IMG/VR virus record: IMGVR_UViG_3300038704_000071
Span: 509 to 64,508 of that record
From: a virus
Lineage: Duplodnaviria > Caudoviricetes
Reading direction: 5' to 3' (one strand)
Length of the DNA: 64,000 nucleotides
Shown here: one piece after another, positions 1 to 64,000 of the stretch
Layout of the letters: the number at the start of each line of letters is the position of its first letter
Position numbering within the stretch: position 1 is the first letter of the stretch
The notes under the pieces: model-generated
Database searches by the model: none
What the model was told of the DNA's origin: nothing
What the model saw: the letters and a program-made list of their open reading frames with translations, nothing else
Program-made: the position numbers and the translations under genes

Positions 1-596
1 TGCGCTGCCTCGAATTGATCGATATGAGCTGCAGACCAGGTCTCGAAACCGTCGCCCGGCATCTTCAGGTAGTCGACCTCAGCAGCCGGATTGCGCGCTC
101 CGGGCTTCTTGGCTTTCACGGCCCACTTGAACAGACGCCGCAGCGCCTTCACTCGATTGTTGGCCGCGCCGGGCAGTTCGAACTTCTCGTCACGGATCTC
201 TTCGACGTGTCGCGGCTCAATCAGCGCGTAGGGCAGGGCGCCGCGCTCCTGGCCGGCCTTCGGTGTCTTTGATCTGCTGACGTCCTCGAGGATGAGTCGG
301 TTCTGGCGCTGGGTATTCTTGTCCAGCATGCGGAAATTCGCGCTGGCGAAATAGTCGAGGCAGAGGGCCCGGAACGATGCTGGCGCGATCTCCCGCGCGG
401 ACTTCGGGGCGGCGGCATCGCTCGCGACCTTGGCGGCCTCGATCTCGGCCGCGAAGGCTACGGATCCTGGCTCGGCGCGCAGCCGGATCTTCGGCCGGCC
501 CTTGCGCCAGTAGTAGAGCCGCACGTTGCCGTGCCGGTCCGTGTCGGCCACGACGTAGGGGATATTGAACTTCAAGACGCCCCGCCTCAGTCCCAT
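1..596 (-). CDS. int: Tyrosine recombinase/integrase, N-terminal part (3' end beyond window edge)
   Basis: Hand translation from ATG at 596: MGLRRGVLKFNIPYVVADTDRHGNVRLYYWRKGRPKIRL...AANNRVKALRRLFKWAV...PGDGFETWS, typical of alphaproteobacterial phage integrase arm- and core-binding domains; frame open to the edge; overlaps the excisionase stop. Confidence 0.85.
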   Translation of the reverse strand, partial: MGLRRGVLKFNIPYVVADTDRHGNVRLYYWRKGRPKIRLRAEPGSVAFAAEIEAAKVASDAAAPKSAREIAPASFRALCLDYFASANFRMLDKNTQRQNRLILEDVSRSKTPKAGQERGALPYALIEPRHVEEIRDEKFELPGAANNRVKALRRLFKWAVKAKKPGARNPAAEVDYLKMPGDGFETWSAAHIDQFEAA

Positions 597-841
597 GGAT
601 TCGAGACCTCCTCACCGTCCGTCGGGAGCGCGTCGAATGCAAGATCGAGTTTCAGCGTGTCCCAGACCCGGCGGGCATCGATGACCTTCGCGCGAGGCAT
701 GCGTCCGTCGCCAACCATCTCGTCGAACTTCCGGACGCTGACCCCGATGTAGACCGCTGCCTCCTCGCGCGACAGGCCGCGGCGGGGCTGCGACGAGCGC
801 CGCAGTTCGCGTCCAGGCGAGAGGGGCTGGTGCGCCGTCAT
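587..841 (-). CDS. Excisionase / AlpA-like HTH protein
   Basis: RGLSREEAAVYIGVSVRKFDEMVGDGRMP...RRVWD motif, directly upstream of integrase. Confidence 0.8.
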   Translation of the reverse strand: MTAHQPLSPGRELRRSSQPRRGLSREEAAVYIGVSVRKFDEMVGDGRMPRAKVIDARRVWDTLKLDLAFDALPTDGEEVSNPWD

Positions 842-1431
842 GGCTCCACGATATCCGGAAACGACCGCGCCTGCGGTGTCATGCGCCAGGTTCGCCCTCG
901 TCGAATTCCGCTGATAACCGACTGCGCGACCCCGTACTTGCGCGCCAGATCGCGGCCAACACCGAAATATGGTTCGGTCGCGCGAATCGCGATCACATCG
1001 GCGAATGTCAGCTTGGCGGCGGGATTGTTCTCGCCTATCGCGTCCGTTCCATGTCTGTGTCTGTCTTTCGCGTTCTCAGTGGGCGTTGCCCACCTGAGGT
1101 TCTCGGGCCGATTGTCCGACGGACAGCCATTGTCATGAGCTGAGTGATGCTTTGGAGATGGAGCCGGTCCATGAAACGCCGCGCAGACGAGATTGTTGAT
1201 TCGTCGACAGGCCCGCTTGCCGTTTCGCCAAAGCTCAACCCTGGCGTACCCCAATTCGTTGAGCGTGGGCGTCAATACTGTGCCCGCCGACACGCGCCGG
1301 CCGACCTTGTCGCGTCGGACTCGCCCGTGGCTAGAAACCGAATAGGCGGGGAAACCGGCCACCGGGCGCCATTCCTCTGGCAGCTCGGCGTAGGGCCTGC
1401 AGCCCATGGCGATCATCGTGGTGGCGGTCAT
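838..1431 (-). CDS. NUMOD4-HNH homing endonuclease
   Basis: EEWRPVAGFPAYSVSSHGRVR (NUMOD4) and RINNLVCAAFHG...SAHDNGCPSDNRPENLRWAT (HNH); start inferred from ATGA coupling at 1431. Confidence 0.85.
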   Translation of the reverse strand: MTATTMIAMGCRPYAELPEEWRPVAGFPAYSVSSHGRVRRDKVGRRVSAGTVLTPTLNELGYARVELWRNGKRACRRINNLVCAAFHGPAPSPKHHSAHDNGCPSDNRPENLRWATPTENAKDRHRHGTDAIGENNPAAKLTFADVIAIRATEPYFGVGRDLARKYGVAQSVISGIRRGRTWRMTPQARSFPDIVEP

Positions 1432-1883
1432 GCGCGCGACCCCGTCCGCCGATCCATCTCGTCGAGCGCCTTGGCGCACGGCTCACACCCTGGCGACGTG
1501 CCGGGCTGCCATTCGCGGTGGCACTGGTCGCAGATGAAATAGGTCCCGTCTGGGGAAAGCCGTGGTGACGACGGGTAGGTCGGCGGCCGAACAACGATGA
1601 TCAGCCCGCAGCCGCAATCCGGCCAGCCGCAGTCCATAGGCGGATCGCCCATGCCGGCTTGGCAGGTCCGCTCGCGGCAACCGATGTCCGCTGCAATCAT
1701 CGCGCGCTCGACCCTGCGAGACGCCATGTCGCCCAAGACGGCGCCGATCTCGGCTGGAGACATCGGCACGCTGACGAGCGCGGAGCCGTCGCGCTTCGCT
1801 AGATGGGCCGCGCTCTGCAGTTGGATGCGGGCAGACCCGAGAACGGCACGGTTTGCCGCCCTTGTGAGTTCGTTCACGGCCAA
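1428..1883 (-). CDS. Hypothetical phage protein, Cys-rich
   Basis: ORF coupled within the leftward operon; CGWPDCGC and CDQC..CEPC motifs. Confidence 0.5.
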   Translation of the reverse strand: MAVNELTRAANRAVLGSARIQLQSAAHLAKRDGSALVSVPMSPAEIGAVLGDMASRRVERAMIAADIGCRERTCQAGMGDPPMDCGWPDCGCGLIIVVRPPTYPSSPRLSPDGTYFICDQCHREWQPGTSPGCEPCAKALDEMDRRTGSRA

Positions 1884-2134
1884 TCCTCCGGGTTCAAGAC
1901 ATCACCGGGCAGCAACGCCGCCTCCGCGCCGGCCCGCGTCAGATGAAACAGCACGTCGCCCGGCAGCAGGTGCTTGTTCTCCCGCCGCCATGCGTGACCG
2001 GTCACGACCATCGAGATCCAGTCGCCATAGTCAGGATGCCCCGGGCCGGCGACGAAGTGATTCCGATGGCTTATCAGCCGCGTCGGCCGCAGACCCAGCG
2101 CGTGGCGGGCGAGTTCGATTTGGTGCGGGGTCAT
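1874..2134 (-). CDS. Hypothetical phage protein
   Basis: MTPHQIELARHALGL...RNHFVAG; overlaps the upstream stop. Confidence 0.6.
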   Translation of the reverse strand: MTPHQIELARHALGLRPTRLISHRNHFVAGPGHPDYGDWISMVVTGHAWRRENKHLLPGDVLFHLTRAGAEAALLPGDVLNPEDWP

Positions 2135-2556
2135 CGGTTCGCGATCTCCAGCAGCACGTCGGCGTGGCACGGCGCGCCTGGCTTGCACCAGCAGGCGAGG
2201 TTCTTTCCGCCGAGCGCGCTCTTGATCTCTTCTCGCGAGGGCGCGGCGCCGGCCTTCACTGCCGGCCCGAGTGTGACCTCGCCGCCGGGTCCGACCATCT
2301 TCGGCTGCAGTTCGTGGCTGACCGTCTGCCGCCCATGTGGAGGGTCAATCCAGTCGCGGAAGGCACGCACTGACGCTTCCTGCCGGCCGGCGGGATCGGC
2401 GCGGCAGCCAAAGGACAGGGCGGCCCAGCTATACTCGGAACTGCGGAAATCGAACGGATTGCCCCAGCGGGTCGAGCGGTCGACCTTCACGGCGTTCGCC
2501 GGCATGCGCCAGCCCTTGGCGCGCGAGAGTTGGATGCGGACAGGTCGGTCGCTCAT
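2131..2556 (-). CDS. DUF4326-family protein
   Basis: PVRIQLSRAKGWRMP..AVKVDRSTRWGNPF and LGGKNLACWCKPGAPCHADVLLEIAN. Confidence 0.85.
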   Translation of the reverse strand: MSDRPVRIQLSRAKGWRMPANAVKVDRSTRWGNPFDFRSSEYSWAALSFGCRADPAGRQEASVRAFRDWIDPPHGRQTVSHELQPKMVGPGGEVTLGPAVKAGAAPSREEIKSALGGKNLACWCKPGAPCHADVLLEIANR

Positions 2557-2741
2557 CTCGGATTCTCCGCGTTGAACTGCTCGGTGGCCCTGAGGATGCG
2601 CTCCCACGCGGCCGGCTCCTCGACTGACAGCCGATTCGCAGCGACCGAGTTCGCGCGCCACCACGCATCCCAGTCCGCCGGGTCTTTCCAGTGGCCGACC
2701 TGCGCCATGACGGCGGGGTTCGGGCGAGGATGGGCGGTCAC
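2553..2741 (-). CDS. Small hypothetical protein
   Basis: ORF with 4-nt overlaps at both ends. Confidence 0.5.
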   Translation of the reverse strand: MTAHPRPNPAVMAQVGHWKDPADWDAWWRANSVAANRLSVEEPAAWERILRATEQFNAENPR

Positions 2742-3796
2742 GTCGGAAACTCCCGGTGCAGCTTGCCGTCGAGCTCGGCGCCGGCCGCCTTCTTGCCGAC
2801 GCGATAGGTCGTGCAGGGGTGCAGCTTGTTGAAATCGGCCCGGATGGCGTCGCCGCGGCGGGCGCCGTCAGGCCAGGCCAGGTCGGACATGCGGTAGTGC
2901 GCACCGTCGGTGCCGATCGCGTGGCATTCGGCCTTGCGGGTCGGATCGACCGGACCCCATTCGCCCCACTGCTTGAAGAAGTACGCAATTCCGGCCGCGG
3001 CGCATTGGTCGCGCAGATCGCGTGCCCAGTCGGGATGCATCGGCCGCGCGCGCGGGCCGCTCTCGCCGCCGGCGATGACCCAGTCGAGGCGATTGAACCG
3101 CCCGTCGAGCGGCCGCATAAATCCTTCGCTCCGGGTCCGCGGTATGGCTGTCAGATCGATCGCGCCCAGCAGAGGCTCGGCCGAGATGAAGCGCTTGGCT
3201 GCCGGAGTCGCCAGCAGGTGCGGGATGCGCTCGTCGGCGCGCGCCTGGTCCTCGGTCGAGACACCCAGCCAGACGTTGGGCAGGGGCAGTTTTGTCTGCC
3301 AGTTTCCGCCGTGCTCGATCTTCGATCCGAGTGGCGTGCCCAACAGTGACCACGTGGCGCCATTGATGGTTGCCAGTCGAAGCGGGTGCGCGAAATACTC
3401 CCGCATCCGCTTCGCCCGCTTCGTCAGCACCTGGAACGTGTGCTGCGGGCAGAGCGCCATGACGGCTAAGATGCGGTCGATGGTCTCGTCGGCGACGCCC
3501 TCGTGGAACAGGTCGGACATCGAATTGACGAACACGCGGGCGGGCTTCCGCCACCGCAGCGGCGCCATGAGGATGCTGTCCGGCGCCGTCGCAACCTTAC
3601 CGGTCCACACCGCGCCAGCCTTGGTCTTCATGGTGAGCCCGGCATAGTGCGGCGCGTGGCCGGCCGTGCCGTTCATGCCCTCGATCCGGTGCGCCATCTT
3701 CATGGCGTAGCAGTTCGTGCAGCCAGGTGAGACGATGCTGCAGCCCGCGACCGGGTTCCACACCTTGTCGGTCCACTCGATGCTGGTGTCGCCCAT
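2738..3796 (-). CDS. Phage Gp37/Gp68 (DUF5131) family protein
   Basis: TSIEWTDKVWNPVAGCSIVSPGCTNCYA, FVNSMSDLFHE, RFISAEPLLG, WVIAGGESGPRARPMHPDWARDLRDQC, FFKQWG. Confidence 0.92.
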   Translation of the reverse strand: MGDTSIEWTDKVWNPVAGCSIVSPGCTNCYAMKMAHRIEGMNGTAGHAPHYAGLTMKTKAGAVWTGKVATAPDSILMAPLRWRKPARVFVNSMSDLFHEGVADETIDRILAVMALCPQHTFQVLTKRAKRMREYFAHPLRLATINGATWSLLGTPLGSKIEHGGNWQTKLPLPNVWLGVSTEDQARADERIPHLLATPAAKRFISAEPLLGAIDLTAIPRTRSEGFMRPLDGRFNRLDWVIAGGESGPRARPMHPDWARDLRDQCAAAGIAYFFKQWGEWGPVDPTRKAECHAIGTDGAHYRMSDLAWPDGARRGDAIRADFNKLHPCTTYRVGKKAAGAELDGKLHREFPT

Positions 3797-3867
3797 CTAC
3801 CCCTCCGTCCGCATGTTGAGGCCGTCGACCTCGAGCGGGAGCGTGACCAGCCGGCGCGCGCTCTTAC

Positions 3868-4059
3868 TCATATCGGCAGCACCAGCGCCGTCTTGCCGGA
3901 CTTGGCCGCGACCTTCTCGATGCACTCGCGCGAGCATGCGAGCTGCTCACCGTCGTCATCCTTGCGGCCGAACCAGTGGCTCGGCTTGAAGATCCCGCCG
4001 GGCCAATGCTCCGCAGGCTCTTGCTTGCCGCAGCCGTCGCAGATGCAGACGATGGCCAT
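3868..4059 (-). CDS. Small zinc-finger-like protein
   Basis: CICDGCG...CSRECI; TGATG coupling to the upstream gene. Confidence 0.6.
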   Translation of the reverse strand: MAIVCICDGCGKQEPAEHWPGGIFKPSHWFGRKDDDGEQLACSRECIEKVAAKSGKTALVLPI

Positions 4060-4316
4060 CAGGCCGGCTCCTTCGGCATTACCGCGATCGTCAGCGGCTC
4101 GGCCGTGAAGAACCGCTGCCCCTTGCCGGCGACCGGCAGGACGGTGAGGTAGTTGAAGCCCATCTTGCGCCCCAGGGATCGCCACGCCCGATTGGCGTTC
4201 TCCTGCGGGCTGCTGGGCATGCCGGCATTGAGCGCGATCAGCGGCACCGGCTTACAGGCGTCGAGGATATTCGCCAGATCGGCCTCGGCCATCTCGTATT
4301 CGCGGCGGTCGCTCAA
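4059..4316 (-). CDS. Hypothetical phage protein
   Basis: Coupled ORF; QENANRAWRSLGRKMGF. Confidence 0.6.
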   Translation of the reverse strand: MSDRREYEMAEADLANILDACKPVPLIALNAGMPSSPQENANRAWRSLGRKMGFNYLTVLPVAGKGQRFFTAEPLTIAVMPKEPA

Positions 4317-5227
4317 CGGTCGCCCTCCCAGCCCACCGGTCGCTGAAACCCCGCCGCGCCAGCATGGCCACCGCCGCCATAGGCCTTCGCGATCTCGGCA
4401 ACATCGACGCCGCCTTTGCGGGACCGCAGCGAGAACACGCGAGCATCGCCCTTGTCGTAGTAGGCCGCGGCGAACGGGGCGCCCTCCGCAAGCTGGCCGG
4501 CGGCCTCGCTGGCCATGAAGTAGGGCAGGTTGACCACCGGCACCTTGTGGCCACCGATCACCATCTCGCGGGTGGCGAAGCCCAAGAATTCGCCGATGTC
4601 CTTGAGCATCTTGCGGTCGATGGCGTTGCCGGCCGTGACCATCGCGGCGCGACCCGCTTCGGTTTCGGCTTGCTCTGCAAGGTGATCCCAGACGTCGAAG
4701 TCGTAGGGATAGCTGAACAGCGTGCCGTTGATGGCGCGACTGTCAGGAAAGGCGAACCGCCAGAGGTCGCGGTCCTCGATCCTGTCGATCAGGTGCGGGC
4801 GCCGGGGTGAACTGCGGAAAAAGTAATCCCACGCCATGCCGGCTCCACTGCGCGCCATATCGAACTGCGCGTAGATGCTGGGCTCCGGAATATTGTCGGT
4901 ACCGTCCCGATGCACCGATTCCAGGTGGTCCCACCACACTGCCTGTGGCTTGCGATAGCCGGCGAGGTCCGCCTCGGCAGTCTTGTGGTGATCGAGGATC
5001 AAGATCGATCGACAGGCGCCACCGTCGCGGTAATGCATCTCGTCGATCACCGGCCGCTTGTAGGAGAAGTCGACCATGATGACATCACGGCCGCGAACAT
5101 CGGGTGGCGCCTGGCCGTAGACGCCGGGATGGAAATCGACCTCGCCGCCGAAGAACTTGCGGATGACCCAGGCGGCTCCGAAGCCGTCGAGGCAGGGCGA
5201 GTGATAGATGCAAAGCGGGCGGGACAT
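4313..5227 (-). CDS. DHH/DHHA1-family phosphoesterase
   Basis: IYHSPCLDGFGAAW, VDFSY, LDHHKTA, IEDRDLW, FSLRS, GGGHAGAAGF. Confidence 0.88.
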   Translation of the reverse strand: MSRPLCIYHSPCLDGFGAAWVIRKFFGGEVDFHPGVYGQAPPDVRGRDVIMVDFSYKRPVIDEMHYRDGGACRSILILDHHKTAEADLAGYRKPQAVWWDHLESVHRDGTDNIPEPSIYAQFDMARSGAGMAWDYFFRSSPRRPHLIDRIEDRDLWRFAFPDSRAINGTLFSYPYDFDVWDHLAEQAETEAGRAAMVTAGNAIDRKMLKDIGEFLGFATREMVIGGHKVPVVNLPYFMASEAAGQLAEGAPFAAAYYDKGDARVFSLRSRKGGVDVAEIAKAYGGGGHAGAAGFQRPVGWEGDR

Positions 5228-5286
5228 TCGACAATTCTCCCTCTGGGTGGACGACCGGCCCGTTGAGCGAGCCGGCCGGGTGGTGG

Positions 5287-6279
5287 TTACTTGTCCTGCA
5301 GCGCCAGGGCTTCAGGCAGCTCGGCCTTGCGATCTCTGAAGGCCTTCATCGTCTCGTCCTTGCGCTGCTGACCCAGCTTGCCGAGGAATTCCCTGTGCTC
5401 GGCCTCGATGTCGTCGACCTCCGACTTGATCTCGGCCATCGCGAGGAGGTCGTGGATCGCACCGAGCTTCGCCTGCTGGCCGACGATCGTGTCGGCGAGC
5501 TTCCACGACTTCTTGATCTCGCCGGTCTCGGCGTCGTGCGGCGGCTCAGCGTCGCTGACGTTGGCGGCCGACTTCGCGGTGGTGCGATGCGGCCCGTCCT
5601 TCGTGAAATCGGTGCGCTTCGGCTCCGGGGGGCTCGACGTCGTCGCGCTACCCTGTTCGGTGATGTCGACGATGTCGGCGGCTTCCTCGGCCATGACCAG
5701 GCCGCGCAGCACATCCGGGAAGGTGTCGCGGAGACACCAGCCGCGGGCGCGCATCTGCAGCATGCGCTGCGGCGTCGACGACCATGGACCGGCCTTGCTC
5801 CACCATCCGGCCTTCTGGGCCTGGGCGCGGGTGATGGTCTGCGTCCGCCATTCGTTGCCGCCCTTCCGGCGCGCGCTGCAGGTGGCCGCCCAAGGGACAC
5901 CAGCATCGTCGAATTCGATGCTTTCCTTGTGGTCTCCGTAGACCGGCTTCGAAATCACCAGGGCGAGCATGGCGTCGCCATAGATGCTCGGCATGTTGTT
6001 GATGACAGCGATGGACTGCATCGCCTGCAGCGGCATCAGGCCGACTTCCATGCCGTGCATGATCGCCACCGTCGCCTTGGCCGGCGTGTTGAGCGACTTC
6101 GGCACCATCTCGGCCTGGCAAAGGATCGTGGCGAGCCGCCAAACCTGGTCGATGTTCTCCGGGATGATTGCGCCGAGGCTGCCGCCGGTCGCGAGCGTCG
6201 GCAGATCCTTCTTCTCGACGACATCGGTCTTCGGGGGCGGCGGCGCTTCCGTGCGGCCGATTTGGCTGGTGTCGCTCAT
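5287..6279 (-). CDS. RecT-like single-strand annealing protein
   Basis: IMHGMEVGLMPLQAMQSIAVINNMPSIYGDAMLALV...PQRMLQMRARGWCLRDTFPDVLRG. Confidence 0.78.
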   Translation of the reverse strand: MSDTSQIGRTEAPPPPKTDVVEKKDLPTLATGGSLGAIIPENIDQVWRLATILCQAEMVPKSLNTPAKATVAIMHGMEVGLMPLQAMQSIAVINNMPSIYGDAMLALVISKPVYGDHKESIEFDDAGVPWAATCSARRKGGNEWRTQTITRAQAQKAGWWSKAGPWSSTPQRMLQMRARGWCLRDTFPDVLRGLVMAEEAADIVDITEQGSATTSSPPEPKRTDFTKDGPHRTTAKSAANVSDAEPPHDAETGEIKKSWKLADTIVGQQAKLGAIHDLLAMAEIKSEVDDIEAEHREFLGKLGQQRKDETMKAFRDRKAELPEALALQDK

Positions 6280-6306
6280 GCTGGCTTACTCCTGGGGTTG
6301 GACGAC

Positions 6307-6618
6307 TTAGAAGGGGATCTCGGTTTCGAACGGCCTCGGCATGTCCGGCAGGACGATGCGCTTGCGCTTGATGGCCTTGGGATCGATCGCGTCGATCGCT
6401 GAGCGCAGCGCGCTGGCGTATTCGGCCCACTCGGCGATCTTGGCTTCGGCGGCGGCGAAATCTGAGCGCAGGCTGGTAGCGCTCACGCTCAACTGATCCA
6501 GTCGCTGCCGCAGATCGCGGGTCTCGCGCTCGATTCGATCTTTGCCGGCAGCAGCGACGGCCAGCGATTCAATCCGCCGGACCAGAAGCACCATGGCGTC
6601 CTCGCTGCAGATGTTCAT
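6307..6618 (-). CDS. Hypothetical coiled-coil protein
   Basis: Coupled ORF in the leftward operon. Confidence 0.55.
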   Translation of the reverse strand: MNICSEDAMVLLVRRIESLAVAAAGKDRIERETRDLRQRLDQLSVSATSLRSDFAAAEAKIAEWAEYASALRSAIDAIDPKAIKRKRIVLPDMPRPFETEIPF

Positions 6619-7526
6619 TGCGCGCGCTCTTCCTTGACGAAGCGGACGCCCAGCGGGGCTTTGCTCTCGTCCTTCGCGATGCGGGCATCCTCGTTCGCGG
6701 CCTGCAGCACCGCCGCCAGCATCGCCTTGCGCACCGTCGGATGCGCCCGGTAGCTGTCGATCGCCGCGGTCTCGTCCTCGATCACGGCGCTCCAGTAGGT
6801 CCGCAGCGTCATGGCGCGGCTCCCCGCCACACCGGTCCGGATCGCGGCGGTCTCGGTCTTGCGGGCGGCGAGACGTTCCGCTTCCTTGGCCGCCTTGTTG
6901 GCCTCTTCGGCGGCCGCTGCAGCCCGCGCCGCAGCTTGGCGCTCGGCCTCGACGCGCTCCAGGTCGGCGGCGGCTTGACCCTCCGCGGCGACGCGCTCGA
7001 GTTCGGTCTGATCCTCGGCGGCGGCGGCACGTCTGCGCTCTTCTTCCTCGGCAGCCAGCCGGCGGCGTTCTTCGTCGAGGCGGCGTTGCGCCTCGATACG
7101 CTCACGCTCGATGCGTTCGGCCTCCTCGCGCTTTCGGCGCGCCTCGGCTTCCTGGGCTGCCCTTTCGGCGGCGATCCGGTCGCGCTCTTTCACCAGCCAT
7201 GCGCCGGCCAGCGTCCCGAGCCTGGCGACGGCATCATCGACGCTCGCTGCCGGCGCCTTGTACTTCGTGGCCAGTTCGGCGATGGCGTCGTCGAGGGGCT
7301 TGCGCTCAGCCTTGGCGCTGGCGACCAGCGCTTTCTTGGCGTCCTTGAGCTTGGCGACGAGTTCGTTGGCCTCCTTCGCCATGTCGGCGTCAGTGATCTC
7401 CGGCCGCTCGTCGACCCATTCGGTGGCGTTTGTCACAAGCTCGGCGGCGCGCTCCAATTCGACCTTGCCGGGCGGGTTGTTGTCGCCGATGCCGCGGCTG
7501 TCGGCGATGTCAGTTAGCGTGTCCAT
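6615..7526 (-). CDS. Coiled-coil phage protein with N-terminal GIGDNNPP motif
   Basis: GIGDNNPP, long E/A/R helix, C-terminal TLRTYW; similar to 7552-8691. Confidence 0.75.
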   Translation of the reverse strand: MDTLTDIADSRGIGDNNPPGKVELERAAELVTNATEWVDERPEITDADMAKEANELVAKLKDAKKALVASAKAERKPLDDAIAELATKYKAPAASVDDAVARLGTLAGAWLVKERDRIAAERAAQEAEARRKREEAERIERERIEAQRRLDEERRRLAAEEEERRRAAAAEDQTELERVAAEGQAAADLERVEAERQAAARAAAAAEEANKAAKEAERLAARKTETAAIRTGVAGSRAMTLRTYWSAVIEDETAAIDSYRAHPTVRKAMLAAVLQAANEDARIAKDESKAPLGVRFVKEERAQ

Positions 7527-7551
7527 GTCTGTTCCTTCGTGATTGATTGAG

Positions 7552-8691
7552 CTACCGCACCACGCTGTCGGTCTTCGGGTAGATCCTGACGCCGGGAATT
7601 TTCAGGGTGCACTTGCCGTCGATCGTCGCCGCTCGCACGGCGCTCGCGATGAGGCCGTCATCCACCCGGCAATACTGGCGCGGCACCGCGTCGTGGTCGG
7701 TAACCTCGTGCTCGTAGACGGTGCGCAGCGACGCGATGGCGCCGAGATCGGTGCGGGTGCGGGACATGTCGGCCTGTGAGGCGCCGGCGGCCCTCTTGGT
7801 GGCGTTGGCGCGCTGCGCGGCTGCGGCGGCATCGTCTCGCGCCTTGTCCGCGATCCTCTGTTGCTCACGGCGCTCCTCGGCCAGGCGGATGCGTTCCTTC
7901 GCTTCTTCCTGGGCCACCCGATCCGCCTCGGCCTTGGCTTCCGCGGCTTCGCGGCGGTTCTTTTCCTTCGACTCTTCGATGGCGCGCTGCGCGGCTTCCT
8001 TCTCGGCCTTGGCCTTGTCGGCGGCCTCCTTGTCCTTCGCGGCCTTGGCTTCGGCGAGCTGGCGGGCCGCTTCCTTCTTGGCCTCTTCAGCGCGCCGAAC
8101 CTCGGCGGCCGCTTCTTCCTTGCGGCGCTGCTCGGCCTCGCGGGCCTCACGTTCCTTGCGCTCGGCCTCCCTGCGGGCGGCTTCCTCGGCGGCCCTGGCC
8201 TCGGCGAGTCGCTTCTCCTCGGCGCGCTTGAGCCGTTCCTGTTCCTTGCGGGCCTCCTCCGCAGCGCGGGCTTCCTCCTCGCGCCGGCGCTTCTCCCGAT
8301 CGGTCTTTTCCTGCTGATAAGGCGTCAGATACTCGGTGTTCATCCTCTTCTTGAGGCCGTCGACCTTGTCGCTCATGGCCTTGAAGAAACCGTCCGTGGC
8401 GGCGATCAGGGCACGGTGCGGTTCGTTCGCCTCAAGGCGGCAGACCTCGGCGTTGCGCGAGAACTTCGTGCAGACCTTGATGGCCTCGGTCAGCTTGGCC
8501 TCGGCGTCATCATCCATCGCAGCCGGCAGCCGGTCGGCCATTGCCATGATGTCGGCGAAGCGCTTGGCGAGGTCGGTATAGGTGTCGCGGAGATGGACGC
8601 GCAGCGCCTCGATCGGATCCGGCGGATTGTTGCCGCCGATGCCGTGCCGGGTCGCATCATCGGAAAGCATCGTGTCTGTCACGTCGGGCAT
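7552..8691 (-). CDS. Coiled-coil phage protein with N-terminal GIGGNNPP motif
   Basis: GIGGNNPP, long E/A/R/K helix, C-terminal SLRTVY...IPGVRIY. Confidence 0.78.
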   Translation of the reverse strand: MPDVTDTMLSDDATRHGIGGNNPPDPIEALRVHLRDTYTDLAKRFADIMAMADRLPAAMDDDAEAKLTEAIKVCTKFSRNAEVCRLEANEPHRALIAATDGFFKAMSDKVDGLKKRMNTEYLTPYQQEKTDREKRRREEEARAAEEARKEQERLKRAEEKRLAEARAAEEAARREAERKEREAREAEQRRKEEAAAEVRRAEEAKKEAARQLAEAKAAKDKEAADKAKAEKEAAQRAIEESKEKNRREAAEAKAEADRVAQEEAKERIRLAEERREQQRIADKARDDAAAAAQRANATKRAAGASQADMSRTRTDLGAIASLRTVYEHEVTDHDAVPRQYCRVDDGLIASAVRAATIDGKCTLKIPGVRIYPKTDSVVR

Positions 8692-8702
8692 CGCTGGCGC
8701 TC

Positions 8703-9050
8703 CTAGAAGGGTAGGGGGATCGTGTTGAAGTCGACCGCGCGGCGCGGTTCGGCCTTGGGATGGTTCGGCGCGTGCTCAGCGGCCCACGCCTGGTGCGCTA
8801 CGAGGTATTGCCATTCCGCCTCGGTCACCGGCTCGACGGATCGCAGCAGGACATCTTCGACCTCGACGGGAACGGCATCGGTGCCCAGCATCAGCACGGC
8901 ATGCGACGTCGTCTCGGCGCCGACCGAGACCTGCCAGCGAGGACTGCGATCCAGCTCCTCGCCATCGATGACGGGCGGGCCGAAGAACATGCGCACGCCG
9001 ATGAATGGACCGGCCTTCGCGAGACGAGCACGAAAGAAGTGGGGCCTCAT
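8703..9050 (-). CDS. Conserved hypothetical phage protein
   Basis: GPPVIDGEELDRSPRW motif; operon position. Confidence 0.65.
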   Translation of the reverse strand: MRPHFFRARLAKAGPFIGVRMFFGPPVIDGEELDRSPRWQVSVGAETTSHAVLMLGTDAVPVEVEDVLLRSVEPVTEAEWQYLVAHQAWAAEHAPNHPKAEPRRAVDFNTIPLPF

Positions 9051-9265
9051 CGCGTCGCCTTCCTTGCCGCCATGTCGGCATTCCAGTTCTTGGCCGCGCG
9101 ATCTCCGCTGACGGAATTGACGCCCTTGGTGCCGCAGCTGGGGCAGACGTACTGCATGAGGTTCGACCGGCTACCCATGCGCCGTAGTGTCGGGAGTCGG
9201 TCCGTCCCGCAGTGGCAGCGATGCACCTGGGCGGACCGCGCTTCGGTAGTGATGCCGCCGCTCAC
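9047..9265 (-). CDS. Small zinc-ribbon (Lar-like) protein
   Basis: CHCG...CPSCG...AAKNWN. Confidence 0.55.
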   Translation of the reverse strand: MSGGITTEARSAQVHRCHCGTDRLPTLRRMGSRSNLMQYVCPSCGTKGVNSVSGDRAAKNWNADMAARKATR

Positions 9266-9471
9266 GCCCGCACCTTCGGCGGCTTGAGGTCGAGATACTT
9301 CAGCCCGCCCGGGTGCACGCCATCAGCCGGCAGCTGGACCAACGTCTCGAACTTGTCGCGACGAACGGCGACAACCAGCGGGCCAACGGCGCCGTCGAAG
9401 TCGACGCAGAGCACGCGGTAGGGGAAGCCGTTGGCGGTGAGGCCGGTGTCGCCTTTCGTCCACCCGGTCAT
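9262..9471 (-). CDS. Hypothetical protein
   Basis: Coupled ORF. Confidence 0.55.
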   Translation of the reverse strand: MTGWTKGDTGLTANGFPYRVLCVDFDGAVGPLVVAVRRDKFETLVQLPADGVHPGGLKYLDLKPPKVRA

Positions 9472-9863
9472 GGCGTCACCAGCGCGGCGCGGCCGATGTC
9501 CGTGCGTCGGAAACTTCCGGGCGGCCCATACTCGATCGCGCCCTTGTCGCGGAGCGATTGCCGGATCTCGAACTTGATGACGCTCCGCAGGTCCGACGAC
9601 TCGTCAGCGATCATGTGAAGGGCGGCGACCTCCTCGGGTGTGAAGGCGACGGGAATGCTCAGCGCGTTGATCGCGGCCGTGTAGTTCTCGACCTCGACGC
9701 CATCGACGAAGAAGCGATCCTCCGTCTTGCCGCGTTTGTCGCCCTGACGATACCAGCGCCGGATCATCTTCAGGCGCGGCTCGCCGATGGCGCGATAGCC
9801 GTAGCCGAAGAACACCGCGCCGCCGTTGTAGTGGCTGCCGTCCTCTCGGAATTGATGGGTCAT
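9468..9863 (-). CDS. Hypothetical protein
   Basis: Start MTHQF inferred from ATGA overlap. Confidence 0.6.
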   Translation of the reverse strand: MTHQFREDGSHYNGGAVFFGYGYRAIGEPRLKMIRRWYRQGDKRGKTEDRFFVDGVEVENYTAAINALSIPVAFTPEEVAALHMIADESSDLRSVIKFEIRQSLRDKGAIEYGPPGSFRRTDIGRAALVTP

Positions 9864-10063
9864 CGCCGCTGCCTCCGCTCGATGATGCCCCACAGCTTGG
9901 CGGCGCTCGCGTCATCCGCCCGGATGAACCAGCGGAACGGATCGCGCGTGAACGTGCCCCAGGCATTGTGATCGCCGGCCTTGATGACGCCGGCCGCTTC
10001 GAGTTCGTGGCGGTCGATGCTTGTCAGGATGCGCAGCGCGTTGTGGAACTCGGCGAAGGTCAT
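9860..10063 (-). CDS. Hypothetical protein
   Basis: MTFAEFHNALRIL; coupled at both ends. Confidence 0.6.
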   Translation of the reverse strand: MTFAEFHNALRILTSIDRHELEAAGVIKAGDHNAWGTFTRDPFRWFIRADDASAAKLWGIIERRQRR

Positions 10064-10419
10064 CGGTCAGCCCTCATTTCGGCCGCCTGCTCGCGTTCAC
10101 CAGCCAGGTCGTCCAGTGCGTTTTCGACCGCCTGCGCATGGCCCTCATCGCCCAGCAGCCACGCCTCCGCGATGGCATCGAGGCTCGACTGCTCAAGGTG
10201 TCCGAACACGCCGGACGTCGGGTGTTCCTTGCCGTCGATCAGCTGGACGCACGACACGAATTCGATCTCGTCGGGGCTCGCTTGCTCGCCGCCGCTGGCA
10301 TATGTCGGACCGGTTGCGGGTGAGCCCGGCAGGAACGTGTAGGTGATCCGCAGATCAGCCTCGGCCCCGAGGTCCGGGTCGCCCATGCCGAGGCAGGTGT
10401 CGATCGTGTGCCGGCTCAT
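10060..10419 (-). CDS. Hypothetical protein, paralog of 11797-12177
   Basis: Shares GDPD.GAE.DLRIT, GPTYASGG, PDEIEFVSCVQ, LEQ.SLDAIAEAWL.GDEG. Confidence 0.75.
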   Translation of the reverse strand: MSRHTIDTCLGMGDPDLGAEADLRITYTFLPGSPATGPTYASGGEQASPDEIEFVSCVQLIDGKEHPTSGVFGHLEQSSLDAIAEAWLLGDEGHAQAVENALDDLAGEREQAAEMRADR

Positions 10420-10820
10420 GCAATCACCACTTCGGACAGGTGGTCGTGTAGCGCCCGGATTTCGTCGTCGGTCGGGCGCTCGTTCAGCGCCAGCAACAGG
10501 GCGCGGGGCTCATCTGCGACGCGGCCGACGCCACGAACGCGGAGCGGGACGGAGAGGTCGCGGGGCGCCTCGTGGATCGCCGGGACCTCGCCAAGCGCCA
10601 AGCGCGCCTGCGATGTGAAGTCCCGAATATCGGCGTCGGTGAAACCGAGCTTCTTGGCGAGCCTGGCCGTGCACTCGACCTGCGCTTTAAGCGCGGCCTG
10701 CGTGGCGACGAGCGATTCGACGACGCGATAGGCGACTTCGCAGGAGACCAGCACGCGGCCCTTGCGGTGCTCGTCGACGATCTTGCGCGCGGCCGTTAGA
10801 TCGGGAGCGCTCATGTCCAT
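10416..10820 (-). CDS. Hypothetical protein
   Basis: Coupled ORF. Confidence 0.55.
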   Translation of the reverse strand: MDMSAPDLTAARKIVDEHRKGRVLVSCEVAYRVVESLVATQAALKAQVECTARLAKKLGFTDADIRDFTSQARLALGEVPAIHEAPRDLSVPLRVRGVGRVADEPRALLLALNERPTDDEIRALHDHLSEVVIA

Positions 10821-11041
10821 ATCCCCTTCATCAGGTGCTTAGGCGTCGTGCCGAACGCGAGGGCGATCTTCTCGACGTCGTGCATCATCAGGCGCTGGCG
10901 GCCGGTTTCGAGGTTGGCGATGCTGGCTCGGGACAGACCGATGCGGACCGCAAGCTCTTCCTGTGTCCAGCCGAGCGTGTTGCGCATCATTTCGACCTTC
11001 GCGCCGAGCAAACGATAGACGGGCTGCATGGGCTTGCTCAT
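10811..11041 (-). CDS. XRE-family HTH regulator
   Basis: GWTQEELAVRIGLSRASIANLETGRQR. Confidence 0.88.
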   Translation of the reverse strand: MSKPMQPVYRLLGAKVEMMRNTLGWTQEELAVRIGLSRASIANLETGRQRLMMHDVEKIALAFGTTPKHLMKGIWT

Positions 11042-11241
11042 GCCGAATCTCCGCAACCAAGCCGCCGCCGCTCCAGCGCCCCGAACATCCGCCCTGCCTC
11101 ACATGCGATCGCCGCATTCTTCGACCTGCAAAGCCTGCGGATGTCCGGGCGAAGCGCCTCGGCGGCGACCGGGTGGCTGGCGTTGAGACGCGCGAGGAAG
11201 AGGGTCTGCGTCTCGGCGATGAGGTCGCGGTCCGGCGTCAT
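11038..11241 (-). CDS. Hypothetical protein
   Basis: MTPDRDLIAETQ; ATGA overlaps at both ends. Confidence 0.5.
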   Translation of the reverse strand: MTPDRDLIAETQTLFLARLNASHPVAAEALRPDIRRLCRSKNAAIACEAGRMFGALERRRLGCGDSA

Positions 11242-11525
11242 GGCTTGGTCACCCTCTCGCACTTGGTCCGCGTCCCGCTCGCGACGACAATCGCAACGCC
11301 GCGGAGGTCCATGTCGCAGGCGATCTTGCTGACCGGCACGCCGCGCGGGCGACACGGTTCACCCGGCGGGCAGACCACGACGATGTGGGTCCGTCTCTCT
11401 TCGGTGGGCTCGTCGAGCCCTTCCTGTGCAGCGCGACCGGCGCGCGGGGCGAACGTCGTGATGAGGATCACGCCGGCCAGCGCCATTGCCAGGCTGAGGT
11501 AGAGCGCGGAGCGGGCGGAGGTCAT
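11238..11525 (-). CDS. Membrane-anchored or secreted hypothetical protein
   Basis: N-terminal hydrophobic stretch, Cys-containing C-terminus. Confidence 0.55.
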   Translation of the reverse strand: MTSARSALYLSLAMALAGVILITTFAPRAGRAAQEGLDEPTEERRTHIVVVCPPGEPCRPRGVPVSKIACDMDLRGVAIVVASGTRTKCERVTKP

Positions 11526-11692
11526 GACGACGCTCCCTGCTTCCCGACCAGCGCCTCGAGCAACGCCTGCCTGGCCTCCGCCTTCTCGCGCCGGGCATCG
11601 GCAACGCGCGCAACCGTTGCGCGCTCGTATTCGACGGTTGCCTGCTCCAGCCGGTCGAGCATCTGGCTCGCCTTTTCAGCATCCAGTGCCAT
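11522..11692 (-). CDS. Small hypothetical protein (56 aa)
   Basis: Hand translation MALDAEKASQMLDRLEQ...GKQGASS; ATGA overlap with the downstream gene. Confidence 0.5.
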   Translation of the reverse strand: MALDAEKASQMLDRLEQATVEYERATVARVADARREKAEARQALLEALVGKQGASS

Positions 11693-11695
11693 CGC

Positions 11696-11797
11696 TCACT
11701 CTCCGATCAGCATTGAGAAGAAGCCCTGCAGGCCGAGCGGCAGGACGATCATGTAGAGGGCGATAGAGACGACCTCCCAAAGGGCGTCCCAGATCAT
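11696..11797 (-). CDS. Small membrane peptide (33 aa)
   Basis: Hand translation MIWDALWEVVSIALYMIVLPLGLQGFFSMLIGE; TGATG coupling. Confidence 0.45.
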   Translation of the reverse strand: MIWDALWEVVSIALYMIVLPLGLQGFFSMLIGE

Positions 11798-12177
11798 CAG
11801 TAGGCCCGCCGCGACTCGGCGCGCGCCTCTTCAGCCTCGTCCGCGCGGGCGGCCCAATCGTCCATGGCCTGCTCGGTGGCCTGCGCCTGGCCTTCGTCGC
11901 CCTGCAGCCATGCCTCGGCGATGGCGTCGAGCGACTGCTGCTCAAGGTCACGGAACGCGCCGTAGGTCGGGCTCTCCTTGCCGTTGACGATCTGGACGCA
12001 CGAGACGAATTCGATCTCGTCGGGATCGGCGGGCTGTCCTCCGCTGGCGTACGTCGGCCCCTGCTCAGGGGCGCCGGCCTGGTACTTGAAGGTGATGCGC
12101 AGATCGACCTCAGCGCCGATGTCGGGATCGCCGCAGCTGATGGTGGCGTCGACCTTGTGGGTTGTGGCGGGCATCAC
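11797..12177 (-). CDS. Hypothetical protein, paralog of 10060-10419
   Basis: Motifs shared with 10060-10419. Confidence 0.75.
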   Translation of the reverse strand: MMPATTHKVDATISCGDPDIGAEVDLRITFKYQAGAPEQGPTYASGGQPADPDEIEFVSCVQIVNGKESPTYGAFRDLEQQSLDAIAEAWLQGDEGQAQATEQAMDDWAARADEAEEARAESRRAY

Positions 12178-12440
12178 GCAGCCCTCGCTGCTGCGTCAGT
12201 GCAGACCTTGTCGGCGTGGTCGGCGGCTTCGATGAGCGACTTGCCCAACCTCCGCGCATCGGCCGAAGTCATGTTCAGGTTTTGGCTGAAGTAGGCCACC
12301 TGCGTGTCGGCGTGTTGCACGCCTGCGTAGATACCAAGGGACACCGACACATCGGCCAAGGGTGCGCCCCAAGCTTGGATGTCGCCGACGCTGGTGCGGC
12401 GGAGAATGCGGTTCGGGTCGGGCGTGTAAATGTCGGGCAT
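12174..12440 (-). CDS. Hypothetical protein
   Basis: GGAGTGTGAG RBS-like sequence before ATG; coupled stop. Confidence 0.6.
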   Translation of the reverse strand: MPDIYTPDPNRILRRTSVGDIQAWGAPLADVSVSLGIYAGVQHADTQVAYFSQNLNMTSADARRLGKSLIEAADHADKVCTDAAARAA

Positions 12441-12443
12441 ATC

Positions 12444-12740
12444 TCACACTCCTGCTTTGGAGAGGGCGGCGCGGGCGCGGCGTTCAGCATCACGGAGCCC
12501 GTAGGACAGCAATCGGTGAAGGTTGGCGACACCGTCGGCCGCGCTGCCAAGCTCGTTGGCGGCAGCCTTCAGCGCCTCCCGCATCGGCTGATACGCCTTC
12601 GCCGCAGCGACAAACGCCTCGTTGAACTCGACCTCCCGCTTGATATCCGGGTCGGCGATGTACGGGCGGAATATCTTCAGGCCTTCCTCGGCGAGCGCGA
12701 TTGCTTCGGCGAGGATCTTGGGGTCGGGGGCGGTCGTCAT
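12444..12740 (-). CDS. Hypothetical protein
   Basis: MTTAPDPKILAEAIA; ATGA overlap. Confidence 0.55.
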   Translation of the reverse strand: MTTAPDPKILAEAIALAEEGLKIFRPYIADPDIKREVEFNEAFVAAAKAYQPMREALKAAANELGSAADGVANLHRLLSYGLRDAERRARAALSKAGV

Positions 12741-13051
12741 GCCGACACCGTCGCCGCCGCAACTGACAGCACCTTCTCGGAAGCCTCGGCCGCCGGCTCC
12801 AGCGCCGCCCTGCAAAGCCGCAGGGTCCGCTCGATGGCCTCGCAGCGATCCACGATCGCGCGGCGCCGGAAGTCGCCCTTCACATGCTCTGCCGCACGAC
12901 GCAGCTCGTTGGCCGCCATCTCGAGTTCGAATTCCAGCCAGCCGATGCGGAAGTGTGGGTCGCGCATGCGCTCGACGGCTTCGGCATCTGCCATCGGAGC
13001 GCCGCGCGTCGAGAAGCCCGACGGATAGACCGGGGAGAGGGAGGCCGGCAT
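12737..13051 (-). CDS. Hypothetical protein
   Basis: MPASLSPVY; TGATG coupling. Confidence 0.55.
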   Translation of the reverse strand: MPASLSPVYPSGFSTRGAPMADAEAVERMRDPHFRIGWLEFELEMAANELRRAAEHVKGDFRRRAIVDRCEAIERTLRLCRAALEPAAEASEKVLSVAAATVSA

Positions 13052-13329
13052 CAGGCGACCACCGGCGGCAGATCGACCGGGTTGGCCCGGGTCGCCGAGT
13101 ACACCACCCGCAGCTTCGGTGTGGCCGGCAGCCGGACCGCCATCGGCAGCGTCCGCTCCACCGACAGGTGCGCCACACGAACCGTGCGCGGACCACGCCC
13201 AGCATCGGCGTCGAACTGGACCGAGGCCATCGGGGCCACATCGCTGTCGACTAGGCCGACGACCTTCCCGCGACCGTAGCTGACGGCGCCGTGGTGAATG
13301 ACGGTCGCGCCCTTGATGATGTCGGACAT
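13051..13329 (-). CDS. First gene of the leftward early operon, small beta-rich protein
   Basis: GGAGGCAAC-ATG RBS; GATVIHH...GRGKVVG. Confidence 0.6.
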   Translation of the reverse strand: MSDIIKGATVIHHGAVSYGRGKVVGLVDSDVAPMASVQFDADAGRGPRTVRVAHLSVERTLPMAVRLPATPKLRVVYSATRANPVDLPPVVA

Positions 13330-13426
13330 GTTGCCTCCCGGAGCGATGGACCGGCGTTGGGGGCGCCGGTCCGCTGTCTCGCGCTCTCCGGGTGCGGCCC
13401 GGCCCGTGTCGGCGAGGGTGCCGAAC

Positions 13427-13528
13427 GGTGACAAGATGTATCCAATATTTTCTGCGGTCAATGGAAAAGTTACAAGATGTCACCGCAGTGAACAAAACGC
13501 AGCCGATCTGCGGTGACATTTGGCCGTA
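13427..13528 (-). promoter_or_regulatory. PL-like promoter with operator sites (OL)
   Basis: Minus strand TTGACC(13461-13456)-N17-CATCTT(13438-13433); operators GGTGACAAGATGTATCC 13427-13443 and AGTTACAAGATGTCACC 13468-13484; half site GGTGACA at 13512. Confidence 0.7.
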
Positions 13529-13677
13529 GATCACGCTCGCTCATCCCTCGGAATGAGCGAATCGGTGCCGCAAAAAACTGTGGCAGATCAGCGATTTACA
13601 ATGACGCTCGCATCTGGTGCAGATGATCCAATACGCTCGCGCAGAAGGCGCCGGGTGCGGATGGCGGACGTTCTGCA

Positions 13678-14172
13678 ATGATCTGGATTGTGACGCTTTG
13701 GTTGCCGCTTTGTGCGCTCGTTGGCTGGCTTGCTGGTCAGAAAGGACGGAGCGGGGCGGGCTTTTTCTTTCTCGCTCTGTTCCTCTCGCCGCTGGTCGGC
13801 CTACTGGCGGTTATTGCTGTGCCGCGGATCGAGCAGCGGGCTCGCGCAAATGGCCGCGACTTCATCCTCTGCCATTCCTGCAACCGGCCACGCCGGGTCG
13901 ACGCCTACGCCTGCCCGCATTGTGGCTCGGTCAAGCCGGCCCCACCGGCGGCACCAAAGAAGTGCCCGCTGTGTGCGGAGATGATCCAGGCGGAAGCGTT
14001 GAAGTGTCGATATTGCGGGGCCGACCAGCCAGACAGCGCGGCGCGGGCATCTTCAACAACAGGCATCCTTCAGCCGCCGACGATGGGGTATTGCCCGGGT
14101 TGCCGAAAGCCAAGGGCCAGCAATGTTGGGAAGTGCGTCTATTGCGGCGACGCCACCGAAGTCACGCCCTGA
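13678..14172 (+). CDS. Membrane protein with zinc-ribbon domains (immunity-region accessory gene)
   Basis: Two N-terminal TM segments; CHSC, CPHC, CPLC..CRYC, CPGC..CVYC. Confidence 0.75.
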   Translation: MIWIVTLWLPLCALVGWLAGQKGRSGAGFFFLALFLSPLVGLLAVIAVPRIEQRARANGRDFILCHSCNRPRRVDAYACPHCGSVKPAPPAAPKKCPLCAEMIQAEALKCRYCGADQPDSAARASSTTGILQPPTMGYCPGCRKPRASNVGKCVYCGDATEVTP

Positions 14173-14223
14173 ACGTCAAGCGGACTGAAGACGCAGCAAA
14201 ACCACTTGGCCTTTGTAGAATGT

Positions 14224-14532
14224 TTACGCCGCTTCCCTAGTATCGGCACGGTTGCGGCGAGAGATCTTGCCTGTGACCAAAAACTCGATGGGCAGTCGCA
14301 ACGCCAGCGATAACCTTTCCAGCTTGTGCAGGGGGAAACGTGTCAGCCTTTTACCTTCGATCTGCTTCATGTTCGACGCTGGAATGTCCAGCAGCTCCGC
14401 AAGGCTGGCCGCGCTTAGCCCAGCGGCCTCCCTAGCAGCCACCAGCCGATCGCGAAAGGCGACGTAGTACGCCGTCGCCGCTGGATCGGGCGGAGCTTTG
14501 GGTTTTTTCGTCGGCCGTTTCGCTGTCGCCAT
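14224..14532 (-). CDS. CI-like repressor (XRE HTH, no peptidase domain)
   Basis: RLVAAREAAGLSAASLAELLDIPASNMKQIEG; divergent from a cro-like gene. Confidence 0.78.
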   Translation of the reverse strand: MATAKRPTKKPKAPPDPAATAYYVAFRDRLVAAREAAGLSAASLAELLDIPASNMKQIEGKRLTRFPLHKLERLSLALRLPIEFLVTGKISRRNRADTREAA

Positions 14533-14565
14533 CTACATATTGTCGCCTTAAGCGCCGGTCCTGTA

Positions 14566-14636
14566 AGGCTGTGAGATGTCACCTTGTGACATCGTGTATT
14601 TCCGCACTTGAAAAGGTGACAAGATGTCTCCATAGT
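14566..14636 (+). promoter_or_regulatory. PR-like promoter with operator sites (OR)
   Basis: TTGAAA(14608)-N17-CATAGT(14631); operator GGTGACAAGATGTCTCC 14615-14631 between the boxes; inverted repeat GATGTCAC-CTT-GTGACATC 14575-14593. Confidence 0.75.
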
Positions 14637-14643
14637 TCGGCCT

Positions 14644-14901
14644 ATGGCAAACGCTCCCCTCGACCGCGACGTGCTGGCAAGCATCGGCACCGACGCGCTT
14701 ATCGCCTTCGGTTACACCGAATTGCAGATCAGGCAATGGCGCCGCCGTGGCGTGTCCTGGCAGGAGCGGGCGAAGGTTCAACGGCTGGCAACCGAGCGCG
14801 GCGTTGAAGTCCCGCCCAACTTTCTGGAGAAGCGCCGGCCCGCCCCGGCCCCAGCAAAGCGAGCGGGCAAGCGGACATACCGCCGAAAGGCTGCCGCGTG
14901 A
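14644..14901 (+). CDS. Cro-like small DNA-binding protein
   Basis: Divergent from cI; IRQWRRRGVSW; basic tail. Confidence 0.62.
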   Translation: MANAPLDRDVLASIGTDALIAFGYTELQIRQWRRRGVSWQERAKVQRLATERGVEVPPNFLEKRRPAPAPAKRAGKRTYRRKAAA

Positions 14902-15296
14902 TCCCCCGGCGTCTGTTCCTCGCTGGTGCCGCTGCGCTTCCGCTTGCTGGGATCGCGGCGCCGGCGTTGAGCGCCAGCGCGCTGGGATGCGTCGCGCTCA
15001 ACGACAGAATTGTTAGTGACGACAATCCGGCCCTGAGGGTGGCTAGGCTGCTGATTGACCGCTTCGGTGTGGACTTCAGGCGCGGGATCGATTTCGAGTC
15101 CTTCATCTCGGCCATCGAAGCGAGCGACCAGCCCGTCGCGCTCGCCGGCGGCGGCACGGAGCCGCGCTACCGCATCCATGGCGACCTCCCGGCATTCGAG
15201 ACGCCTCTGGACGAACTGACCGCGCTTCTTGGCGCCATGCAGGGCACGGCGACGTTCAACGGCGAGCGTTGGTTCATCGCTGCAGGGGTCGCCTGA
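14898..15296 (+). CDS. Hypothetical protein with twin-arginine-like leader
   Basis: PRRLFLAGAAALPLA. Confidence 0.55.
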   Translation: MIPRRLFLAGAAALPLAGIAAPALSASALGCVALNDRIVSDDNPALRVARLLIDRFGVDFRRGIDFESFISAIEASDQPVALAGGGTEPRYRIHGDLPAFETPLDELTALLGAMQGTATFNGERWFIAAGVA

Positions 15297-15535
15297 TGGA
15301 CCGCGACATCCGCCGCACCGGCTGGCTGGGCGCACCGCCTGCGACGCACATCTACGGCGAAACTGTCGTCGGGAAGGCGGTTTTCGATCCGCGCGAGGCG
15401 CCGCCCGATCAGGAGTTCTGCAAGAGCTACGCGCCTCCCGCGTCCGTGCTTGCGGTCATCCTCGCGGCGGCACTTCTCCCGGCCGCCATGATCGCGATCT
15501 TCGCTTGGTTCCGCTGGGTATCGGGGGCTTGCTGA
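15296..15535 (+). CDS. Hypothetical protein with C-terminal TM segment
   Basis: TGATG coupling; hydrophobic C-terminus. Confidence 0.55.
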   Translation: MDRDIRRTGWLGAPPATHIYGETVVGKAVFDPREAPPDQEFCKSYAPPASVLAVILAAALLPAAMIAIFAWFRWVSGAC

Positions 15536-15536
15536 C

Positions 15537-15746
15537 ATGAACGCCATCACCCGCCGCGCCCTGGTCGATCCCGCCGCCCCAATATCCGGAGCGTCGGAGG
15601 AGACGAAAGAGCGCACCGCCCGCAATCGCCTCATCGCGCGCGGCGTCATCACCGGGCGGGAGCCGTCCAAGCTCGACGTGGTGGCACGGTATCGCGGCAA
15701 GCGGGCGATCCTGACCATGCCGGCGGACGGGAAGGGCGGCGCCTGA
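15537..15746 (+). CDS. Hypothetical protein
   Basis: Operon position. Confidence 0.5.
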   Translation: MNAITRRALVDPAAPISGASEETKERTARNRLIARGVITGREPSKLDVVARYRGKRAILTMPADGKGGA

Positions 15747-16069
15747 TGACCGAAGCCGCCACCCCGAAGCGCGACGGCCGCCACGACCGCAAGGCCCGCA
15801 GCGCCGCGCGCATCGTCCAGGCCTGTCGCGACTTCATGCAGACCGGCTGTTTCCAGCCCTCCATGCCGGCCGTCGCCCGAGCGGCGGGCTGCTCGCACCG
15901 GAACCTGTTCGAGCTCTTCCAGACCAGGGAGAAGCTGCTCCTCGAGGCTCTGCGCGATGAGGAAACCCGGAGCGCCATTCTCGCCGCCGTCCTGAAGGAC
16001 AGCCTGCCGCCGCAGACCGAGGGTGACCGCACCCGGCTGCTGCAGGCCATTGTGCTGGGGAGGGTGTAG
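15746..16069 (+). CDS. TetR-like HTH protein
   Basis: RIVQACRDFM...PSMPAVARAAGCSHRNLFELF. Confidence 0.75.
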   Translation: MTEAATPKRDGRHDRKARSAARIVQACRDFMQTGCFQPSMPAVARAAGCSHRNLFELFQTREKLLLEALRDEETRSAILAAVLKDSLPPQTEGDRTRLLQAIVLGRV

Positions 16070-16636
16070 ATGTCCTTCATCCGCCAGCCCTCCAGCGGCC
16101 ACTACGAAGACCTCGTCGCCAACCGCGCGCGCGTGCTGGCGATCTGTCCGCCCTCGCATCGTCGCCGGATACTCGGCCAGGCTCCGCGCTACCGCCCTGC
16201 CAAGACGCACGAGATCGTGGTCGACCTCAAGACTGGTGATCGGCAGGTGGTCAGCGGCCCGACCGTTGCGCAGCGGGTGATGCGCGTCGTGAAGCCGGCA
16301 CCGCCACCCGTCCCGGCGCCAGTCGCGATCCAGCCGATCCCGCGAAACATCCTGAGTACCATCGTCGATGCCGCCGCCGAGGCCTTCGGCGTCACTGCCT
16401 ATCAGCTCTACAGCGCCGCGCGCCACAAGCCGTTCTGTCGCGCGCGCTTCGCCTGCTACTGGCTGGCGTCCACCCGGCACAAGCTCTCGCTGCACCAGAT
16501 CGGCAAGCCGATGATGAAGGACCATTCCTCGGTCCTCCACGGCATCCGTCGCGCCCGCGACCTCTACGAACACGATGAGGGCTGGCGCGCGAAGTTCGAT
16601 GCCGTCGTGGCCATGCTCGACGGGGGCGCGAAGTGA
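16070..16636 (+). CDS. Protein with DnaA C-terminal-like HTH domain
   Basis: IVDAAAEAFGVT..QL.S..R......ARFACYWL...SLHQIG......DHSSVLHGIRR. Confidence 0.8.
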   Translation: MSFIRQPSSGHYEDLVANRARVLAICPPSHRRRILGQAPRYRPAKTHEIVVDLKTGDRQVVSGPTVAQRVMRVVKPAPPPVPAPVAIQPIPRNILSTIVDAAAEAFGVTAYQLYSAARHKPFCRARFACYWLASTRHKLSLHQIGKPMMKDHSSVLHGIRRARDLYEHDEGWRAKFDAVVAMLDGGAK

Positions 16637-16912
16637 CCGGCCGAGACGGCAAGCGGGGGCATGGGGCCTTTCGCCGTCTCGGCCGTGCGCGGCGGGGATG
16701 CCGCGGTCTTCATTCGATATTGGCGAGCGACGGTCCCTTCCTCTTCCCCGAGGTTGACCCGTTCGCCCGCGGCGGTCGGTGTGTACGTGCCGGCCGCCGC
16801 ACCTTCTTCGTATGCGGGGCGCTCAGCGTCGCCCGCGGAAACTTGAGCCTCGCGAATCGCCCTGAGCCTGCCAGCCGTGCGCTTCGTGAGGTCTCCAAGA
16901 GAGACCCAGTGA

Positions 16913-17356
16913 TTGGTCGTCTTCATGTCCATCAACATGGAGCAATCGATGACCGGGTTTCCGAACAAGCGTTCCGAGTTTCAGGAGAAGTCTGCCGTGA
17001 GTGCGACCGTTAGAGCGCGCGACATGCTTTGCGATCTGTCCGGCCCTCGCGGCTGGAACGACACGCGCGAGTCCTGGCTCTCCCGTGGAGCCCGCCGCGC
17101 CGGGCTGTCCCTCCGCCGAGCGCGGGCAATCTTCTACCAAGAACCCATAAGGCTTGATGCCGATGAATATCTCGCAATTGAAAGGGCTCACCAGAATGCC
17201 CATGCGGCTGTGGCGACGCTTCAATCATTGGCGAGCGATGCGGATTTACGCCCAGGTCAAGCGGATGCCGCATCGGGCGAGGGAGCTGACGGCGAAGGCC
17301 GACAGGCTGATCGGGAAGAATGTCCGGCCGCCGATGCCGCTGTTCGATCACGATAG
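16913..17356 (+). CDS. CII-like/HTH phage regulator (start uncertain)
   Basis: RESWLSRGARRAGLSLRRARAIFYQE. Confidence 0.55.
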   Translation: MVVFMSINMEQSMTGFPNKRSEFQEKSAVSATVRARDMLCDLSGPRGWNDTRESWLSRGARRAGLSLRRARAIFYQEPIRLDADEYLAIERAHQNAHAAVATLQSLASDADLRPGQADAASGEGADGEGRQADREECPAADAAVRSR

Positions 17357-17365
17357 CGAGCGCCG

Positions 17366-17572
17366 GTGATGCAGACCGCGACCCCCGCCGATGTCCTGGC
17401 CAACGAGGCCGCCGGTTTCCTCGCGAACGAGCGCCTGATGTCGTTCAGCGGCAGGGCGGCACGCATGGCGACGCGGTCGGCGCTGGCCGAACTGGCTCGC
17501 GACCTCGGTATCCCCGAGGCCGACATCGAGGCCGCCGTGGACCAGGCCATCAAGACGGCGGACGAACGATGA
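17366..17572 (+). CDS. Hypothetical protein
   Basis: Coupled ORF. Confidence 0.55.
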   Translation: MMQTATPADVLANEAAGFLANERLMSFSGRAARMATRSALAELARDLGIPEADIEAAVDQAIKTADER

Positions 17573-18756
17573 CGACTGCCCTGCGCAAGCCCGCCCACGT
17601 CATGGCCGCGGAGCGTGAGGTCGAACGCAAAGCCGAGGAGGCCGCGCGACTGCAGGAGCTCTACGGCGACCTTCTCCCTGACGTGCAGGTCCTGCGGAAG
17701 CGCGGCTTCGTCGTCACGCGCGAGGGCGGCAAGTTCATGGTCGGCAACAAGCTGCTCGACCGGGCGGGCGTCCGTGCCATGGCCCGGCGCGAGGGTGGTC
17801 TTGCCGGGATGTCCTTCCCGAGATCGCCAACCAAGACGGTCACCGGCTTGAAGATCGGCGCCACCGTCGCGCTGGCACCGAAGAAGCCGGCCACCTCGAC
17901 GCCGCTGCCGACGACCAAGGAAAAGGTGCTTTCCGGCGCGGCGGCGACCGCCAAGGCGAAGGCGGCCCAGCACTCGGCCGACCTTGGCACCAAGCCGCGC
18001 GTGGTGTGGCTCGATCTGGGCTTGCTCACCGTCGACAAGACCTATCAGCGCGAGGTCGGAAAGGCCGGTATCACGCACATCAACCGCATCCTGCTGGCGT
18101 TCAATTGGAACTGCTATCAGCCCATCGTGGTCAGCGAGCGCGACGACGGCACCTATGCCGTGATCGACGGGCAGCACCGCCTCGAGGCGGCGAAGAAGCA
18201 CCCGCAGATCGACAGCCTGCCTTGCTACATCATCGAGGCGCCCGACGTGGCGAAGCAGGCTGAGATCTTCGTCGCCGTGAACAGCCGCCGCATCGGGCTG
18301 ACAAGCCTGCAGCAATTCCATGCCGCCGTTGCCGCCAAGCAGCCCGAGGCTATGGAAGCCTTCGGTGTCTGCCGCAATGCCGGGGTGACGATCCTGAAGG
18401 CGCCGCCGAGCTACGACATCCCGCCGAAATCGGTGCTGTCGCCCAACACGCTGCTGAAGATGCTGCGCCAGGTCGGCCGGCCGGCCGTGGCCACCGCGAT
18501 CAAGCTGCTGGCCGAGACGCATCCCGAAACGCTGAACGCCTTCCGGTCGCCGACCATCGCCGCGCTCTGTCGCGTCGTGGCCGACCCCAAGATTGATGCC
18601 GCCAAGGTCCGGACCGTCCTCGCCGCGACCGATCTCGCCAAGTTCTACGACGACACCCGCAACGGCCGCGTCACGTCCGGCGGCACGCTCGAAACATCGG
18701 CCGAGCGGGTGCTCCGGGAACGCATCGCTAAGCATCGTGAGGCCACCACCACCTAA
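17569..18756 (+). CDS. ParB/Srx-like domain protein
   Basis: LTVDKTYQRE...PIVVSERDDGTYAVIDGQHRLEAAK. Confidence 0.78.
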   Translation: MTTALRKPAHVMAAEREVERKAEEAARLQELYGDLLPDVQVLRKRGFVVTREGGKFMVGNKLLDRAGVRAMARREGGLAGMSFPRSPTKTVTGLKIGATVALAPKKPATSTPLPTTKEKVLSGAAATAKAKAAQHSADLGTKPRVVWLDLGLLTVDKTYQREVGKAGITHINRILLAFNWNCYQPIVVSERDDGTYAVIDGQHRLEAAKKHPQIDSLPCYIIEAPDVAKQAEIFVAVNSRRIGLTSLQQFHAAVAAKQPEAMEAFGVCRNAGVTILKAPPSYDIPPKSVLSPNTLLKMLRQVGRPAVATAIKLLAETHPETLNAFRSPTIAALCRVVADPKIDAAKVRTVLAATDLAKFYDDTRNGRVTSGGTLETSAERVLRERIAKHREATTT

Positions 18757-18829
18757 GCGTCCGCGTACCCGCGCGCCGGCAACGACTGGCGGGCGGTTTC
18801 CCTCTCTCAACAACGAACGGATCTGACCT

Positions 18830-19447
18830 ATGGCACGCAAGCCGAAGAACCGCCGCGAAGAGAACCTGTCGGACTTCGCGGGTCCGAACGCCGATCAGGA
18901 GGCCATCGAGACGCTCGCGAACGCGGCGGCTGCGGCCAACAAGAAGACCAAGGGCAAGAACGTCGGCGAGGCTTCCGATGAAACGGTCGGCATGCACGTC
19001 AACCTCATCAAGGCTGCTGAGATCGAATGGCGCGAGCTGAGGGACAAGGCGGCCCAGGCTCAGGGTGTCCTGCGCAACCGGTACAAGGTCGCCAAGGGGG
19101 ACGGCGTCGATGTCGACAGCCTCAAGCTGGCGTTCCGGATCAGCGAGCGGTCGACGGGCGAGGTCATCGCAGAACAAAGGAACCTCGGGCGGTACCTCAA
19201 GATCATGGGCAGCCCGCTCGGCATGCAGTGGTCGCTCTTCGACGAGCCCGATGCCGACGGCGCCACGCTCGACGCCACGGCGCGCGGCGAACAGGACGGG
19301 CGGGAAGGCCTCGACCGCACCTCCAATCCCTACGCGCCGGGTTCGGGTGACTGGTTCGCCTACAACAATGCCTGGCAGACGGCACAGGACAAGCTGGCCG
19401 AAGGTCTGGGCCGCGGCAACGACGCGAGCGGAGCTGCGGCGCACTGA
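18830..19447 (+). CDS. GapR (DUF2312)-like DNA-binding protein with C-terminal NPY..W motif
   Basis: LRNRYKVAKGDGVDVDSLK resembles the GapR core; NPYAPGSGDWFAYNNAW at the C-terminus. Confidence 0.5.
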   Translation: MARKPKNRREENLSDFAGPNADQEAIETLANAAAAANKKTKGKNVGEASDETVGMHVNLIKAAEIEWRELRDKAAQAQGVLRNRYKVAKGDGVDVDSLKLAFRISERSTGEVIAEQRNLGRYLKIMGSPLGMQWSLFDEPDADGATLDATARGEQDGREGLDRTSNPYAPGSGDWFAYNNAWQTAQDKLAEGLGRGNDASGAAAH

Positions 19448-19935
19448 TGCTCCTGCTGGCCCTAGACCTCAGCACGGCAACAGGATTCGCCCTGATGGAG
19501 CGCGGCAAGCCGCCTCTGCTGGGCACTTTCCTGTTGCCGAAGGTGCCGCCGGGTGACAACGCCCGCCGGTATGCCGCGCTGTGGCGGTGGCTGCACGACA
19601 TGCGGGCGACCCACGGCTTTGATGCGATCGCGTGGGAGAGGCCCGTGGTGCCGATCCGCGCCGGCAAGACCGATGCGCTCGACGAGCTCGAATTTCTCAT
19701 CACCTTGGCCGGCATCTGCCGCCTCTTCGCCGGCGAACACCACCTGCCGCATACGCACATCGCCTGGCAGGACGTGAAGATCGCGCTCACTGGCAGCAAG
19801 TTCGCGAAGAAGCCGGACATGATCGCCGCAGCGATGAAGATCGGCTGGAAGCCTGCCGACGATCATCAGGCCGATGCGGGCGGTGTCGGCGTCGCGGCGA
19901 TGGCCATCCTCAATCCACGCTCGGTGCCAGCATGA
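19447..19935 (+). CDS. RuvC-like Holliday junction resolvase
   Basis: LLALDLSTATGFA, IAWERP, AKKPDM, DDHQADA. Confidence 0.8.
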   Translation: MLLLALDLSTATGFALMERGKPPLLGTFLLPKVPPGDNARRYAALWRWLHDMRATHGFDAIAWERPVVPIRAGKTDALDELEFLITLAGICRLFAGEHHLPHTHIAWQDVKIALTGSKFAKKPDMIAAAMKIGWKPADDHQADAGGVGVAAMAILNPRSVPA

Positions 19936-20072
19936 ACGACGCCGCCGCCAGCTACTTCGCCGCGATCAAGGCGCGCCGGCTGCTCGGGCTGCTGCGGGCG
20001 GAGTTTTGGGCGCAGCCGGAAGACGACTTCGACTTGGTCTTGGCGTGCGCGCTGATGAGGGGCGGGAAGTGA

Positions 20073-21371
20073 ATGGCCGCGATCTACAACGACACCGAGC
20101 GCTTCGCCTGCGACTGGCTGCAGCACCTCATGGATGCCGGCCTGATCATGCCGGGAAAAATCGATGACCGATCAATCGCCGATCTCTCGCCAGATGACCT
20201 TACCGGGTATGAGCGGGTCCATCTCTTCGCCGGCGTCGGCGGATGGGATCTCGCCTTGCAGCTTGCCTACTGGCGAGAAGGCCCCGTCTGGACCTGCAGC
20301 TGCCCCTGTCCGCCGTTCAGCCAAGCCGGCAAACGTCAAAGTTGCCAGCGATGCGCGGGCGCGAACCTTGTGTGGTGCCCTCGACGAACTGGTTATTGCA
20401 TATGCGCAGATTGCGGCCACGCATGGCTTGCCGACGGCCGCCACCTATGGCCGGAAGCCTGGCGCCTCATCGCACGATGCCGCCCGGCTCGCGTCTTTGG
20501 AGAGCAGGTTGCAAGCCCTGACGGACTTGAATGGCTCGCCGGAGTACGCGCTTCGCTGGAAGTCATCTCCTATGCTCCTTGGGGCACCGATTATCCGGCT
20601 GCGGGCGTCGGCTCGCCGAATATCCGACAGCGCATTTTCTGGCTGGCCGACGCCGATGGCGGGCTCGCCGGGAACGGACACGTACAACCCAGCGGGCAAC
20701 ACGGACAGCAGCCGCAAGACGGTCGAGTTGGTGGGTTGGCCGACTCCGGATGCTCAAGCCTTCAACGCGAACTCGAGCATCGAAAAGACCGATGCTCGGA
20801 TCGAGCGGCTGAAGGCGAAGGGGATCAACGGCAATGGCGCGGGATACACGCTGGGCTCGGCGGCACAGCTGGTGGGATGGCCCACGTCCCGAGCGACGGA
20901 CGCCGAAAAGAACGTCCGCACTCCGGAGGGGTCGCTTCGGGAGATCGAGCGCAAGGGCGGGCCGCAGGACTTGTGCCAGGCGGCGAACCTGACCGGCTGG
21001 TCGACGCCGAGCAGCCGCGACTGGAAAGACACCCCGGGCATGGCCACAACAGCGGTCAACCCGGATGGCTCGACGCGGAACCGGGTGGATCAGCTGCCGA
21101 GGCAAGCCCTGCTGGCTTCTGGTCCAGCTTCGACATCGTCAACTGCACCGACGGCAAGGCGCGCCGCGTCCCTCAATCCTCGCTTCTCCGGCTGGCTGAT
21201 GGGCTATCCGACGGCGTGGTGCGAGGCTGCTTTGAAGGTGCCGAAGGCTTCCCGCTCGCGGAAGGCGCTGGCAACCGCGTCGGCCGGCTCCGTGGATACG
21301 GAAACGCCATCAATCCCTACGCGGCGGCGCGGTTCATCCGTGCGTGGCGCGAAGTGAGGGCCGCCGCATGA
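20073..21371 (+). CDS. C5 cytosine DNA methyltransferase, main frame (motifs I-VIII and X)
   Basis: HLFAGVGGW, SCPCPPFSQAG, FGEQVAS, IRQRIFW, RLRGYGNAI. Confidence 0.88.
   Translation: MAAIYNDTERFACDWLQHLMDAGLIMPGKIDDRSIADLSPDDLTGYERVHLFAGVGGWDLALQLAYWREGPVWTCSCPCPPFSQAGKRQSCQRCAGANLVWCPRRTGYCICADCGHAWLADGRHLWPEAWRLIARCRPARVFGEQVASPDGLEWLAGVRASLEVISYAPWGTDYPAAGVGSPNIRQRIFWLADADGGLAGNGHVQPSGQHGQQPQDGRVGGLADSGCSSLQRELEHRKDRCSDRAAEGEGDQRQWRGIHAGLGGTAGGMAHVPSDGRRKERPHSGGVASGDRAQGRAAGLVPGGEPDRLVDAEQPRLERHPGHGHNSGQPGWLDAEPGGSAAEASPAGFWSSFDIVNCTDGKARRVPQSSLLRLADGLSDGVVRGCFEGAEGFPLAEGAGNRVGRLRGYGNAINPYAAARFIRAWREVRAAA
20164..21357 (+). CDS. Overlapping-frame partner of the C5 MTase (WPTP repeats plus motif IX-like segment)
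   Basis: 397-aa open frame nested in the MTase gene; four GW(P/S)T(P/S) repeats and LNPRFSGWLMGYPTAW. Confidence 0.7.
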   Translation: MTDQSPISRQMTLPGMSGSISSPASADGISPCSLPTGEKAPSGPAAAPVRRSAKPANVKVASDARARTLCGALDELVIAYAQIAATHGLPTAATYGRKPGASSHDAARLASLESRLQALTDLNGSPEYALRWKSSPMLLGAPIIRLRASARRISDSAFSGWPTPMAGSPGTDTYNPAGNTDSSRKTVELVGWPTPDAQAFNANSSIEKTDARIERLKAKGINGNGAGYTLGSAAQLVGWPTSRATDAEKNVRTPEGSLREIERKGGPQDLCQAANLTGWSTPSSRDWKDTPGMATTAVNPDGSTRNRVDQLPRQALLASGPASTSSTAPTARRAASLNPRFSGWLMGYPTAWCEAALKVPKASRSRKALATASAGSVDTETPSIPTRRRGSSVRGAK

Positions 21372-21584
21372 TCACCTCGGCAGCTTGCGCCTCACCGATG
21401 CCAGCGCCAGCCCGCGCGCCTTCAGTAGCGTCCGGAGCTCCGGCCAGACGCCGGCCGGGATCTCGTTCTGCCCGGCATCCCATCGCCGCACGGTGCGGTC
21501 GGATACCTTCAGGTCACGGGCGAGATCGGATTGCCATCGGGGTCCGTACAGAGCCTCGCCAGCCGCGCGGAGAGTGGCGCTCAC
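21372..21584 (-). CDS. Small HTH protein
   Basis: LYGPRWQSDLARDLKVSDRTVRRWDAG; GTGA overlap with the upstream gene. Confidence 0.75.
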   Translation of the reverse strand: MSATLRAAGEALYGPRWQSDLARDLKVSDRTVRRWDAGQNEIPAGVWPELRTLLKARGLALASVRRKLPR

Positions 21585-22039
21585 GGGCGGAACCCCGGCA
21601 TGAAGGGGATGCCGCTCGCGAGGACTTCCGCGATGGCATCCTTGCGGCGCCGCCACGGGTTTCCCCATGCGCGGTCGGCGAGCATCGTGCCGCCAAAGCT
21701 GCAGCGGATCACGCGCGCCTTCCAGCCGAGGCCGTCGTCGTTCGTTACCACGGCGAAGTCGTCGCCGGGGTGCTGGGCATGCTCGGCGCGCATTTCGCCC
21801 TCGCCGAACTGGCGGTCGCGGAAGATGTGGAGCAGGGCCGGCGGGCCAAAGGTCTCGGCCTCGGCCTCGGCTGGCGGCTCGCGCTTGGCGAAGAACGCGT
21901 TGAACGCTGCCGCGCGCTCATCCGCCGTCATGCCCTCCCGATTCACCGTGGCGATGAAAATGGCCTTGTTGGCGGCCACCTTGTCGGCGACTGCCTTGCT
22001 GCGGAAACGCGACGCGCCGACTTTGTAGGTCTTCAACAT
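21581..22039 (-). CDS. Hypothetical protein of an antisense two-gene cassette
   Basis: GGAGG RBS before ATG; coupled to the HTH gene. Confidence 0.65.
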   Translation of the reverse strand: MLKTYKVGASRFRSKAVADKVAANKAIFIATVNREGMTADERAAAFNAFFAKREPPAEAEAETFGPPALLHIFRDRQFGEGEMRAEHAQHPGDDFAVVTNDDGLGWKARVIRCSFGGTMLADRAWGNPWRRRKDAIAEVLASGIPFMPGFRP

Positions 22040-22080
22040 CTTGGGCCTCCTGCCCGGTGCTCGGCGGGCCTAAGTGCCCA

Positions 22081-22106
22081 TCCGTGTCCGGAATGTAGGA
22101 CACGGA
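22081..22106. promoter_or_regulatory. Inverted repeat, putative operator of the antisense cassette
   Basis: TCCGTGTCC-N8-GGACACGGA. Confidence 0.5.
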
Positions 22107-22242
22107 AGGACCGGGCGCAAGAGGTGCTTTCTGCCCGACGGCGCCGTGGGACCTGGTTCGCGCCGGTCCTGCTGCAGTGGGCCAAGAACGCCCGGCGACG
22201 ATCGAACGAAGCCGCACAGCGCGACCTGTTCGGGAGAGCGAC

Positions 22243-23100
22243 ATGATGCAGGTCGCCTTGCCTGACGCCTGCGTCTGCGGTCGCCCGCGCCATCGCGGCA
22301 TGTGTTCGGAGCGTTGGGCGCTGCGCCGATCGGGCGAAGGCGCGCCGCCGCGGCCGAAACTGAAGCACTCCGCGCCGGGAGCGCCTAAGCGCCGGTTCAC
22401 CGAACACACCCCGCCGGGCGCGCCCTACACGCTGGCACCGGATCATCCTGCCGTCCGGGAAGCGCGCACGCTCTTTGCGGCTCGCCGAGTCCGGGCCGCC
22501 CTCCAGGAGCGCCTCCTGAAGTCGGCGGAGCACAATCGCAAGATCGGCGGCTCCGTCACGAAAGGCCACTTGCGAGGCGTCAAGGTCTTCACGCTGACGC
22601 TCGAGGAGCGGGCGACCTGCCCGAAGACCTGCGCCAACTGGCGGGACTGCTACGGCAACAACATGAACTGGTCGGCCCGCATCCAGGTCGACGGCGACCT
22701 CATGATCCTGCTGTCCGCCGAGGTGCGGAAACTGGTCGCCGTGCACGGACGCATCCTGGTCCGGCTCCATGTGCTCGGCGACTTCTTCTCCACGCCCTAC
22801 GTCGCCTTCTGGCATGCGCTGCTGCACGCGCTGCCTGGCCTGCACGTCTACGGCTACACGGCGCGCAATGGATGCGCCATCGGGCGCGAGATCGAGCGCA
22901 TGAACGAGCATCCGCGGTGCTGGATCAGGTTCAGCGGTGGCAGGACAGGGCAATTCCGGGCGCTGACAGTCGACACAGTCGACCAGGCCAGGGAAGCCGG
23001 CGCCATCGTCTGCCCGGTCCAGACCAACCGAACCGACTGCTGCGGTTCGTGTGGATTGTGTTGGCAGTCGCCCCGCGCCATCGCCTTTTTGAAGCACTGA
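22243..23100 (+). CDS. GP88-like Cys-rich protein
   Basis: TLTLEERATCPKTC..W..CY, RLHVLGDFFS, C-terminal CCGSCGLCW. Confidence 0.72.
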   Translation: MMQVALPDACVCGRPRHRGMCSERWALRRSGEGAPPRPKLKHSAPGAPKRRFTEHTPPGAPYTLAPDHPAVREARTLFAARRVRAALQERLLKSAEHNRKIGGSVTKGHLRGVKVFTLTLEERATCPKTCANWRDCYGNNMNWSARIQVDGDLMILLSAEVRKLVAVHGRILVRLHVLGDFFSTPYVAFWHALLHALPGLHVYGYTARNGCAIGREIERMNEHPRCWIRFSGGRTGQFRALTVDTVDQAREAGAIVCPVQTNRTDCCGSCGLCWQSPRAIAFLKH

Positions 23101-23101
23101 A

Positions 23102-23761
23102 ATGCGCATTCATCCAAATGGCCATGTGCCCAAAGCGCTAGTGGATCCTTCGGCACCTCTGCCGTGGAACCTTCGTCGCTGTAAGTGTGGCGGCCTGCGT
23201 GATCGTCGCGCCAAGGGCTGCAGACTTTGCACTCGCGTCGGAGCGACGAAGCGCTGCCCGAGGTGCAAGACGACGAAGAACAGGGTGCATTTCTGGTTCA
23301 GGAAGAATGGGCGCTGCACGTCCTACTGCAAGGTGTGCGCCTTGGCGATAAATAGAGGTCGCCGACTGGCCGGCAAGAGGCCGCCGCGGGACTACAAACA
23401 GGTCGCGGCACGCATCGCCGTCAGGCGCGAAAATTCGACGTATCGACTAATCGAGCGGCTTCGCAATGTCGCGCGAGTGGCGATCAAACTCAGCGGCGGC
23501 AAGAAGTCTGCGCGGACCTTTGATTTGTTGGGCTGCACCGCAGCCGAGTTCCGGGCCCACATAGAGCGGTTGTGGTCGCCAGGCATGGCTTGGACAAACT
23601 GGGGCCGCACTCGATCGTGCTGGCAGTTGGATCATATCCGGCCAATCGCATCCTTCGATCTCGCAGACGCGCGGCAGCAGGCGGCGTGCTTTCACTTCAC
23701 GAACTACCAACCCCTATGGGCACCTGACAACGCTCGGAAAAAGGCGGCGTGGAATGAATAG
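23102..23761 (+). CDS. HNH homing endonuclease
   Basis: LLGCTAAEFRAHIE..WSPGMAWTNWG....WQLDHIRP...FHFTNYQPLWAPDNARK; N-terminal CxxC motifs. Confidence 0.82.
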   Translation: MRIHPNGHVPKALVDPSAPLPWNLRRCKCGGLRDRRAKGCRLCTRVGATKRCPRCKTTKNRVHFWFRKNGRCTSYCKVCALAINRGRRLAGKRPPRDYKQVAARIAVRRENSTYRLIERLRNVARVAIKLSGGKKSARTFDLLGCTAAEFRAHIERLWSPGMAWTNWGRTRSCWQLDHIRPIASFDLADARQQAACFHFTNYQPLWAPDNARKKAAWNE

Positions 23762-23819
23762 AAGCACCTGCGGGCTTTGCTGGTCGACCCCGAAACCCAT
23801 CGCGTTCTTGAGGCATTAG
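23754..23819 (+). pseudogene. Displaced original 3' end of the GP88-like gene
   Basis: Encodes TCGLCWSTPKPIAFLRH*, matching SCGLCWQSPRAIAFLKH* at the end of 22243-23100. Confidence 0.75.
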
Positions 23820-24398
23820 ATGGACCTGCTGTCGCTTCCTCGCGTCGGCGAATACCGAGTGATCCTTGCGGATCCGCCATGGCAATTCGAGAACTGGTCG
23901 GAGGCCGGCGATGAGAAGAACGCCGCTGCGCACTACGATTGCATGTCTCTCGACGAGCTGAAGGCGCTACGGATCGGATCAGGCCTCGACTTCGTGTGCG
24001 CACCTGATTGCGCGATGTTGATGTGGGCGACGTTCCCGCTGCTGCCTGAGGCACTGGAACTTCTCGACGACTGGGGCTTCGCCTACAAGTCCGGCGGCGC
24101 GTGGGGAAAGCTCACAAAGCACGGCAAGGTAGCGTTTGGTTCTGGCTATCTGTACCGATCGGCCGCCGAGCTCTGGCTCTTGGGCACGCGCGGATCGCCC
24201 GCGGTGCGCAGCCACAGCGTTCGGAACCTCATCCTCGAGAAGCGGCGCGAGCACTCCCGCAAGCCCGACCGGATGTACGACGACGTTGAGGCGCTGTTCG
24301 ACGGGCCGTACCTCGAGCTGTTCGCGCGAGCGCGCCGACCCGGCTGGGATTCGGCCGGCCGGGAAGTCGGCAAGTTCGATCAGAAGAAGGCCGCGTAG
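23820..24398 (+). CDS. MT-A70-family adenine methyltransferase
   Basis: YRVILADPPW, LMWATFP, WGKLT, REHSRKPD, YLELFAR. Confidence 0.9.
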   Translation: MDLLSLPRVGEYRVILADPPWQFENWSEAGDEKNAAAHYDCMSLDELKALRIGSGLDFVCAPDCAMLMWATFPLLPEALELLDDWGFAYKSGGAWGKLTKHGKVAFGSGYLYRSAAELWLLGTRGSPAVRSHSVRNLILEKRREHSRKPDRMYDDVEALFDGPYLELFARARRPGWDSAGREVGKFDQKKAA

Positions 24399-24401
24399 AT
24401 C

Positions 24402-25355
24402 ATGGCCCGCATCCGCACCATCAAGCCTGAGTTTCCGCAGTCGGAGAGCATGGGCAATGTCAGCCGCGAGGCTCGCCTTCTGTTCATCCTGCTGTGGCCG
24501 CTTTGCGACGATCACGGGAAGGCTCGCGGATCCTCGCGATTGCTCGCGAGCCTTCTCTACCCCTACGACAAGGACGTTCCGGACCTCATCGACGACTGGT
24601 TCGACGAGTTGGTGCGTGAGGGCTGCGTCATTCGCTACGAGGTGGCAGGCGCCCAGTACGTCAAAGTCGCTAAGTGGTTGGAACATCAGAAGATTGACCG
24701 GCCGTCCGCCAGCAAGTTCCCCGATCCAGATGAGGGCTCGATAATTGTCGCGAGGCCTCGCGAGCGTTCGTCGTGGGATCAAGGATCAAGGATCAAGGAA
24801 GGGACCAAGGACCGGGACCAAGGACCGGGACCTGTTTCGTCATCGACCGGACCCGATCGGCCGACGCTTGAGCATGAACCGGCTGCGCCGGCCGGCGCTG
24901 ACGCGCCCCGAGAGAGCGAAGGCGCCGAACCGGGATTGCCGCTGGAACCCAGCCAGACCCGCGAGAGCCAGGTGATCGATGCCTGGAACGCCGCTGCCGA
25001 CATCGTGAACGAGGAGCTTGGCCACACCGAGTGGTCGAGGGTCATCAGGCCAACGCCGGAGCGAAAGCAGCTGATCAAGAAACTGCTGAAGGTGCACAGC
25101 ATCGAGGACGTCGATCGTGCCCTGGACCACGCCATGAGCGATCCCTGGGCGAGGGGAGAAACCCAGCGCAGCGCCGATCATGTCAGCTGGCGGTTCAACT
25201 TCGACTACTTCGCGAAGCTGGAGAAGTTCACGCGCTTCCTCGAGGCGCCGAAGAACGGGGCAACGCAACGCCGACCGCCGCTACCGACAACCGGCCGCAT
25301 GGCCGCGCTGGCTGCTGTCCGAGAACGCCTCAGGCGAAAGGAGAACCTGGCATGA
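24402..25355 (+). CDS. Phage replication initiator / replisome organizer
   Basis: MARIRTIKPEF, RLLFILLWPLCDDHG, C-terminal WRFNFDYF. Confidence 0.8.
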   Translation: MARIRTIKPEFPQSESMGNVSREARLLFILLWPLCDDHGKARGSSRLLASLLYPYDKDVPDLIDDWFDELVREGCVIRYEVAGAQYVKVAKWLEHQKIDRPSASKFPDPDEGSIIVARPRERSSWDQGSRIKEGTKDRDQGPGPVSSSTGPDRPTLEHEPAAPAGADAPRESEGAEPGLPLEPSQTRESQVIDAWNAAADIVNEELGHTEWSRVIRPTPERKQLIKKLLKVHSIEDVDRALDHAMSDPWARGETQRSADHVSWRFNFDYFAKLEKFTRFLEAPKNGATQRRPPLPTTGRMAALAAVRERLRRKENLA

Positions 25356-26185
25356 GCACGAGCCTGCCCGCGAAGCTGACCGTCGCACTGCCGGCGACTG
25401 TGGCGACCGCTATCGTCTGGGCCAAGACATCGGTCTTTGGCGCCGATGGCCAGTTCGACGGCGTCGCCATAGCCGACGCATCGATCACCCCCGGCGCCAG
25501 CATCACCGATCTGACCGCGGCGCTTGCCGCCGTGGAGCGGTCGCTGCTGCCCTGCGCCAACGGTGACGTCGTGATCGAGGCCCTGGGCGCGATGTACGCC
25601 ACCCGCCGTAGCCGGCCCGGTCAGCAGATCGACGAGGAGGCATCGCTGCAGATACTTGCCGAGCGAGTCCACGGCTTCCCCCGTGACGTCCTGGTCGAGG
25701 TCGGAAACCACTTCATCGACAGCACGCCCTGGATGCCGGCGGTCTCGGAATTCCTGCAAATCGCCGAGCGCAAGATGCGGCCACGCCGGGCGCTGAAGAA
25801 GGCGATCGAGGAGGCGATCGCACGGGCATCGGCACCGACTCGCGTCGCGCTCCCGGCACCGTCACGCCCGGCGACCCAACGGGAGCGTCTGGCAACGGCC
25901 GTCGTGCTGCGACGCCAAGCCGGCGACGATCGCACCGCGGCGCGGTTCGAACTGCAGCTGGCAAAGCTGGAAGGCCGCGAGCCCAGCGGATGGGCCACGG
26001 ACGCCGTCGCCGCACAGGTCGCGGAACACCTGGCGAAGGCCGCCGAGTACCAGCGCCTCGCCGATGAGGAAGCCGCGAAGGCTGGACCGTCGCCGAGAAG
26101 CGAGACGCAGCGCACCCTCGACGAAATGGCGCAGCAGCGGCGCGACGCCATGCTCGGGGGCGAGCGCGGAAGCGAGGCAGCATGA
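25352..26185 (+). CDS. Helicase loader/inhibitor-like replication protein
   Basis: Follows the initiator; FPRDVL.......STPWMPAVSEF. Confidence 0.55.
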   Translation: MSTSLPAKLTVALPATVATAIVWAKTSVFGADGQFDGVAIADASITPGASITDLTAALAAVERSLLPCANGDVVIEALGAMYATRRSRPGQQIDEEASLQILAERVHGFPRDVLVEVGNHFIDSTPWMPAVSEFLQIAERKMRPRRALKKAIEEAIARASAPTRVALPAPSRPATQRERLATAVVLRRQAGDDRTAARFELQLAKLEGREPSGWATDAVAAQVAEHLAKAAEYQRLADEEAAKAGPSPRSETQRTLDEMAQQRRDAMLGGERGSEAA

Positions 26186-26973
26186 GCGCGAAGATATCCA
26201 AGGCCGTCCGCGATGCCATCGCCGACCCGTTCGCCCTGGGTGACGCGCAGTCGGAATGGACGCTGCCCGAGGTGCTGCCACCGATCGCGGAGCTTCGGGC
26301 TGCGCTCGCGGCGCTTCGGGCCGATCTGGAACCGACCGCGCCGAAGGACGCCCGCTGGTGCCTCGGCAAGATGCGGCAGCGGTTCGGAATCGGGACCGCC
26401 GAGATCGATGCCGCGGCCTGGCTGAAGGCGCTGCAGTCCTTCCCGCGGAACATGATCTTCGAAGCGGTCCGGATCGTGGTGACCGACGACAAGCGGCCGA
26501 CGCTGGAGAGTTTCACCCGACATCCCGGGCTTGTGCGCCGCCAGACCGATCTGGCACGCGCCGAGGCGATCCTGGCCGCGCTGATAAAACCTAAGCCGGT
26601 GGCGCCGGTCGAGCGCCCGCCGGCTGCGGTGAGGCTGCGGCAGTGCCGGGATGCGGCGCTGAGCCGGCGTGACGCCGTGGCCGCAGCGAAGTGGGCGCGC
26701 GAGCTTGCTGCAGCCGAGGGCAGGGAGCCCCAAGCCTGGGTGGTCGAGAGCGAAAAGCCAGCCGTGGCGCCTGCAGTCGATCAGGCACCGGCCCCGGCGA
26801 TCGAGCCCAGCGCGCGGAACAAGGTGCTGATGCTGAGGGCCCGGGCGCGGTGGTGGCGCAAGAACCGGCTCGACCCGCACGCCGCGCGTCTCGAGGCGGA
26901 AGCCGACGCCCTCGACCCGCAGCACATCGAGGAGCCCATCGGCGAGGACTACGAGCAGGGAGCAGCAGCATGA
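26182..26973 (+). CDS. Paralog of 25352-26185
   Basis: FPRNMI...KRPTLESF and LAAAEGREPQAW versus LAKLEGREPSGW. Confidence 0.6.
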   Translation: MSAKISKAVRDAIADPFALGDAQSEWTLPEVLPPIAELRAALAALRADLEPTAPKDARWCLGKMRQRFGIGTAEIDAAAWLKALQSFPRNMIFEAVRIVVTDDKRPTLESFTRHPGLVRRQTDLARAEAILAALIKPKPVAPVERPPAAVRLRQCRDAALSRRDAVAAAKWARELAAAEGREPQAWVVESEKPAVAPAVDQAPAPAIEPSARNKVLMLRARARWWRKNRLDPHAARLEAEADALDPQHIEEPIGEDYEQGAAA

Positions 26974-27194
26974 CGAAGCGCAACGAACGGACGTCACCGC
27001 GGGTGGTCAAGGTCGCGGCGAAGGTGCTGGCGATGCAGAACGATCTGAACCTGGAGCTGTACGAGCATCCGCATGGGCATGGTCCGGTGATGACCTCGCT
27101 CAAGTGGCGCGACATCCGTGCGCTCGCCGCGTCGTGCCTCACGCAGACGGCCGACAAGCCGAAGCGCGCGGCGGCGAAGCGGAGGGCGCGGTGA
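26970..27194 (+). CDS. Hypothetical protein
   Basis: RTSPRVVKVAAKVL...LAASCLTQ; coupled. Confidence 0.6.
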   Translation: MTKRNERTSPRVVKVAAKVLAMQNDLNLELYEHPHGHGPVMTSLKWRDIRALAASCLTQTADKPKRAAAKRRAR

Positions 27195-27451
27195 TGACTC
27201 GTAGCGATGCGGGCGACCTCACATTTTCCGGGCCTGTCATGACTGCTGAATTGGCAAAACCAAGGGTCGACATGACGCGCCTGCCGTCCGATCCGAAGCA
27301 GCTGGAGAAAATGGCGGAGGAGCGCGTCGACATGATGAACTCCGGCGCGCAGTTCCTGCCGATAAACCTGGGGCTTGAGATCGTCGTCCTGCGCGCCCTT
27401 GCCGACGCCTATCGCCGCATCGAGGCGCTGGAAGCGAGGGTAGGGCGATGA
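27194..27451 (+). CDS. Hypothetical protein
   Basis: TGATG coupling. Confidence 0.55.
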   Translation: MTRSDAGDLTFSGPVMTAELAKPRVDMTRLPSDPKQLEKMAEERVDMMNSGAQFLPINLGLEIVVLRALADAYRRIEALEARVGR

Positions 27452-27909
27452 TCGTCGTCGGCTTGGCGTGGTTCTCGCTGTGCATCGGCGTTCCCATCAT
27501 CATCGCGTGGGCGTCGGTAGACGCATTCACGGGCGCTCAAACCCTCACGGCCGACAAAGGCGCGGCCGTTATCGGGGTCAGCTTTGTCACGCTGTGTGTG
27601 GCGTTCGCAGCCATGGTGGTCTGTGACGGCACAGCGGGTGACAGGCATCGCCGCGAGCGCGGATGGACATCGAAGCCACCGCCTCCTGCGCCGCGCCCGA
27701 CATGGTCGGAGAGTCGCCCGGTGACTGGATGCGGCGCGCCACCCAATCCGCCGAACAAAGGCAGTGGTGCGCAAAATCCCAGAACGCCGAACAAAGCGGA
27801 TCTTGAGTGCGACGTTCTGCGGATTCTCATGCAGATAGCTGACGGTGGAGACGCCCGGCTCAATTCTGCCGGAGCGCAGTACCTTCTCGACGTGCTGAGG
27901 CGCCAATGA
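27448..27909 (+). CDS. Membrane protein
   Basis: Two hydrophobic segments; coupled. Confidence 0.55.
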   Translation: MIVVGLAWFSLCIGVPIIIAWASVDAFTGAQTLTADKGAAVIGVSFVTLCVAFAAMVVCDGTAGDRHRRERGWTSKPPPPAPRPTWSESRPVTGCGAPPNPPNKGSGAQNPRTPNKADLECDVLRILMQIADGGDARLNSAGAQYLLDVLRRQ

Positions 27910-28124
27910 ACCGCCACCGCTACCGCGAGCACCGGATCCCGACATCGCTGGAGCGCCATCTGCCTCGACAGCCGGTGTCTGGCGAGACGCTGCGACGGCT
28001 GGTCGCCGAGGCGCGCGAGGCCGGCGTCATCGTGTTCCTGAAGTCGGAGCTGGCTGAATTGGCGCCGGTCGATCGCGCCGTCATCGAAGCGGTGGCGCAG
28101 CGGTTCGCGAAGGGGAGAAGCTGA
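27906..28124 (+). CDS. Hypothetical protein
   Basis: Coupled ORF. Confidence 0.55.
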   Translation: MNRHRYREHRIPTSLERHLPRQPVSGETLRRLVAEAREAGVIVFLKSELAELAPVDRAVIEAVAQRFAKGRS

Positions 28125-28126
28125 CC

Positions 28127-28690
28127 ATGGCGAAGCCCAAGAAGTCGAAGAAGATCAAGAAGCGCTTCGGCCGCGATGCCCTCGACTGGCAGGAGAGGCA
28201 CAGTCCCACGGTCGAGATCGCGGTCGATGACCCCGAGGCCACGCGGAAGACCAGGCGCAATCTCACCCGCGTCCGCCAGTCGGAGGCATGGCGGCACAAC
28301 CGACTCACCGGGATGCAGCGCGACGCCGAGAAGGAGATGGAATTCGCTTGGCGCCAGCGCACGGCTGGGCTCGGTGCTGCGTCATCACGGTACGGCGAAT
28401 CGCGTGGCGCCAGTAGTCGGGCCGATCTCGGCTCCAGCATCGATGCGTCGTGGCGGGAATGGGTTGCGCTGGCACATCAGCGGCGGATCATGATCGATGC
28501 CGTCGTCGACTGCCTCGCTGAGCCGAAGTCGTTGGCCCAGATCGAGCGAGATCGTAGGATGCGGCGAGGGCAGGCGTTCGACAACTACGTCGCCGGGCTC
28601 GACCTCTGGTGCGAGGTCAGGGGCTGGACGCGGGGACCGAGGATGGATCGTGGGCCGCATCTCCTGCCGGAGTCGCCAACTACATCTTGA
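28127..28690 (+). CDS. Putative late-gene activator/antiterminator (Q position)
   Basis: Last gene before the promoter-terminator and packaging genes; C-terminal HTH-like SLAQIERDRRMRRG..L. Confidence 0.5.
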   Translation: MAKPKKSKKIKKRFGRDALDWQERHSPTVEIAVDDPEATRKTRRNLTRVRQSEAWRHNRLTGMQRDAEKEMEFAWRQRTAGLGAASSRYGESRGASSRADLGSSIDASWREWVALAHQRRIMIDAVVDCLAEPKSLAQIERDRRMRRGQAFDNYVAGLDLWCEVRGWTRGPRMDRGPHLLPESPTTS

Positions 28691-28780
28691 CAAACCGTGT
28701 AAGCTGACCCCCTTATATGTGCCATTATCGGACTAAAGGTCTGAGCAGCGCCCGCACGGTTCTTCCGTCGCGGGCGTTTT
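28687..28780 (+). promoter_or_regulatory. pR'/tR'-like late promoter followed by a terminator hairpin
   Basis: TTGACA at 28687 (-10 box unclear); hairpin CGCCCGCACGG-TTCTT-CCGTCGCGGGCG followed by TTTT at 28749-28780. Confidence 0.45.
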
Positions 28781-28796
28781 CGTTTGGAGCGTCCCA

Positions 28797-29108
28797 ATGG
28801 ATTGGACCGACGCCCTCATCCTCGCCGGGGTGCTGCTCGGGTCCGTCGCCGGTCCGGCCCTGCTGGCGTGGAGGCGGCGCAAGACCTGGCGCGCGATCCG
28901 CTGGATGCCGATCGAGGACGCGCCCACGGACAGGCCGGTGCTGCTGAGCGATGGTGTCTATGTTGCCGCCGGGTATTGGGCCGACGAGAAGCGGGACCGC
29001 ATCGATGGATGGGTCGAGGCCGATCTCAGCCGCGGCAGTTGGGCGAAACCGGCGGCGATCCTGAAGGCGACGCACTGGGCTGAGATGCCGGGTCCGCCGG
29101 TGGTGTGA
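28797..29108 (+). CDS. Hypothetical protein with N-terminal TM segment
   Basis: WMPIEDAP...THWAEMPGPP. Confidence 0.6.
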   Translation: MDWTDALILAGVLLGSVAGPALLAWRRRKTWRAIRWMPIEDAPTDRPVLLSDGVYVAAGYWADEKRDRIDGWVEADLSRGSWAKPAAILKATHWAEMPGPPVV

Positions 29109-29461
29109 CGATGCCGACGATGCCACCGCGCCACCGTCCACCAGGTATGCCGACGAGGGAGCAGGCTGAGGCGAGGCGCAAGGCGGAGATCGACAAGCGC
29201 AGGCCGTCACCGGCTGAGCGAGGGTATGACGCCGCATGGCGGCGCTGCCGGAAGAAGTTCATCGAAGCGCACCCGGTCTGCTGCGTTCCCGGCTGCGGCA
29301 AGCCGACAAGTGACGTCGATCACATCAAGAGCGTGCGTGAGCGACCTGACCTGCGGCTATCGTGGTCTAACCTCAGGCCGTATTGCCATGCCCATCATAG
29401 TCAGCGCACGGCGACTGAGCAGGGCTTCGCGCGAAGGGGGCCACGCGAACGGCTTGCATGA
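29105..29461 (+). CDS. Packaging-associated HNH endonuclease
   Basis: SPAERGYDAAWRR, CC..C....DVDHI...NLRPYCHAHHSQRT; directly before terminase. Confidence 0.88.
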   Translation: MTMPTMPPRHRPPGMPTREQAEARRKAEIDKRRPSPAERGYDAAWRRCRKKFIEAHPVCCVPGCGKPTSDVDHIKSVRERPDLRLSWSNLRPYCHAHHSQRTATEQGFARRGPRERLA

Positions 29462-29563
29462 AGCCCCCGGGGGGGCGTTTGGTATTTTACACGCTGGGAG
29501 AGAGTTTACCGCATGTGAGGACAAAGTTTCGCACGGACGAGATAACAAAACGGGATTTTTCAC

Positions 29564-29989
29564 ATGAGACCCGGCCCCAAGGGCAACTCCCCAGAGGCGC
29601 AGCGCGCACACGGCGAGACGCGCCCATCTCGGGCCGTGGTGGCGCTCTATGCCGACCACGCCTCACGTCCCGACCCTGAAGACCTGCCACCGCCGCAGGG
29701 CATGTCCGCCGCGGCCAAGAAGGTCTGGAGCACGAAGGTTTCCCGCTATCGCCAGCGAGGCCAGAAGGTCCAGGGCTTCGAGGATGCGCTGCGGCAGTAC
29801 TGCGAGCTCGAAGTCCGGCTGAACAAGATGTTCAAGGGCGACTCGCCCGTGAACGTGTCGATGGTGAACACCTACCGGATGTTCGCGGCTGAGTTCTACG
29901 ACACGCCAGCGTCGCAGAAGGTATCCACCAATGCCAAGCCACCCGGCAACGCCTTCGCCAGGAACGGGCGGCCAACCGCCGGAGGCTGA
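29564..29989 (+). CDS. terS: Terminase small subunit (P27-like)
   Basis: MRPGPK...PPP..MS..AKKVW...EFYDTPASQ; position before TerL. Confidence 0.75.
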   Translation: MRPGPKGNSPEAQRAHGETRPSRAVVALYADHASRPDPEDLPPPQGMSAAAKKVWSTKVSRYRQRGQKVQGFEDALRQYCELEVRLNKMFKGDSPVNVSMVNTYRMFAAEFYDTPASQKVSTNAKPPGNAFARNGRPTAGG

Positions 29990-31703
29990 TTACCGGGACT
30001 ATGTCGCGGTCGGGCGGAAGTATGCCGAGGACGTCGTCGCCGGCCGCATCGTTGCCGGCAAGTGGGCGCGGCTCGCCTGCAAGCGCCACCTCGACGACAT
30101 GAAGCGAACCGACTGGGCCTATCGTTTCGACGCCTGGCACGCCGCCGACATCTGCGATTTCATCGAAAAGCTGCCGCACGTCGAGGGCCAGTGGGAGACG
30201 CCGAACATCAGGCTGGAGCCGCCGCAAGTTTTCATCCTGACGACTGTCTTCGGATGGCGACGTGCTGACGGCTACCGCCGATTCAGCACGGCCTACATCG
30301 AGGCCGCCCGGAAGTTCGCGAAGTCGACCCTGACCGCCGGCGTCGCGCTGTACTGCCTCTGCTGCGAGGGCGAGTCCGGCCCGCAGATCGTCATCGGCGC
30401 CACCACGGGCGAACAGGCCGGCAAGGTGTTCGGCCCCGCCAAGCGCATGGTCGAGAAGACCCCGGACCTGCAGGAGCACTTCGAACTCGGGACCTATGCG
30501 CGCTCGATCGCCTGCAAGCAGAACGGCGGCTTCATTCAGCCCATCAACGCCAAGGGCAAGACACAGGACGGCTGGAACCCGCACCTCGGCATCCTCGACG
30601 AGCTGCACGCCCATCTGGACCGCGCGCTCTTCGACGTCATCAAGTCGGCGTTCGGCGCCCGCAAGAATCCGCTGCTCTGGATCATCACCACCGCCGGATT
30701 TGACACCAACGGCGTCTGCTATGAGCAGCGGGCGAGCGCGACGAAGATGCTAGAGCGCGTTGTCGCGCTGGATCACCTGTTCGCGATGATTTTCACGCTC
30801 GACGAGGAGGACGACCCATTCGACGAGCGGGTGTGGGTGAAGGCAAATCCGATGATCGGCATCACGCCGACATGGGAGACGATGAGGGCCGTTGCCGCTG
30901 ACGCGAAGGTGTCGCCCCGCGAGGAAGGCAACTTCAAGACCAAGAACCTCAACATCTGGATGAATGCGGAATCGGCCTGGTTGTCCATGCCGCGGTGGAA
31001 CGCATGCGCAGATGAGGCGCTGTCCTGGGAGGAATTCGAAGGGCGCGACTGCTGGATCGGCTGCGATCTCGCCGACAAGGACGACATCACGGCGGCGGTT
31101 CTGGCCTCATTCGACGATGTTGGCCGCCTGATCTTCAAGCCGAAATTCTGGCTACCCGAGGCAGTGTTGAAGTCGCCGGAGCACGGCGAGGGACGCGGCT
31201 CGGGTCAGTACCGGACGTGGTCGCGCGGCGACGATCCGCCGATGACGCTGACGCCTGGCGACTGGGTCGATCACGGCGAGGTCGAGAAGACCGTCCGCGA
31301 GTGGATCGCGAAATACTCTGTGCGGCGCGTGACGTTCGATCAGTTCGCGGCTGGCCAGCTTATGGCAAGCCGACTGAACGAAGATCTTGCGACGCCGGAT
31401 CGCCCGCTCGCCTACATCTTGCCGAAGAACGCGAAGAACACGACCGACCCGGCGAAGGACCTCGAGGCCCGTGTGAAAAGCGGTCCTTCACGGCTCCGGC
31501 ACGACAACAATCCGGTGATGAACTGGATGGCTTCGAATGCCTGCGTCTCGCGCCGGCGCGACGAAACGATCCTGCCGATCAAGGAAAGCCAGATGTCGCC
31601 GAACAAGATCGACGGCATCGACGCGCTGATCAACGCCATCCATCCGGCGACGGTGCTGACCGAAGAGAAGCCGAAGCCGTCGTACCAGATGATTATCCTC
31701 TAG
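29931..31703 (+). CDS. terL: Terminase large subunit
   Basis: ARKFAKST Walker A, ILDELHAH Walker B, IITTAG, GCDLA, KIDGIDALINA. Confidence 0.95.
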   Translation: MPSHPATPSPGTGGQPPEADYRDYVAVGRKYAEDVVAGRIVAGKWARLACKRHLDDMKRTDWAYRFDAWHAADICDFIEKLPHVEGQWETPNIRLEPPQVFILTTVFGWRRADGYRRFSTAYIEAARKFAKSTLTAGVALYCLCCEGESGPQIVIGATTGEQAGKVFGPAKRMVEKTPDLQEHFELGTYARSIACKQNGGFIQPINAKGKTQDGWNPHLGILDELHAHLDRALFDVIKSAFGARKNPLLWIITTAGFDTNGVCYEQRASATKMLERVVALDHLFAMIFTLDEEDDPFDERVWVKANPMIGITPTWETMRAVAADAKVSPREEGNFKTKNLNIWMNAESAWLSMPRWNACADEALSWEEFEGRDCWIGCDLADKDDITAAVLASFDDVGRLIFKPKFWLPEAVLKSPEHGEGRGSGQYRTWSRGDDPPMTLTPGDWVDHGEVEKTVREWIAKYSVRRVTFDQFAAGQLMASRLNEDLATPDRPLAYILPKNAKNTTDPAKDLEARVKSGPSRLRHDNNPVMNWMASNACVSRRRDETILPIKESQMSPNKIDGIDALINAIHPATVLTEEKPKPSYQMIIL

Positions 31704-31737
31704 CGAGGCGAACCGGACGGCCCACAGCCGCAGAGTG

Positions 31738-31817
31738 TATAAACAGAGCGGGCCGAAGTGGTGCGTCAACACCGACTCCGACCCTGACCAAATCAACCTG
31801 GGTAAGAGGTCGAAATG
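31738..31817 (+). promoter_or_regulatory. Promoter and structured leader of the GIY-YIG gene
   Basis: TATAAA, hairpin with GGTG/CACC core, then CAACCTG-N3-AAGAGG-N2-GAAATG, shared with 48212-48289. Confidence 0.55.
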
Positions 31818-32534
31818 GCTGAGAACAGCGGTACTCCCGCGTCGCGGGAGGCGCAACCGCCGCCAAATGCGAGCGGCATCTACGAAATTGTCAATCTGGC
31901 CAACGGCAAGCGATACATCGGCAGCGCGGTGAACCTTCGCAGGCGATGGAGCGCCCATCGCGGCGCGCTGAAGGCCGGCAACCACGTCAACATTCACCTC
32001 CAGAGATCGTGGAATGCACGGGGTGCTCAAGCTTTTGTCTTTGCGGTGGTTGAGTATTGCGACAGAGCGGACCTCATTCGGCGAGAGCAACATCACATCG
32101 ACGCTCTTAGGCCAGAGTACAATCTCTGCCCAAGGGCAGGATCGACGCTCGGTGTTCGGCGATCGGCAGAGCAGCTATTGAGGGCGAGCGCCGCGCATCT
32201 AGGAAAGAGACATTCGGCCGAAACGCGCGCCAAACTTTCGGAAGTGCAGCGCGGCCGGGTACATTCGCTGACAACCCGCGCGAAAATGAGCGCTACGGCC
32301 CTCGGTCGAAAGAAGTCGGCAGAGACGCGCTCCAAAATCAGCGCCGCTGCTCTCGGCAGGATTATTCCCATCGATCAGCGCGCCAAAATTGCCGCTGCGA
32401 AACGTGGACGCGCGCACTCCGCCGAGACGCGCGCAAAGATGAGTGCCTCAGCGCTTGGCAGGAAGAAATCCGAACAGACGCGCGCGAACATGCGTGCGGC
32501 GTGGCAGCGCCGAAAGGCCGCCCGACTTACGTAA
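31815..32534 (+). CDS. GIY-YIG homing endonuclease with NUMOD3 repeats
   Basis: SGIYEIVNLANGKRYIGSA and repeated HSAETRAK(L/M)S. Confidence 0.92.
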   Translation: MAENSGTPASREAQPPPNASGIYEIVNLANGKRYIGSAVNLRRRWSAHRGALKAGNHVNIHLQRSWNARGAQAFVFAVVEYCDRADLIRREQHHIDALRPEYNLCPRAGSTLGVRRSAEQLLRASAAHLGKRHSAETRAKLSEVQRGRVHSLTTRAKMSATALGRKKSAETRSKISAAALGRIIPIDQRAKIAAAKRGRAHSAETRAKMSASALGRKKSEQTRANMRAAWQRRKAARLT

Positions 32535-32547
32535 TCTGGAGGCCAGC

Positions 32548-34566
32548 ATGGATCGACCGGTATGCGTTGCCTTGCAGGTCAAGGCGATGAACGAAGACGC
32601 GCGCCTGATCGAGGGGTGGGCGACGCTGGCTGAGATGGACCGCGTAGGCGACGTCGTGCTTCCGCGGGGAGCGAGCTACGAGCTGCCGCTGCCCTTCCTT
32701 CTCGACCACGACCACCGCAAGGCCGTCGGCGAAGTTGATCGGGTCGAAGTGTCGGACAAGGGCATCAAGTTCTGGGCGCATATCAAGAAGATCGCCGAGC
32801 CCGGCGAGGTCAAAGACCTGTGCGACACCGCCTGGTCGCTCGTGAAGAACGGGCTCCGAAAGGCTGTGTCCATCGGCTTTTCCGCGAAGGACTTCGACAT
32901 CCTGCCCAACGGCGGGCTGAAGTTCACTTCGTGGGAATGGCTTGAGCTTTCTGCCGTCACAGTGCCCGCGGCTCCGGGCGCAAGAATCACAAACATCAAG
33001 AGCGTCGCGCCTCAAGACAGGTTCACCACCATCAGCGCCGACATCCAGAATCCGAGCGATCGCGAACCCGCCGCGTCCGGCAAGACGTTCGCGACTGTCC
33101 GGCTGCAAACCCCTCCCGCGTCCGGGAAATCGGCCACATCCAGCAAGCCCCAGGAGGGCAGTCCTTTGAAAATTTCGGAGAAAATCTCGCGCTTCGAAGA
33201 GAAGCGCGCCGCCAACACCGCGCGCATCGCGGCCATCCACGAGGAGACCGACGAGTCCCTCAACGACGCGCAACTCGATGAGATCAAGGGCCTGGAGGCC
33301 GAGATCGCGACCATCGACCGCGACCTGCCGAGCCTGAAGCGCGTCGAGGCCGACTTGGCCAAGAATGCCAAGCCGGTTCCCCGTACCGCGGGCATCGGTG
33401 ACAACGGCGGCCCCGCTCTGCAGCCGACTGTCGGCGTCTCCGTCAAGCAGGTGCCGAAGCCCGAACCGGGTATCCGCTTCGCGCGGTATGTCCGCTGCAT
33501 GGCGATCGCGCACAAGGACCACGTCGATGCCGCGCGCCTGGCCGAGAACCTCTACGGTGAGCGCGACCCCGTGGTGGTCGGCATGGTCAAGGCCGCAGGC
33601 ACCGCCGTCGGCGCGTACAACGGCACCACCGACTCTGCTCTGATCGGCAATGAAGGCGGCTTCGCCGACTTCGTGGAGTTGCTCCGCAACCGATCCATCG
33701 TCGGGCGGTTCGGCCAGAACGGTATCCCCGCCCTGCGCGGCATCCCGTTCCGCGTGCCGCTCATCAGTCAGGTGACGTCCGGCGGGGCGTACTGGGTCGG
33801 TGAGGGTGACGGCAAGCCGGTCGTGAAGGGCACGTTCGGCCGCACCGAGCTCGCGCCACTGAAGATCGCGGCCATCTCCGTGGCCACCATGGAAGTGCTG
33901 CGCGACAGCTCGCCGGGCGCCGAGCGGCTGATTCGCGACGACCTTGCGGCCTCGATCGTCGAGCGCATGGACTTGTCGTTCATCGACCCGACGAACAACG
34001 GCTCGGCCGGTGTGTTCCCGGCATCGATCACGTACGGCGCCGAGGCCATCGTGTCGGAAACCTACTCCGATGCCGACGACATCCGTACCGATGTTCGCTC
34101 GCTGATGCAGAAGTTCATCGATGCCAAGAACCCGCTTACCACGGGTGTCTGGGTGATGTCGGCGAGCAACGCGCTGGCGCTGTCGATGATCAAGAACGCG
34201 CTGGGCCAGGCGGAATTCCCGGCCATCACGATCAACGGCGGCATGTTCGAAGGTCTGCCGGTGATCGTGTCCGACCACATCGGCAGCTATGTCGCTCTGG
34301 TGAACGCCAGCGACATCTGGTTCGGCGACGAGGGCGGCATCCAGATCGACATGTCCGACCAGGCGTCCCTGCAGATGGTCGGTGGCGACGATGACGGGTC
34401 GACCCAGAACAGCATCACACCGGTGGCGACGTCGATGGTGTCGCTGTGGCAGACCAACAGCGTCGGCATCCGTGCCGAGCGCACGCTCAACTGGTTGCGC
34501 CGCCGCACTTCGGCGGTGGCCTACCTCAGCTCCGTGACCTGGGGCGGTGCGGTCAACGCATCCTGA
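32548..34566 (+). CDS. HK97-type prohead protease / major capsid protein fusion
   Basis: LLDHDH, SIGF, WLELSAVTVPA (protease) followed by capsid motifs WVGEG, PLKIAAI, LWQTNSVGIRAER. Confidence 0.92.
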   Translation: MDRPVCVALQVKAMNEDARLIEGWATLAEMDRVGDVVLPRGASYELPLPFLLDHDHRKAVGEVDRVEVSDKGIKFWAHIKKIAEPGEVKDLCDTAWSLVKNGLRKAVSIGFSAKDFDILPNGGLKFTSWEWLELSAVTVPAAPGARITNIKSVAPQDRFTTISADIQNPSDREPAASGKTFATVRLQTPPASGKSATSSKPQEGSPLKISEKISRFEEKRAANTARIAAIHEETDESLNDAQLDEIKGLEAEIATIDRDLPSLKRVEADLAKNAKPVPRTAGIGDNGGPALQPTVGVSVKQVPKPEPGIRFARYVRCMAIAHKDHVDAARLAENLYGERDPVVVGMVKAAGTAVGAYNGTTDSALIGNEGGFADFVELLRNRSIVGRFGQNGIPALRGIPFRVPLISQVTSGGAYWVGEGDGKPVVKGTFGRTELAPLKIAAISVATMEVLRDSSPGAERLIRDDLAASIVERMDLSFIDPTNNGSAGVFPASITYGAEAIVSETYSDADDIRTDVRSLMQKFIDAKNPLTTGVWVMSASNALALSMIKNALGQAEFPAITINGGMFEGLPVIVSDHIGSYVALVNASDIWFGDEGGIQIDMSDQASLQMVGGDDDGSTQNSITPVATSMVSLWQTNSVGIRAERTLNWLRRRTSAVAYLSSVTWGGAVNAS

Positions 34567-34637
34567 TCCTGAGTGAATGATGCGGGCGGCGGCTTCGGTC
34601 TCCGCCCGTCTTTCCCTCGCCTCCGGAGATCACGCTT

Positions 34638-34958
34638 ATGAAAATGCGAGCCACCAAGCCGCTGACCTATCGCACCCGCAGGCTGTTGCCCGGCGACGTC
34701 TTCGAGGTCGAGCGCAACAAGGACGCCCGCGTGCTGCGCGCCATTCGGAAGGCCGAAGATCACGTGGAGATCGAGGATTCGCCGATGCAGGCACCAGTTC
34801 CCCCGCCCGTCGTCGAGGCCGCCGTTCCGCCGCCCGAGGACCTCGCCGCGATCCGCGCCGAATATGAAGCCGCAGTCGGCCGCAAGCCGTTCAACGGTTG
34901 GAACACCGAAACCCTCCGCGAGAAGATCGCGGCGCACAAGGCGGACGATCAGTCGTGA
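34638..34958 (+). CDS. Small head-module protein with C-terminal HeH-like motif
   Basis: IRAEYEAAVGRKPFNGWNTETLREKIA. Confidence 0.65.
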   Translation: MKMRATKPLTYRTRRLLPGDVFEVERNKDARVLRAIRKAEDHVEIEDSPMQAPVPPPVVEAAVPPPEDLAAIRAEYEAAVGRKPFNGWNTETLREKIAAHKADDQS

Positions 34959-35653
34959 TCGCCTATGACGAGATCCTCGATGGCCGCCGCACGACGGTCG
35001 TCGTGAACGAGCGCGGTGACGAGCTCGACCGCTATGCCGGCGTACCCCTGTCGATCCCCGTCGTGACGCCCTTCATCGAGCCCGGCGTCTACGTCTCGAC
35101 CCATGCCGCACTGGGCCGCGTCCCTTTGGCGACCGCCGCCAATCGCCGGCCGGTCCGCCAGCCCACCGCCGGCCGTATCGGAAGCGGCACCGTCATCGGC
35201 GACTTCGCCGTGCTCTACGCCGGCACGTTCATCGGCCGCGACTGCCAGATCGGCGACCACGCCGTTATCCGGGAGGATGTTCGGCTCGGCAACCGTGTCG
35301 TGGTCGGCACGATGGTTGACCTGCAATACAACGTCTTGGTGGGCGACGACGTGAAGTTGCTGAACCAGACGCAGATCACCGGAAATAGCACCATCGGACG
35401 CGGGTCTTTCTTTGGACCGGGTGTGCAGTCGATGAACGACAGGGAACTATTCAAGCACGAACCCGAAGATTACCAAGACCGTGGACAGGTCGGCATTACT
35501 GTCGGCGAGTATGTCCGCATAGGTGGCGGCGCCATCTTGCTGCCCGGCATCACTATCGGCGCTCGTGCAGTCGTCGGCGCTGGGGCGGTTGTCACCCGCG
35601 ATGTTGCGGCCGGCGAGACTGTGATGGGCTTTCCGGCCCGGCCGCGAGGGTAA
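34955..35653 (+). CDS. Hexapeptide-repeat acyltransferase
   Basis: [IV]G hexad repeats; IGGGAILLPGITIGARAVVGAGAVVTRDV. Confidence 0.88.
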   Translation: MIAYDEILDGRRTTVVVNERGDELDRYAGVPLSIPVVTPFIEPGVYVSTHAALGRVPLATAANRRPVRQPTAGRIGSGTVIGDFAVLYAGTFIGRDCQIGDHAVIREDVRLGNRVVVGTMVDLQYNVLVGDDVKLLNQTQITGNSTIGRGSFFGPGVQSMNDRELFKHEPEDYQDRGQVGITVGEYVRIGGGAILLPGITIGARAVVGAGAVVTRDVAAGETVMGFPARPRG

Positions 35654-35661
35654 ATAAAACG

Positions 35662-35746
35662 TTGCGTTGCGGCGCGTGGCGAAGAGTCGAGTCGCGGCGC
35701 GGCGCGGTGCGTGGCGAAGCGCCACGGGGCGCCACGATGCGAAGCG
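35662..35746 (-). repeat. Pentamer array unit 0 (17 x CGC/YNY+NN), putative guide RNA
   Basis: Minus strand cgctt cgcat cgtgg cgccc ... cgcgc cgcaa cgcaa, then cgttttattta. Confidence 0.85.
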
Positions 35747-35750
35747 GTAG

Positions 35751-35993
35751 CTATACCTTGAGCCTTACCCCCGCTCCCCCGTCGCGGGTTTGGCCTGGAT
35801 CGAGAAACACGACGCCGGCAGCCTCCAGAGATTGCTTGATGGCGAGGAGGCTTCGGGTGTGCATATTCGGCATCTCGTCCGCCGATTCAGCACGTTGGAG
35901 CGCCGCGTAAGACACCCCGCAGTGTTCGGACAATTCGCGGCCGGACCACTTGAGCAGAGCGCGCGCGGCGCGGATTTGAGCGCCGGTAAGCAT
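35751..35993 (-). CDS. XRE-family HTH regulator
   Basis: MLTGAQIRAARALLKWSGRELSEHCGVSYAALQRAE...LEAAGVVF. Confidence 0.88.
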   Translation of the reverse strand: MLTGAQIRAARALLKWSGRELSEHCGVSYAALQRAESADEMPNMHTRSLLAIKQSLEAAGVVFLDPGQTRDGGAGVRLKV

Positions 35994-36144
35994 GGCGGCA
36001 AGGTTCACGGCAGGGGCCTTGGAGGCAACACTTTTTTGCATCGGCATTGATAGGCATTCCGTGGTGTTCTGTAGTGTTATAATCGAATAAGCGGACAAAG
36101 CTATCGTTTCTGCTTGCAATATACGCCAAAAGGAGGAATATTCC

Positions 36145-36175
36145 AACCGTCTCATATCCTTAAAGGAGGACGGTT
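36145..36175 (+). promoter_or_regulatory. Hairpin overlapping the RBS of the RAMP-like gene
   Basis: AACCGTCTC-N12-GAGGACGGTT pairs over GGAGG, 1 nt before the GTG start. Confidence 0.45.
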
Positions 36176-36176
36176 C

Positions 36177-36758
36177 GTGAAAACCCTCATCGCAAAGCTG
36201 CGCGGCGTCTCGCCGTACTCTCAGTCGAGGCACTACATTCGGGAACTGGAGCAGGGCGAGTCTCAGGACGACAACTACCGCCGGACGTGGCGGGGGCACC
36301 TGCATACGGACAACGCCGGCATGGTGTTCATTCCGGCCAACTCGCTGAAGAACTGCTTGTCGGACGCCGCCAAGTTCATGAGCATCTCGGTGCCGGGCAA
36401 AGGCAAGGCGACCTACACGAAGAATTTCGAGGCCGGCATCATGGTCGCGCAGTCGGCGCCGCTGGGTGTCCACAAGGACAAGGTCGACTTCGAGGCGCTG
36501 TTCCTGCCGAGCGACGGCCGGCGCGGCGGGCCCAAGCGGGTCATGAAGTACTACCCGATCATCCCGGAGTGGGAGACGGAGGCCGAGTTCATCATCGTTG
36601 ATGAGACGGTCCTTCAGTCGTCAGTCAAGGATAAGACGAGGACGGTGTTTCAGGAGGTGCTGGAAGGCGCCGGCCAGTACATCGGTATCGGGAGGTTTAG
36701 GCCGCGGAATAATGGATATTATGGCCGATTTTCGGTAGAAAGCGTCAAAGAGGTCTGA
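36177..36758 (+). CDS. Cas7/RAMP-like protein (193 aa), putative guide-RNA-binding effector
   Basis: N-terminal strand KLRGVSPY, FIPANSLKNCL (cf. RAMP IP.SS.KG), C-terminal Gly-rich loop GAGQYIGIGRFRPRNNGYYGRF. Confidence 0.72.
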   Translation: MKTLIAKLRGVSPYSQSRHYIRELEQGESQDDNYRRTWRGHLHTDNAGMVFIPANSLKNCLSDAAKFMSISVPGKGKATYTKNFEAGIMVAQSAPLGVHKDKVDFEALFLPSDGRRGGPKRVMKYYPIIPEWETEAEFIIVDETVLQSSVKDKTRTVFQEVLEGAGQYIGIGRFRPRNNGYYGRFSVESVKEV

Positions 36759-36764
36759 GGATTT

Positions 36765-37270
36765 CGCCGCGCCCCGCAGCGCAACGCAATGTGGCGCTAC
36801 GCTACATGGCTCAGCGCTTCGCGACGTACCGCCGCGCATCGCGTCGCCCCGCCGCGCTCCGCCCCGCAACGCAACGATTGTTTAAGAGAATTTCGCCGCG
36901 ACGCCCCGCTTCGCACCGCAGCGCGCCGCACCACAACGCTCTGCCCCGCCGCGTAGTGCGCCGTAGCGTCTCGTCCCGCAACGCATCGATTGTTTTAGTC
37001 ATAAGAGAGAACTTCCAACGCGGCGCACCGCGGCGTGCCGCAATGTGGCGCCACGTCCTGCTTCGCGGCGCATCGCATTGCTACGTGGCGCGTTTCTCCG
37101 CACTGCTACTCGGCGCATCGCACCACAACGCAACGCATCGATTGTTTAAGAGAATTTCGCTGCACCGCTCTACCGCGCACCGCATCGCGGCGTTCCTCTG
37201 CGCTGCTCAGCGCCGCGCTGTGTAACGCATTGTATCGCAGTGCCACGCGCCGCAACGCCCCGCAACGCAT
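36765..37270 (+). repeat. Pentamer array units 1-4 (22, 18, 24 and 22 x CGC/YNY+NN) with AT-rich linkers, putative guide RNAs
   Basis: Units 36765-36874, 36897-36986, 37019-37138, 37161-37270; linker CGATTGTTTAAGAGAATTTCGC identical at 36875 and 37139, variant at 36987. Confidence 0.9.
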
Positions 37271-37298
37271 CGTCCTATCCTCCAGCAATCAGGACCCC

Positions 37299-37817
37299 AT
37301 GACGAAGCCCCGCTTTGAGGCATCTCCGGATGTCGAGACCTGCGCAGACTTCCTGCGCGACAACAAAGGCCGCGAGCTGATCAGCTACGCATCAATTGCC
37401 GAGGCTACCGGCCGCGAAGATATCACCGGCAAGAGCCGCCACGTTCTCGCGTCGGCTCGCCGCATCCTTGAGCGTGAAGGCATCATATTCGTGGTCGAGA
37501 CTGGCGCGGGCCTGAAGCGCGCGAGCGACGCGCAGGTGGCGACGTTGGCGACCAGCGAGCCCATCGTGAAGACCCGCCGGATCGCGAAGAAGGCGAAGAA
37601 GCGCCAGTCCGCGGTCAACGTCCAGAACCTGACCGGCGAGCAGCGCATGGCCTTCTGGATCGGCAGCGCCATCCTTGGCGCAATTGATCAGGCAGCCAGC
37701 CGGGCATTCAAGAACCGGGTCGAAAAGTCGGCCAATGTGACCGACGGGCCGATCCCGATGAAACAGACGCTCGACCTGTTCAAGAAGATGCGGACGACAA
37801 GGAAGTCGCTGCAGTAG
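37299..37817 (+). CDS. Accessory protein embedded in the array, probably winged-helix DNA-binding
   Basis: AGGA RBS; ISYASIAEATGRED...LASARRILEREGIIF..ETGAGLKR; basic C-terminus. Confidence 0.7.
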   Translation: MTKPRFEASPDVETCADFLRDNKGRELISYASIAEATGREDITGKSRHVLASARRILEREGIIFVVETGAGLKRASDAQVATLATSEPIVKTRRIAKKAKKRQSAVNVQNLTGEQRMAFWIGSAILGAIDQAASRAFKNRVEKSANVTDGPIPMKQTLDLFKKMRTTRKSLQ

Positions 37818-37825
37818 GTTAACAG

Positions 37826-37979
37826 CGCCGCGCAACGCACCGCTTCGCACCGTAGCGTGCCGCCGCGCCACGCGCCGCTTCGCATCGCAACGATTGTTTC
37901 GATAATTTCTGCCACGCATCGTCCCGCACTTTATCGCGGCGCGGCGCGGCGTGTCGTTTCGCAACGCAACGCTACGTAT
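37826..37979 (+). repeat. Pentamer array units 5-6 (13 and 14 x CGC/YNY+NN)
   Basis: 37826-37890 and 37910-37979, separated by CGATTGTTTCGATAATTTC. Confidence 0.85.
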
Positions 37980-37998
37980 CGACCAGTGAGGCCCGCCA

Positions 37999-38697
37999 GT
38001 GAGCAATCTGACGGTCGCTTCGTTTTGGGTTTATCGCCCCGAGGAACACCCTCACGCGGCAAACTATCCGGCCATGCTGGAGATACTGCAGCGGTCATGT
38101 GACCGGCTCGGCGCCCGGCATATCCTGCTGACAGACCACGCCACGGCCGACGCGGGCCTCGTCCCGGTTGGAATAGAGCACTACGCCTCGGACCTCCCGA
38201 GGAACGTGATGCAGGCGACCACTCAGGCGCAGGCGCACTTTCTGGAGAACGCCCCGGCGTGGTTTGGCGATGTCCTGTTCGTGGGAGCTGACTCGATCCT
38301 GTTGCAGGACCCGAGGCCGCATCTGCCGGATGCCGACCTGTGTGTGACCTCGCGTCGACCGCGCCCGCACCTCGACGCGATCAACAATGGTTTCATGTAC
38401 ATCCGGCGGCGAGCGCTAGGTCAGGTTTCCGCCCTCTACAGGCGCGTCGCTGATCGCTGCGGGACTGAGTGGCGCGACGACCAGCGCGCCCTGGTGGTCG
38501 AACTCGATCCGGTCCCGATGCCACCCGTCATCGAAGAGCGCGCCGGTCTCCGCGTCGCGTTCCTGCCGATGCGCCGGTTCAACGACTGCCCCCGCTGGCC
38601 CGGCGATCCCTGCAAGGATGCCGTCCTGCTGCACTTTCGGGGCCGCCAGCGGAAAAAGATGATGTTCGCCTGGGCGAAGAGACAGGGGCTATTCTAA
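37999..38697 (+). CDS. Glycosyltransferase-like (GT-A) protein
   Basis: LFVGADS, NNGFMYI, DDQRAL, RFN..P, LHFRG; paralog of 39200-39910. Confidence 0.7.
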   Translation: MSNLTVASFWVYRPEEHPHAANYPAMLEILQRSCDRLGARHILLTDHATADAGLVPVGIEHYASDLPRNVMQATTQAQAHFLENAPAWFGDVLFVGADSILLQDPRPHLPDADLCVTSRRPRPHLDAINNGFMYIRRRALGQVSALYRRVADRCGTEWRDDQRALVVELDPVPMPPVIEERAGLRVAFLPMRRFNDCPRWPGDPCKDAVLLHFRGRQRKKMMFAWAKRQGLF

Positions 38698-39203
38698 TGC
38701 CGAAGCCAAACACCAATAGGTACGAGGATTTGGGCGACGGCAGCACAAAGCTTGTGCTTGCGTCGGGTGCGGCGTTTGTGATCGACACCGAAGATGTCTC
38801 GATGTTGCGTGGGTTTGGCTGGTGCCGCGACGTGACGGGCTACGCCAAGGCCAGCTATCGCGAGGACGGCAGGACCAAGCATGTCTATCTCCATCGCATG
38901 CTGTGTCGCGTGAGTGTTGAAAGGCCTCGCGTTGATCACATAGACGGAGACCAGAGCAACAACCGTCGGAGTAATCTGCGGGCTTGCACCCAGTCCGAGA
39001 ATCTCTTCAACCAGAAAATCAGCGTCAGAAATCGATCTGGTGCTAAAGGCGTCTATGTCCGACCGAACGGGCGCTTCGCCGCTCAAGGCGCTATGCACGG
39101 AAAGCACTATCACCTCGGTCTCTTTTCCACTCTGGAGGAAGCTGCCGCTGCTGCGGCGAGGTTTCGCGATGACAACCATGGCGAGTTCGCGAGACACGCA
39201 TGA
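38697..39203 (+). CDS. HNH-AP2 homing endonuclease
   Basis: YLHRML, VDHIDGDQSNNRRSNLR..T..EN..N, SGAKGV...HLGLFST.EEAAAA. Confidence 0.9.
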   Translation: MPKPNTNRYEDLGDGSTKLVLASGAAFVIDTEDVSMLRGFGWCRDVTGYAKASYREDGRTKHVYLHRMLCRVSVERPRVDHIDGDQSNNRRSNLRACTQSENLFNQKISVRNRSGAKGVYVRPNGRFAAQGAMHGKHYHLGLFSTLEEAAAAAARFRDDNHGEFARHA

Positions 39204-39910
39204 AGGACACCGTCGTTGCGTCATTCTGGTGCCACAGGCCCGCCGATTTCCCCGATGCCGCCGATTACATCGGCATGCTCAAGATCCTCGACCGGTCCTG
39301 CCGCGCCGCCGGCATGCGCCACGTCGTGCTGACGGATTTCAAGTCGTCGCAGATGCTGCCGCAGGGCCTGGAGTTCTTTGCCACGCAGCTGCCGCGCAAC
39401 CTGCTGCAGGCCACGACGGCGGCACAGGCCGAATGGGTGCGCGCGACCCGCTACCCGGATGACGACACCGTCTTCGTCGGCGCCGACTGCCTCGTCCTTC
39501 ACGACTTCCGGCCCTTCCTGCGGCCGGCCGATCTGTCGATCTGCACCTTCCCGCACCGCAAGCTCTGGATCATGAACGGGTTCATCCATGTCCCGGCCGC
39601 CAGCCGCGAAAAGCTGATCCCGCTGTTCGATCGCGTCGCCCACGGCACCCGCGCCTTTCCGGCGAAGACCTGCGACGACATGGCGTCATGGGAGCGGGTC
39701 CTTCGCCCGCGGCCCAAGGATCTCTGGGGCAAGGAAGAGCGCCACGGCCTGACTGTGCGCTTCCTGCCGGAACCGATCTGGAACGAGCGGCCGCTGTCGG
39801 CAGAGGAACCCTACGCCGAGGCGCATGTGCTGCATTTCCGGGGCGCGCCACAGAAGGCGATGTTCTTCGAGTGGGTGAAGCTGCACCGGCCGGAACTCGC
39901 CGCGGCCTGA
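39200..39910 (+). CDS. Glycosyltransferase-like (GT-A) protein
   Basis: FVGADC, MNGFIHV, DDMASW, WN..P, LHFRG. Confidence 0.7.
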   Translation: MKDTVVASFWCHRPADFPDAADYIGMLKILDRSCRAAGMRHVVLTDFKSSQMLPQGLEFFATQLPRNLLQATTAAQAEWVRATRYPDDDTVFVGADCLVLHDFRPFLRPADLSICTFPHRKLWIMNGFIHVPAASREKLIPLFDRVAHGTRAFPAKTCDDMASWERVLRPRPKDLWGKEERHGLTVRFLPEPIWNERPLSAEEPYAEAHVLHFRGAPQKAMFFEWVKLHRPELAAA

Positions 39911-40617
39911 TGCTGACAGCGATTTCATGGCTCTGGGCCCAGCCCGGAGGCCGGACCACCTACGCCGCGCGGCACGTCAACGCCTGGGCTGCGATGGTCC
40001 GGCGCCATCTGACGCTCGAGCATGAGATCGCGGTCGTCACCGACATGCCGGCCGGTATCGATCCCGGCATCCGCATCATCCCGCCGCCGGGCGATTTCGA
40101 GGATGTCCGTCTGCCGACCTGGGGCGCGCGGAAGCCGCAGTGCCTGCGTCGACTGGCGATGTTCGAGCGCAGTGCCGCCGACTGGCTCCACGCCGAGCGC
40201 GTCGTTTCCATGGATCTCGACTGCGTCATCGCCGACTCGCTCGACCCGCTGTTCGATACCGACGACGACTTCCGCATCGCCAAGGGGACCGCGACGAGCC
40301 GCCGCTACAACGGCTCCCTGATGATGTTGCGGCTGGGCGCGCGGCCGCAGGTGTTCGACACCTTCACCCGCGAGAAGGCAGTCCTCGCCGGGCTGAAGCA
40401 TCTCGGCTCCGATCAGGCCTGGATTGCCTCGGCGATCCCGAACGAAAAGACCTGGGGCGCGGCCGATGGCGTCCGGTTCTGGACGCCGACGCGACGGGTG
40501 ACCGAGGCGCGTGTCGTGTTCTTCGCCGGTGCCGTCGGCAAACCCTGGGAAGTCGACGACCCGCTGGTCGCCCGGCACTACCCGGCAATGGAAAGGGGCG
40601 CGCATGTCGATGCTTGA
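39910..40617 (+). CDS. Glycosyltransferase-like protein
   Basis: YAARHVNAW..MVRRHL, VSMDLDCVI (DxD), YNGSLMM, SDQAWI. Confidence 0.75.
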   Translation: MLTAISWLWAQPGGRTTYAARHVNAWAAMVRRHLTLEHEIAVVTDMPAGIDPGIRIIPPPGDFEDVRLPTWGARKPQCLRRLAMFERSAADWLHAERVVSMDLDCVIADSLDPLFDTDDDFRIAKGTATSRRYNGSLMMLRLGARPQVFDTFTREKAVLAGLKHLGSDQAWIASAIPNEKTWGAADGVRFWTPTRRVTEARVVFFAGAVGKPWEVDDPLVARHYPAMERGAHVDA

Positions 40618-41989
40618 TCGCGTCCGCGGCCTGTTCCGCAGGAAGACCTACCAGATGCCGAGCAGCAATGGCGGCTGGTTCCCGATCATCCGCGAGGCCA
40701 AAACCGGCTACTGGCAGCGAAACATCGAGGTCAACGCCACGACGGCGGCGAGCTACTACGCCAACTTCGCCTGCGTCACCCTGATCGCGCGCGACATCGC
40801 CAAGCTCTCGGTCCGGCTGATCCAGAAGACACCGGACGAGATCTGGATCGAGACCGTGAACCCGGCTTTTAGCCCGGTGCTGCGGAAGCCGAACCACTAC
40901 CAGACCCGCAATCAGTTCTGGGAGTCGTGGTTCCTGTCGAAGCTCGGCAAGGGCAACACCTATGCGCTGAAGGACCGCGACAACCGCGGTGTCGTTGTTG
41001 GCCTCTATGTCCTGGACCCGACGCGCGTGCAGCCGCTCATCGCCCAGGACGGCAGCGTGTTCTACCAGCTGTCGACGGACGAACTGAACGGCCTCCCGGA
41101 GCAGGTCACCGTACCAGCCACGGAGATCATCCACGACCGCTTCAACTGCCTCGGTCACCCGCTGGTAGGTGTGGCACCGATCCATGCCGCGGCCCTGGCG
41201 GCGACGCAGGGAATCAACATCCAGCAGCAGTCCGTCCGGCTGTTCCGCAACAACGCCAATCCCAGCGGCATCCTGACGGCGCCCGGCAACATCAGCGACG
41301 AGGACGTCGAGCGCCTCAAGACCGAGTGGGAGAAGAAGTTCAGCGGCGAGAACTATGGCCGCGTCGCCGTCTTGGGTAGCGCCCTGAAGTTCGAGGCGAT
41401 GTCGGTGACCGCCCGCGACAGCCAGCTCGTCGAACAGCTCAAATGGTCGTCCGAACAGGTTGCCGCGGTCTACCACGTCCCGGCCTTCATGATCGGCGCC
41501 GGCGCCGAACCCAACACCGGCAACGCCCAGGAGCGGACGCTTCGCTACTACACCCAGGCGCTGCAGTCGCTGATCGAGGAGGCGGAAAGCTGCCTCGATG
41601 ACGGTCTCGGCCTCGGCGACAAGCCCGATCTCGGCGTCGAGTTCGATACCGACAATCTGCTTCGCATGGACACCGCGATGCTGATGGATGTCCTCGAGAA
41701 GGGCCGCAACTATCTGAAGCCGAACGAGGGCCGTCGCCGTCTCGGCCTGCCCAAGGTCGCCGGCGGCGATGCGGTCTATCGCCAGCAGCAGGACTTCTCG
41801 CTCGAGGCGCTGGCGAAGCGCGACGCCCAGGAAGACCCGTTCGCGACGGAGAAGCCGCAGCCGGAGCGCGATCCGCCGCCCGATGTGGACCCGCCGGAAG
41901 ATCCGGAACTCGACGATGACGACGCGAAGTCTCTCGCCGCCTGGCGCCTGGAAAAGGCCGTCGGCGCCCTGATGGAGGCCGGACGATGA
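40604..41989 (+). CDS. Portal protein (HK97 family)
   Basis: KPNHYQTRNQFWESWFLSKLGKGNTY, IIHDRFN..HPLVG, LFRNNANPSGIL, VYHVPAFMIG. Confidence 0.93.
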   Translation: MSMLDRVRGLFRRKTYQMPSSNGGWFPIIREAKTGYWQRNIEVNATTAASYYANFACVTLIARDIAKLSVRLIQKTPDEIWIETVNPAFSPVLRKPNHYQTRNQFWESWFLSKLGKGNTYALKDRDNRGVVVGLYVLDPTRVQPLIAQDGSVFYQLSTDELNGLPEQVTVPATEIIHDRFNCLGHPLVGVAPIHAAALAATQGINIQQQSVRLFRNNANPSGILTAPGNISDEDVERLKTEWEKKFSGENYGRVAVLGSALKFEAMSVTARDSQLVEQLKWSSEQVAAVYHVPAFMIGAGAEPNTGNAQERTLRYYTQALQSLIEEAESCLDDGLGLGDKPDLGVEFDTDNLLRMDTAMLMDVLEKGRNYLKPNEGRRRLGLPKVAGGDAVYRQQQDFSLEALAKRDAQEDPFATEKPQPERDPPPDVDPPEDPELDDDDAKSLAAWRLEKAVGALMEAGR

Positions 41990-43302
41990 AGCAACGCGAT
42001 GTCCTGATGCTCATGGACGGCATCGCGCCTTCCCTCGTGGCGCTGTTCGGCAAGGCCCTCGCGCCGGTGCTGGAGCGTCTGGCGGCGGCGGAAAAGGAAC
42101 TCGCTGCGGCGAAGGCCGCGCTGGCCGGGCCGCCGGATGTCGATGCCGTGGTCGCGGCCGCCGTGCGCAAGGCGATCGGCGACCTGCCCGCGGCGCCGAC
42201 CGTCGAGGAGATCGTGGCTGCGCTGCCGAAGCCGCCGACGGCCGAAGAGGTCGCCGCCCTGGTGCCGACGGCCGAGGCGGGGAAGAGCGTGACCCTGGAC
42301 GATGTCCGCCCGCTGGTCGCCGAAGCGTTTGCGGCCGCCCCGCCTGTTCCCACGGTCGAGGAAGTCGCCGCGCTGGTGCCCGTCGCACAGGTCGACCCCG
42401 AGGCCGTCAAGACCGCCGTCGCCGAGGCCATGGCTGCGCTGCCTGCCGTTCCGACTGCCGAGGAGGTGGCCGCCTTTGTTCCGGCCCCGGCGCCAGGCAA
42501 GGACGCCGATCCCGAGACCGTCAAGGCTGCCGTTGCAGAAGAGGTGGCCCGCCAGATCGCGGACCTGCCGCCGCCGGCCGCGCCTGCCGAACCCGATCTC
42601 GAGGCCGTGGCCGCCGATGTGACGCGGCGCCTGGAGGGGGCGATCAAGACCGAGATCGCAACCACTGTCGCGGCGCTACCGCAGGCCCCCGCGGCCGAGG
42701 ATGTGGCGGCTCTGGTCAAGATGCCGACCGCCGAGGAGGTCGCCGCTCTGGTGCCTCCGGCGGAACCCGGCGCGCCCGGTTTGGACGGCTCGAGCGTCTC
42801 GGTCGACGATGTCCGGCCGCTGATCGAGGAGGCCGTCGCTAAGGCCGTCGCCGAGATCCCGGCCCCGAAGGATGGTGTTGGTCTTGCCGGCGCCCTGATC
42901 GATCGCGACGACAATCTCGTCCTGACCCTGACCGACGGCGCCACGAAGTCACTGGGTGTTGTCATCGGCAAGGACGGTGCACCCGGCCGGGACGCCTTCG
43001 GCCTCGACGACTTCGAGGTCATCGACGGTGATGACGCCTTCACCCTGCGCTTCGTCCGCGGCGATGCGGTCAAGGAGTTCACGCTCGCGAAACCGACCCT
43101 GGCCGACCACTACCGCGGCGTCTGGAAACAGGGCCCGCACAAGGCCGGCTCCATCGTGACCTGGGGCGGCTCGATCTGGCTGGCGAAGCGCGACACCGAA
43201 GACCGGCCGGAATCCAGCGACGCCTGGTCTCTCATCGTGAAGAGGGGTCGCGACGGCAAGGACGGTGAGGCCCCCAAGGGCCCGGCCAAGGTGAAGCTGT
43301 GA
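41986..43302 (+). CDS. Portal-adjacent head protein with Pro/Ala-rich repeats
   Basis: Repeated PTAEEVAALVP, GKDG/GRDG, C-terminal YRGVWK...GSIVTWGGSIW. Confidence 0.72.
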   Translation: MKQRDVLMLMDGIAPSLVALFGKALAPVLERLAAAEKELAAAKAALAGPPDVDAVVAAAVRKAIGDLPAAPTVEEIVAALPKPPTAEEVAALVPTAEAGKSVTLDDVRPLVAEAFAAAPPVPTVEEVAALVPVAQVDPEAVKTAVAEAMAALPAVPTAEEVAAFVPAPAPGKDADPETVKAAVAEEVARQIADLPPPAAPAEPDLEAVAADVTRRLEGAIKTEIATTVAALPQAPAAEDVAALVKMPTAEEVAALVPPAEPGAPGLDGSSVSVDDVRPLIEEAVAKAVAEIPAPKDGVGLAGALIDRDDNLVLTLTDGATKSLGVVIGKDGAPGRDAFGLDDFEVIDGDDAFTLRFVRGDAVKEFTLAKPTLADHYRGVWKQGPHKAGSIVTWGGSIWLAKRDTEDRPESSDAWSLIVKRGRDGKDGEAPKGPAKVKL

Positions 43303-44006
43303 GTTCCGACCGTCCGACCTTCGCCGTCACCACGGCCGCCGACGCCGATGCGCGCCGCTTCGTCGACCTCGATACCGTGCGGGCGCTGAGCGGCATCCCT
43401 TCGACAGGGTCCGGTGCCCTCGACGACGACACCCTGGGTCTGCGGCTCGACGCCGTGCTGGCTTCCATGGCCAGCAGCTGCCGTCTGGCCCGCTACCGGG
43501 CGCTGCCGCCGACCTTCGCGCAGGAGGAGGTCCGCGCGACCTGGCCGGCCTTCGTGGTGAGCGACTACGGCGCCCGCGGTTTCACGCGCGGTCCGCAACT
43601 GATCCTGCCGTGGCGGACGCCGATCACCGCCGTGGAGATCACCGAGGCCGGGGCAGAACTGGAGGAGGGCGTCACCTTCCGCGTCTTCGGCGCCGGGGTG
43701 CTGGAGCGCATCGGGGCGGAATGGTCGCTCGACGAGATCGTGGTCGACTACACCGCGGGCTGGATCGCCGATGATGACGAGAACCCGCCGCCAGCCGATC
43801 TGGTGCAGGCCATCGCCGACCAGGTCCGTCTGGCGCATGCGCAGTCCTCGGTGAACCCGCTGCTGCGCAACGAAGACCTCCCGGGCATCTGGTCCGGCAG
43901 CTTCAACACCATCGGCGGCGACGCCATCGATTCCTCCGGCCTCGGTCGCCCGCTGCTCGACATGCTGGAGCGCCTCGGCCTCAAGGCGCCACCGGCCTTC
44001 GCCTGA
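43299..44006 (+). CDS. Head-tail connector (gp6-like)
   Basis: Position; IVVDYTAGW...PPADL.QAI. Confidence 0.7.
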   Translation: MSSDRPTFAVTTAADADARRFVDLDTVRALSGIPSTGSGALDDDTLGLRLDAVLASMASSCRLARYRALPPTFAQEEVRATWPAFVVSDYGARGFTRGPQLILPWRTPITAVEITEAGAELEEGVTFRVFGAGVLERIGAEWSLDEIVVDYTAGWIADDDENPPPADLVQAIADQVRLAHAQSSVNPLLRNEDLPGIWSGSFNTIGGDAIDSSGLGRPLLDMLERLGLKAPPAFA

Positions 44007-44398
44007 TGTCCGACCCCTACGCCTTCGCCCGTGACCGCACCGCGGGGGCCTTGTCGCGTCTCAACACCGGCACCGTGACCCTGACCCGCGTGACCCGCGC
44101 CGACCTCGATCCCTCGACGCCGTGGCAGCCCGGCGCCGTGATCTCAACCGCCGTCTACACCCTGGATGCCCGCGCCGATGGCACCGCCGGGGAATATGCC
44201 GACGGCACCACCGTACTCGCCACCGACCGCATGGTCATCGCGTCGCCCCGGGCGACGCTGAATGGCACCGTCGTCGATCTGGTCCCGCTGATGACCGACA
44301 CCCTCGCGATCGATGGCGAGATCAAGACCATCAAGAAGATCGACGCCGTTCCTGCCGCCGGTCCTGCGGTTCGTTATCACATGTTCATTTCTTCGTAG
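44006..44398 (+). CDS. Head-closure/adaptor protein
   Basis: YADGTTVLATDRMV..., DTLAIDG; position. Confidence 0.7.
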   Translation: MSDPYAFARDRTAGALSRLNTGTVTLTRVTRADLDPSTPWQPGAVISTAVYTLDARADGTAGEYADGTTVLATDRMVIASPRATLNGTVVDLVPLMTDTLAIDGEIKTIKKIDAVPAAGPAVRYHMFISS

Positions 44399-44410
44399 GA
44401 GGGAGCCGCC

Positions 44411-44797
44411 ATGGCGATGGGCTTCACCGATGCCGTCGCCAAGTTCGCGCGCGACGCCGAGCAGGCCGAAACTGATGTCCTGCATCACGCGCTGCGCGGG
44501 CTCGACCAGGCCATCGTCGACAAGACTCCCGTGGTCACGGGAAATTTGCGGAACTCCCGCACGGTCTCGACCCTGGGCCCGCCGACCATCGACTGGAAGG
44601 TCAAGAAGTTCCGCGATCCCGATGACGCCATCAACAATGCCGTGGCGGGCGTCGAGCTCGGGCAGACGACGTGGCTCGGCTTTCGCGCCCCGTACGCGCA
44701 CAAGATCGAGCCGGAGCGCGGCATGCTGCGGCTAGCGGCCCAGCGCTGGCAGCAGATCGTGGCCGATGCCGTGCGGGCGGTGAGGGGCGGGCGATGA
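44411..44797 (+). CDS. Neck/tail-completion protein (HK97 gp10-like)
   Basis: TPVVTGNLRNS, PYAHKIE..GMLR. Confidence 0.75.
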   Translation: MAMGFTDAVAKFARDAEQAETDVLHHALRGLDQAIVDKTPVVTGNLRNSRTVSTLGPPTIDWKVKKFRDPDDAINNAVAGVELGQTTWLGFRAPYAHKIEPERGMLRLAAQRWQQIVADAVRAVRGGR

Positions 44798-45276
44798 GTA
44801 TTGAAGCAAGCATTGAGGCCGCTCTGTTCGGCCGCGTCGTCACCCTTGATCTTCTCGGGGATCCGCCGCTGGCGTGGCCAAACAAATATTTTAAGCCAAA
44901 TGGCCCGTATGTCCGGATCGATCATCTCCCGAACAGCACCACCAGGCTGTTCATCGGATCCGTCGCCCCACAGCTGTGGCAAGGCATCCTGCAGCTCACT
45001 GTTGTGACTCCGTTGAACGGAGGCGCGACCACGGCGACAGAACTGGCCGGCGGCATCGCCGAGCATTTTGACGCCGATCTCGCGCTTTATGGCGACGGCG
45101 TAAAAGTTCGCATTCAGAGGGCGCCGGACGTCATGGCGCCCGTGAAGGCTGACGCAACATGGAGTGTCCGTGTTGACGTCTACTACGATTGCATTGCGTC
45201 GATGGTTGACCTGTCCACTTTTGCCCAGCTCGACTTTTCCCTCTCCAGAAACTCCCAGTATCTCCCATTGATCTGA
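44794..45276 (+). CDS. Tail terminator protein
   Basis: LAWPN..F.P..PYVRIDHLPN..., GILQLTVV.P.NGG. Confidence 0.75.
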   Translation: MSIEASIEAALFGRVVTLDLLGDPPLAWPNKYFKPNGPYVRIDHLPNSTTRLFIGSVAPQLWQGILQLTVVTPLNGGATTATELAGGIAEHFDADLALYGDGVKVRIQRAPDVMAPVKADATWSVRVDVYYDCIASMVDLSTFAQLDFSLSRNSQYLPLI

Positions 45277-45286
45277 GGTCGCCCCG

Positions 45287-45709
45287 ATGACGATCAACGT
45301 AAAAGACGCCACCGGCGCCACGCGGGAAATATCGACGATCGACGACCTGCTCGAGTTGTTCCCCGCCGCCCTCACGGGCTCCGGCAACCTCAAGGTCGCC
45401 CTGGTTGAGAGTACGGCGCCGCAAAAGGTCATCGGCCAAGCTACTTGGACAAAGACAACCATCACGCTGACCGGCAACTCGGATCAGTTGCTTGCCGCGA
45501 ATGCCGCCCGTGTCGGCTTCATTGTGGTCAACCGGGTCGGCAACGCTCAGATCGATGTCGATATCGCGGGCGGTACCGTCGCCGCCAACACGGGCCGGCC
45601 GATTTTCGCCGGCAACGACTATTTCTTCACCGGAGTTTACTGCCCGACCGGGATTGTCACCGTGAAGGGGACGAACGGGCAGATTGTGAATGTCTGGGAG
45701 GCTGTGTGA
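45287..45709 (+). CDS. Hypothetical structural or moron protein
   Basis: GAGG RBS; beta-rich composition. Confidence 0.6.
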   Translation: MTINVKDATGATREISTIDDLLELFPAALTGSGNLKVALVESTAPQKVIGQATWTKTTITLTGNSDQLLAANAARVGFIVVNRVGNAQIDVDIAGGTVAANTGRPIFAGNDYFFTGVYCPTGIVTVKGTNGQIVNVWEAV

Positions 45710-47343
45710 TGAGGCGCTTTCTTACGGCATTCGCCGCACTGCTCGCTTCGGTCTCGCTGGCCTATGGGCAAGGCGGAAGCTCGGTCATTACCACCTTGCC
45801 ACTGGAGACCGCCGTCACCGGCATCCTGTCGCCCGCGAACGGCGGCAGCGGTGTCGCCAACAATGCCGCGGCGACGCTGACCCGGAGCGGCAACCACGCG
45901 CTCACGATCACGACCACGGGCATCACCGGAATCACACTGCCGACCTCGGGTACGCTCGCCATCCTTGGCGCCAATACCTTTTCCGGCACACAAACGTTTC
46001 CTGTTGGGACGCCCGACGCAAAGCCGTTGATGTTCGGCGCCGCCGGCGGCCTTTACCTTTCCGACTACGGGTCGACCGCGAACGTCGCCCTTGGCTCTCG
46101 GTCTCTGCTAGTCGATGTCGGCACCGGCTCAAATGTCGCTATCGGTGCTCAAACACTGGAAGTGGCCACCACCGGGCACACCAACACCGTAGTGGGCGCG
46201 CAGGCCGGCGCAAAGATCACGACCGGCATCAGCAACGCCAGCTTCGGCTACAAAGCCGGCGGCCAGATTACGACCGGCAACTACAACACCTTCGTCGGCA
46301 ACTATTCAGGCAAGGGCGGCGAGGTCACGCCAGTCGCCCTGACGGGGGATGGCAACACCTGCGTCGGCGAGGCCTCTTGCATCAACGTCCAGGGCGCCGC
46401 CGCGGAAAACACCGCGGTTGGGCTTAACGCCGGCTTCGGCATCACGACTGGGTTCAGAAACACGGCCATGGGGCATGTGTCTCAGAACGCTCAGGCGGCT
46501 GGCCAATACAACACGTCTTACGGCGCGCTGTCTTACCAATATCCAACGGGCGGCAACTACAACACAGCCCTCGGCCCGATGGCGATGGCGGGCAACGTCG
46601 GCACGCCCCTGTCTACGGGGCAGCAGAACGTCGCGGTTGGATATCAAGCCCTCGTGAATGCGCAGGGGGCCAACAGCTTCCTCGTCGCCATCGGCGCGCA
46701 GACGCTACAGTTAAATACGAGCGGTACGGCGGCTGTCGCCGTCGGCTATCAGGCATTGAACGCCAACACGACCGGAGCCGACAACACCGCGTTGGGCTAC
46801 CAAGCGATGAAGACGGGAGCTACCGGCGTGCAAAACACGGCGGTCGGTTCCGGCGCATTGGGCTACGCCGCCCTCACCGGCTTCAACAACACCGCGTTGG
46901 GCTATCGCGCCGGACAGAACGCCACCGGGGCAGATCGCAACGTGCTTATCGGGGCATCGGCGGGCAATCTGCTGTCGACCGGCGACAACAACACGCTGCT
47001 TGGCAGTGACGTCGCGCCCACGCTGACCACGGGAAGCAACAACATTGTAGTCGGCCGTTACGCTGATGTTCTCGCCAGCAGCACTGCAAACTTCCTGAAC
47101 ATCGGAAATTTGATCTTCGGCACCAGCCTGCCAACGAGCACCACGCCGGCCGGCAAAGTCGGCATCAAGACGAGCGCCCCCAATGCCGACTTCGAGGTGA
47201 ATGGCGTGCTCGGCATCACCACCCTCACGACCTGGGTGAATAATCAGACCTGCACGGCCGGACAGATCGTATGGGACGCCAGTTATCTCTATGTCTGCAC
47301 GGCCGCCAATACCGTGAAGCGCGCCGCGCTTTCGACGTTTTAG
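45709..47343 (+). CDS. Beta-helix/adhesin-like fibre protein with signal-peptide-like N-terminus
   Basis: MRRFLTAFAALLASVSLAYG; about 20 N(T/V)A(V/L)G..A repeats. Confidence 0.72.
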   Translation: MRRFLTAFAALLASVSLAYGQGGSSVITTLPLETAVTGILSPANGGSGVANNAAATLTRSGNHALTITTTGITGITLPTSGTLAILGANTFSGTQTFPVGTPDAKPLMFGAAGGLYLSDYGSTANVALGSRSLLVDVGTGSNVAIGAQTLEVATTGHTNTVVGAQAGAKITTGISNASFGYKAGGQITTGNYNTFVGNYSGKGGEVTPVALTGDGNTCVGEASCINVQGAAAENTAVGLNAGFGITTGFRNTAMGHVSQNAQAAGQYNTSYGALSYQYPTGGNYNTALGPMAMAGNVGTPLSTGQQNVAVGYQALVNAQGANSFLVAIGAQTLQLNTSGTAAVAVGYQALNANTTGADNTALGYQAMKTGATGVQNTAVGSGALGYAALTGFNNTALGYRAGQNATGADRNVLIGASAGNLLSTGDNNTLLGSDVAPTLTTGSNNIVVGRYADVLASSTANFLNIGNLIFGTSLPTSTTPAGKVGIKTSAPNADFEVNGVLGITTLTTWVNNQTCTAGQIVWDASYLYVCTAANTVKRAALSTF

Positions 47344-47360
47344 CCACCGAGGACGCCAGC

Positions 47361-47600
47361 ATGATCCGCACTCTCGCCGCGATCCTTGTCGCGCTCGCGT
47401 TTCCGCTTGCCGTCGCCGCGCAGCAACAAGCCGAAGATCCGAAGCTGTCGATCGCCCGCGAACTTCTCAGCGCACGCGATGCGCAGATCATCGCCCTGGG
47501 CGCCCAGGCCATCACGCTCGACGCCAAGGTCAAAGAACTGACCAAGGCGCTTGAAGAAGAGAAGGCCAAGGCCAAGCCGCCGGACGCGCCCAAGGGCTGA
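47361..47600 (+). CDS. Small secreted coiled-coil protein
   Basis: MIRTLAAILVALAFPLAVAA signal-like N-terminus. Confidence 0.6.
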   Translation: MIRTLAAILVALAFPLAVAAQQQAEDPKLSIARELLSARDAQIIALGAQAITLDAKVKELTKALEEEKAKAKPPDAPKG

Positions 47601-47646
47601 CGCGCTCAGATTCACCAACATTCCCTGCTCCGACAGGGATCAACCG

Positions 47647-47669
47647 CCCCGCTGCCGTGCGGGGTTTTT
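47647..47669 (+). terminator. Hairpin plus T-run before the major tail gene
   Basis: CCCCGC-TGCCGT-GCGGGG-TTTTT. Confidence 0.5.
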
Positions 47670-47692
47670 CATGCCATGAAAGGAAGACCCCA

Positions 47693-48205
47693 ATGGCGGT
47701 AAGCAAGACTGCGGGCGCGCGATTCTACATCGGCCCGGTTCTCAATCCCGACACGGTCGGCGCGCTGTCCGAATCGGCGGCGCTCGATTATTTCGAGCTG
47801 ATCTCCAGCGGCGATTGGGATGAGGTCGGCGAGATCGAAAGCTTCGGCGATCTCGGCGACAATTCCGAGGTGGCGACCTTCGCCTCGGTGGCCGATCGCC
47901 GCGTACGCAAGTTCAAGACCACGCGCGATGCCGGGACCATGACCATCGTCTGCGGCAAGGACGAACTCGACGACGGCCAGCTCGCCATGATCGCGGCGGA
48001 AAAGACCGACTTCAACTACGCCTTCAAGCTCGTCTACAACGACGCCGCCGACGGAACGGCATCGCCGACGACGGACTATTTCGGCGGCATGGTGATGTCG
48101 CGCCCGTCCAACATCGGCGGCGTCCAGGACATCACGAAGCGGACGTTCAACCTCGGCGTGAATACTTCAATTTATACTGACCAGACCGATCCCACGGGAT
48201 CGTAA
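47693..48205 (+). CDS. Major tail tube protein
   Basis: WDEVGEIESFGDLGD, RRVRKFKTTRDAG, TTDYFGGMVMS. Confidence 0.85.
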   Translation: MAVSKTAGARFYIGPVLNPDTVGALSESAALDYFELISSGDWDEVGEIESFGDLGDNSEVATFASVADRRVRKFKTTRDAGTMTIVCGKDELDDGQLAMIAAEKTDFNYAFKLVYNDAADGTASPTTDYFGGMVMSRPSNIGGVQDITKRTFNLGVNTSIYTDQTDPTGS

Positions 48206-48211
48206 GTCAGT

Positions 48212-48289
48212 TACAATGAGCGAGGCCGCCGGGTGCTGGAAACACTCGGCGGCCTCTAACCACTCCAACCTGCGCAAGAGGCTGAAATG
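48212..48289 (+). promoter_or_regulatory. Promoter and structured leader of the HNH gene
   Basis: TACAAT; hairpin GAGGCCGCCGGGTG-CTGGAAA-CACTCGGCGGCCTC; CAACCTG-N3-AAGAGG-N2-GAAATG. Confidence 0.55.
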
Positions 48290-48862
48290 GCTGCATCCCG
48301 TTTATGTGCAATCCCGAATTGCGGCAAGGCGGCTATCAAGCGTGGCTGGTGTGGCGGTCACTATCTGAGATGGTACAGGCATGGTGATCCGCTGTTTGAC
48401 CGGCGCGGCCGGAAGAAGTGGCTAGATCTCCACGCGGTAGCGTGTTCGGAAAAGGATCGATGCTTGGTGTTTCCATTTGCCAAGATGGCCAATGGATACG
48501 CTCAGATGTCTCTGGGCGGCAATGTCGAAATGCTCGCGCATCGGTATGTCTGCGAGAAAGCCCACGGACCGCCGCCCAGCCCCGAACACGAGACCGCCCA
48601 TTCCTGTGGCAATCGCCCCTGCGTCAACCGCTGGCATCTCCGGTGGGCGACAAAGGTTGAGAACGCAGCCGACAGGATGCTGCACGGCACTGACCCGCGC
48701 GGCGAGAAGAACGGCCACGCCAAATTGGCGCGATCTGCCGTGGAAGAGATCATAAGCCGACGAGGCATCGAAACCGGCAGATCGTTGGCCAAGCGCTTTG
48801 GCGTGACGCCGACACAGATCAGCAACATTCAACTGCGGAAGCAGTGGGTTTACCCAAACTGA
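48287..48862 (+). CDS. HNH homing endonuclease
   Basis: CAIPNC....RGWCGGHYLRW, AHRYVCEKAHG...TAHSCGNRPCVNRWHLRWATKVENAAD. Confidence 0.9.
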   Translation: MAASRLCAIPNCGKAAIKRGWCGGHYLRWYRHGDPLFDRRGRKKWLDLHAVACSEKDRCLVFPFAKMANGYAQMSLGGNVEMLAHRYVCEKAHGPPPSPEHETAHSCGNRPCVNRWHLRWATKVENAADRMLHGTDPRGEKNGHAKLARSAVEEIISRRGIETGRSLAKRFGVTPTQISNIQLRKQWVYPN

Positions 48863-48947
48863 TCGACCTCTCTCGCGAGAGACGGGGCCGTCGTTCGCCG
48901 GGGCGACGGCCCCAACCCGGCATCCGGCATTCCAACAGGGCGACACA

Positions 48948-49361
48948 ATGGACCTCGACGATCTCGACATGCTCACCGAGTCGGTGATGACGGTGCACAA
49001 GGGCGGCCAGCCGACGGATGTCACCTTCACCTTCGCCGGCCCCGGCCACGAGCGCGGCGTGGCGCAGACCGCGCGCATCGGGCGCGAGGCCACGCAGCGG
49101 AAGAAGCTGATGCAGCAGGCCCAGGTCAACGGCAAGAAGTGGGTGGCGCCGGAGGAGAACTTCCTCGAGGAAAACATCGCCTACGTCATCGAGCGCATGA
49201 TCGGCTGGTCCGGCCTGACCATGGGCGGCGAGCCCTGGCCCTTCACGCCGGATAATGCCCGCAAGCTGCTGGGCGATCCCGGCCGGGTCTACATGGTCAC
49301 CCAGGCCATGGACTTCCTGCTCGACGACAACTCTTTTACGAAGCGCTCGCCGAAGGTCTGA
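48948..49361 (+). CDS. Tail assembly chaperone (G-like)
   Basis: Lies between tail tube and tape measure genes; IGWSGL....PFTPDNARKL. Confidence 0.75.
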   Translation: MDLDDLDMLTESVMTVHKGGQPTDVTFTFAGPGHERGVAQTARIGREATQRKKLMQQAQVNGKKWVAPEENFLEENIAYVIERMIGWSGLTMGGEPWPFTPDNARKLLGDPGRVYMVTQAMDFLLDDNSFTKRSPKV

Positions 49362-49843
49362 CCGCCTACGCCGAGCGCTATTTCCATCTGGCGGAGGCCG
49401 ACGGCACCGGGCAGAGCCGCCACGCCAGATTGGTCGCCCGCCGGGAGCGGGCCGAAGCGAAGGGCGCCGCGCACGTGCTGGCCGAGATCGAGGCCGAACT
49501 ACAGCTGCCGCCGTTCCCCGATGAGCTGTTCTACCTCTGGCAGACCTATCTGCGGCTGAGACGGCGGGCGCCGGCGGGGTTCGCCGGCCCGCAGCCCGTC
49601 GGCTGGCAGGATATCGACGCCTTCACGCGGCTGTCCGGTGTCCGGCTGGCGCCGTGGGAGATCGGCGTCGTGGAAGCGCTCGACGAGATCTATCTGCGGC
49701 CGGCATCGAAGCCGGGTCCACCCAGCGGCCAGGCCGCGAGGGTTTCGGCGGCATCGAGCGACGGCGCCGGCGTCCGCGCCATCCTCGGCGGGATCGGCAA
49801 GCGGCGGGTCTTCAAACGAACCAAGGGAGAGGCCAGTGGCTGA
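49331..49843 (+). CDS. Tail assembly chaperone extension (T-like), probably reached by -1 frameshift
   Basis: The -1 frame is open from the TCTTTT site: FYEALAEGLTAYAERYF...YLWQTYLRL...GWQDIDAFTRLSGVRLAPWE. Confidence 0.6.
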   Translation, partial: LFYEALAEGLTAYAERYFHLAEADGTGQSRHARLVARRERAEAKGAAHVLAEIEAELQLPPFPDELFYLWQTYLRLRRRAPAGFAGPQPVGWQDIDAFTRLSGVRLAPWEIGVVEALDEIYLRPASKPGPPSGQAARVSAASSDGAGVRAILGGIGKRRVFKRTKGEASG

Positions 49844-52409
49844 AGTCGCGAGTCTGTCGCTTGAGGTGAAGTTCGAGTCCGCGCGGGAGGCCACGGCGGC
49901 CTTGCGCGAGATGGTGCCCGCGGCCGCTGCCGCTGAGCGAGCGGCCCAACGTTGGGGCACGTCGAATTCTGCCGCGGCCCGGGCGACGGAAGACTTTTCC
50001 AAGCGCGTCCAACGCACGATCCGCGACCTCGAGTTCGAACGCCAGCAATTGACCCGCAGCGCCCAAGCGCAGCAGCGTTATGCCATCCTCCGTCGCGCTG
50101 GTGTGGCTGAGGCGTCCGCCGAAGGCCGGGCGATCATGGCATCCGTTGCGGCACTGCAAGCGCAGAAGGCGGCCATCGAGTCCAACAATGCGAGCCGCCA
50201 GCGCGCCATGCTGCTGGCGAATTCCGGCAAGGGCGCAACGGGGCTTCCGCTCATGGGCGGTGGATTGGGTGGCCTCGCCGCGACGGCCGCCGGCTACGTG
50301 AGCGCACGGGCCGTCGTGGAAGCGGCCGATGCCTATACTCGCTTCACGAACCAGCTGAAGGTCGCAGGCGTCGCCGGCAGCAACATGGACGAGGTGCAGT
50401 CGGCTCTGTTCGCGTCTGCCCAAAAGAACGGCGTCGAGATCGAGGCGCTGGGCAAACTCTATAGCCGGGCCTCTATGGCGGCCGGCGAGCTCGGGGCCGA
50501 TCAAGGCAAGCTGCTGCAATTCACGGACGGCGTGACGGCGGCCCTTCGCGTGCAGGGCGGCTCCAGCGAGTCCGCGTCGGGTGCCCTGCTGCAGCTCTCG
50601 CAGGCGCTGGGCTCCGGAATCGTCCGCGCCGAGGAATTCAACTCGATCCTTGAGGGTGCCTATCCCATCGCGCAGGCGGCGGCACGCGGTATCGACGGCA
50701 TGGGTGGCTCGGTGGCCAGGCTCCGCGCCGCCGTTGCCGACGGACGGGTGACTTCGCAGCAGTTCTTTGCCGGCCTTCTCAAGGGCTTCGAAGAAACGAA
50801 GCGGCAGGCCGAGGGGATGAGCCTGACGGTTGCCCAGGCATCGACCAACCTCGAAACATCGTGGATCAAACTCATCGGGCAGGCCGACAAGCTGCTCGGC
50901 ATTTCGCCGACGATTGCCTCGGCGATCGGCGGCATCGGCTCTCTCATGGAGACACTGGCGGCGAACACCGAGCGGGCAAACCGCGCGCTCGCCGGCCTGC
51001 CGAAAGACGCCTCCTTCCTCGAAAAGCTCGACGCCATCTTCGGCGGTCGATACGGCCACAACACCATGGGAGGGCTTCGCCTGGAGACGCCCGCCGAGGC
51101 GGCCGAGCGGAGGCTGGAGAGCCTGAAGCGTGAGTTGGCCAGCGGCAACCCTGCGAACGAAGGCCGCGAGTCGGAGATACAGGCCGAGATCGACAAGTAC
51201 ACCAAGCTCGCGCAGGTCATCCCGGAGCCGGACCCGTTCAATATGCCGCCGGTCGTGGTCGGGGCGCCGCGCGTAGGCCCGTCGGCAGCCACCGGCAAAA
51301 AGGGCGGCTCCGACCCCTACGCCAAGGCCATCGAATCCGCCCGCGAGTACGTCCTGACCAAGAAGGCCGAGACCGCGGCCGTGGGCGAAACCGTGCTGGT
51401 CGCCGCCCGGCTGCGTCACGAACAGGAACTGCTGAACAAGGCCACGGGTGACGGCAAGACGCTGTCCGAGGCACAGAAAGCGGCTGTCCGCGAGATGGCC
51501 GGCGCCATGGCCGAGGCCGACAATGCGCTCGCCACGGCGAAGTTCATGGACGACGCCAAGACCAAGTCGGCCGACTTCATTGCCGCACAGGAGATGGAAC
51601 AGCAGGCGCTGTTCATGTCGGCCGAAGCTGCCGATGCGCTGCGGTTCTCGACGGAGATGCTGAACGAGGCCCGCCGCGCCGGCATCGAACTGACCCCCGA
51701 CCAGGTCGACGCCATCAAGCAGTCGGCCGATGCGATGGCCGCCGCGAAGGCCCGCACGCAGCAGCTGGGCGAGATGGTCGGGCTCGGTCGCGAGGTCTTC
51801 AAGGGCTTCTTCTCCGACATGCGCGAAGGCCTGATGAATGGCCAAACGGTGTGGGAAGCCTTTGGCAACGCCGCCATGAACGCGCTGAACCGGATCGCGG
51901 AAAAGCTGATCGAGATGGCGGCGGCGCAGCTATTCGAAGCCGCCTTCCCGGGTGGTGGCAGTGCCGGTGGCGGCCTCGGCGGGCTCATCGGCTCTATCTT
52001 CGGCGGTGGTGGTGGAGTGGCCGCGGGATCTGGCTTCACCTTCGCCCACGGCGCCGCCTTCCATCACGGCAACGTCGTCCCCTTCGCATCGGGCGGCATG
52101 GTCACCAGCCCGACGATGTTCCCGATGTCCGGCGGTCGGCGCGGCGTCATGGGCGAGGCCGGCCCGGAAGCGATCATGCCGCTGCGACGCGGGCCGAACG
52201 GCAGCCTCGGCGTCCAGATGCACGGCGGTGCTGCAGCCAATGAGAACACCACCGTGATCGTGAACCAGACCGTGCACGTCGGTGAGTTCGTCACCACCCA
52301 ACAATTCGCCTCGGGGATGCGCAACGTGAAGAAGTCTGCCGAAGAGGGCGCGCAGGCCGCGCTCATCAACCGCCGCAAGCGTGGCGGCCTCGACGATGTG
52401 TTCCGCTGA
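49836..52409 (+). CDS. Tape measure protein
   Basis: ADAYTRFTNQLK, LLQLSQALGSG..RAEEFNSILE, C-terminal GVMGEAGPEAIMPL. Confidence 0.93.
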   Translation: MAEVASLSLEVKFESAREATAALREMVPAAAAAERAAQRWGTSNSAAARATEDFSKRVQRTIRDLEFERQQLTRSAQAQQRYAILRRAGVAEASAEGRAIMASVAALQAQKAAIESNNASRQRAMLLANSGKGATGLPLMGGGLGGLAATAAGYVSARAVVEAADAYTRFTNQLKVAGVAGSNMDEVQSALFASAQKNGVEIEALGKLYSRASMAAGELGADQGKLLQFTDGVTAALRVQGGSSESASGALLQLSQALGSGIVRAEEFNSILEGAYPIAQAAARGIDGMGGSVARLRAAVADGRVTSQQFFAGLLKGFEETKRQAEGMSLTVAQASTNLETSWIKLIGQADKLLGISPTIASAIGGIGSLMETLAANTERANRALAGLPKDASFLEKLDAIFGGRYGHNTMGGLRLETPAEAAERRLESLKRELASGNPANEGRESEIQAEIDKYTKLAQVIPEPDPFNMPPVVVGAPRVGPSAATGKKGGSDPYAKAIESAREYVLTKKAETAAVGETVLVAARLRHEQELLNKATGDGKTLSEAQKAAVREMAGAMAEADNALATAKFMDDAKTKSADFIAAQEMEQQALFMSAEAADALRFSTEMLNEARRAGIELTPDQVDAIKQSADAMAAAKARTQQLGEMVGLGREVFKGFFSDMREGLMNGQTVWEAFGNAAMNALNRIAEKLIEMAAAQLFEAAFPGGGSAGGGLGGLIGSIFGGGGGVAAGSGFTFAHGAAFHHGNVVPFASGGMVTSPTMFPMSGGRRGVMGEAGPEAIMPLRRGPNGSLGVQMHGGAAANENTTVIVNQTVHVGEFVTTQQFASGMRNVKKSAEEGAQAALINRRKRGGLDDVFR

Positions 52410-53008
52410 TGGCCATCACCTTTCCCCGCGCGTTCCTGACGCATCGCGGTCCGTCCGAGATCACGATCCGGCAGAGCAACGTCGTCGGCATGAACGTCTC
52501 GCCATTCTCGCTGGTGCCGCAGGTCTACGAATGGCCCGGCGCCGAGCGGTGGGAGGCCGACATCGGCTTCGACCCCATGGACCGCGCCACGGCCGAACCG
52601 TGGGTGGCGTTCTTCACGTCGATGCGGGGGCCGGTGGGGTCCTTCACCATGGGCGATCCGGCCGGGGCCTCCCCGCGCGGGACGGTTTCGGGATCGGTCA
52701 CCGCCACGGGCTCGGTGCGATCGCATACGATCACGCTGAGCGGCGGCACCGGAACCCTGCTGGCCGGCGACTGGATCAGCTTTGGCTCGAGCCGGTGGCT
52801 GCACAAGGTCATGGTCGACGTCACCCTGGGCTCGACGCCGTCCTGCGAGATCTGGCCCTCCTTGCGGGCGGCGCTGTCGTCCTCGGCGCTGACCTACAGT
52901 GGGGCCAAAGGCCGCTTCATGCTGACGGAGACGCCGCAATGGACCATCGGTCCGGCTAGCGTCTATGAGCGGCTCACGATCAAGGCCATCGAGGACCTCC
53001 GGCCGTGA
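52409..53008 (+). CDS. Distal tail protein-like
   Basis: Follows the tape measure gene; SPFSLVPQVY.W.G.ERW. Confidence 0.7.
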   Translation: MAITFPRAFLTHRGPSEITIRQSNVVGMNVSPFSLVPQVYEWPGAERWEADIGFDPMDRATAEPWVAFFTSMRGPVGSFTMGDPAGASPRGTVSGSVTATGSVRSHTITLSGGTGTLLAGDWISFGSSRWLHKVMVDVTLGSTPSCEIWPSLRAALSSSALTYSGAKGRFMLTETPQWTIGPASVYERLTIKAIEDLRP

Positions 53009-53565
53009 GTCGCAGCCTCACCACTGACATGGCGAACGGACTGCAGGCCCCGGTCGTCCGGCCGATCCTGCTGTTCGAGCTCGAGTTCTCGACGGTCCAG
53101 TATCTCTGGACCGGCATCGGCACGCTGGCATGGAACGCGCAGAACTGGCTGGGCCTCGGCAACATGCTGGAGCTGTCCGCCGTCGAGGAAACCGACAGCA
53201 TCGAGGCCCGCGGCTTCATGCTGAAGCTGTCCGGGGCGCCGCCGGACCAGATCGAACTGGCGCTGGAGGAGCTGCAGACCCGGCGCTACGGCATCATCCG
53301 GCTCGGCCTGCTGGATGCGAGCGGCGCCATCGTGTCGACGCCGAAGATCATGTGCCGCGGTCGCCTCGACGTCGGCGAGATCGACGACAGCAACCCCGAG
53401 AAACCGATCATCTCGCTTCAGTACGAGAACGAGCTGATCGACTTGGAGCGCGCCCGGGAGTGGCGCTACACCGATGAGCACCAGAAGCTGCTGCACGATG
53501 GTGATGCCAGCCTGCGGTACATCTCGCGCTATGCCGATCTGGTCATCTACTGGGGGCGGGGATGA
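53005..53565 (+). CDS. Tail tip/hub protein
   Basis: YLWTGIGTL.WN...W.GLG, WRYTDEHQK. Confidence 0.72.
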   Translation: MSRSLTTDMANGLQAPVVRPILLFELEFSTVQYLWTGIGTLAWNAQNWLGLGNMLELSAVEETDSIEARGFMLKLSGAPPDQIELALEELQTRRYGIIRLGLLDASGAIVSTPKIMCRGRLDVGEIDDSNPEKPIISLQYENELIDLERAREWRYTDEHQKLLHDGDASLRYISRYADLVIYWGRG

Positions 53566-53960
53566 GGCGCATCGAGGGCTGGGAAAAGCGGCTCGCGGCC
53601 TACCTGCTGGCGCGAAAGAACATGCCCTTCGAATGGGGGCCCAACGACTGTGCGACCTTCATGTTCGGCGCCGTGGCCACGATCACCGGGCAGGAAATGC
53701 GGCCGGTGTCCTGGTCGTCGGCGCTGGAGGCGATGCGGGTCATCGAAGAGGACGGCGGCCTTGGGCAGGCAGCTTGCGCGCCACTGGGACGGGCTTCTCA
53801 GAACTGGCGCGAGATCCGGCGCGGTGACGTCGCGCTGATCGATCAGGACAGACGGCCGGCAATCTGCGTCTGCACCGGGCAGACCCTGTGCGGTCCGGGT
53901 CCGAACGGTCTGGAGCATGTTCCGCTGGATCGGGCCGTTAATGTCTGGAAGGTGGGCTGA
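53562..53960 (+). CDS. NlpC/P60-like tail protein
   Basis: PFEWGPNDCATF, RRGDVAL. Confidence 0.75.
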   Translation: MRRIEGWEKRLAAYLLARKNMPFEWGPNDCATFMFGAVATITGQEMRPVSWSSALEAMRVIEEDGGLGQAACAPLGRASQNWREIRRGDVALIDQDRRPAICVCTGQTLCGPGPNGLEHVPLDRAVNVWKVG

Positions 53961-54413
53961 TCAGTTCAGTTCGAGAACCCGCTTGCCGGCGGCGATTCCG
54001 GCTCGCCCTGCCGCGGCGTCGACCTCGTTAAGCGTGCAAGCGATCTTCCACCATTCGGTCCCGAGATCGACATAGCGCGTCTCCCCGGCGGCGAGATTGA
54101 GAACCAGCGACGGCGTCGCCTCGCGCCCGCCCACGCACCGCAAATCGTACTGGCCAGGCAGAAGCTCGACGCGGCTCCAACTCATGGTGCCGAGCTGGGA
54201 GATCGTCGTCCGTCCGGCGAGCACCGTCCAGACGATCGGCTGAGGCTTGTCCGCCCTGAAGACATAGAGCGCCGCCTTGCCGGGTGAGGGTGCCGCGAGC
54301 TGACGACCCGCCGCATCGGATGCGGCGTCACTCATCGGCGCCCGCCCTTCGAAAGCCTCGGCGCATGACGCCAAGGCAAGTGCGGCCAAGGCCGCCGCAA
54401 GAACTTTCAGCAT
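53961..54413 (-). CDS. Lipoprotein moron (DUF2846-like)
   Basis: Lipobox LASC; GKAALYVFR...LPGQY; antisense within the tail operon. Confidence 0.72.
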   Translation of the reverse strand: MLKVLAAALAALALASCAEAFEGRAPMSDAASDAAGRQLAAPSPGKAALYVFRADKPQPIVWTVLAGRTTISQLGTMSWSRVELLPGQYDLRCVGGREATPSLVLNLAAGETRYVDLGTEWWKIACTLNEVDAAAGRAGIAAGKRVLELN

Positions 54414-54460
54414 AGAGCGAGCATAGCCATGCACCATGGGCTCATCAACGGCAGGTCGGC

Positions 54461-57400
54461 ATGCGGCTGACCGGCTCCCTTGCGCTCGCCCTGGTGTTGG
54501 TGGCGGGGCCCGCGCACGCGGACCCGATCACCGTCGCCATCTTTGGAGCGGTGTTCGCGGCAAGTTTTTGGGGTGCCGTAACCAGCTTCGCGATCGGGAC
54601 CATCATCTCGATGGCGATCTCGTTCGCCGTCAGCGCCCTCCTGAAGCCCGCCAGCTCTGCCCGCGGCCAGACCTTCCCCGGTACCAGCCAGCCCGTCATC
54701 GACAACAAGATCAACGTCCGGCAGCCGACGGCGCCGCGACAGGTGATCTATGGCGAGGCCCGCGTCGGCGGCGTCTTCGGCTTCATGCACACCACCAACA
54801 GCAACAAGTATCTCCACTTGATCGTGCTGATGGCGGGGCATGAGGTCCACCAGTTCGCCCAGATCTGGATCGGCGACGAAGCCTTCGTGTCCTATGAGAA
54901 CGCCGGCTCCGCGGCCCCGGGCGATCTCGTCATCGACTCCAACGGCTTCGTGCCGTCGCCCAGCCAGTTCGCCGGCAAGGTCAGGGTCCGCCCGTTCAAG
55001 GGTGCGCCGGGCCAGACCATCGACGCCGATCTGCTGGCCGAATGCAGCGCCGTCCTGACTTCGGCCGACACCTTTGCCGGCATGTCCGGGCTCTACGTCC
55101 GGCTGGAATTCGATCAGGCGATCTTCCGCGACATCCCGAACATCACCGCCGTGATCAAGGGCAAGAACGACGTCTATGACCCCCGCACCGATACCACGGG
55201 CTGGTCGGTCAATTCGGCGCTCTGTGTCGCGAACTATCTCTGCGATCCGACCTATGGGCTCGGGGTCGATTACGCGACCGGCATCGACGAGGCCGCGCTG
55301 ATCGCGGCGGCAAATGCCTGCGACGAGCAGGTCGAGCTCGTGGCCGGCGGTTATGAGAGCCGGTTCGAGACCTATGGCTCCTTCAAGTCCAGCGACCAGC
55401 CAAAGGAAGTGCTGGGGCGGTTGGTCGGCGCCATGCGCGGGCATGCCCCGTTCGATGGCGAGCGCTGGCGCATCCTGGCCGGGGTCTATCAGACGCCGAC
55501 GATCACGCTGACCGCCAACGATCTCCGCAGCGGGCCCAAGATCCAGACGCTGACCTCGCGGCGCGACCGCTTCAACGCCGTGAAGGGCGTCTACATCGAT
55601 CCGGTCCGGTTCTGGCAGGAAGCCGACTTCCCGCCGATCGTCTCGGAATCCTATGCCACAATCGATGGCGAGGCGATCTATCGCGACATCATGCTGCCGT
55701 TCACGCGGGCGGCGTCGATGGCGCAGCGCATCGCCAAGATCGACCTCCTGCTGAGCCGGCACGAGCTGCGGGTTTCGCTGCCGTGCAATCTCTCGGCCTG
55801 GCGGGTGCAGGCCGGCGATACGGTCTATCTGACCTACGAGCGCTACGGCTGGACCGACAAGGTCTTTGAAGTGCGATCGACCTCGTTCGCGGTCGAGGAT
55901 AATGCCCTCGGCGTCGATCTGGAGTTGGCGGCGACCTCGCTGGAGGCCTACGACTGGGCGACCTCCGAAGAGGTGCCGGTCGATCCCAACGACGGCACCA
56001 ATGGGCCCGACGCCAACACCGTGGCGCCGCCGACGAACCTGACCGTGACGGAGGAGGTCTACGAGACGGCACCGGGCCAGGGCGTCAAGAGCCGGCTGCT
56101 GATCGACTGGGACCCGTCGCCCGATGGCTTCCTGATCGGCTACCAGGTCGAGATGAAGCTGCAGTCGGTGACGGATTGGGACCAGACCCACATCCTCGGC
56201 CGCACCGCCACCACGGAAACCCACTGGACCGTCGATGACGTCGCCGTGGGCTACTACCACGTCCGCGTCGCCGCGATTAACACCGTGGAGCGCCGCTCGA
56301 CCTTCATCCAGGAGAGCGTGACCGTCAGCGGCGATACGACGCCGCCGGAAGACGTCACCGGCTTCACCCAGACGGCCGGCGTCTCCGGCTTCACGACCTT
56401 CGAATGGGATGCCGCGGTCGACGAGCGCGCCCGCAACGGCACCGTCGAGATCCGCTTCGAGGCCGTCACCACGGGCGCCACCTGGGCCACCGCGACGACG
56501 ATCTTCACCGGGGCCGGGACCACGACGAACGCCGCGCTGCTGACCGAGATCGGCACCTATCTGATCAAGTTCCGGTCGGCCACGGGCGTCTATTCGACCA
56601 ACGCCGCTGTGGTGGTCATCACGACCAAGGAACAGCCGCAGGTCGGGGTCGAGATCGTCGACGAGATGCCGACGGCGGACCTCTACGACGGCCGCATGGT
56701 CTATCTCACGACCAATGACGGCGACTTCATCGCCGGGAAGCTCTATCGCTACGATGCCAGCATCCCCGGCTGGACCGCCGCCGTTCCTGCCGAAGATATC
56801 ACCGGCCAGATCACCGACGACCAGATCGCCGACATGGCTGCAGCGAAGCTCACCGGCGAGATCGAAGAGACACAGATCGCCGACGACGCGATCTCGACGC
56901 CGAAGCTGCAGGCCGGCGCCGTGGTCACCGCCAAGCTCGCGGCCGCGGCCGTCACGGCGGAAAAGATCCTGATCGCCGACTACACGAACTTCGTCGAGAA
57001 CTACAGCTTCAGCCTCGGCGATGCCGGGTGGAACCTGCGGGCGAACTCCGCGATCACGGCGGGTAACGGCTACAACGGGTCCGGCTACCACCTCCTCATC
57101 AACACCGGCTTCTCGTCCGGCATCATCGAGAACGGCTACGTCTTCACGGTGACGCCGGCGCAGGTCTACGTCCTGAAGGCCGTGGTGCAGCGGCTCTCGA
57201 CGCCGAATGTCGGCATCAATGTGAAGCTGAAGTTCCTGAATGCGGCGGGATCGGAGGTCTCCGGCACCGGCAACGTGCTAACCTGGACCTCGGCCAGCAG
57301 CAGCTCCTACAGCGAGCAGGTCACGACCTCGGCGAACATCGTCGTGCCGGCCACCGCGATTCAGGCCGTGGTGCAGGTCTACAAGTCGTCGGGCTCCAAT

Positions 57401-58540
57401 CTCTCCGGCGGCACCTATCGCATCGGTTCGGTCTCGGTCCTGAAGAAAGGCGGCGGCGAGGTCATCGTCGACGGCTCCATCCTGGCGGCGAACATCGCGA
57501 CCAACGCGATCACCGCCGACAAGATCACGGCCGGTGCCGTCACCGCGGCGAAGCTCAGCGTCTCGACACTCTCGGCGATCACGGCCGACATGGGCTCCGT
57601 CACGGCGGGCACCGTGACCGGTGCGATCCTGCGCACCAGCAGCGGCAACACCCGGATCGAGATGCGGGGCGACGGGCTGTTCCCGAATGCCATCACGCCC
57701 TACGTCAACATCGGCGGCGTCTCGACGCCCGTAGCGACGTTCGGCGGCGATATCACGACCGGGCTAGGGGTGCTGCAGATCGCCGGCAGCCTGCCGATCT
57801 CCTACCCGATCCGTGCCGTCAACGAATCGACCACCGGCGGCGGCGGCGGCGACGGGGGCGGCGCGGCGAAGTTCCAAAGCACCGGCGGCTGGACCATCGA
57901 GGCGACGCAGACCACGGCCGGGGCCGGCTCGCCGTTGCCGAACACCGCGATCCGCGGCGCCAGCTCGACCGGCGGCACGGCCGATATCGGCCGTTCCAGC
58001 GGGTCCGGCAGCTGGTCGGTCTATGCCGTCAGCGGCACCGGCTACGGTCCTTTCACCGGGGCGCACGATGGCCTGCTACCGGTCGCCGTCGAGCCGGAAG
58101 TCGGAGACCTGCTGGTCGATGACGCCGTCGTGGCGAAGTCGATATCGGATGTCCTCTGCACGATGACGCTGTCGGCTTCGGCGAACCAGGCTGGCGTGCT
58201 GGGCGTCTTCGTCAACCGCTACGCCCCGATCGCCGAATGGGCGCCGGCGGCGATGACCGAAGCCGACGGCATCACGCCGGTGACGGAGTGGGCGTACTAC
58301 CTCGCCACGCACGATCTGGTCGTCATCAACGCCGTGGGCGAGGGCAGCGTCAATGTCTGCGGCCAGGGCGGCGACATCGCCAAGGGCGATCTGCTCTGCG
58401 CCTCCGACTTGCCGGGCAAGGCGATGAAGCAGGCCGACAACATCGTGCGCAGCACCTCCGTCGCCCGCGCGCGCGAGGACATGACCTTCGCCGCGCCGGA
58501 AGAGGTCAAGCAGATCGCCTGCGTCTACGGCTGCGGCTGA
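54461..58540 (+). CDS. Central tail fibre / host-specificity protein (J-like)
   Basis: PRQVIYGEARVGG, FNAVKGVYIDP, FN3-like segments, distal carbohydrate-binding-like region. Confidence 0.9.
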   Translation: MRLTGSLALALVLVAGPAHADPITVAIFGAVFAASFWGAVTSFAIGTIISMAISFAVSALLKPASSARGQTFPGTSQPVIDNKINVRQPTAPRQVIYGEARVGGVFGFMHTTNSNKYLHLIVLMAGHEVHQFAQIWIGDEAFVSYENAGSAAPGDLVIDSNGFVPSPSQFAGKVRVRPFKGAPGQTIDADLLAECSAVLTSADTFAGMSGLYVRLEFDQAIFRDIPNITAVIKGKNDVYDPRTDTTGWSVNSALCVANYLCDPTYGLGVDYATGIDEAALIAAANACDEQVELVAGGYESRFETYGSFKSSDQPKEVLGRLVGAMRGHAPFDGERWRILAGVYQTPTITLTANDLRSGPKIQTLTSRRDRFNAVKGVYIDPVRFWQEADFPPIVSESYATIDGEAIYRDIMLPFTRAASMAQRIAKIDLLLSRHELRVSLPCNLSAWRVQAGDTVYLTYERYGWTDKVFEVRSTSFAVEDNALGVDLELAATSLEAYDWATSEEVPVDPNDGTNGPDANTVAPPTNLTVTEEVYETAPGQGVKSRLLIDWDPSPDGFLIGYQVEMKLQSVTDWDQTHILGRTATTETHWTVDDVAVGYYHVRVAAINTVERRSTFIQESVTVSGDTTPPEDVTGFTQTAGVSGFTTFEWDAAVDERARNGTVEIRFEAVTTGATWATATTIFTGAGTTTNAALLTEIGTYLIKFRSATGVYSTNAAVVVITTKEQPQVGVEIVDEMPTADLYDGRMVYLTTNDGDFIAGKLYRYDASIPGWTAAVPAEDITGQITDDQIADMAAAKLTGEIEETQIADDAISTPKLQAGAVVTAKLAAAAVTAEKILIADYTNFVENYSFSLGDAGWNLRANSAITAGNGYNGSGYHLLINTGFSSGIIENGYVFTVTPAQVYVLKAVVQRLSTPNVGINVKLKFLNAAGSEVSGTGNVLTWTSASSSSYSEQVTTSANIVVPATAIQAVVQVYKSSGSNLSGGTYRIGSVSVLKKGGGEVIVDGSILAANIATNAITADKITAGAVTAAKLSVSTLSAITADMGSVTAGTVTGAILRTSSGNTRIEMRGDGLFPNAITPYVNIGGVSTPVATFGGDITTGLGVLQIAGSLPISYPIRAVNESTTGGGGGDGGGAAKFQSTGGWTIEATQTTAGAGSPLPNTAIRGASSTGGTADIGRSSGSGSWSVYAVSGTGYGPFTGAHDGLLPVAVEPEVGDLLVDDAVVAKSISDVLCTMTLSASANQAGVLGVFVNRYAPIAEWAPAAMTEADGITPVTEWAYYLATHDLVVINAVGEGSVNVCGQGGDIAKGDLLCASDLPGKAMKQADNIVRSTSVARAREDMTFAAPEEVKQIACVYGCG

Positions 58541-58583
58541 CGTTGAACGCCGAACGCCGTTCGCCCTTCAAACAGGAGCTGCC

Positions 58584-58844
58584 ATGTCCGATCCCGTCGT
58601 CATGCCGCGCGAGGCGCTGGAAGCCATGCTCGAGGATGCCGCGGAGCGAGGCGCCAAGAAGGCGCTCGCGACCGTCGGCCTCGGAGACGAGGAAGCGCCC
58701 GAGCACATCCGCGGTCTCCGCGATCTCTTCGCCATGTACCGCGTCGTGCGCAACGGTGCCCTGAAGCAGATCGGGCAGGGCATCGCGCTGGTCCTGATCG
58801 GCGCCCTTGTCCTGTTCGTCTCGACGAAGATCCCAACCAAGTAG
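58584..58844 (+). CDS. Holin-like protein (DUF6127-like)
   Basis: LEAMLEDAAERGAKKALATVGL...DL; C-terminal TM segment. Confidence 0.62.
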   Translation: MSDPVVMPREALEAMLEDAAERGAKKALATVGLGDEEAPEHIRGLRDLFAMYRVVRNGALKQIGQGIALVLIGALVLFVSTKIPTK

Positions 58845-58851
58845 GTCCATC

Positions 58852-59415
58852 ATGACGGAAGCTGACTACCAGGCGGCCGCCGAGAAGCTCGGCGTCGATG
58901 TTGCGGCGGTTAGGGCGGTCGCTGAGGTCGAGGCCAGCGGGCAGACCATGTGGAGCATCGCCGGGCATCCCCGCCCGCCGATCCGCCTCGAGGCGCACTG
59001 GTTCGGCAAGCTGACCGGCTACCGGTTCAACGAATCGCACCCACACATCTCGCGCCAGCAGTGGACGCCGTCGGTCGCCGCCAAGACCCGCCTGGAGGCG
59101 TGGGCACAGTTCGACGAAGCCTCGGCGCTCGACGAGCGCGCCGCCATCCAGGCGACCAGCTGGGGGCTCTTCCAGATCATGGGGTTCCACTACCAGGCGC
59201 TGGGTTTCCCGACGCCCCATGAATTCAAGGCGGCGGCATTCACCGAAGCCGGCCAGCTCGATCTGTTCGTGCGGTTCATCATCGCGAACCGGCCTCTGCA
59301 AGACGCCCTGCAGCGCAAGGACTGGCACGCTTTCGCCGCCGGCTACAACGGCCCCGGCGCCGTCGGTGTCTATGGGCCGAAGATCGCCAACGCGTACGAA
59401 AGGCACGCCCGATGA
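58852..59415 (+). CDS. Endolysin, N-acetylmuramidase (DUF3380) family
   Basis: AVAEVEASG, IRLEAHWF, ATSWGLFQIMGFHY, FAAGYNGP. Confidence 0.92.
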   Translation: MTEADYQAAAEKLGVDVAAVRAVAEVEASGQTMWSIAGHPRPPIRLEAHWFGKLTGYRFNESHPHISRQQWTPSVAAKTRLEAWAQFDEASALDERAAIQATSWGLFQIMGFHYQALGFPTPHEFKAAAFTEAGQLDLFVRFIIANRPLQDALQRKDWHAFAAGYNGPGAVGVYGPKIANAYERHAR

Positions 59416-59735
59416 CCATCACCAAGGACGAAGTCGCCGCCTTCATGCGGCACGTCTACACCGCCGTCGGCGCCGGGACCGTGGTCGCCGTGGCGTTCGG
59501 TTTCATGGGCCAGGAAGACGCCGACAAGGTGATCGAGGTGGTGAAGCAGCTGGGCGAGGGGCTCGGCATTGTCGTCGGCGCCATCGCGGCGTTGCTGCCG
59601 ATCATCAACGCCCTGCGCGCCAGCCGGAGCGCCAGCCCGACGGCCCAGATCCGCAAGGTCGAGAGCCTGCCCGACGTGACGGTCGTCCCGATCACGCCGA
59701 AGGGCGACGAGATGGTGGAGAAGGCGAAGAAGTAG
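59412..59735 (+). CDS. Holin-like membrane protein
   Basis: Two TM segments, directly after the endolysin. Confidence 0.65.
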   Translation: MTITKDEVAAFMRHVYTAVGAGTVVAVAFGFMGQEDADKVIEVVKQLGEGLGIVVGAIAALLPIINALRASRSASPTAQIRKVESLPDVTVVPITPKGDEMVEKAKK

Positions 59736-59770
59736 CCGGCCGCCGGTCGGTTCAAACCCAGGAGAGAACG

Positions 59771-60190
59771 ATGAAGAAGATGGCAACGGCCCTCGCGGCC
59801 GCGATGATGCTTGCCCTGATGGCCGTCCTGCCGGCCTGCAGCGGCACCGTGCAGGAGCGACAGGAGAGCGCCGATCAGGTGTTCGGCACCGCCAAGATGA
59901 GCCTCGTGGTCGCGACCGGACTCGTGAGCGTCTACAACCTGATGCCGGTGTGCAGCGACCAGAGCCTGCCGCCGCCGCTCTGCTACAGCGAGGCCGTCGG
60001 CGACATCCTCAACAAGGGGCTTGCGGGCGCCGCTGCCGCCATCGAGTCCAGCGAGGCCATCTTCGCCGCGGCCAACACCGACGAAGCCGCGCGCCTGAAG
60101 GCGGCGAACGTCGCCCAGGCCATCATCGCCGAGCTGCTGCGCAACCTCACCAAGTTCGGACTGACGCAGATCAAGTCGGGTGCGGGCTGA
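59771..60190 (+). CDS. Lipoprotein in the lysis cassette
   Basis: Signal peptide with lipobox LPAC. Confidence 0.65.
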   Translation: MKKMATALAAAMMLALMAVLPACSGTVQERQESADQVFGTAKMSLVVATGLVSVYNLMPVCSDQSLPPPLCYSEAVGDILNKGLAGAAAAIESSEAIFAAANTDEAARLKAANVAQAIIAELLRNLTKFGLTQIKSGAG

Positions 60191-60420
60191 TGTGGAGCGC
60201 GATCGCGACCATGGCCGCCGCCGCCCTGGGCTTCCTCGGCAAGCTGATGGCGGGCGACGGCGGCAAGGCCGACCAGCGCGAGCTAGGCCGCGCCGAACAG
60301 CAGGTCACCGATCTGAAGACGGGCACGGCGACCATCCGCGCCGCGACCGAAGCCGCCCACGAAGCCGAAACCCGACCGGAGCCCGACCATGATCCGAACG
60401 ATCGCAGCTTGCGCCGTTAG
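60190..60420 (+). CDS. i-spanin (Rz)-like protein
   Basis: N-terminal TM segment plus helical periplasmic region; overlaps a lipoprotein gene. Confidence 0.6.
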   Translation: MWSAIATMAAAALGFLGKLMAGDGGKADQRELGRAEQQVTDLKTGTATIRAATEAAHEAETRPEPDHDPNDRSLRR

Positions 60421-60637
60421 CCTGGCGCTGGGCGGCTGCCTTGGCGATGACGCCCCGCCGCCCGTGACCGCCATGCCGACCTCTGCCGCGGCCTGCGAGG
60501 CGCTGCGGCCGGGCTTCCCGGTGCGCGAGATCACCTATGACGGCAAGGCCGACACGCCGCAGACCGTGACCGAGGTGCGCGCCGGCAACACGCGGGCCCG
60601 CTCGCTCAACGCCCGCTTCGAGGCGACGTGCCCGTGA
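60389..60637 (+). CDS. o-spanin (Rz1)-like lipoprotein
   Basis: Lipobox LGGC; overlaps the Rz-like gene. Confidence 0.65.
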   Translation: MIRTIAACAVSLALGGCLGDDAPPPVTAMPTSAAACEALRPGFPVREITYDGKADTPQTVTEVRAGNTRARSLNARFEATCP

Positions 60638-60668
60638 TGGGTGCCTTGATCAAGGGGGACGCCGGGCG

Positions 60669-61103
60669 ATGAGCGTCATCATATTCTTGGTGCTGCTGGC
60701 GGCGGCAATCATGGCGACGCTCTTCGTCTATAGCGGCGTCGTTTTCGGCATTCCAGGCAACGGGCTGCGGGTGTTTGTGCTAGTCGCCTTGGCTATTCTG
60801 GCGGCCTGGCAGTGCACGACCGCGATGGCGCACGGTGACGCCGCCTGGATCATGGCCGAGCCGCGCTACGTCGACCGCGACGGCGTCCACTGCTGCGGCC
60901 CGTCGGACTGCCGCCGCGAGCACGCCGCCAAGTTCCGCGAGACGCCGGCCGGGATCGAGATCGTGACCGGTGCCGGCGACGTGGTCCTGATGCCGCGCCA
61001 CCTGGTCGGGCAGGGGCTCTATCCGTCGATCAATCAGGACTGGTGGGTCTGCGTCCGCGGCGGCGTCGTGCGGTGCGTCTTCAAGCCGACGACGGGAGGG
61101 TGA
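60669..61103 (+). CDS. Membrane or secreted Cys-rich protein
   Basis: Two hydrophobic segments, HCCGPSDC, VRCVFKP. Confidence 0.62.
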   Translation: MSVIIFLVLLAAAIMATLFVYSGVVFGIPGNGLRVFVLVALAILAAWQCTTAMAHGDAAWIMAEPRYVDRDGVHCCGPSDCRREHAAKFRETPAGIEIVTGAGDVVLMPRHLVGQGLYPSINQDWWVCVRGGVVRCVFKPTTGG

Positions 61104-61105
61104 GC

Positions 61106-62092
61106 ATGGCCGCCGAAGTCCGGCATGGCGATGCCGCCTCCGTTCTGCGTGCCATGCCGGCCGCGTCCGTCGACATGATCTATCTCGATCCGCCGTTCGG
61201 AACGCAGGTCGATTGGGTCGGGAAGGCGGGCCGATTCAGCGACAAGTTCAAGTGGGACGACGAAAGCAAATCCCTGTGGGCGCAAATGACGTCCGCCCAT
61301 CCGGTGCTCGCCAGCATCCTCGAAGGGGCCACCGTAGCGCCGCGCGACCGTGCCTACTTGGTTCGCATGGTGCTCCTATTTGCCGAGCTTCGCCGCGTCC
61401 TGCATCCGGCCGGCACGCTATGGCTGCACTGCGACGACACCATGTCGGCTTATCTGCGGTTGGCGCTCGACGGCGTCTTCGGCATTGAGCGGGCCATGGG
61501 CGGCGTGATCTGGAAGCGGACGAATGCCCACAACACGGCCCGCAGCTTCGGCAGGGTCCACGACTCCATCTTCGTCTATGGCCTGACCCGCGCGGCTAAA
61601 TGGCGACTACACCGGACGCGACACCCATTGATCCAGGGCGACCCATGCGAGGGCGCAGTGGTCGTCGATGGCTTCATCGACAAGCTGTTCCTGAACCCAA
61701 CCAGCAAGGAACGCGTCGGCTACCCGACACAGAAGCCGGTCGCGCTGCTGGAGCAATTCATCGCGGCCGCCACGATGGCAGGCGACGTCGTGCTCGATCC
61801 GACATGCGGCAGCGGCACGACCTTGGTCGCCGCCACGAAGATGGGGCGCCGCGCCATCGGCATCGATGCCTCGGCCGATGCCTGCGCCGTGGCTCGACGA
61901 CGCCTCGCCGAAATGGAGAGTGAGACCAATGGGAAAGCATGCCGGGAATCGGGGAAGGGCTCGCGGCGTCCGCGTCGCGCCGGAAGCGTGGGAGACCTTT
62001 TTGAGCCTGCTCCCCACGATGAGCGCTATCGAAATCAGCAAACAACCCGGCATGCCGTCAGCGCCGGCTTTTATCAGGAAGCGGCGGACTGA
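61106..62092 (+). CDS. N6-adenine/N4-cytosine DNA methyltransferase (beta class)
   Basis: IYLDPPF, YPTQKPVALLE, VLDPTCGSGTT. Confidence 0.9.
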   Translation: MAAEVRHGDAASVLRAMPAASVDMIYLDPPFGTQVDWVGKAGRFSDKFKWDDESKSLWAQMTSAHPVLASILEGATVAPRDRAYLVRMVLLFAELRRVLHPAGTLWLHCDDTMSAYLRLALDGVFGIERAMGGVIWKRTNAHNTARSFGRVHDSIFVYGLTRAAKWRLHRTRHPLIQGDPCEGAVVVDGFIDKLFLNPTSKERVGYPTQKPVALLEQFIAAATMAGDVVLDPTCGSGTTLVAATKMGRRAIGIDASADACAVARRRLAEMESETNGKACRESGKGSRRPRRAGSVGDLFEPAPHDERYRNQQTTRHAVSAGFYQEAAD

Positions 62093-62747
62093 TCCCGTGT
62101 TTCGGGCGTGCGCCGAGGCCATCCTGCGGACGCGCCGACTGAACAACAGCGGCCGCCCGCGCGTCACGGCGGATCGCGTCGACCGATTCCTGCTGCGGCT
62201 CAAGGAGGTCGGGCCTCGCGTCGCGATGGGTGAGTCCGGCGCGCCGTCGATGGCATGGGTTCAGAAGCGCCGGCTCCGCGACGAGGGCTTTGCCGAGCGA
62301 CTGTCGGCGGCCCGCTTCCTGTTCCGCAAGCTGTACTGCGAGCGCACCGGTCACCAGGGATTCGGCGGCCGACCGGCATGCACGCCCGCCCAGCGAGCAG
62401 CGAAGCGGAAGGCGGAGGGCAAGGTCAGCCGCTTCAACGTCGCGCAGGTGCCGCTACGGGAGCGGCTGCACGGGAACGAACTCTATGCCGCCGTCGCTGC
62501 GGCCGTGCCGCGCCGCCTGCTGGCATATGATCGCGACGACGTGATCGCCGATGTCGTGGCTGGCGTTCTTGATGGCTCGTTCCGTCTCGACGACCTCGCG
62601 GCCGCGGTGAAGCAGAGCATCAAGCAGCACAACCGCCTGTTCGGCGGATACGGCACGGTGTCGATCGATCGGCCGCTATTCCCAGGCAGCGATCTCACCA
62701 TCGGCGACCGGCTCGTCTCACCCGAGGTGCACCCTTACGCCGACTGA
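61929..62747 (+). CDS. Protein with two TerS-like HTH repeats
   Basis: GMPSAPAFIRKRRTDPVF and GAPSMAWVQKRRLRDEGF; overlaps the MTase 3' end. Confidence 0.55.
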   Translation: MGKHAGNRGRARGVRVAPEAWETFLSLLPTMSAIEISKQPGMPSAPAFIRKRRTDPVFRACAEAILRTRRLNNSGRPRVTADRVDRFLLRLKEVGPRVAMGESGAPSMAWVQKRRLRDEGFAERLSAARFLFRKLYCERTGHQGFGGRPACTPAQRAAKRKAEGKVSRFNVAQVPLRERLHGNELYAAVAAAVPRRLLAYDRDDVIADVVAGVLDGSFRLDDLAAAVKQSIKQHNRLFGGYGTVSIDRPLFPGSDLTIGDRLVSPEVHPYAD

Positions 62748-62834
62748 CCAATCTGCGCCACGGCGCACACGAGGTCGGGGACTGGAGCGATCCGGACCCG
62801 GCATGCCCGTCTTGGGTATCCTCCCTCGTAAACT

Positions 62835-62871
62835 CGCCCGCTGCCCTTCGGGGTGGCGGGCGGTTTTTTTT
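62835..62871 (+). terminator. Rho-independent terminator
   Basis: GCCCGCTGCCC-TTCG-GGGTGGCGGGC followed by a T8 run. Confidence 0.8.
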
Positions 62872-63014
62872 CGTTTCGGAAGCGCGCCCCCGGCCACACA
62901 ACCATAAAATGCAGCGGCGTCGCCATTTTTTCACTATTTAACAATGGGTTGGCAACGATGCGGGCTCAGAGGCGCTATTGACAGAATTCATGAGCTCTTG
63001 CAGGAAGCAATCCG

Positions 63015-63290
63015 ATGACGATCTTCGCTATCCTTACCCCGGCAGAGAATCCGCAGTTGGGAAGCGATATCGCCAGGCTTTTTCCCGAGAACCATTTCCA
63101 GGTGGCGCCGAACCAGTGGCTCGTAGCAGCCTCGGGCACTACCGCAAAAGAAGTCAGCGACAAGCTGGACATCACGGAAGGCGGGAAGGGAAAGGCGCTG
63201 ATCATCTCTGTCGGCAACTACTACGGACGGCACTCGACCGATCTGTGGGAGTGGATCAAGGCCAAGTGGGACCTGAAGCCAAATGGCTAA
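63015..63290 (+). CDS. Small alpha/beta hypothetical protein (moron)
   Basis: ORF after an AT-richer spacer; overlaps the next gene. Confidence 0.65.
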   Translation: MTIFAILTPAENPQLGSDIARLFPENHFQVAPNQWLVAASGTTAKEVSDKLDITEGGKGKALIISVGNYYGRHSTDLWEWIKAKWDLKPNG

Positions 63291-63660
63291 GGGCGGATCA
63301 AAGAACACTTCTGATAGCAGCACGCCGGGAGATCGCCCGGTTGTTCCGCCGACCGATCTTTACGCAACCTCCGACATCCGCTTCGTCACGCTAGAAGTCG
63401 GGAAGCTGACTGCCAAGGTCGATCGTCTGATTGAGGACGTCGGCAAGCATACCGGCAAAGTTTCCGACCTTGAGCGCGCAGTTGATCGCGTGAAGACCGC
63501 GGGATGGGCCTTCAGCATTATCATCGGCGTGGTAGGGGTCGTGCTGTGGGCGCTGTTCGGTGAGAACATCAAGCACAACACTCGCAGCGTCGTTGCTCCG
63601 CCTCCTGCGCCCGCTTTCTCTGCGCCACCCCCGCCGACTGCTAACGACCTGAAGCGCTAA
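63283..63660 (+). CDS. Coiled-coil plus TM protein (moron)
   Basis: KLTAKVDRLIED coil, WAFSIIIGVVGVVLWALF TM segment. Confidence 0.68.
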   Translation: MAKGGSKNTSDSSTPGDRPVVPPTDLYATSDIRFVTLEVGKLTAKVDRLIEDVGKHTGKVSDLERAVDRVKTAGWAFSIIIGVVGVVLWALFGENIKHNTRSVVAPPPAPAFSAPPPPTANDLKR

Positions 63661-63784
63661 GCTCCGCCAGGGTCGGTCACCTTGAGATGCCGGCCCGCTT
63701 GCGTCGGAGGGGCGATTCGCACCCCCAGCCGATCACCTCCCGCCCAGCCGAGAAACCGAACACCACCCGCCCCGTTGCCCGCCC

Positions 63785-64000
63785 ATGCCCTCCAAGCCCG
63801 AGTCCCTGGCGCTGCACATCATGCGGTCCCTCTACGACGCGACCGCCGGTCGGCCGATGCAGTGGCGCTCGCTGGCCGGGATCTCCGACGTCGACGAGAC
63901 GCGGGAGGCCGTGCAACTCGCCGTGGATCGCGGATGGCTGCTGGTCGAGGGCGGGCATTCGGTTTGCCTCACGGACGAGGGGCGGCGGGCCTGCGAATGA
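63785..64000 (+). CDS. Small hypothetical protein, possibly winged helix
   Basis: EAVQLAVDRGWL...SVCLTDEGRR. Confidence 0.5.
   Translation: MPSKPESLALHIMRSLYDATAGRPMQWRSLAGISDVDETREAVQLAVDRGWLLVEGGHSVCLTDEGRRACE

Follow-up and report, generated by a model that had tools for sequence, protein, structure and literature searches.

VIPR (Viral Interference Programmable Repeat) is an RNA-guided DNA silencing system described in 2026 (bioRxiv 10.64898/2026.04.26.720920 and 10.64898/2026.04.26.720927), and its mechanism is treated in these two preprints and in a third (10.64898/2026.10.15.759431). Type II systems combine Vipr, vap1 and vrRNAs, and they are found in Escherichia phage SUSP1 and other Felixounaviruses, in a clade of Pseudomonas fulva prophages and in Pseudomonas phage LESphi2 (10.64898/2026.04.26.720920, 10.64898/2026.04.26.720927). 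The skip rule and silencing have been demonstrated in GGY systems only. The non-canonical repeats YNNNG, NNNGG and NNNNG were already included in 10.64898/2026.04.26.720920, and GAC/NN, CAC/NN, WGT/NN and TGH/NN arrays in 10.64898/2026.10.21.760802.

Here we describe a locus with CGC/NN arrays which, from its sequence, is very probably a VIPR system of a 64.5-kb provirus, made up of a RAMP protein (Vipr), a winged-helix accessory protein (Vap) and at least seven vrRNA arrays. Publications of 2026 already cover VIPR, non-canonical triplets and vipr-targeting guides, and the locus is not a new kind of system. It adds to the characterised GGY systems a CGY class of VIPR, natural targets included. 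The original prediction had likened the locus to VIPR, and that likeness to the system presented in 10.64898/2026.04.26.720920 and 10.64898/2026.04.26.720927 was correct.

RESULTS

Organization of the locus

The window, i.e., the whole stretch of DNA analysed, is 64,000 nucleotides long and belongs to the 64.5-kb provirus record; the original prediction placed the locus at 35654-37990. Its gene content is limited to vipr, vap and a helix-turn-helix (HTH) gene. The 193-aa and 172-aa genes and the divergent HTH gene all lie at the positions claimed for them, and the insert is flanked as proposed by acyltransferase and glycosyltransferase genes, even if the match for the latter is weak. The features are listed below in window coordinates.

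Flanking gene: hexapeptide acyltransferase (Pfam Hexapep, E = 1e-25)
35652..35746, minus strand: vr0, 19 CGY/NN pentamers, inverted, ending in CGCAA CGCAA CGTTT
35751..36047, minus strand: HTH gene (XRE-type helix-turn-helix), 98 aa, divergent from vipr
36075..36083, plus strand: TGTTATAAT, extended -10-like element read from the sequence, about 95 nt 5' of the vipr start
36164-36169: AGGAGG, ahead of the vipr start
36177..36758, plus strand: vipr, RAMP/Cas7-like, 193 aa, GTG start
36699..36734, plus strand: own G-loop codons R175..S186, homologous to the vr1 target
36765..36874, plus strand: vr1, 22 pentamers
36892..36986, plus strand: vr2, 19 pentamers
37014..37138, plus strand: vr3, 25 pentamers
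37156..37285, plus strand: vr4, about 23 to 26 pentamers
37299..37817, plus strand: vap, 172 aa, N-terminal winged helix and C-terminal helical bundle
37826..37890, plus strand: vr5, 13 pentamers
37879-37906: promoter-like site TTCGCA-16-GATAAT from a consensus promoter scan, just 5' of vr6
37910..37979, plus strand: vr6, 14 pentamers
Flanking gene: nucleotide-diphospho-sugar transferase (weak match)

The HTH gene matches Pfam HTH_3 with an E value of 2.5e-4, under the curated cut-off, and PHROG regulators as well. Among the related loci, an HTH homolog adjoins vipr only in that of the nearest relative, L024, and the gene is possibly a local regulator and not a conserved part of VIPR. The vr0 array lies downstream of the HTH gene and in the same orientation. 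The element TGTTATAAT is a putative promoter element for vipr; it is absent from the output of the consensus scan, which missed it because its -35 is weak. Neither CRISPR-like spaced repeats nor Cas1 were found in the 64.5-kb record, confirming the predicted lack of a classical repeat-spacer array and of cas1. Searched against Rfam, the locus gave no family, and no hammerhead ribozyme was found between the arrays. The identical prophage is present in host assemblies.

The Vipr and Vap proteins

The 193-aa protein is a Vipr with a RAMP fold. It matches PDB entry 36pp, 'SUSP1 Vipr protein' (E = 2e-4, or 7.6e-5 using a profile), and its family profile aligns by HHalign with SUSP1-type Vipr (Felixounavirus HY02 plus LESphi2) with a probability of 98.8% and an E value of 1e-16, over the full length (169 columns); with LESphi2 Vipr alone, the probability is 99.2%. 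The best Foldseek matches of its AF2 model (pLDDT 82) are type VII Cas7 and Csm3, both with a probability of 1.0, at 11-17% sequence identity to Cas7 and a TM score of about 0.5. Those results bear out both the RAMP/Cas7-like identity and the fold originally proposed. Vipr falls in PHROG 4652, and its nearest named homolog is from Methylocystis. Its G-loop, GIGRFRPRNNGYYGRF, spans residues 170-185 and its thumb hairpin residues ~104-140.

No Pfam match was obtained for Vipr or Vap. The AF2 model of Vap (pLDDT 94) resembles OmpR/PhoB-type winged-helix domains in Foldseek (probability 0.99, E = 0.06), and HHalign relates Vap to the LESphi2 vap1 homolog with a probability of 78% (E = 1.8e-5). In 69 related loci, vipr has a vap homolog beside it in the same orientation. 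By these alignments and the model, the 172-aa gene codes for a winged-helix accessory protein distantly like vap1.

Pentamer arrays

A search of the 64-kb window for Y-N-Y-N-N pentamers in uninterrupted runs of 8 or more returned seven array runs of 13-26 pentamers each and only one further run, 8 pentamers long; control first-order Markov shuffles yielded 0-5 runs of 8 pentamers or longer. A motif-free scan of period-5 information content over the whole window recovered exactly the same seven tracts and no others, so that the seven 5-nt periodic tracts of the original prediction do not depend on an assumed motif. Together they total 138 in-register pentamers, of which 89 carry CGC and all 138 conform to Y-N-Y. 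The earlier hand count was right about the 89 CGC triplets and about the universal Y-N-Y pattern, but its total of 130 pentamers was too low.

A 3' cap, CGCAA-CGCAW-CGA, with an AU-rich spacer of about 19 nt is conserved across the locus and in CGC-class relatives. These tails and spacers are predicted to fold no better than shuffled controls (z from -0.15 to +1.4). Pairs 4-7 of vr2 (TT AC AG GC) recur in vr5.

Pentamer arrays adjoin vipr in 97 of 103 homolog loci, establishing the co-occurrence of arrays and protein that the original prediction called for. All 248 arrays of the related loci are on the vipr strand, which makes the inverted vr0 unusual. Close relatives have completely different NN pairs but the same triplet and the same 3' cap, CGCAA-CGCAA-CG.

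Triplet classes

The constant triplet is lineage specific in the homolog loci (GGC, CGC, GAC, GTY and others), and CGC/NN is one non-canonical triplet among several inside one protein family. Different triplets (GGC/GAC, GGC/CGC) are used by Viprs only 70-76% identical to one another, and a quick tree indicates at least two origins of the CGC class. The SUSP1 residues in contact with G1 and G2, namely, H17, D177, W178 and R138, correspond to Q16, R173, F174 and Y126 here. Q16 and R173, the counterparts of the G1-reading H17 and D177, are common to GGC and CGC members. The change of D177 to R173 was considered as the cause of the switch from G1 to C1 and dropped, because R173 is present in both classes. 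The thumb pair L110/Y126 is nearly always found in the CGC class and V/F in all other classes, suggesting that the preference for CGC may be set by these two residues. For GAC or GTY versus GGC, no determinant column was found among the family sequences.

vr1 matches vipr genes

Read in the NNx code, pairs 1-12 of vr1 spell R-P-R-N-N-G-Y-Y-G-R-F-(D/E), the Vipr G-loop. The match to the vipr gene of L024 is perfect (24/24). Sites matching at 20/24 or better number 69 in the 103 homolog loci, compared with 0 in 100 shuffled-order controls, and no vr1 target was found at skip 0 or skip 2. Most family members match at 20-23/24, above the phage's own gene, which reaches 19/24, or 19/22 across the shared peptide. 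Its codons R175..S186 read AGG CCG CGG AAT AAT GGA TAT TAT GGC CGA TTT TCG, and the mismatches fall on base 1 of all three Arg codons and on codon 12. All three Arg codons are of the opposite codon family to vr1 (synonymous CGN/AGR switches), and the gene bears every synonymous mismatch to vr1 that the peptide permits. The chance of this pattern is about 0.05, from family codon-family frequencies taken by eye from the codon table.

By these matches, vr1 is written as an anti-vipr guide: it corresponds to G-loop codons that are invariant in the vipr genes of rivals. The Arg codon-family switches suggest a possible way of sparing the phage's own copy. Its 19/22 match nevertheless exceeds the identity score of 0.8 by which the preprints call targets. 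Across 401 Beijerinckiaceae genomes, the full 20-pair pattern of vr1 had no match even with 3 mismatches allowed.

vr3 matches capsid genes

Decoded in the same way, pairs 1-12 of vr3 give NGTGANGQPLGI, a motif of HK97 capsids written as (K/N)GTGA(K/N)GQPLGI. With pairs 2-12 we obtained nine exact matches in IMG/VR, all of them in frame, in sense orientation and in the same motif, and the matched open reading frames belong to PF05065 Phage_capsid. The phage's own capsid gene matches vr3 at no more than 11/24 and is missing the motif. By its sequence, vr3 is written as an anti-capsid guide, its target being a motif conserved in major capsid genes of the HK97 type. In 91 Beijerinckiaceae genomes, the vr3 pattern gave 3 matches at 3 mismatches versus 1 for the control, which is not clearly above background.

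In both arrays, of 22-25 pentamers, the match stops after pair 12; middle pairs of vr1 and of vr3 had no IMG/VR match, and the matches are confined to the 5' twelve pairs. Targets were thus found for two of the seven guides. The guide matches occurred at skip 1 only; neither the other two skips (0 and 2) nor controls with the pairs in shuffled order gave any. The perfect vr1 match in L024 and the nine exact vr3 matches, all with a 1-nt skip, support the proposal that the NN pairs spell a gapped target, and by these sequence matches the published 1-nt-skip (NNx) code holds for this CGC locus.

No exact target of vr0, vr2, vr4 or vr5 was found in IMG/VR, nor of vr2 in the metagenome collection, nor of vr2 with up to 3 mismatches in the records of five relatives. 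The whole records of these relatives held no further target of the guides. No self-target of the arrays was found at skip 0, 1 or 2, and the guides of 100 related loci had no match in this phage.

DISCUSSION

Going by the SUSP1 system, each vrRNA would be covered by polymerising Vipr protomers, one per pentamer, which would sequester the constant triplet (C-G-Y rather than G-G-Y) and present the two variable bases. The presented pairs would read double-stranded DNA as NNx, with every third base skipped, and the bound Vipr-vrRNA filament would block transcription. The arrays are probably transcribed from the vipr strand, vr0 along with the HTH gene, and the AU-rich spacers may be the sites at which the transcripts are cut. 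The system would in this manner silence competitor phages, whether superinfecting or co-resident, and presumably spare itself.

The Cas7 matches raise the question of whether the locus might be a degenerate or minimal CRISPR-Cas remnant, i.e., a solitary type III, IV or VII Cas7 lacking an array, since type VII Cas7 and type III Csm3 are the top Foldseek matches. We consider this highly improbable: the record has neither CRISPR repeats nor Cas1, the 11-17% identity and TM score of about 0.5 to Cas7 contrast with full-length homology to Vipr at an E value of 1e-16, and the arrays have a period of 5 nt and a 1-nt-skip code instead of a 6-nt period. Equally improbable is the idea that the tracts, rather than encoding guide RNAs, work as elements of the DNA itself (for example, protein-binding iterons, recombination sites or GC-rich simple repeats) and that the RAMP-like protein acts on something else. 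The arrays are indeed GC rich, as is the genome, and in predicted fold stability they do not surpass their shuffled versions. However, in two independent arrays twelve consecutive NN pairs equal codon positions 1-2 of conserved motifs, exact matches occur only at skip 1, which a DNA-binding repeat does not explain, and arrays accompany the protein in 97 of 103 loci, in related loci always on its strand. The target matches of vr1 and vr3 effectively refute this explanation.

The role of vr1 is the point at which another reading of a VIPR locus deserves more weight. A Vipr-vr1 filament might bind the 3' end of its own vipr gene through a deliberately imperfect match, as a negative feedback throttling read-through into the downstream arrays and vap, not as an attack on rivals. 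vr1 sits directly 3' of the gene that it matches, the 19/22 match over the identical peptide is above the target-calling score of 0.8 (10.64898/2026.10.15.759431), and the first array of L024 also matches its own vipr, at 21/23. We nevertheless think autoregulation unlikely, as vr1 fits the allele of the nearest relative at 24/24 and most family members at 20-23/24, all better than its own gene, in which every synonymous mismatch permitted by the peptide is present (chance of about 0.05); according to the preprints, moreover, comparable guides match self less well than non-self.

If vr1 and vr3 are directed at rivals, as we favor, the decoded guides reveal the aims of VIPR in an environmental alphaproteobacterial prophage. 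Their targets are the most conserved codons of rival vipr and HK97 capsid genes, in which wobble mutations give no escape. The same NNx code applies to the CGY class, and the constant triplet is therefore separable from the reading rule. More speculatively, the triplet could be a switchable private key, a product of the arms race set by a few thumb residues; we regard this as conceivable but rather doubtful. If true, an altered triplet would make Vipr deaf to foreign vrRNAs (the 'guns for hire' hijack demonstrated with SUSP1 satellites) and its own guides useless to rivals. Likewise, six-fold-degenerate codons, Arg here, would let a phage keep a motif and evade a wobble-blind guide. For tool building, naturally orthogonal triplet classes in a single protein family could allow several independent programmable DNA binders per cell, a use to which the candidate specificity residues L110 and Y126 also point.

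Comparison with known systems

With the class 1 Cas7 filaments (Csm3, Cmr4, type VII Cas7), Vipr shares the RRM/RAMP fold, the G-loop and the thumb, as well as one protomer per fixed RNA step and a thumb that interrupts the guide-target duplex periodically. The VIPR step, however, is 5 nt with three bases sequestered, compared with 6 nt and one flipped base; its target is double-stranded DNA read as NNx, and there are no CRISPR array or adaptation genes here.

Vipr and its accessory protein appear nearest to type II among the named relatives available for comparison, which for Vipr are type II only (HY02, LESphi2), and the link to vap1 is weak (probability 78%). The original suggestion of a distinct subtype was therefore overstated, CGC/NN being one of several triplets in one family. 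Like type II systems, the locus is housed in a viral genome and has a Vipr homologous along its full length, a core of two genes, vipr and vap, with arrays before, between and after them, a winged-helix accessory weakly related to vap1, pentamers of a constant triplet plus NN in which G2 and Y3 are retained, and a 1-nt-skip code whose skipped base is the codon wobble position. It differs in having C (or T) in place of G as base 1 of the triplet, a 4-residue insertion (NNGY) in the G-loop, one inverted array, and four arrays of 19-26 repeats, versus 9-16 in the published ones, with matches in the first 12 only. Where vrRNAs of the SUSP1 clade end in a pseudoknot tail, the arrays here have the CGCAA-CGCAW-CGA cap and the ~19-nt AU-rich spacer, with no significant predicted structure. 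With CGC in 89 of 138 pentamers, the arrays depart from the canonical GGY definition, although the preprints allow 'a related consensus'.

The published non-canonical arrays likewise place a non-GGY triplet beside a Vipr-fold gene, and CGC/NN, written as C-NN-CG, falls under the 'YNNNG' already described. The available text of 10.64898/2026.04.26.720920 and 10.64898/2026.10.21.760802 does not mention CGC/NN by name and reports no targets for non-canonical arrays, whereas two are found here under the same skip rule. Finally, the vipr-targeting vrRNAs of the SUSP1 family (10.64898/2026.10.15.759431) resemble vr1 in targeting rival vipr genes, including at sites near the 3' end, and in matching self less well than other phages. 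Those are solo vrRNAs carried by phages in which vipr was lost, whereas vr1 belongs to a VIPR-positive phage, lies directly 3' of its own vipr, and differs from the phage's own copy by Arg codon-family switches.

Array architecture

We read positions 35654-37990 directly from the window sequence and searched the 64-kb window for unbroken Y-N-Y-N-N runs of at least 8 pentamers. Seven long runs of 13-26 pentamers each were detected, together with all three open reading frames (ORFs) of the original prediction.

35652-35746, minus: Y-N-Y-N-N run, array vr0
35751-36047, minus: divergent HTH gene
36177-36758, plus: 193-aa ORF, vipr
36765-36874, plus: Y-N-Y-N-N run, array vr1
36892-36986, plus: Y-N-Y-N-N run, array vr2
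37014-37138, plus: Y-N-Y-N-N run, array vr3
37156-37285, plus: Y-N-Y-N-N run, array vr4
37299-37817, plus: 172-aa ORF, vap
37826-37890, plus: Y-N-Y-N-N run, array vr5
37910-37979, plus: Y-N-Y-N-N run, array vr6

The predicted number of pentamers starting with CGC, 89, was reproduced by the run search, whereas the total was 138 instead of the 130 counted by hand. The window holds one further run, of 8 units, and first-order Markov shuffles of the window yielded 0-5 runs of at least 8 pentamers. A motif-free scan of the whole window, based on information content over five phased columns in 50-nt windows, flagged the same seven tracts and no others.

The plus-strand arrays start 3′ of an AATTT-like stretch and close with an in-register cap, CGCAA CGCA(A/T) CGA, followed by a spacer of approximately 19 nt (TTGTTTAAGAGAATTT or variants). 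In relatives of the CGC class the cap is kept, the spacer is different and the variable NN pairs are unrelated. No Rfam family, ribozymes included, was found across the locus, and the array tails had no predicted fold better than those of shuffled sequences; a structured vrRNA tail is not supported by these predictions.

vr0 is inverted, lying upstream of vipr in the same orientation as the HTH gene. This is unusual because all 248 oriented arrays in our set of 103 homolog loci (23 from species genomes, 80 from IMG/VR) are on the vipr strand. The end of vr0, CGCAA CGCAA CGTTT TATTT, is closer to the array ends of L024, the closest, rival-like relative (CGCAA CGCAA CGTTT ATT), than to the CGATTGTTT ends of the plus-strand arrays of the window. 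We also observed that vr2 and vr5 share NN pairs 4-7 (TT AC AG GC) in the same register, and they may represent two alleles directed at a single motif, (F/L)-T-(S/R)-A, in a candidate common target.

Vipr and its accessory protein

A phmmer search of PDB sequences with the 193-aa protein returned 36pp, "SUSP1 Vipr protein" (E 2e-4), as did a 22-sequence profile of the protein (E 7.6e-5). As references we used the SUSP1-type Vipr of Felixounavirus HY02, which carries the published residue numbering, and that of Pseudomonas phage LESphi2, the two being 39% identical. The family profile aligned with both over its full length (HHalign 98.8%, E 1e-16, 169 columns) and with LESphi2 Vipr alone at 99.2%. 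The AlphaFold model (pLDDT 82) matched type VII Cas7 and type III Csm3 in Foldseek (probability 1.0, E ~1e-6, TM ~0.5). The RAMP-like nature proposed for this protein is thus borne out, and by homology it is a Vipr. The family comprises 2242 word-indexed matches and 990 cluster representatives; its nearest named member, from Methylocystis sp. SC2, is annotated as hypothetical.

In SUSP1 Vipr, G1 is contacted by H17 and D177, G2 by R138 and W178, and the Y3 pocket includes R179 (10.64898/2026.04.26.720927).

Contact-residue mapping (SUSP1 Vipr, window Vipr)
H17, Q16
R138, Y126
D177, R173
W178, F174
R179, R175

Homologs of the 172-aa gene adjoin vipr on its strand in 69 related loci, with every triplet class represented. 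In the model of its product (pLDDT 94), a winged helix at the N-terminus precedes a helical bundle, and Foldseek matched the model to OmpR/PhoB-type DNA-binding domains with probability 0.99, at an E value of only 0.06. The family profile aligned with the LESphi2 accessory protein (HHalign 78%, E 1.8e-5), itself similar to HY02 vap1 (27% identity, E 2.5e-14), indicating that the nearest described relatives are type II; directly against HY02 vap1 the match was weak (E 0.0017, 15%). We identify the gene as vap.

Genomic context

The provirus record is 64,508 nt long (CheckV completeness 82%). The locus is bordered by a hexapeptide acyltransferase gene and a weak sugar-nucleotide transferase match, and a major capsid-protease fusion gene is found just upstream. 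Window positions 33177-39758 (6.6 kb, arrays included; loci L105, L106, L107 and, in part, L108) are 100% identical, without mismatch, in three GenBank assemblies (GCA_027308585.1, GCA_002282435.1 and GCA_035429365.1) and one SRA assembly (run SRR21686674). The contigs concerned are 88-325 kb long, so we are dealing with an integrated prophage, in a bacterium that has been sampled repeatedly. An HNH_3/AP2-domain gene of homing-endonuclease type (Pfam; 38469-39203) sits between glycosyltransferase-like genes at 37999-38697 (232 aa) and 39200-39910 (236 aa).

Direct reading revealed a TGnTATAAT element at 36075-36083, upstream of vipr, and AGGAGG 7 nt upstream of its GTG start. Among the related loci, the XRE-type HTH gene is common only to the window and L024; by sequence comparison it is no conserved part of VIPR.

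Guide targets

We reduced each array to its NN pairs, which were then scanned at skips of 0, 1, 2 and 3 bases. The phage's own genome had no guide match at skip 0, 1 or 2. When all guides were compared with all fetched loci, a surplus of high-scoring windows appeared only at skip 1, nearly all from vr1 and the orthologous first array of L024. Pairs 1-12 of vr1 (CG CC AG AA AA GG TA TA GG AG TT GA) correspond to the first two bases of each codon in R-P-R-N-N-G-Y-Y-G-R-F-(D/E), the nearly invariant Vipr G-loop. The guide matches the vipr of L024 (84% identity) at 24/24 bases and most other family viprs at 20-23 of 24. The 103 loci contain 69 sites of at least 20/24, compared with 0 for 100 order-shuffled guides, and no such site was found at skip 0 or 2.

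As an exact NNx (skip-1) pattern, pairs 2-12 of vr3 matched nine IMG/VR contigs, all in frame, in coding sense and at one motif, (N/H/S/A)GTGANGQPLGI. The matched ORFs are Pfam Phage_capsid, some fused to an S78 prohead protease like that of the window phage, whose own capsid has NNGSAGVFPASI at this place (best match 11/24). The proposal that the NN pairs spell a gapped target therefore holds for vr1 and vr3. Both matches stop after pair 12, in arrays of 22 and 25 pentamers. No target was found in exact IMG/VR scans or among the fetched sequences for vr0, vr2, vr4 and vr5, nor among the fetched sequences for vr6.

The match of vr1 to its own vipr is 19/24. The own Arg codons are AGG, CGG and CGA, against CG, AG and AG in the guide; these three differences are all the synonymous changes open to the G-loop peptide, and all three are present. 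At codon 12 the residue differs from that encoded by vr1. The main rival reading, an autoregulatory vr1, draws on the own vipr score of 19/22 over the shared peptide, above the 0.8 that preprints apply for target calling; we consider it unlikely. The most likely function would be the silencing of competitor phages at sites beyond the reach of wobble mutation, the own vipr being spared through its choice of Arg codon family. As predicted, neither CRISPR repeats nor Cas1 were found in the 64,508-nt provirus record; this lack and the target matches together exclude both DNA-level repeats and a CRISPR remnant as readings of the locus.

Guides of relatives, whether of the GGC or the CGC class, also match other phages' VIPR loci, with 18-19/20 at skip 1: L052:3811-3860 matches L098 near 1057, L100:3427-3574 matches L058, L060, L064 and L065 approximately 170 nt 3′ of vipr, and L099:4635-4726 matches L055:6030. 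The matched sites include early vipr codons and the region 3′ of vipr, which suggests that VIPR-against-VIPR targeting is common across the family.

Triplet classes

Period-5 tracts lie beside vipr in 97/103 homolog loci, confirming the expected co-occurrence. The dominant triplet is GGC in 53 loci, CGC in 24, GAC in 9, GTC in 3, GTT in 2, CTC in 1 and ATT in 1. A quick maximum-likelihood tree requires 7 changes of the CGC label, with well-supported branches forcing at least 2 of them, and at least 3 changes of the GAC label. Within this family of 40-85% identity, triplets differ even in Vipr pairs that are 70-76% identical.

L110 and Y126 of the window Vipr are the columns best separating the CGC from the GGC class. 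Position 110 is V in every non-CGC class and nearly always L (or A) in CGC members; position 126, equivalent to SUSP1 R138, is F and nearly always Y, respectively. The residues of the CGC clade L018, L021 and L022 differ from this pattern. Because of this clade, and since independence of the other lineages is not established, L110/Y126 are only candidate triplet determinants. The change of SUSP1 D177 to R was rejected as the cause of the triplet switch, the G-loop residues being the same in the GGC and CGC classes.

Comparison with published VIPR systems

The proposed resemblance to VIPR was correct: in the system described in bioRxiv 10.64898/2026.04.26.720920, the RAMP protein Vipr is accompanied by an accessory gene, vap, and by vrRNAs of 9-16 YNNGG (GGY/NN) repeats followed by an invariant tail. 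The NN positions of these vrRNAs recognise double-stranded DNA, and each repeat skips one base. Seven types are distinguished, with alternative repeats NNNGG, YNNNG and NNNNG (10.64898/2026.04.26.720920). An anti-satellite function and solo vrRNAs against rivals' vipr have been reported (10.64898/2026.10.15.759431), as have 21 clusters whose triplets are non-canonical, GAC/NN and CAC/NN among them (10.64898/2026.10.21.760802); the CGC triplet is absent from the text of the latter.

On sequence grounds, five features place the window locus within VIPR: the homology of its protein, the layout of the arrays, the accessory gene, the location in a viral genome and the recognition code. The canonical GGY triplet is not present. 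Compared with type II VIPR (HY02, LESphi2), the Vipr is homologous over its full length and the vap distantly alike, whereas the triplet is GGY there and CGC here. In LESphi2 (OQ594955.1, a P. aeruginosa LESB58 prophage), the type II locus at 2080-3573 comprises three GGY/NN arrays, vipr and a vap1 homolog beside the cI/cro region, the genes being annotated merely as hypothetical proteins. VIPR, non-canonical triplets and vipr-targeting guides have all been published since 2026. Particular to the window locus are decoded targets for a CGC-class system, Arg codon switches in a phage that itself carries VIPR, matches confined to the first twelve pairs at the 5′ end, an array in inverted orientation and the candidate determinants L110/Y126.
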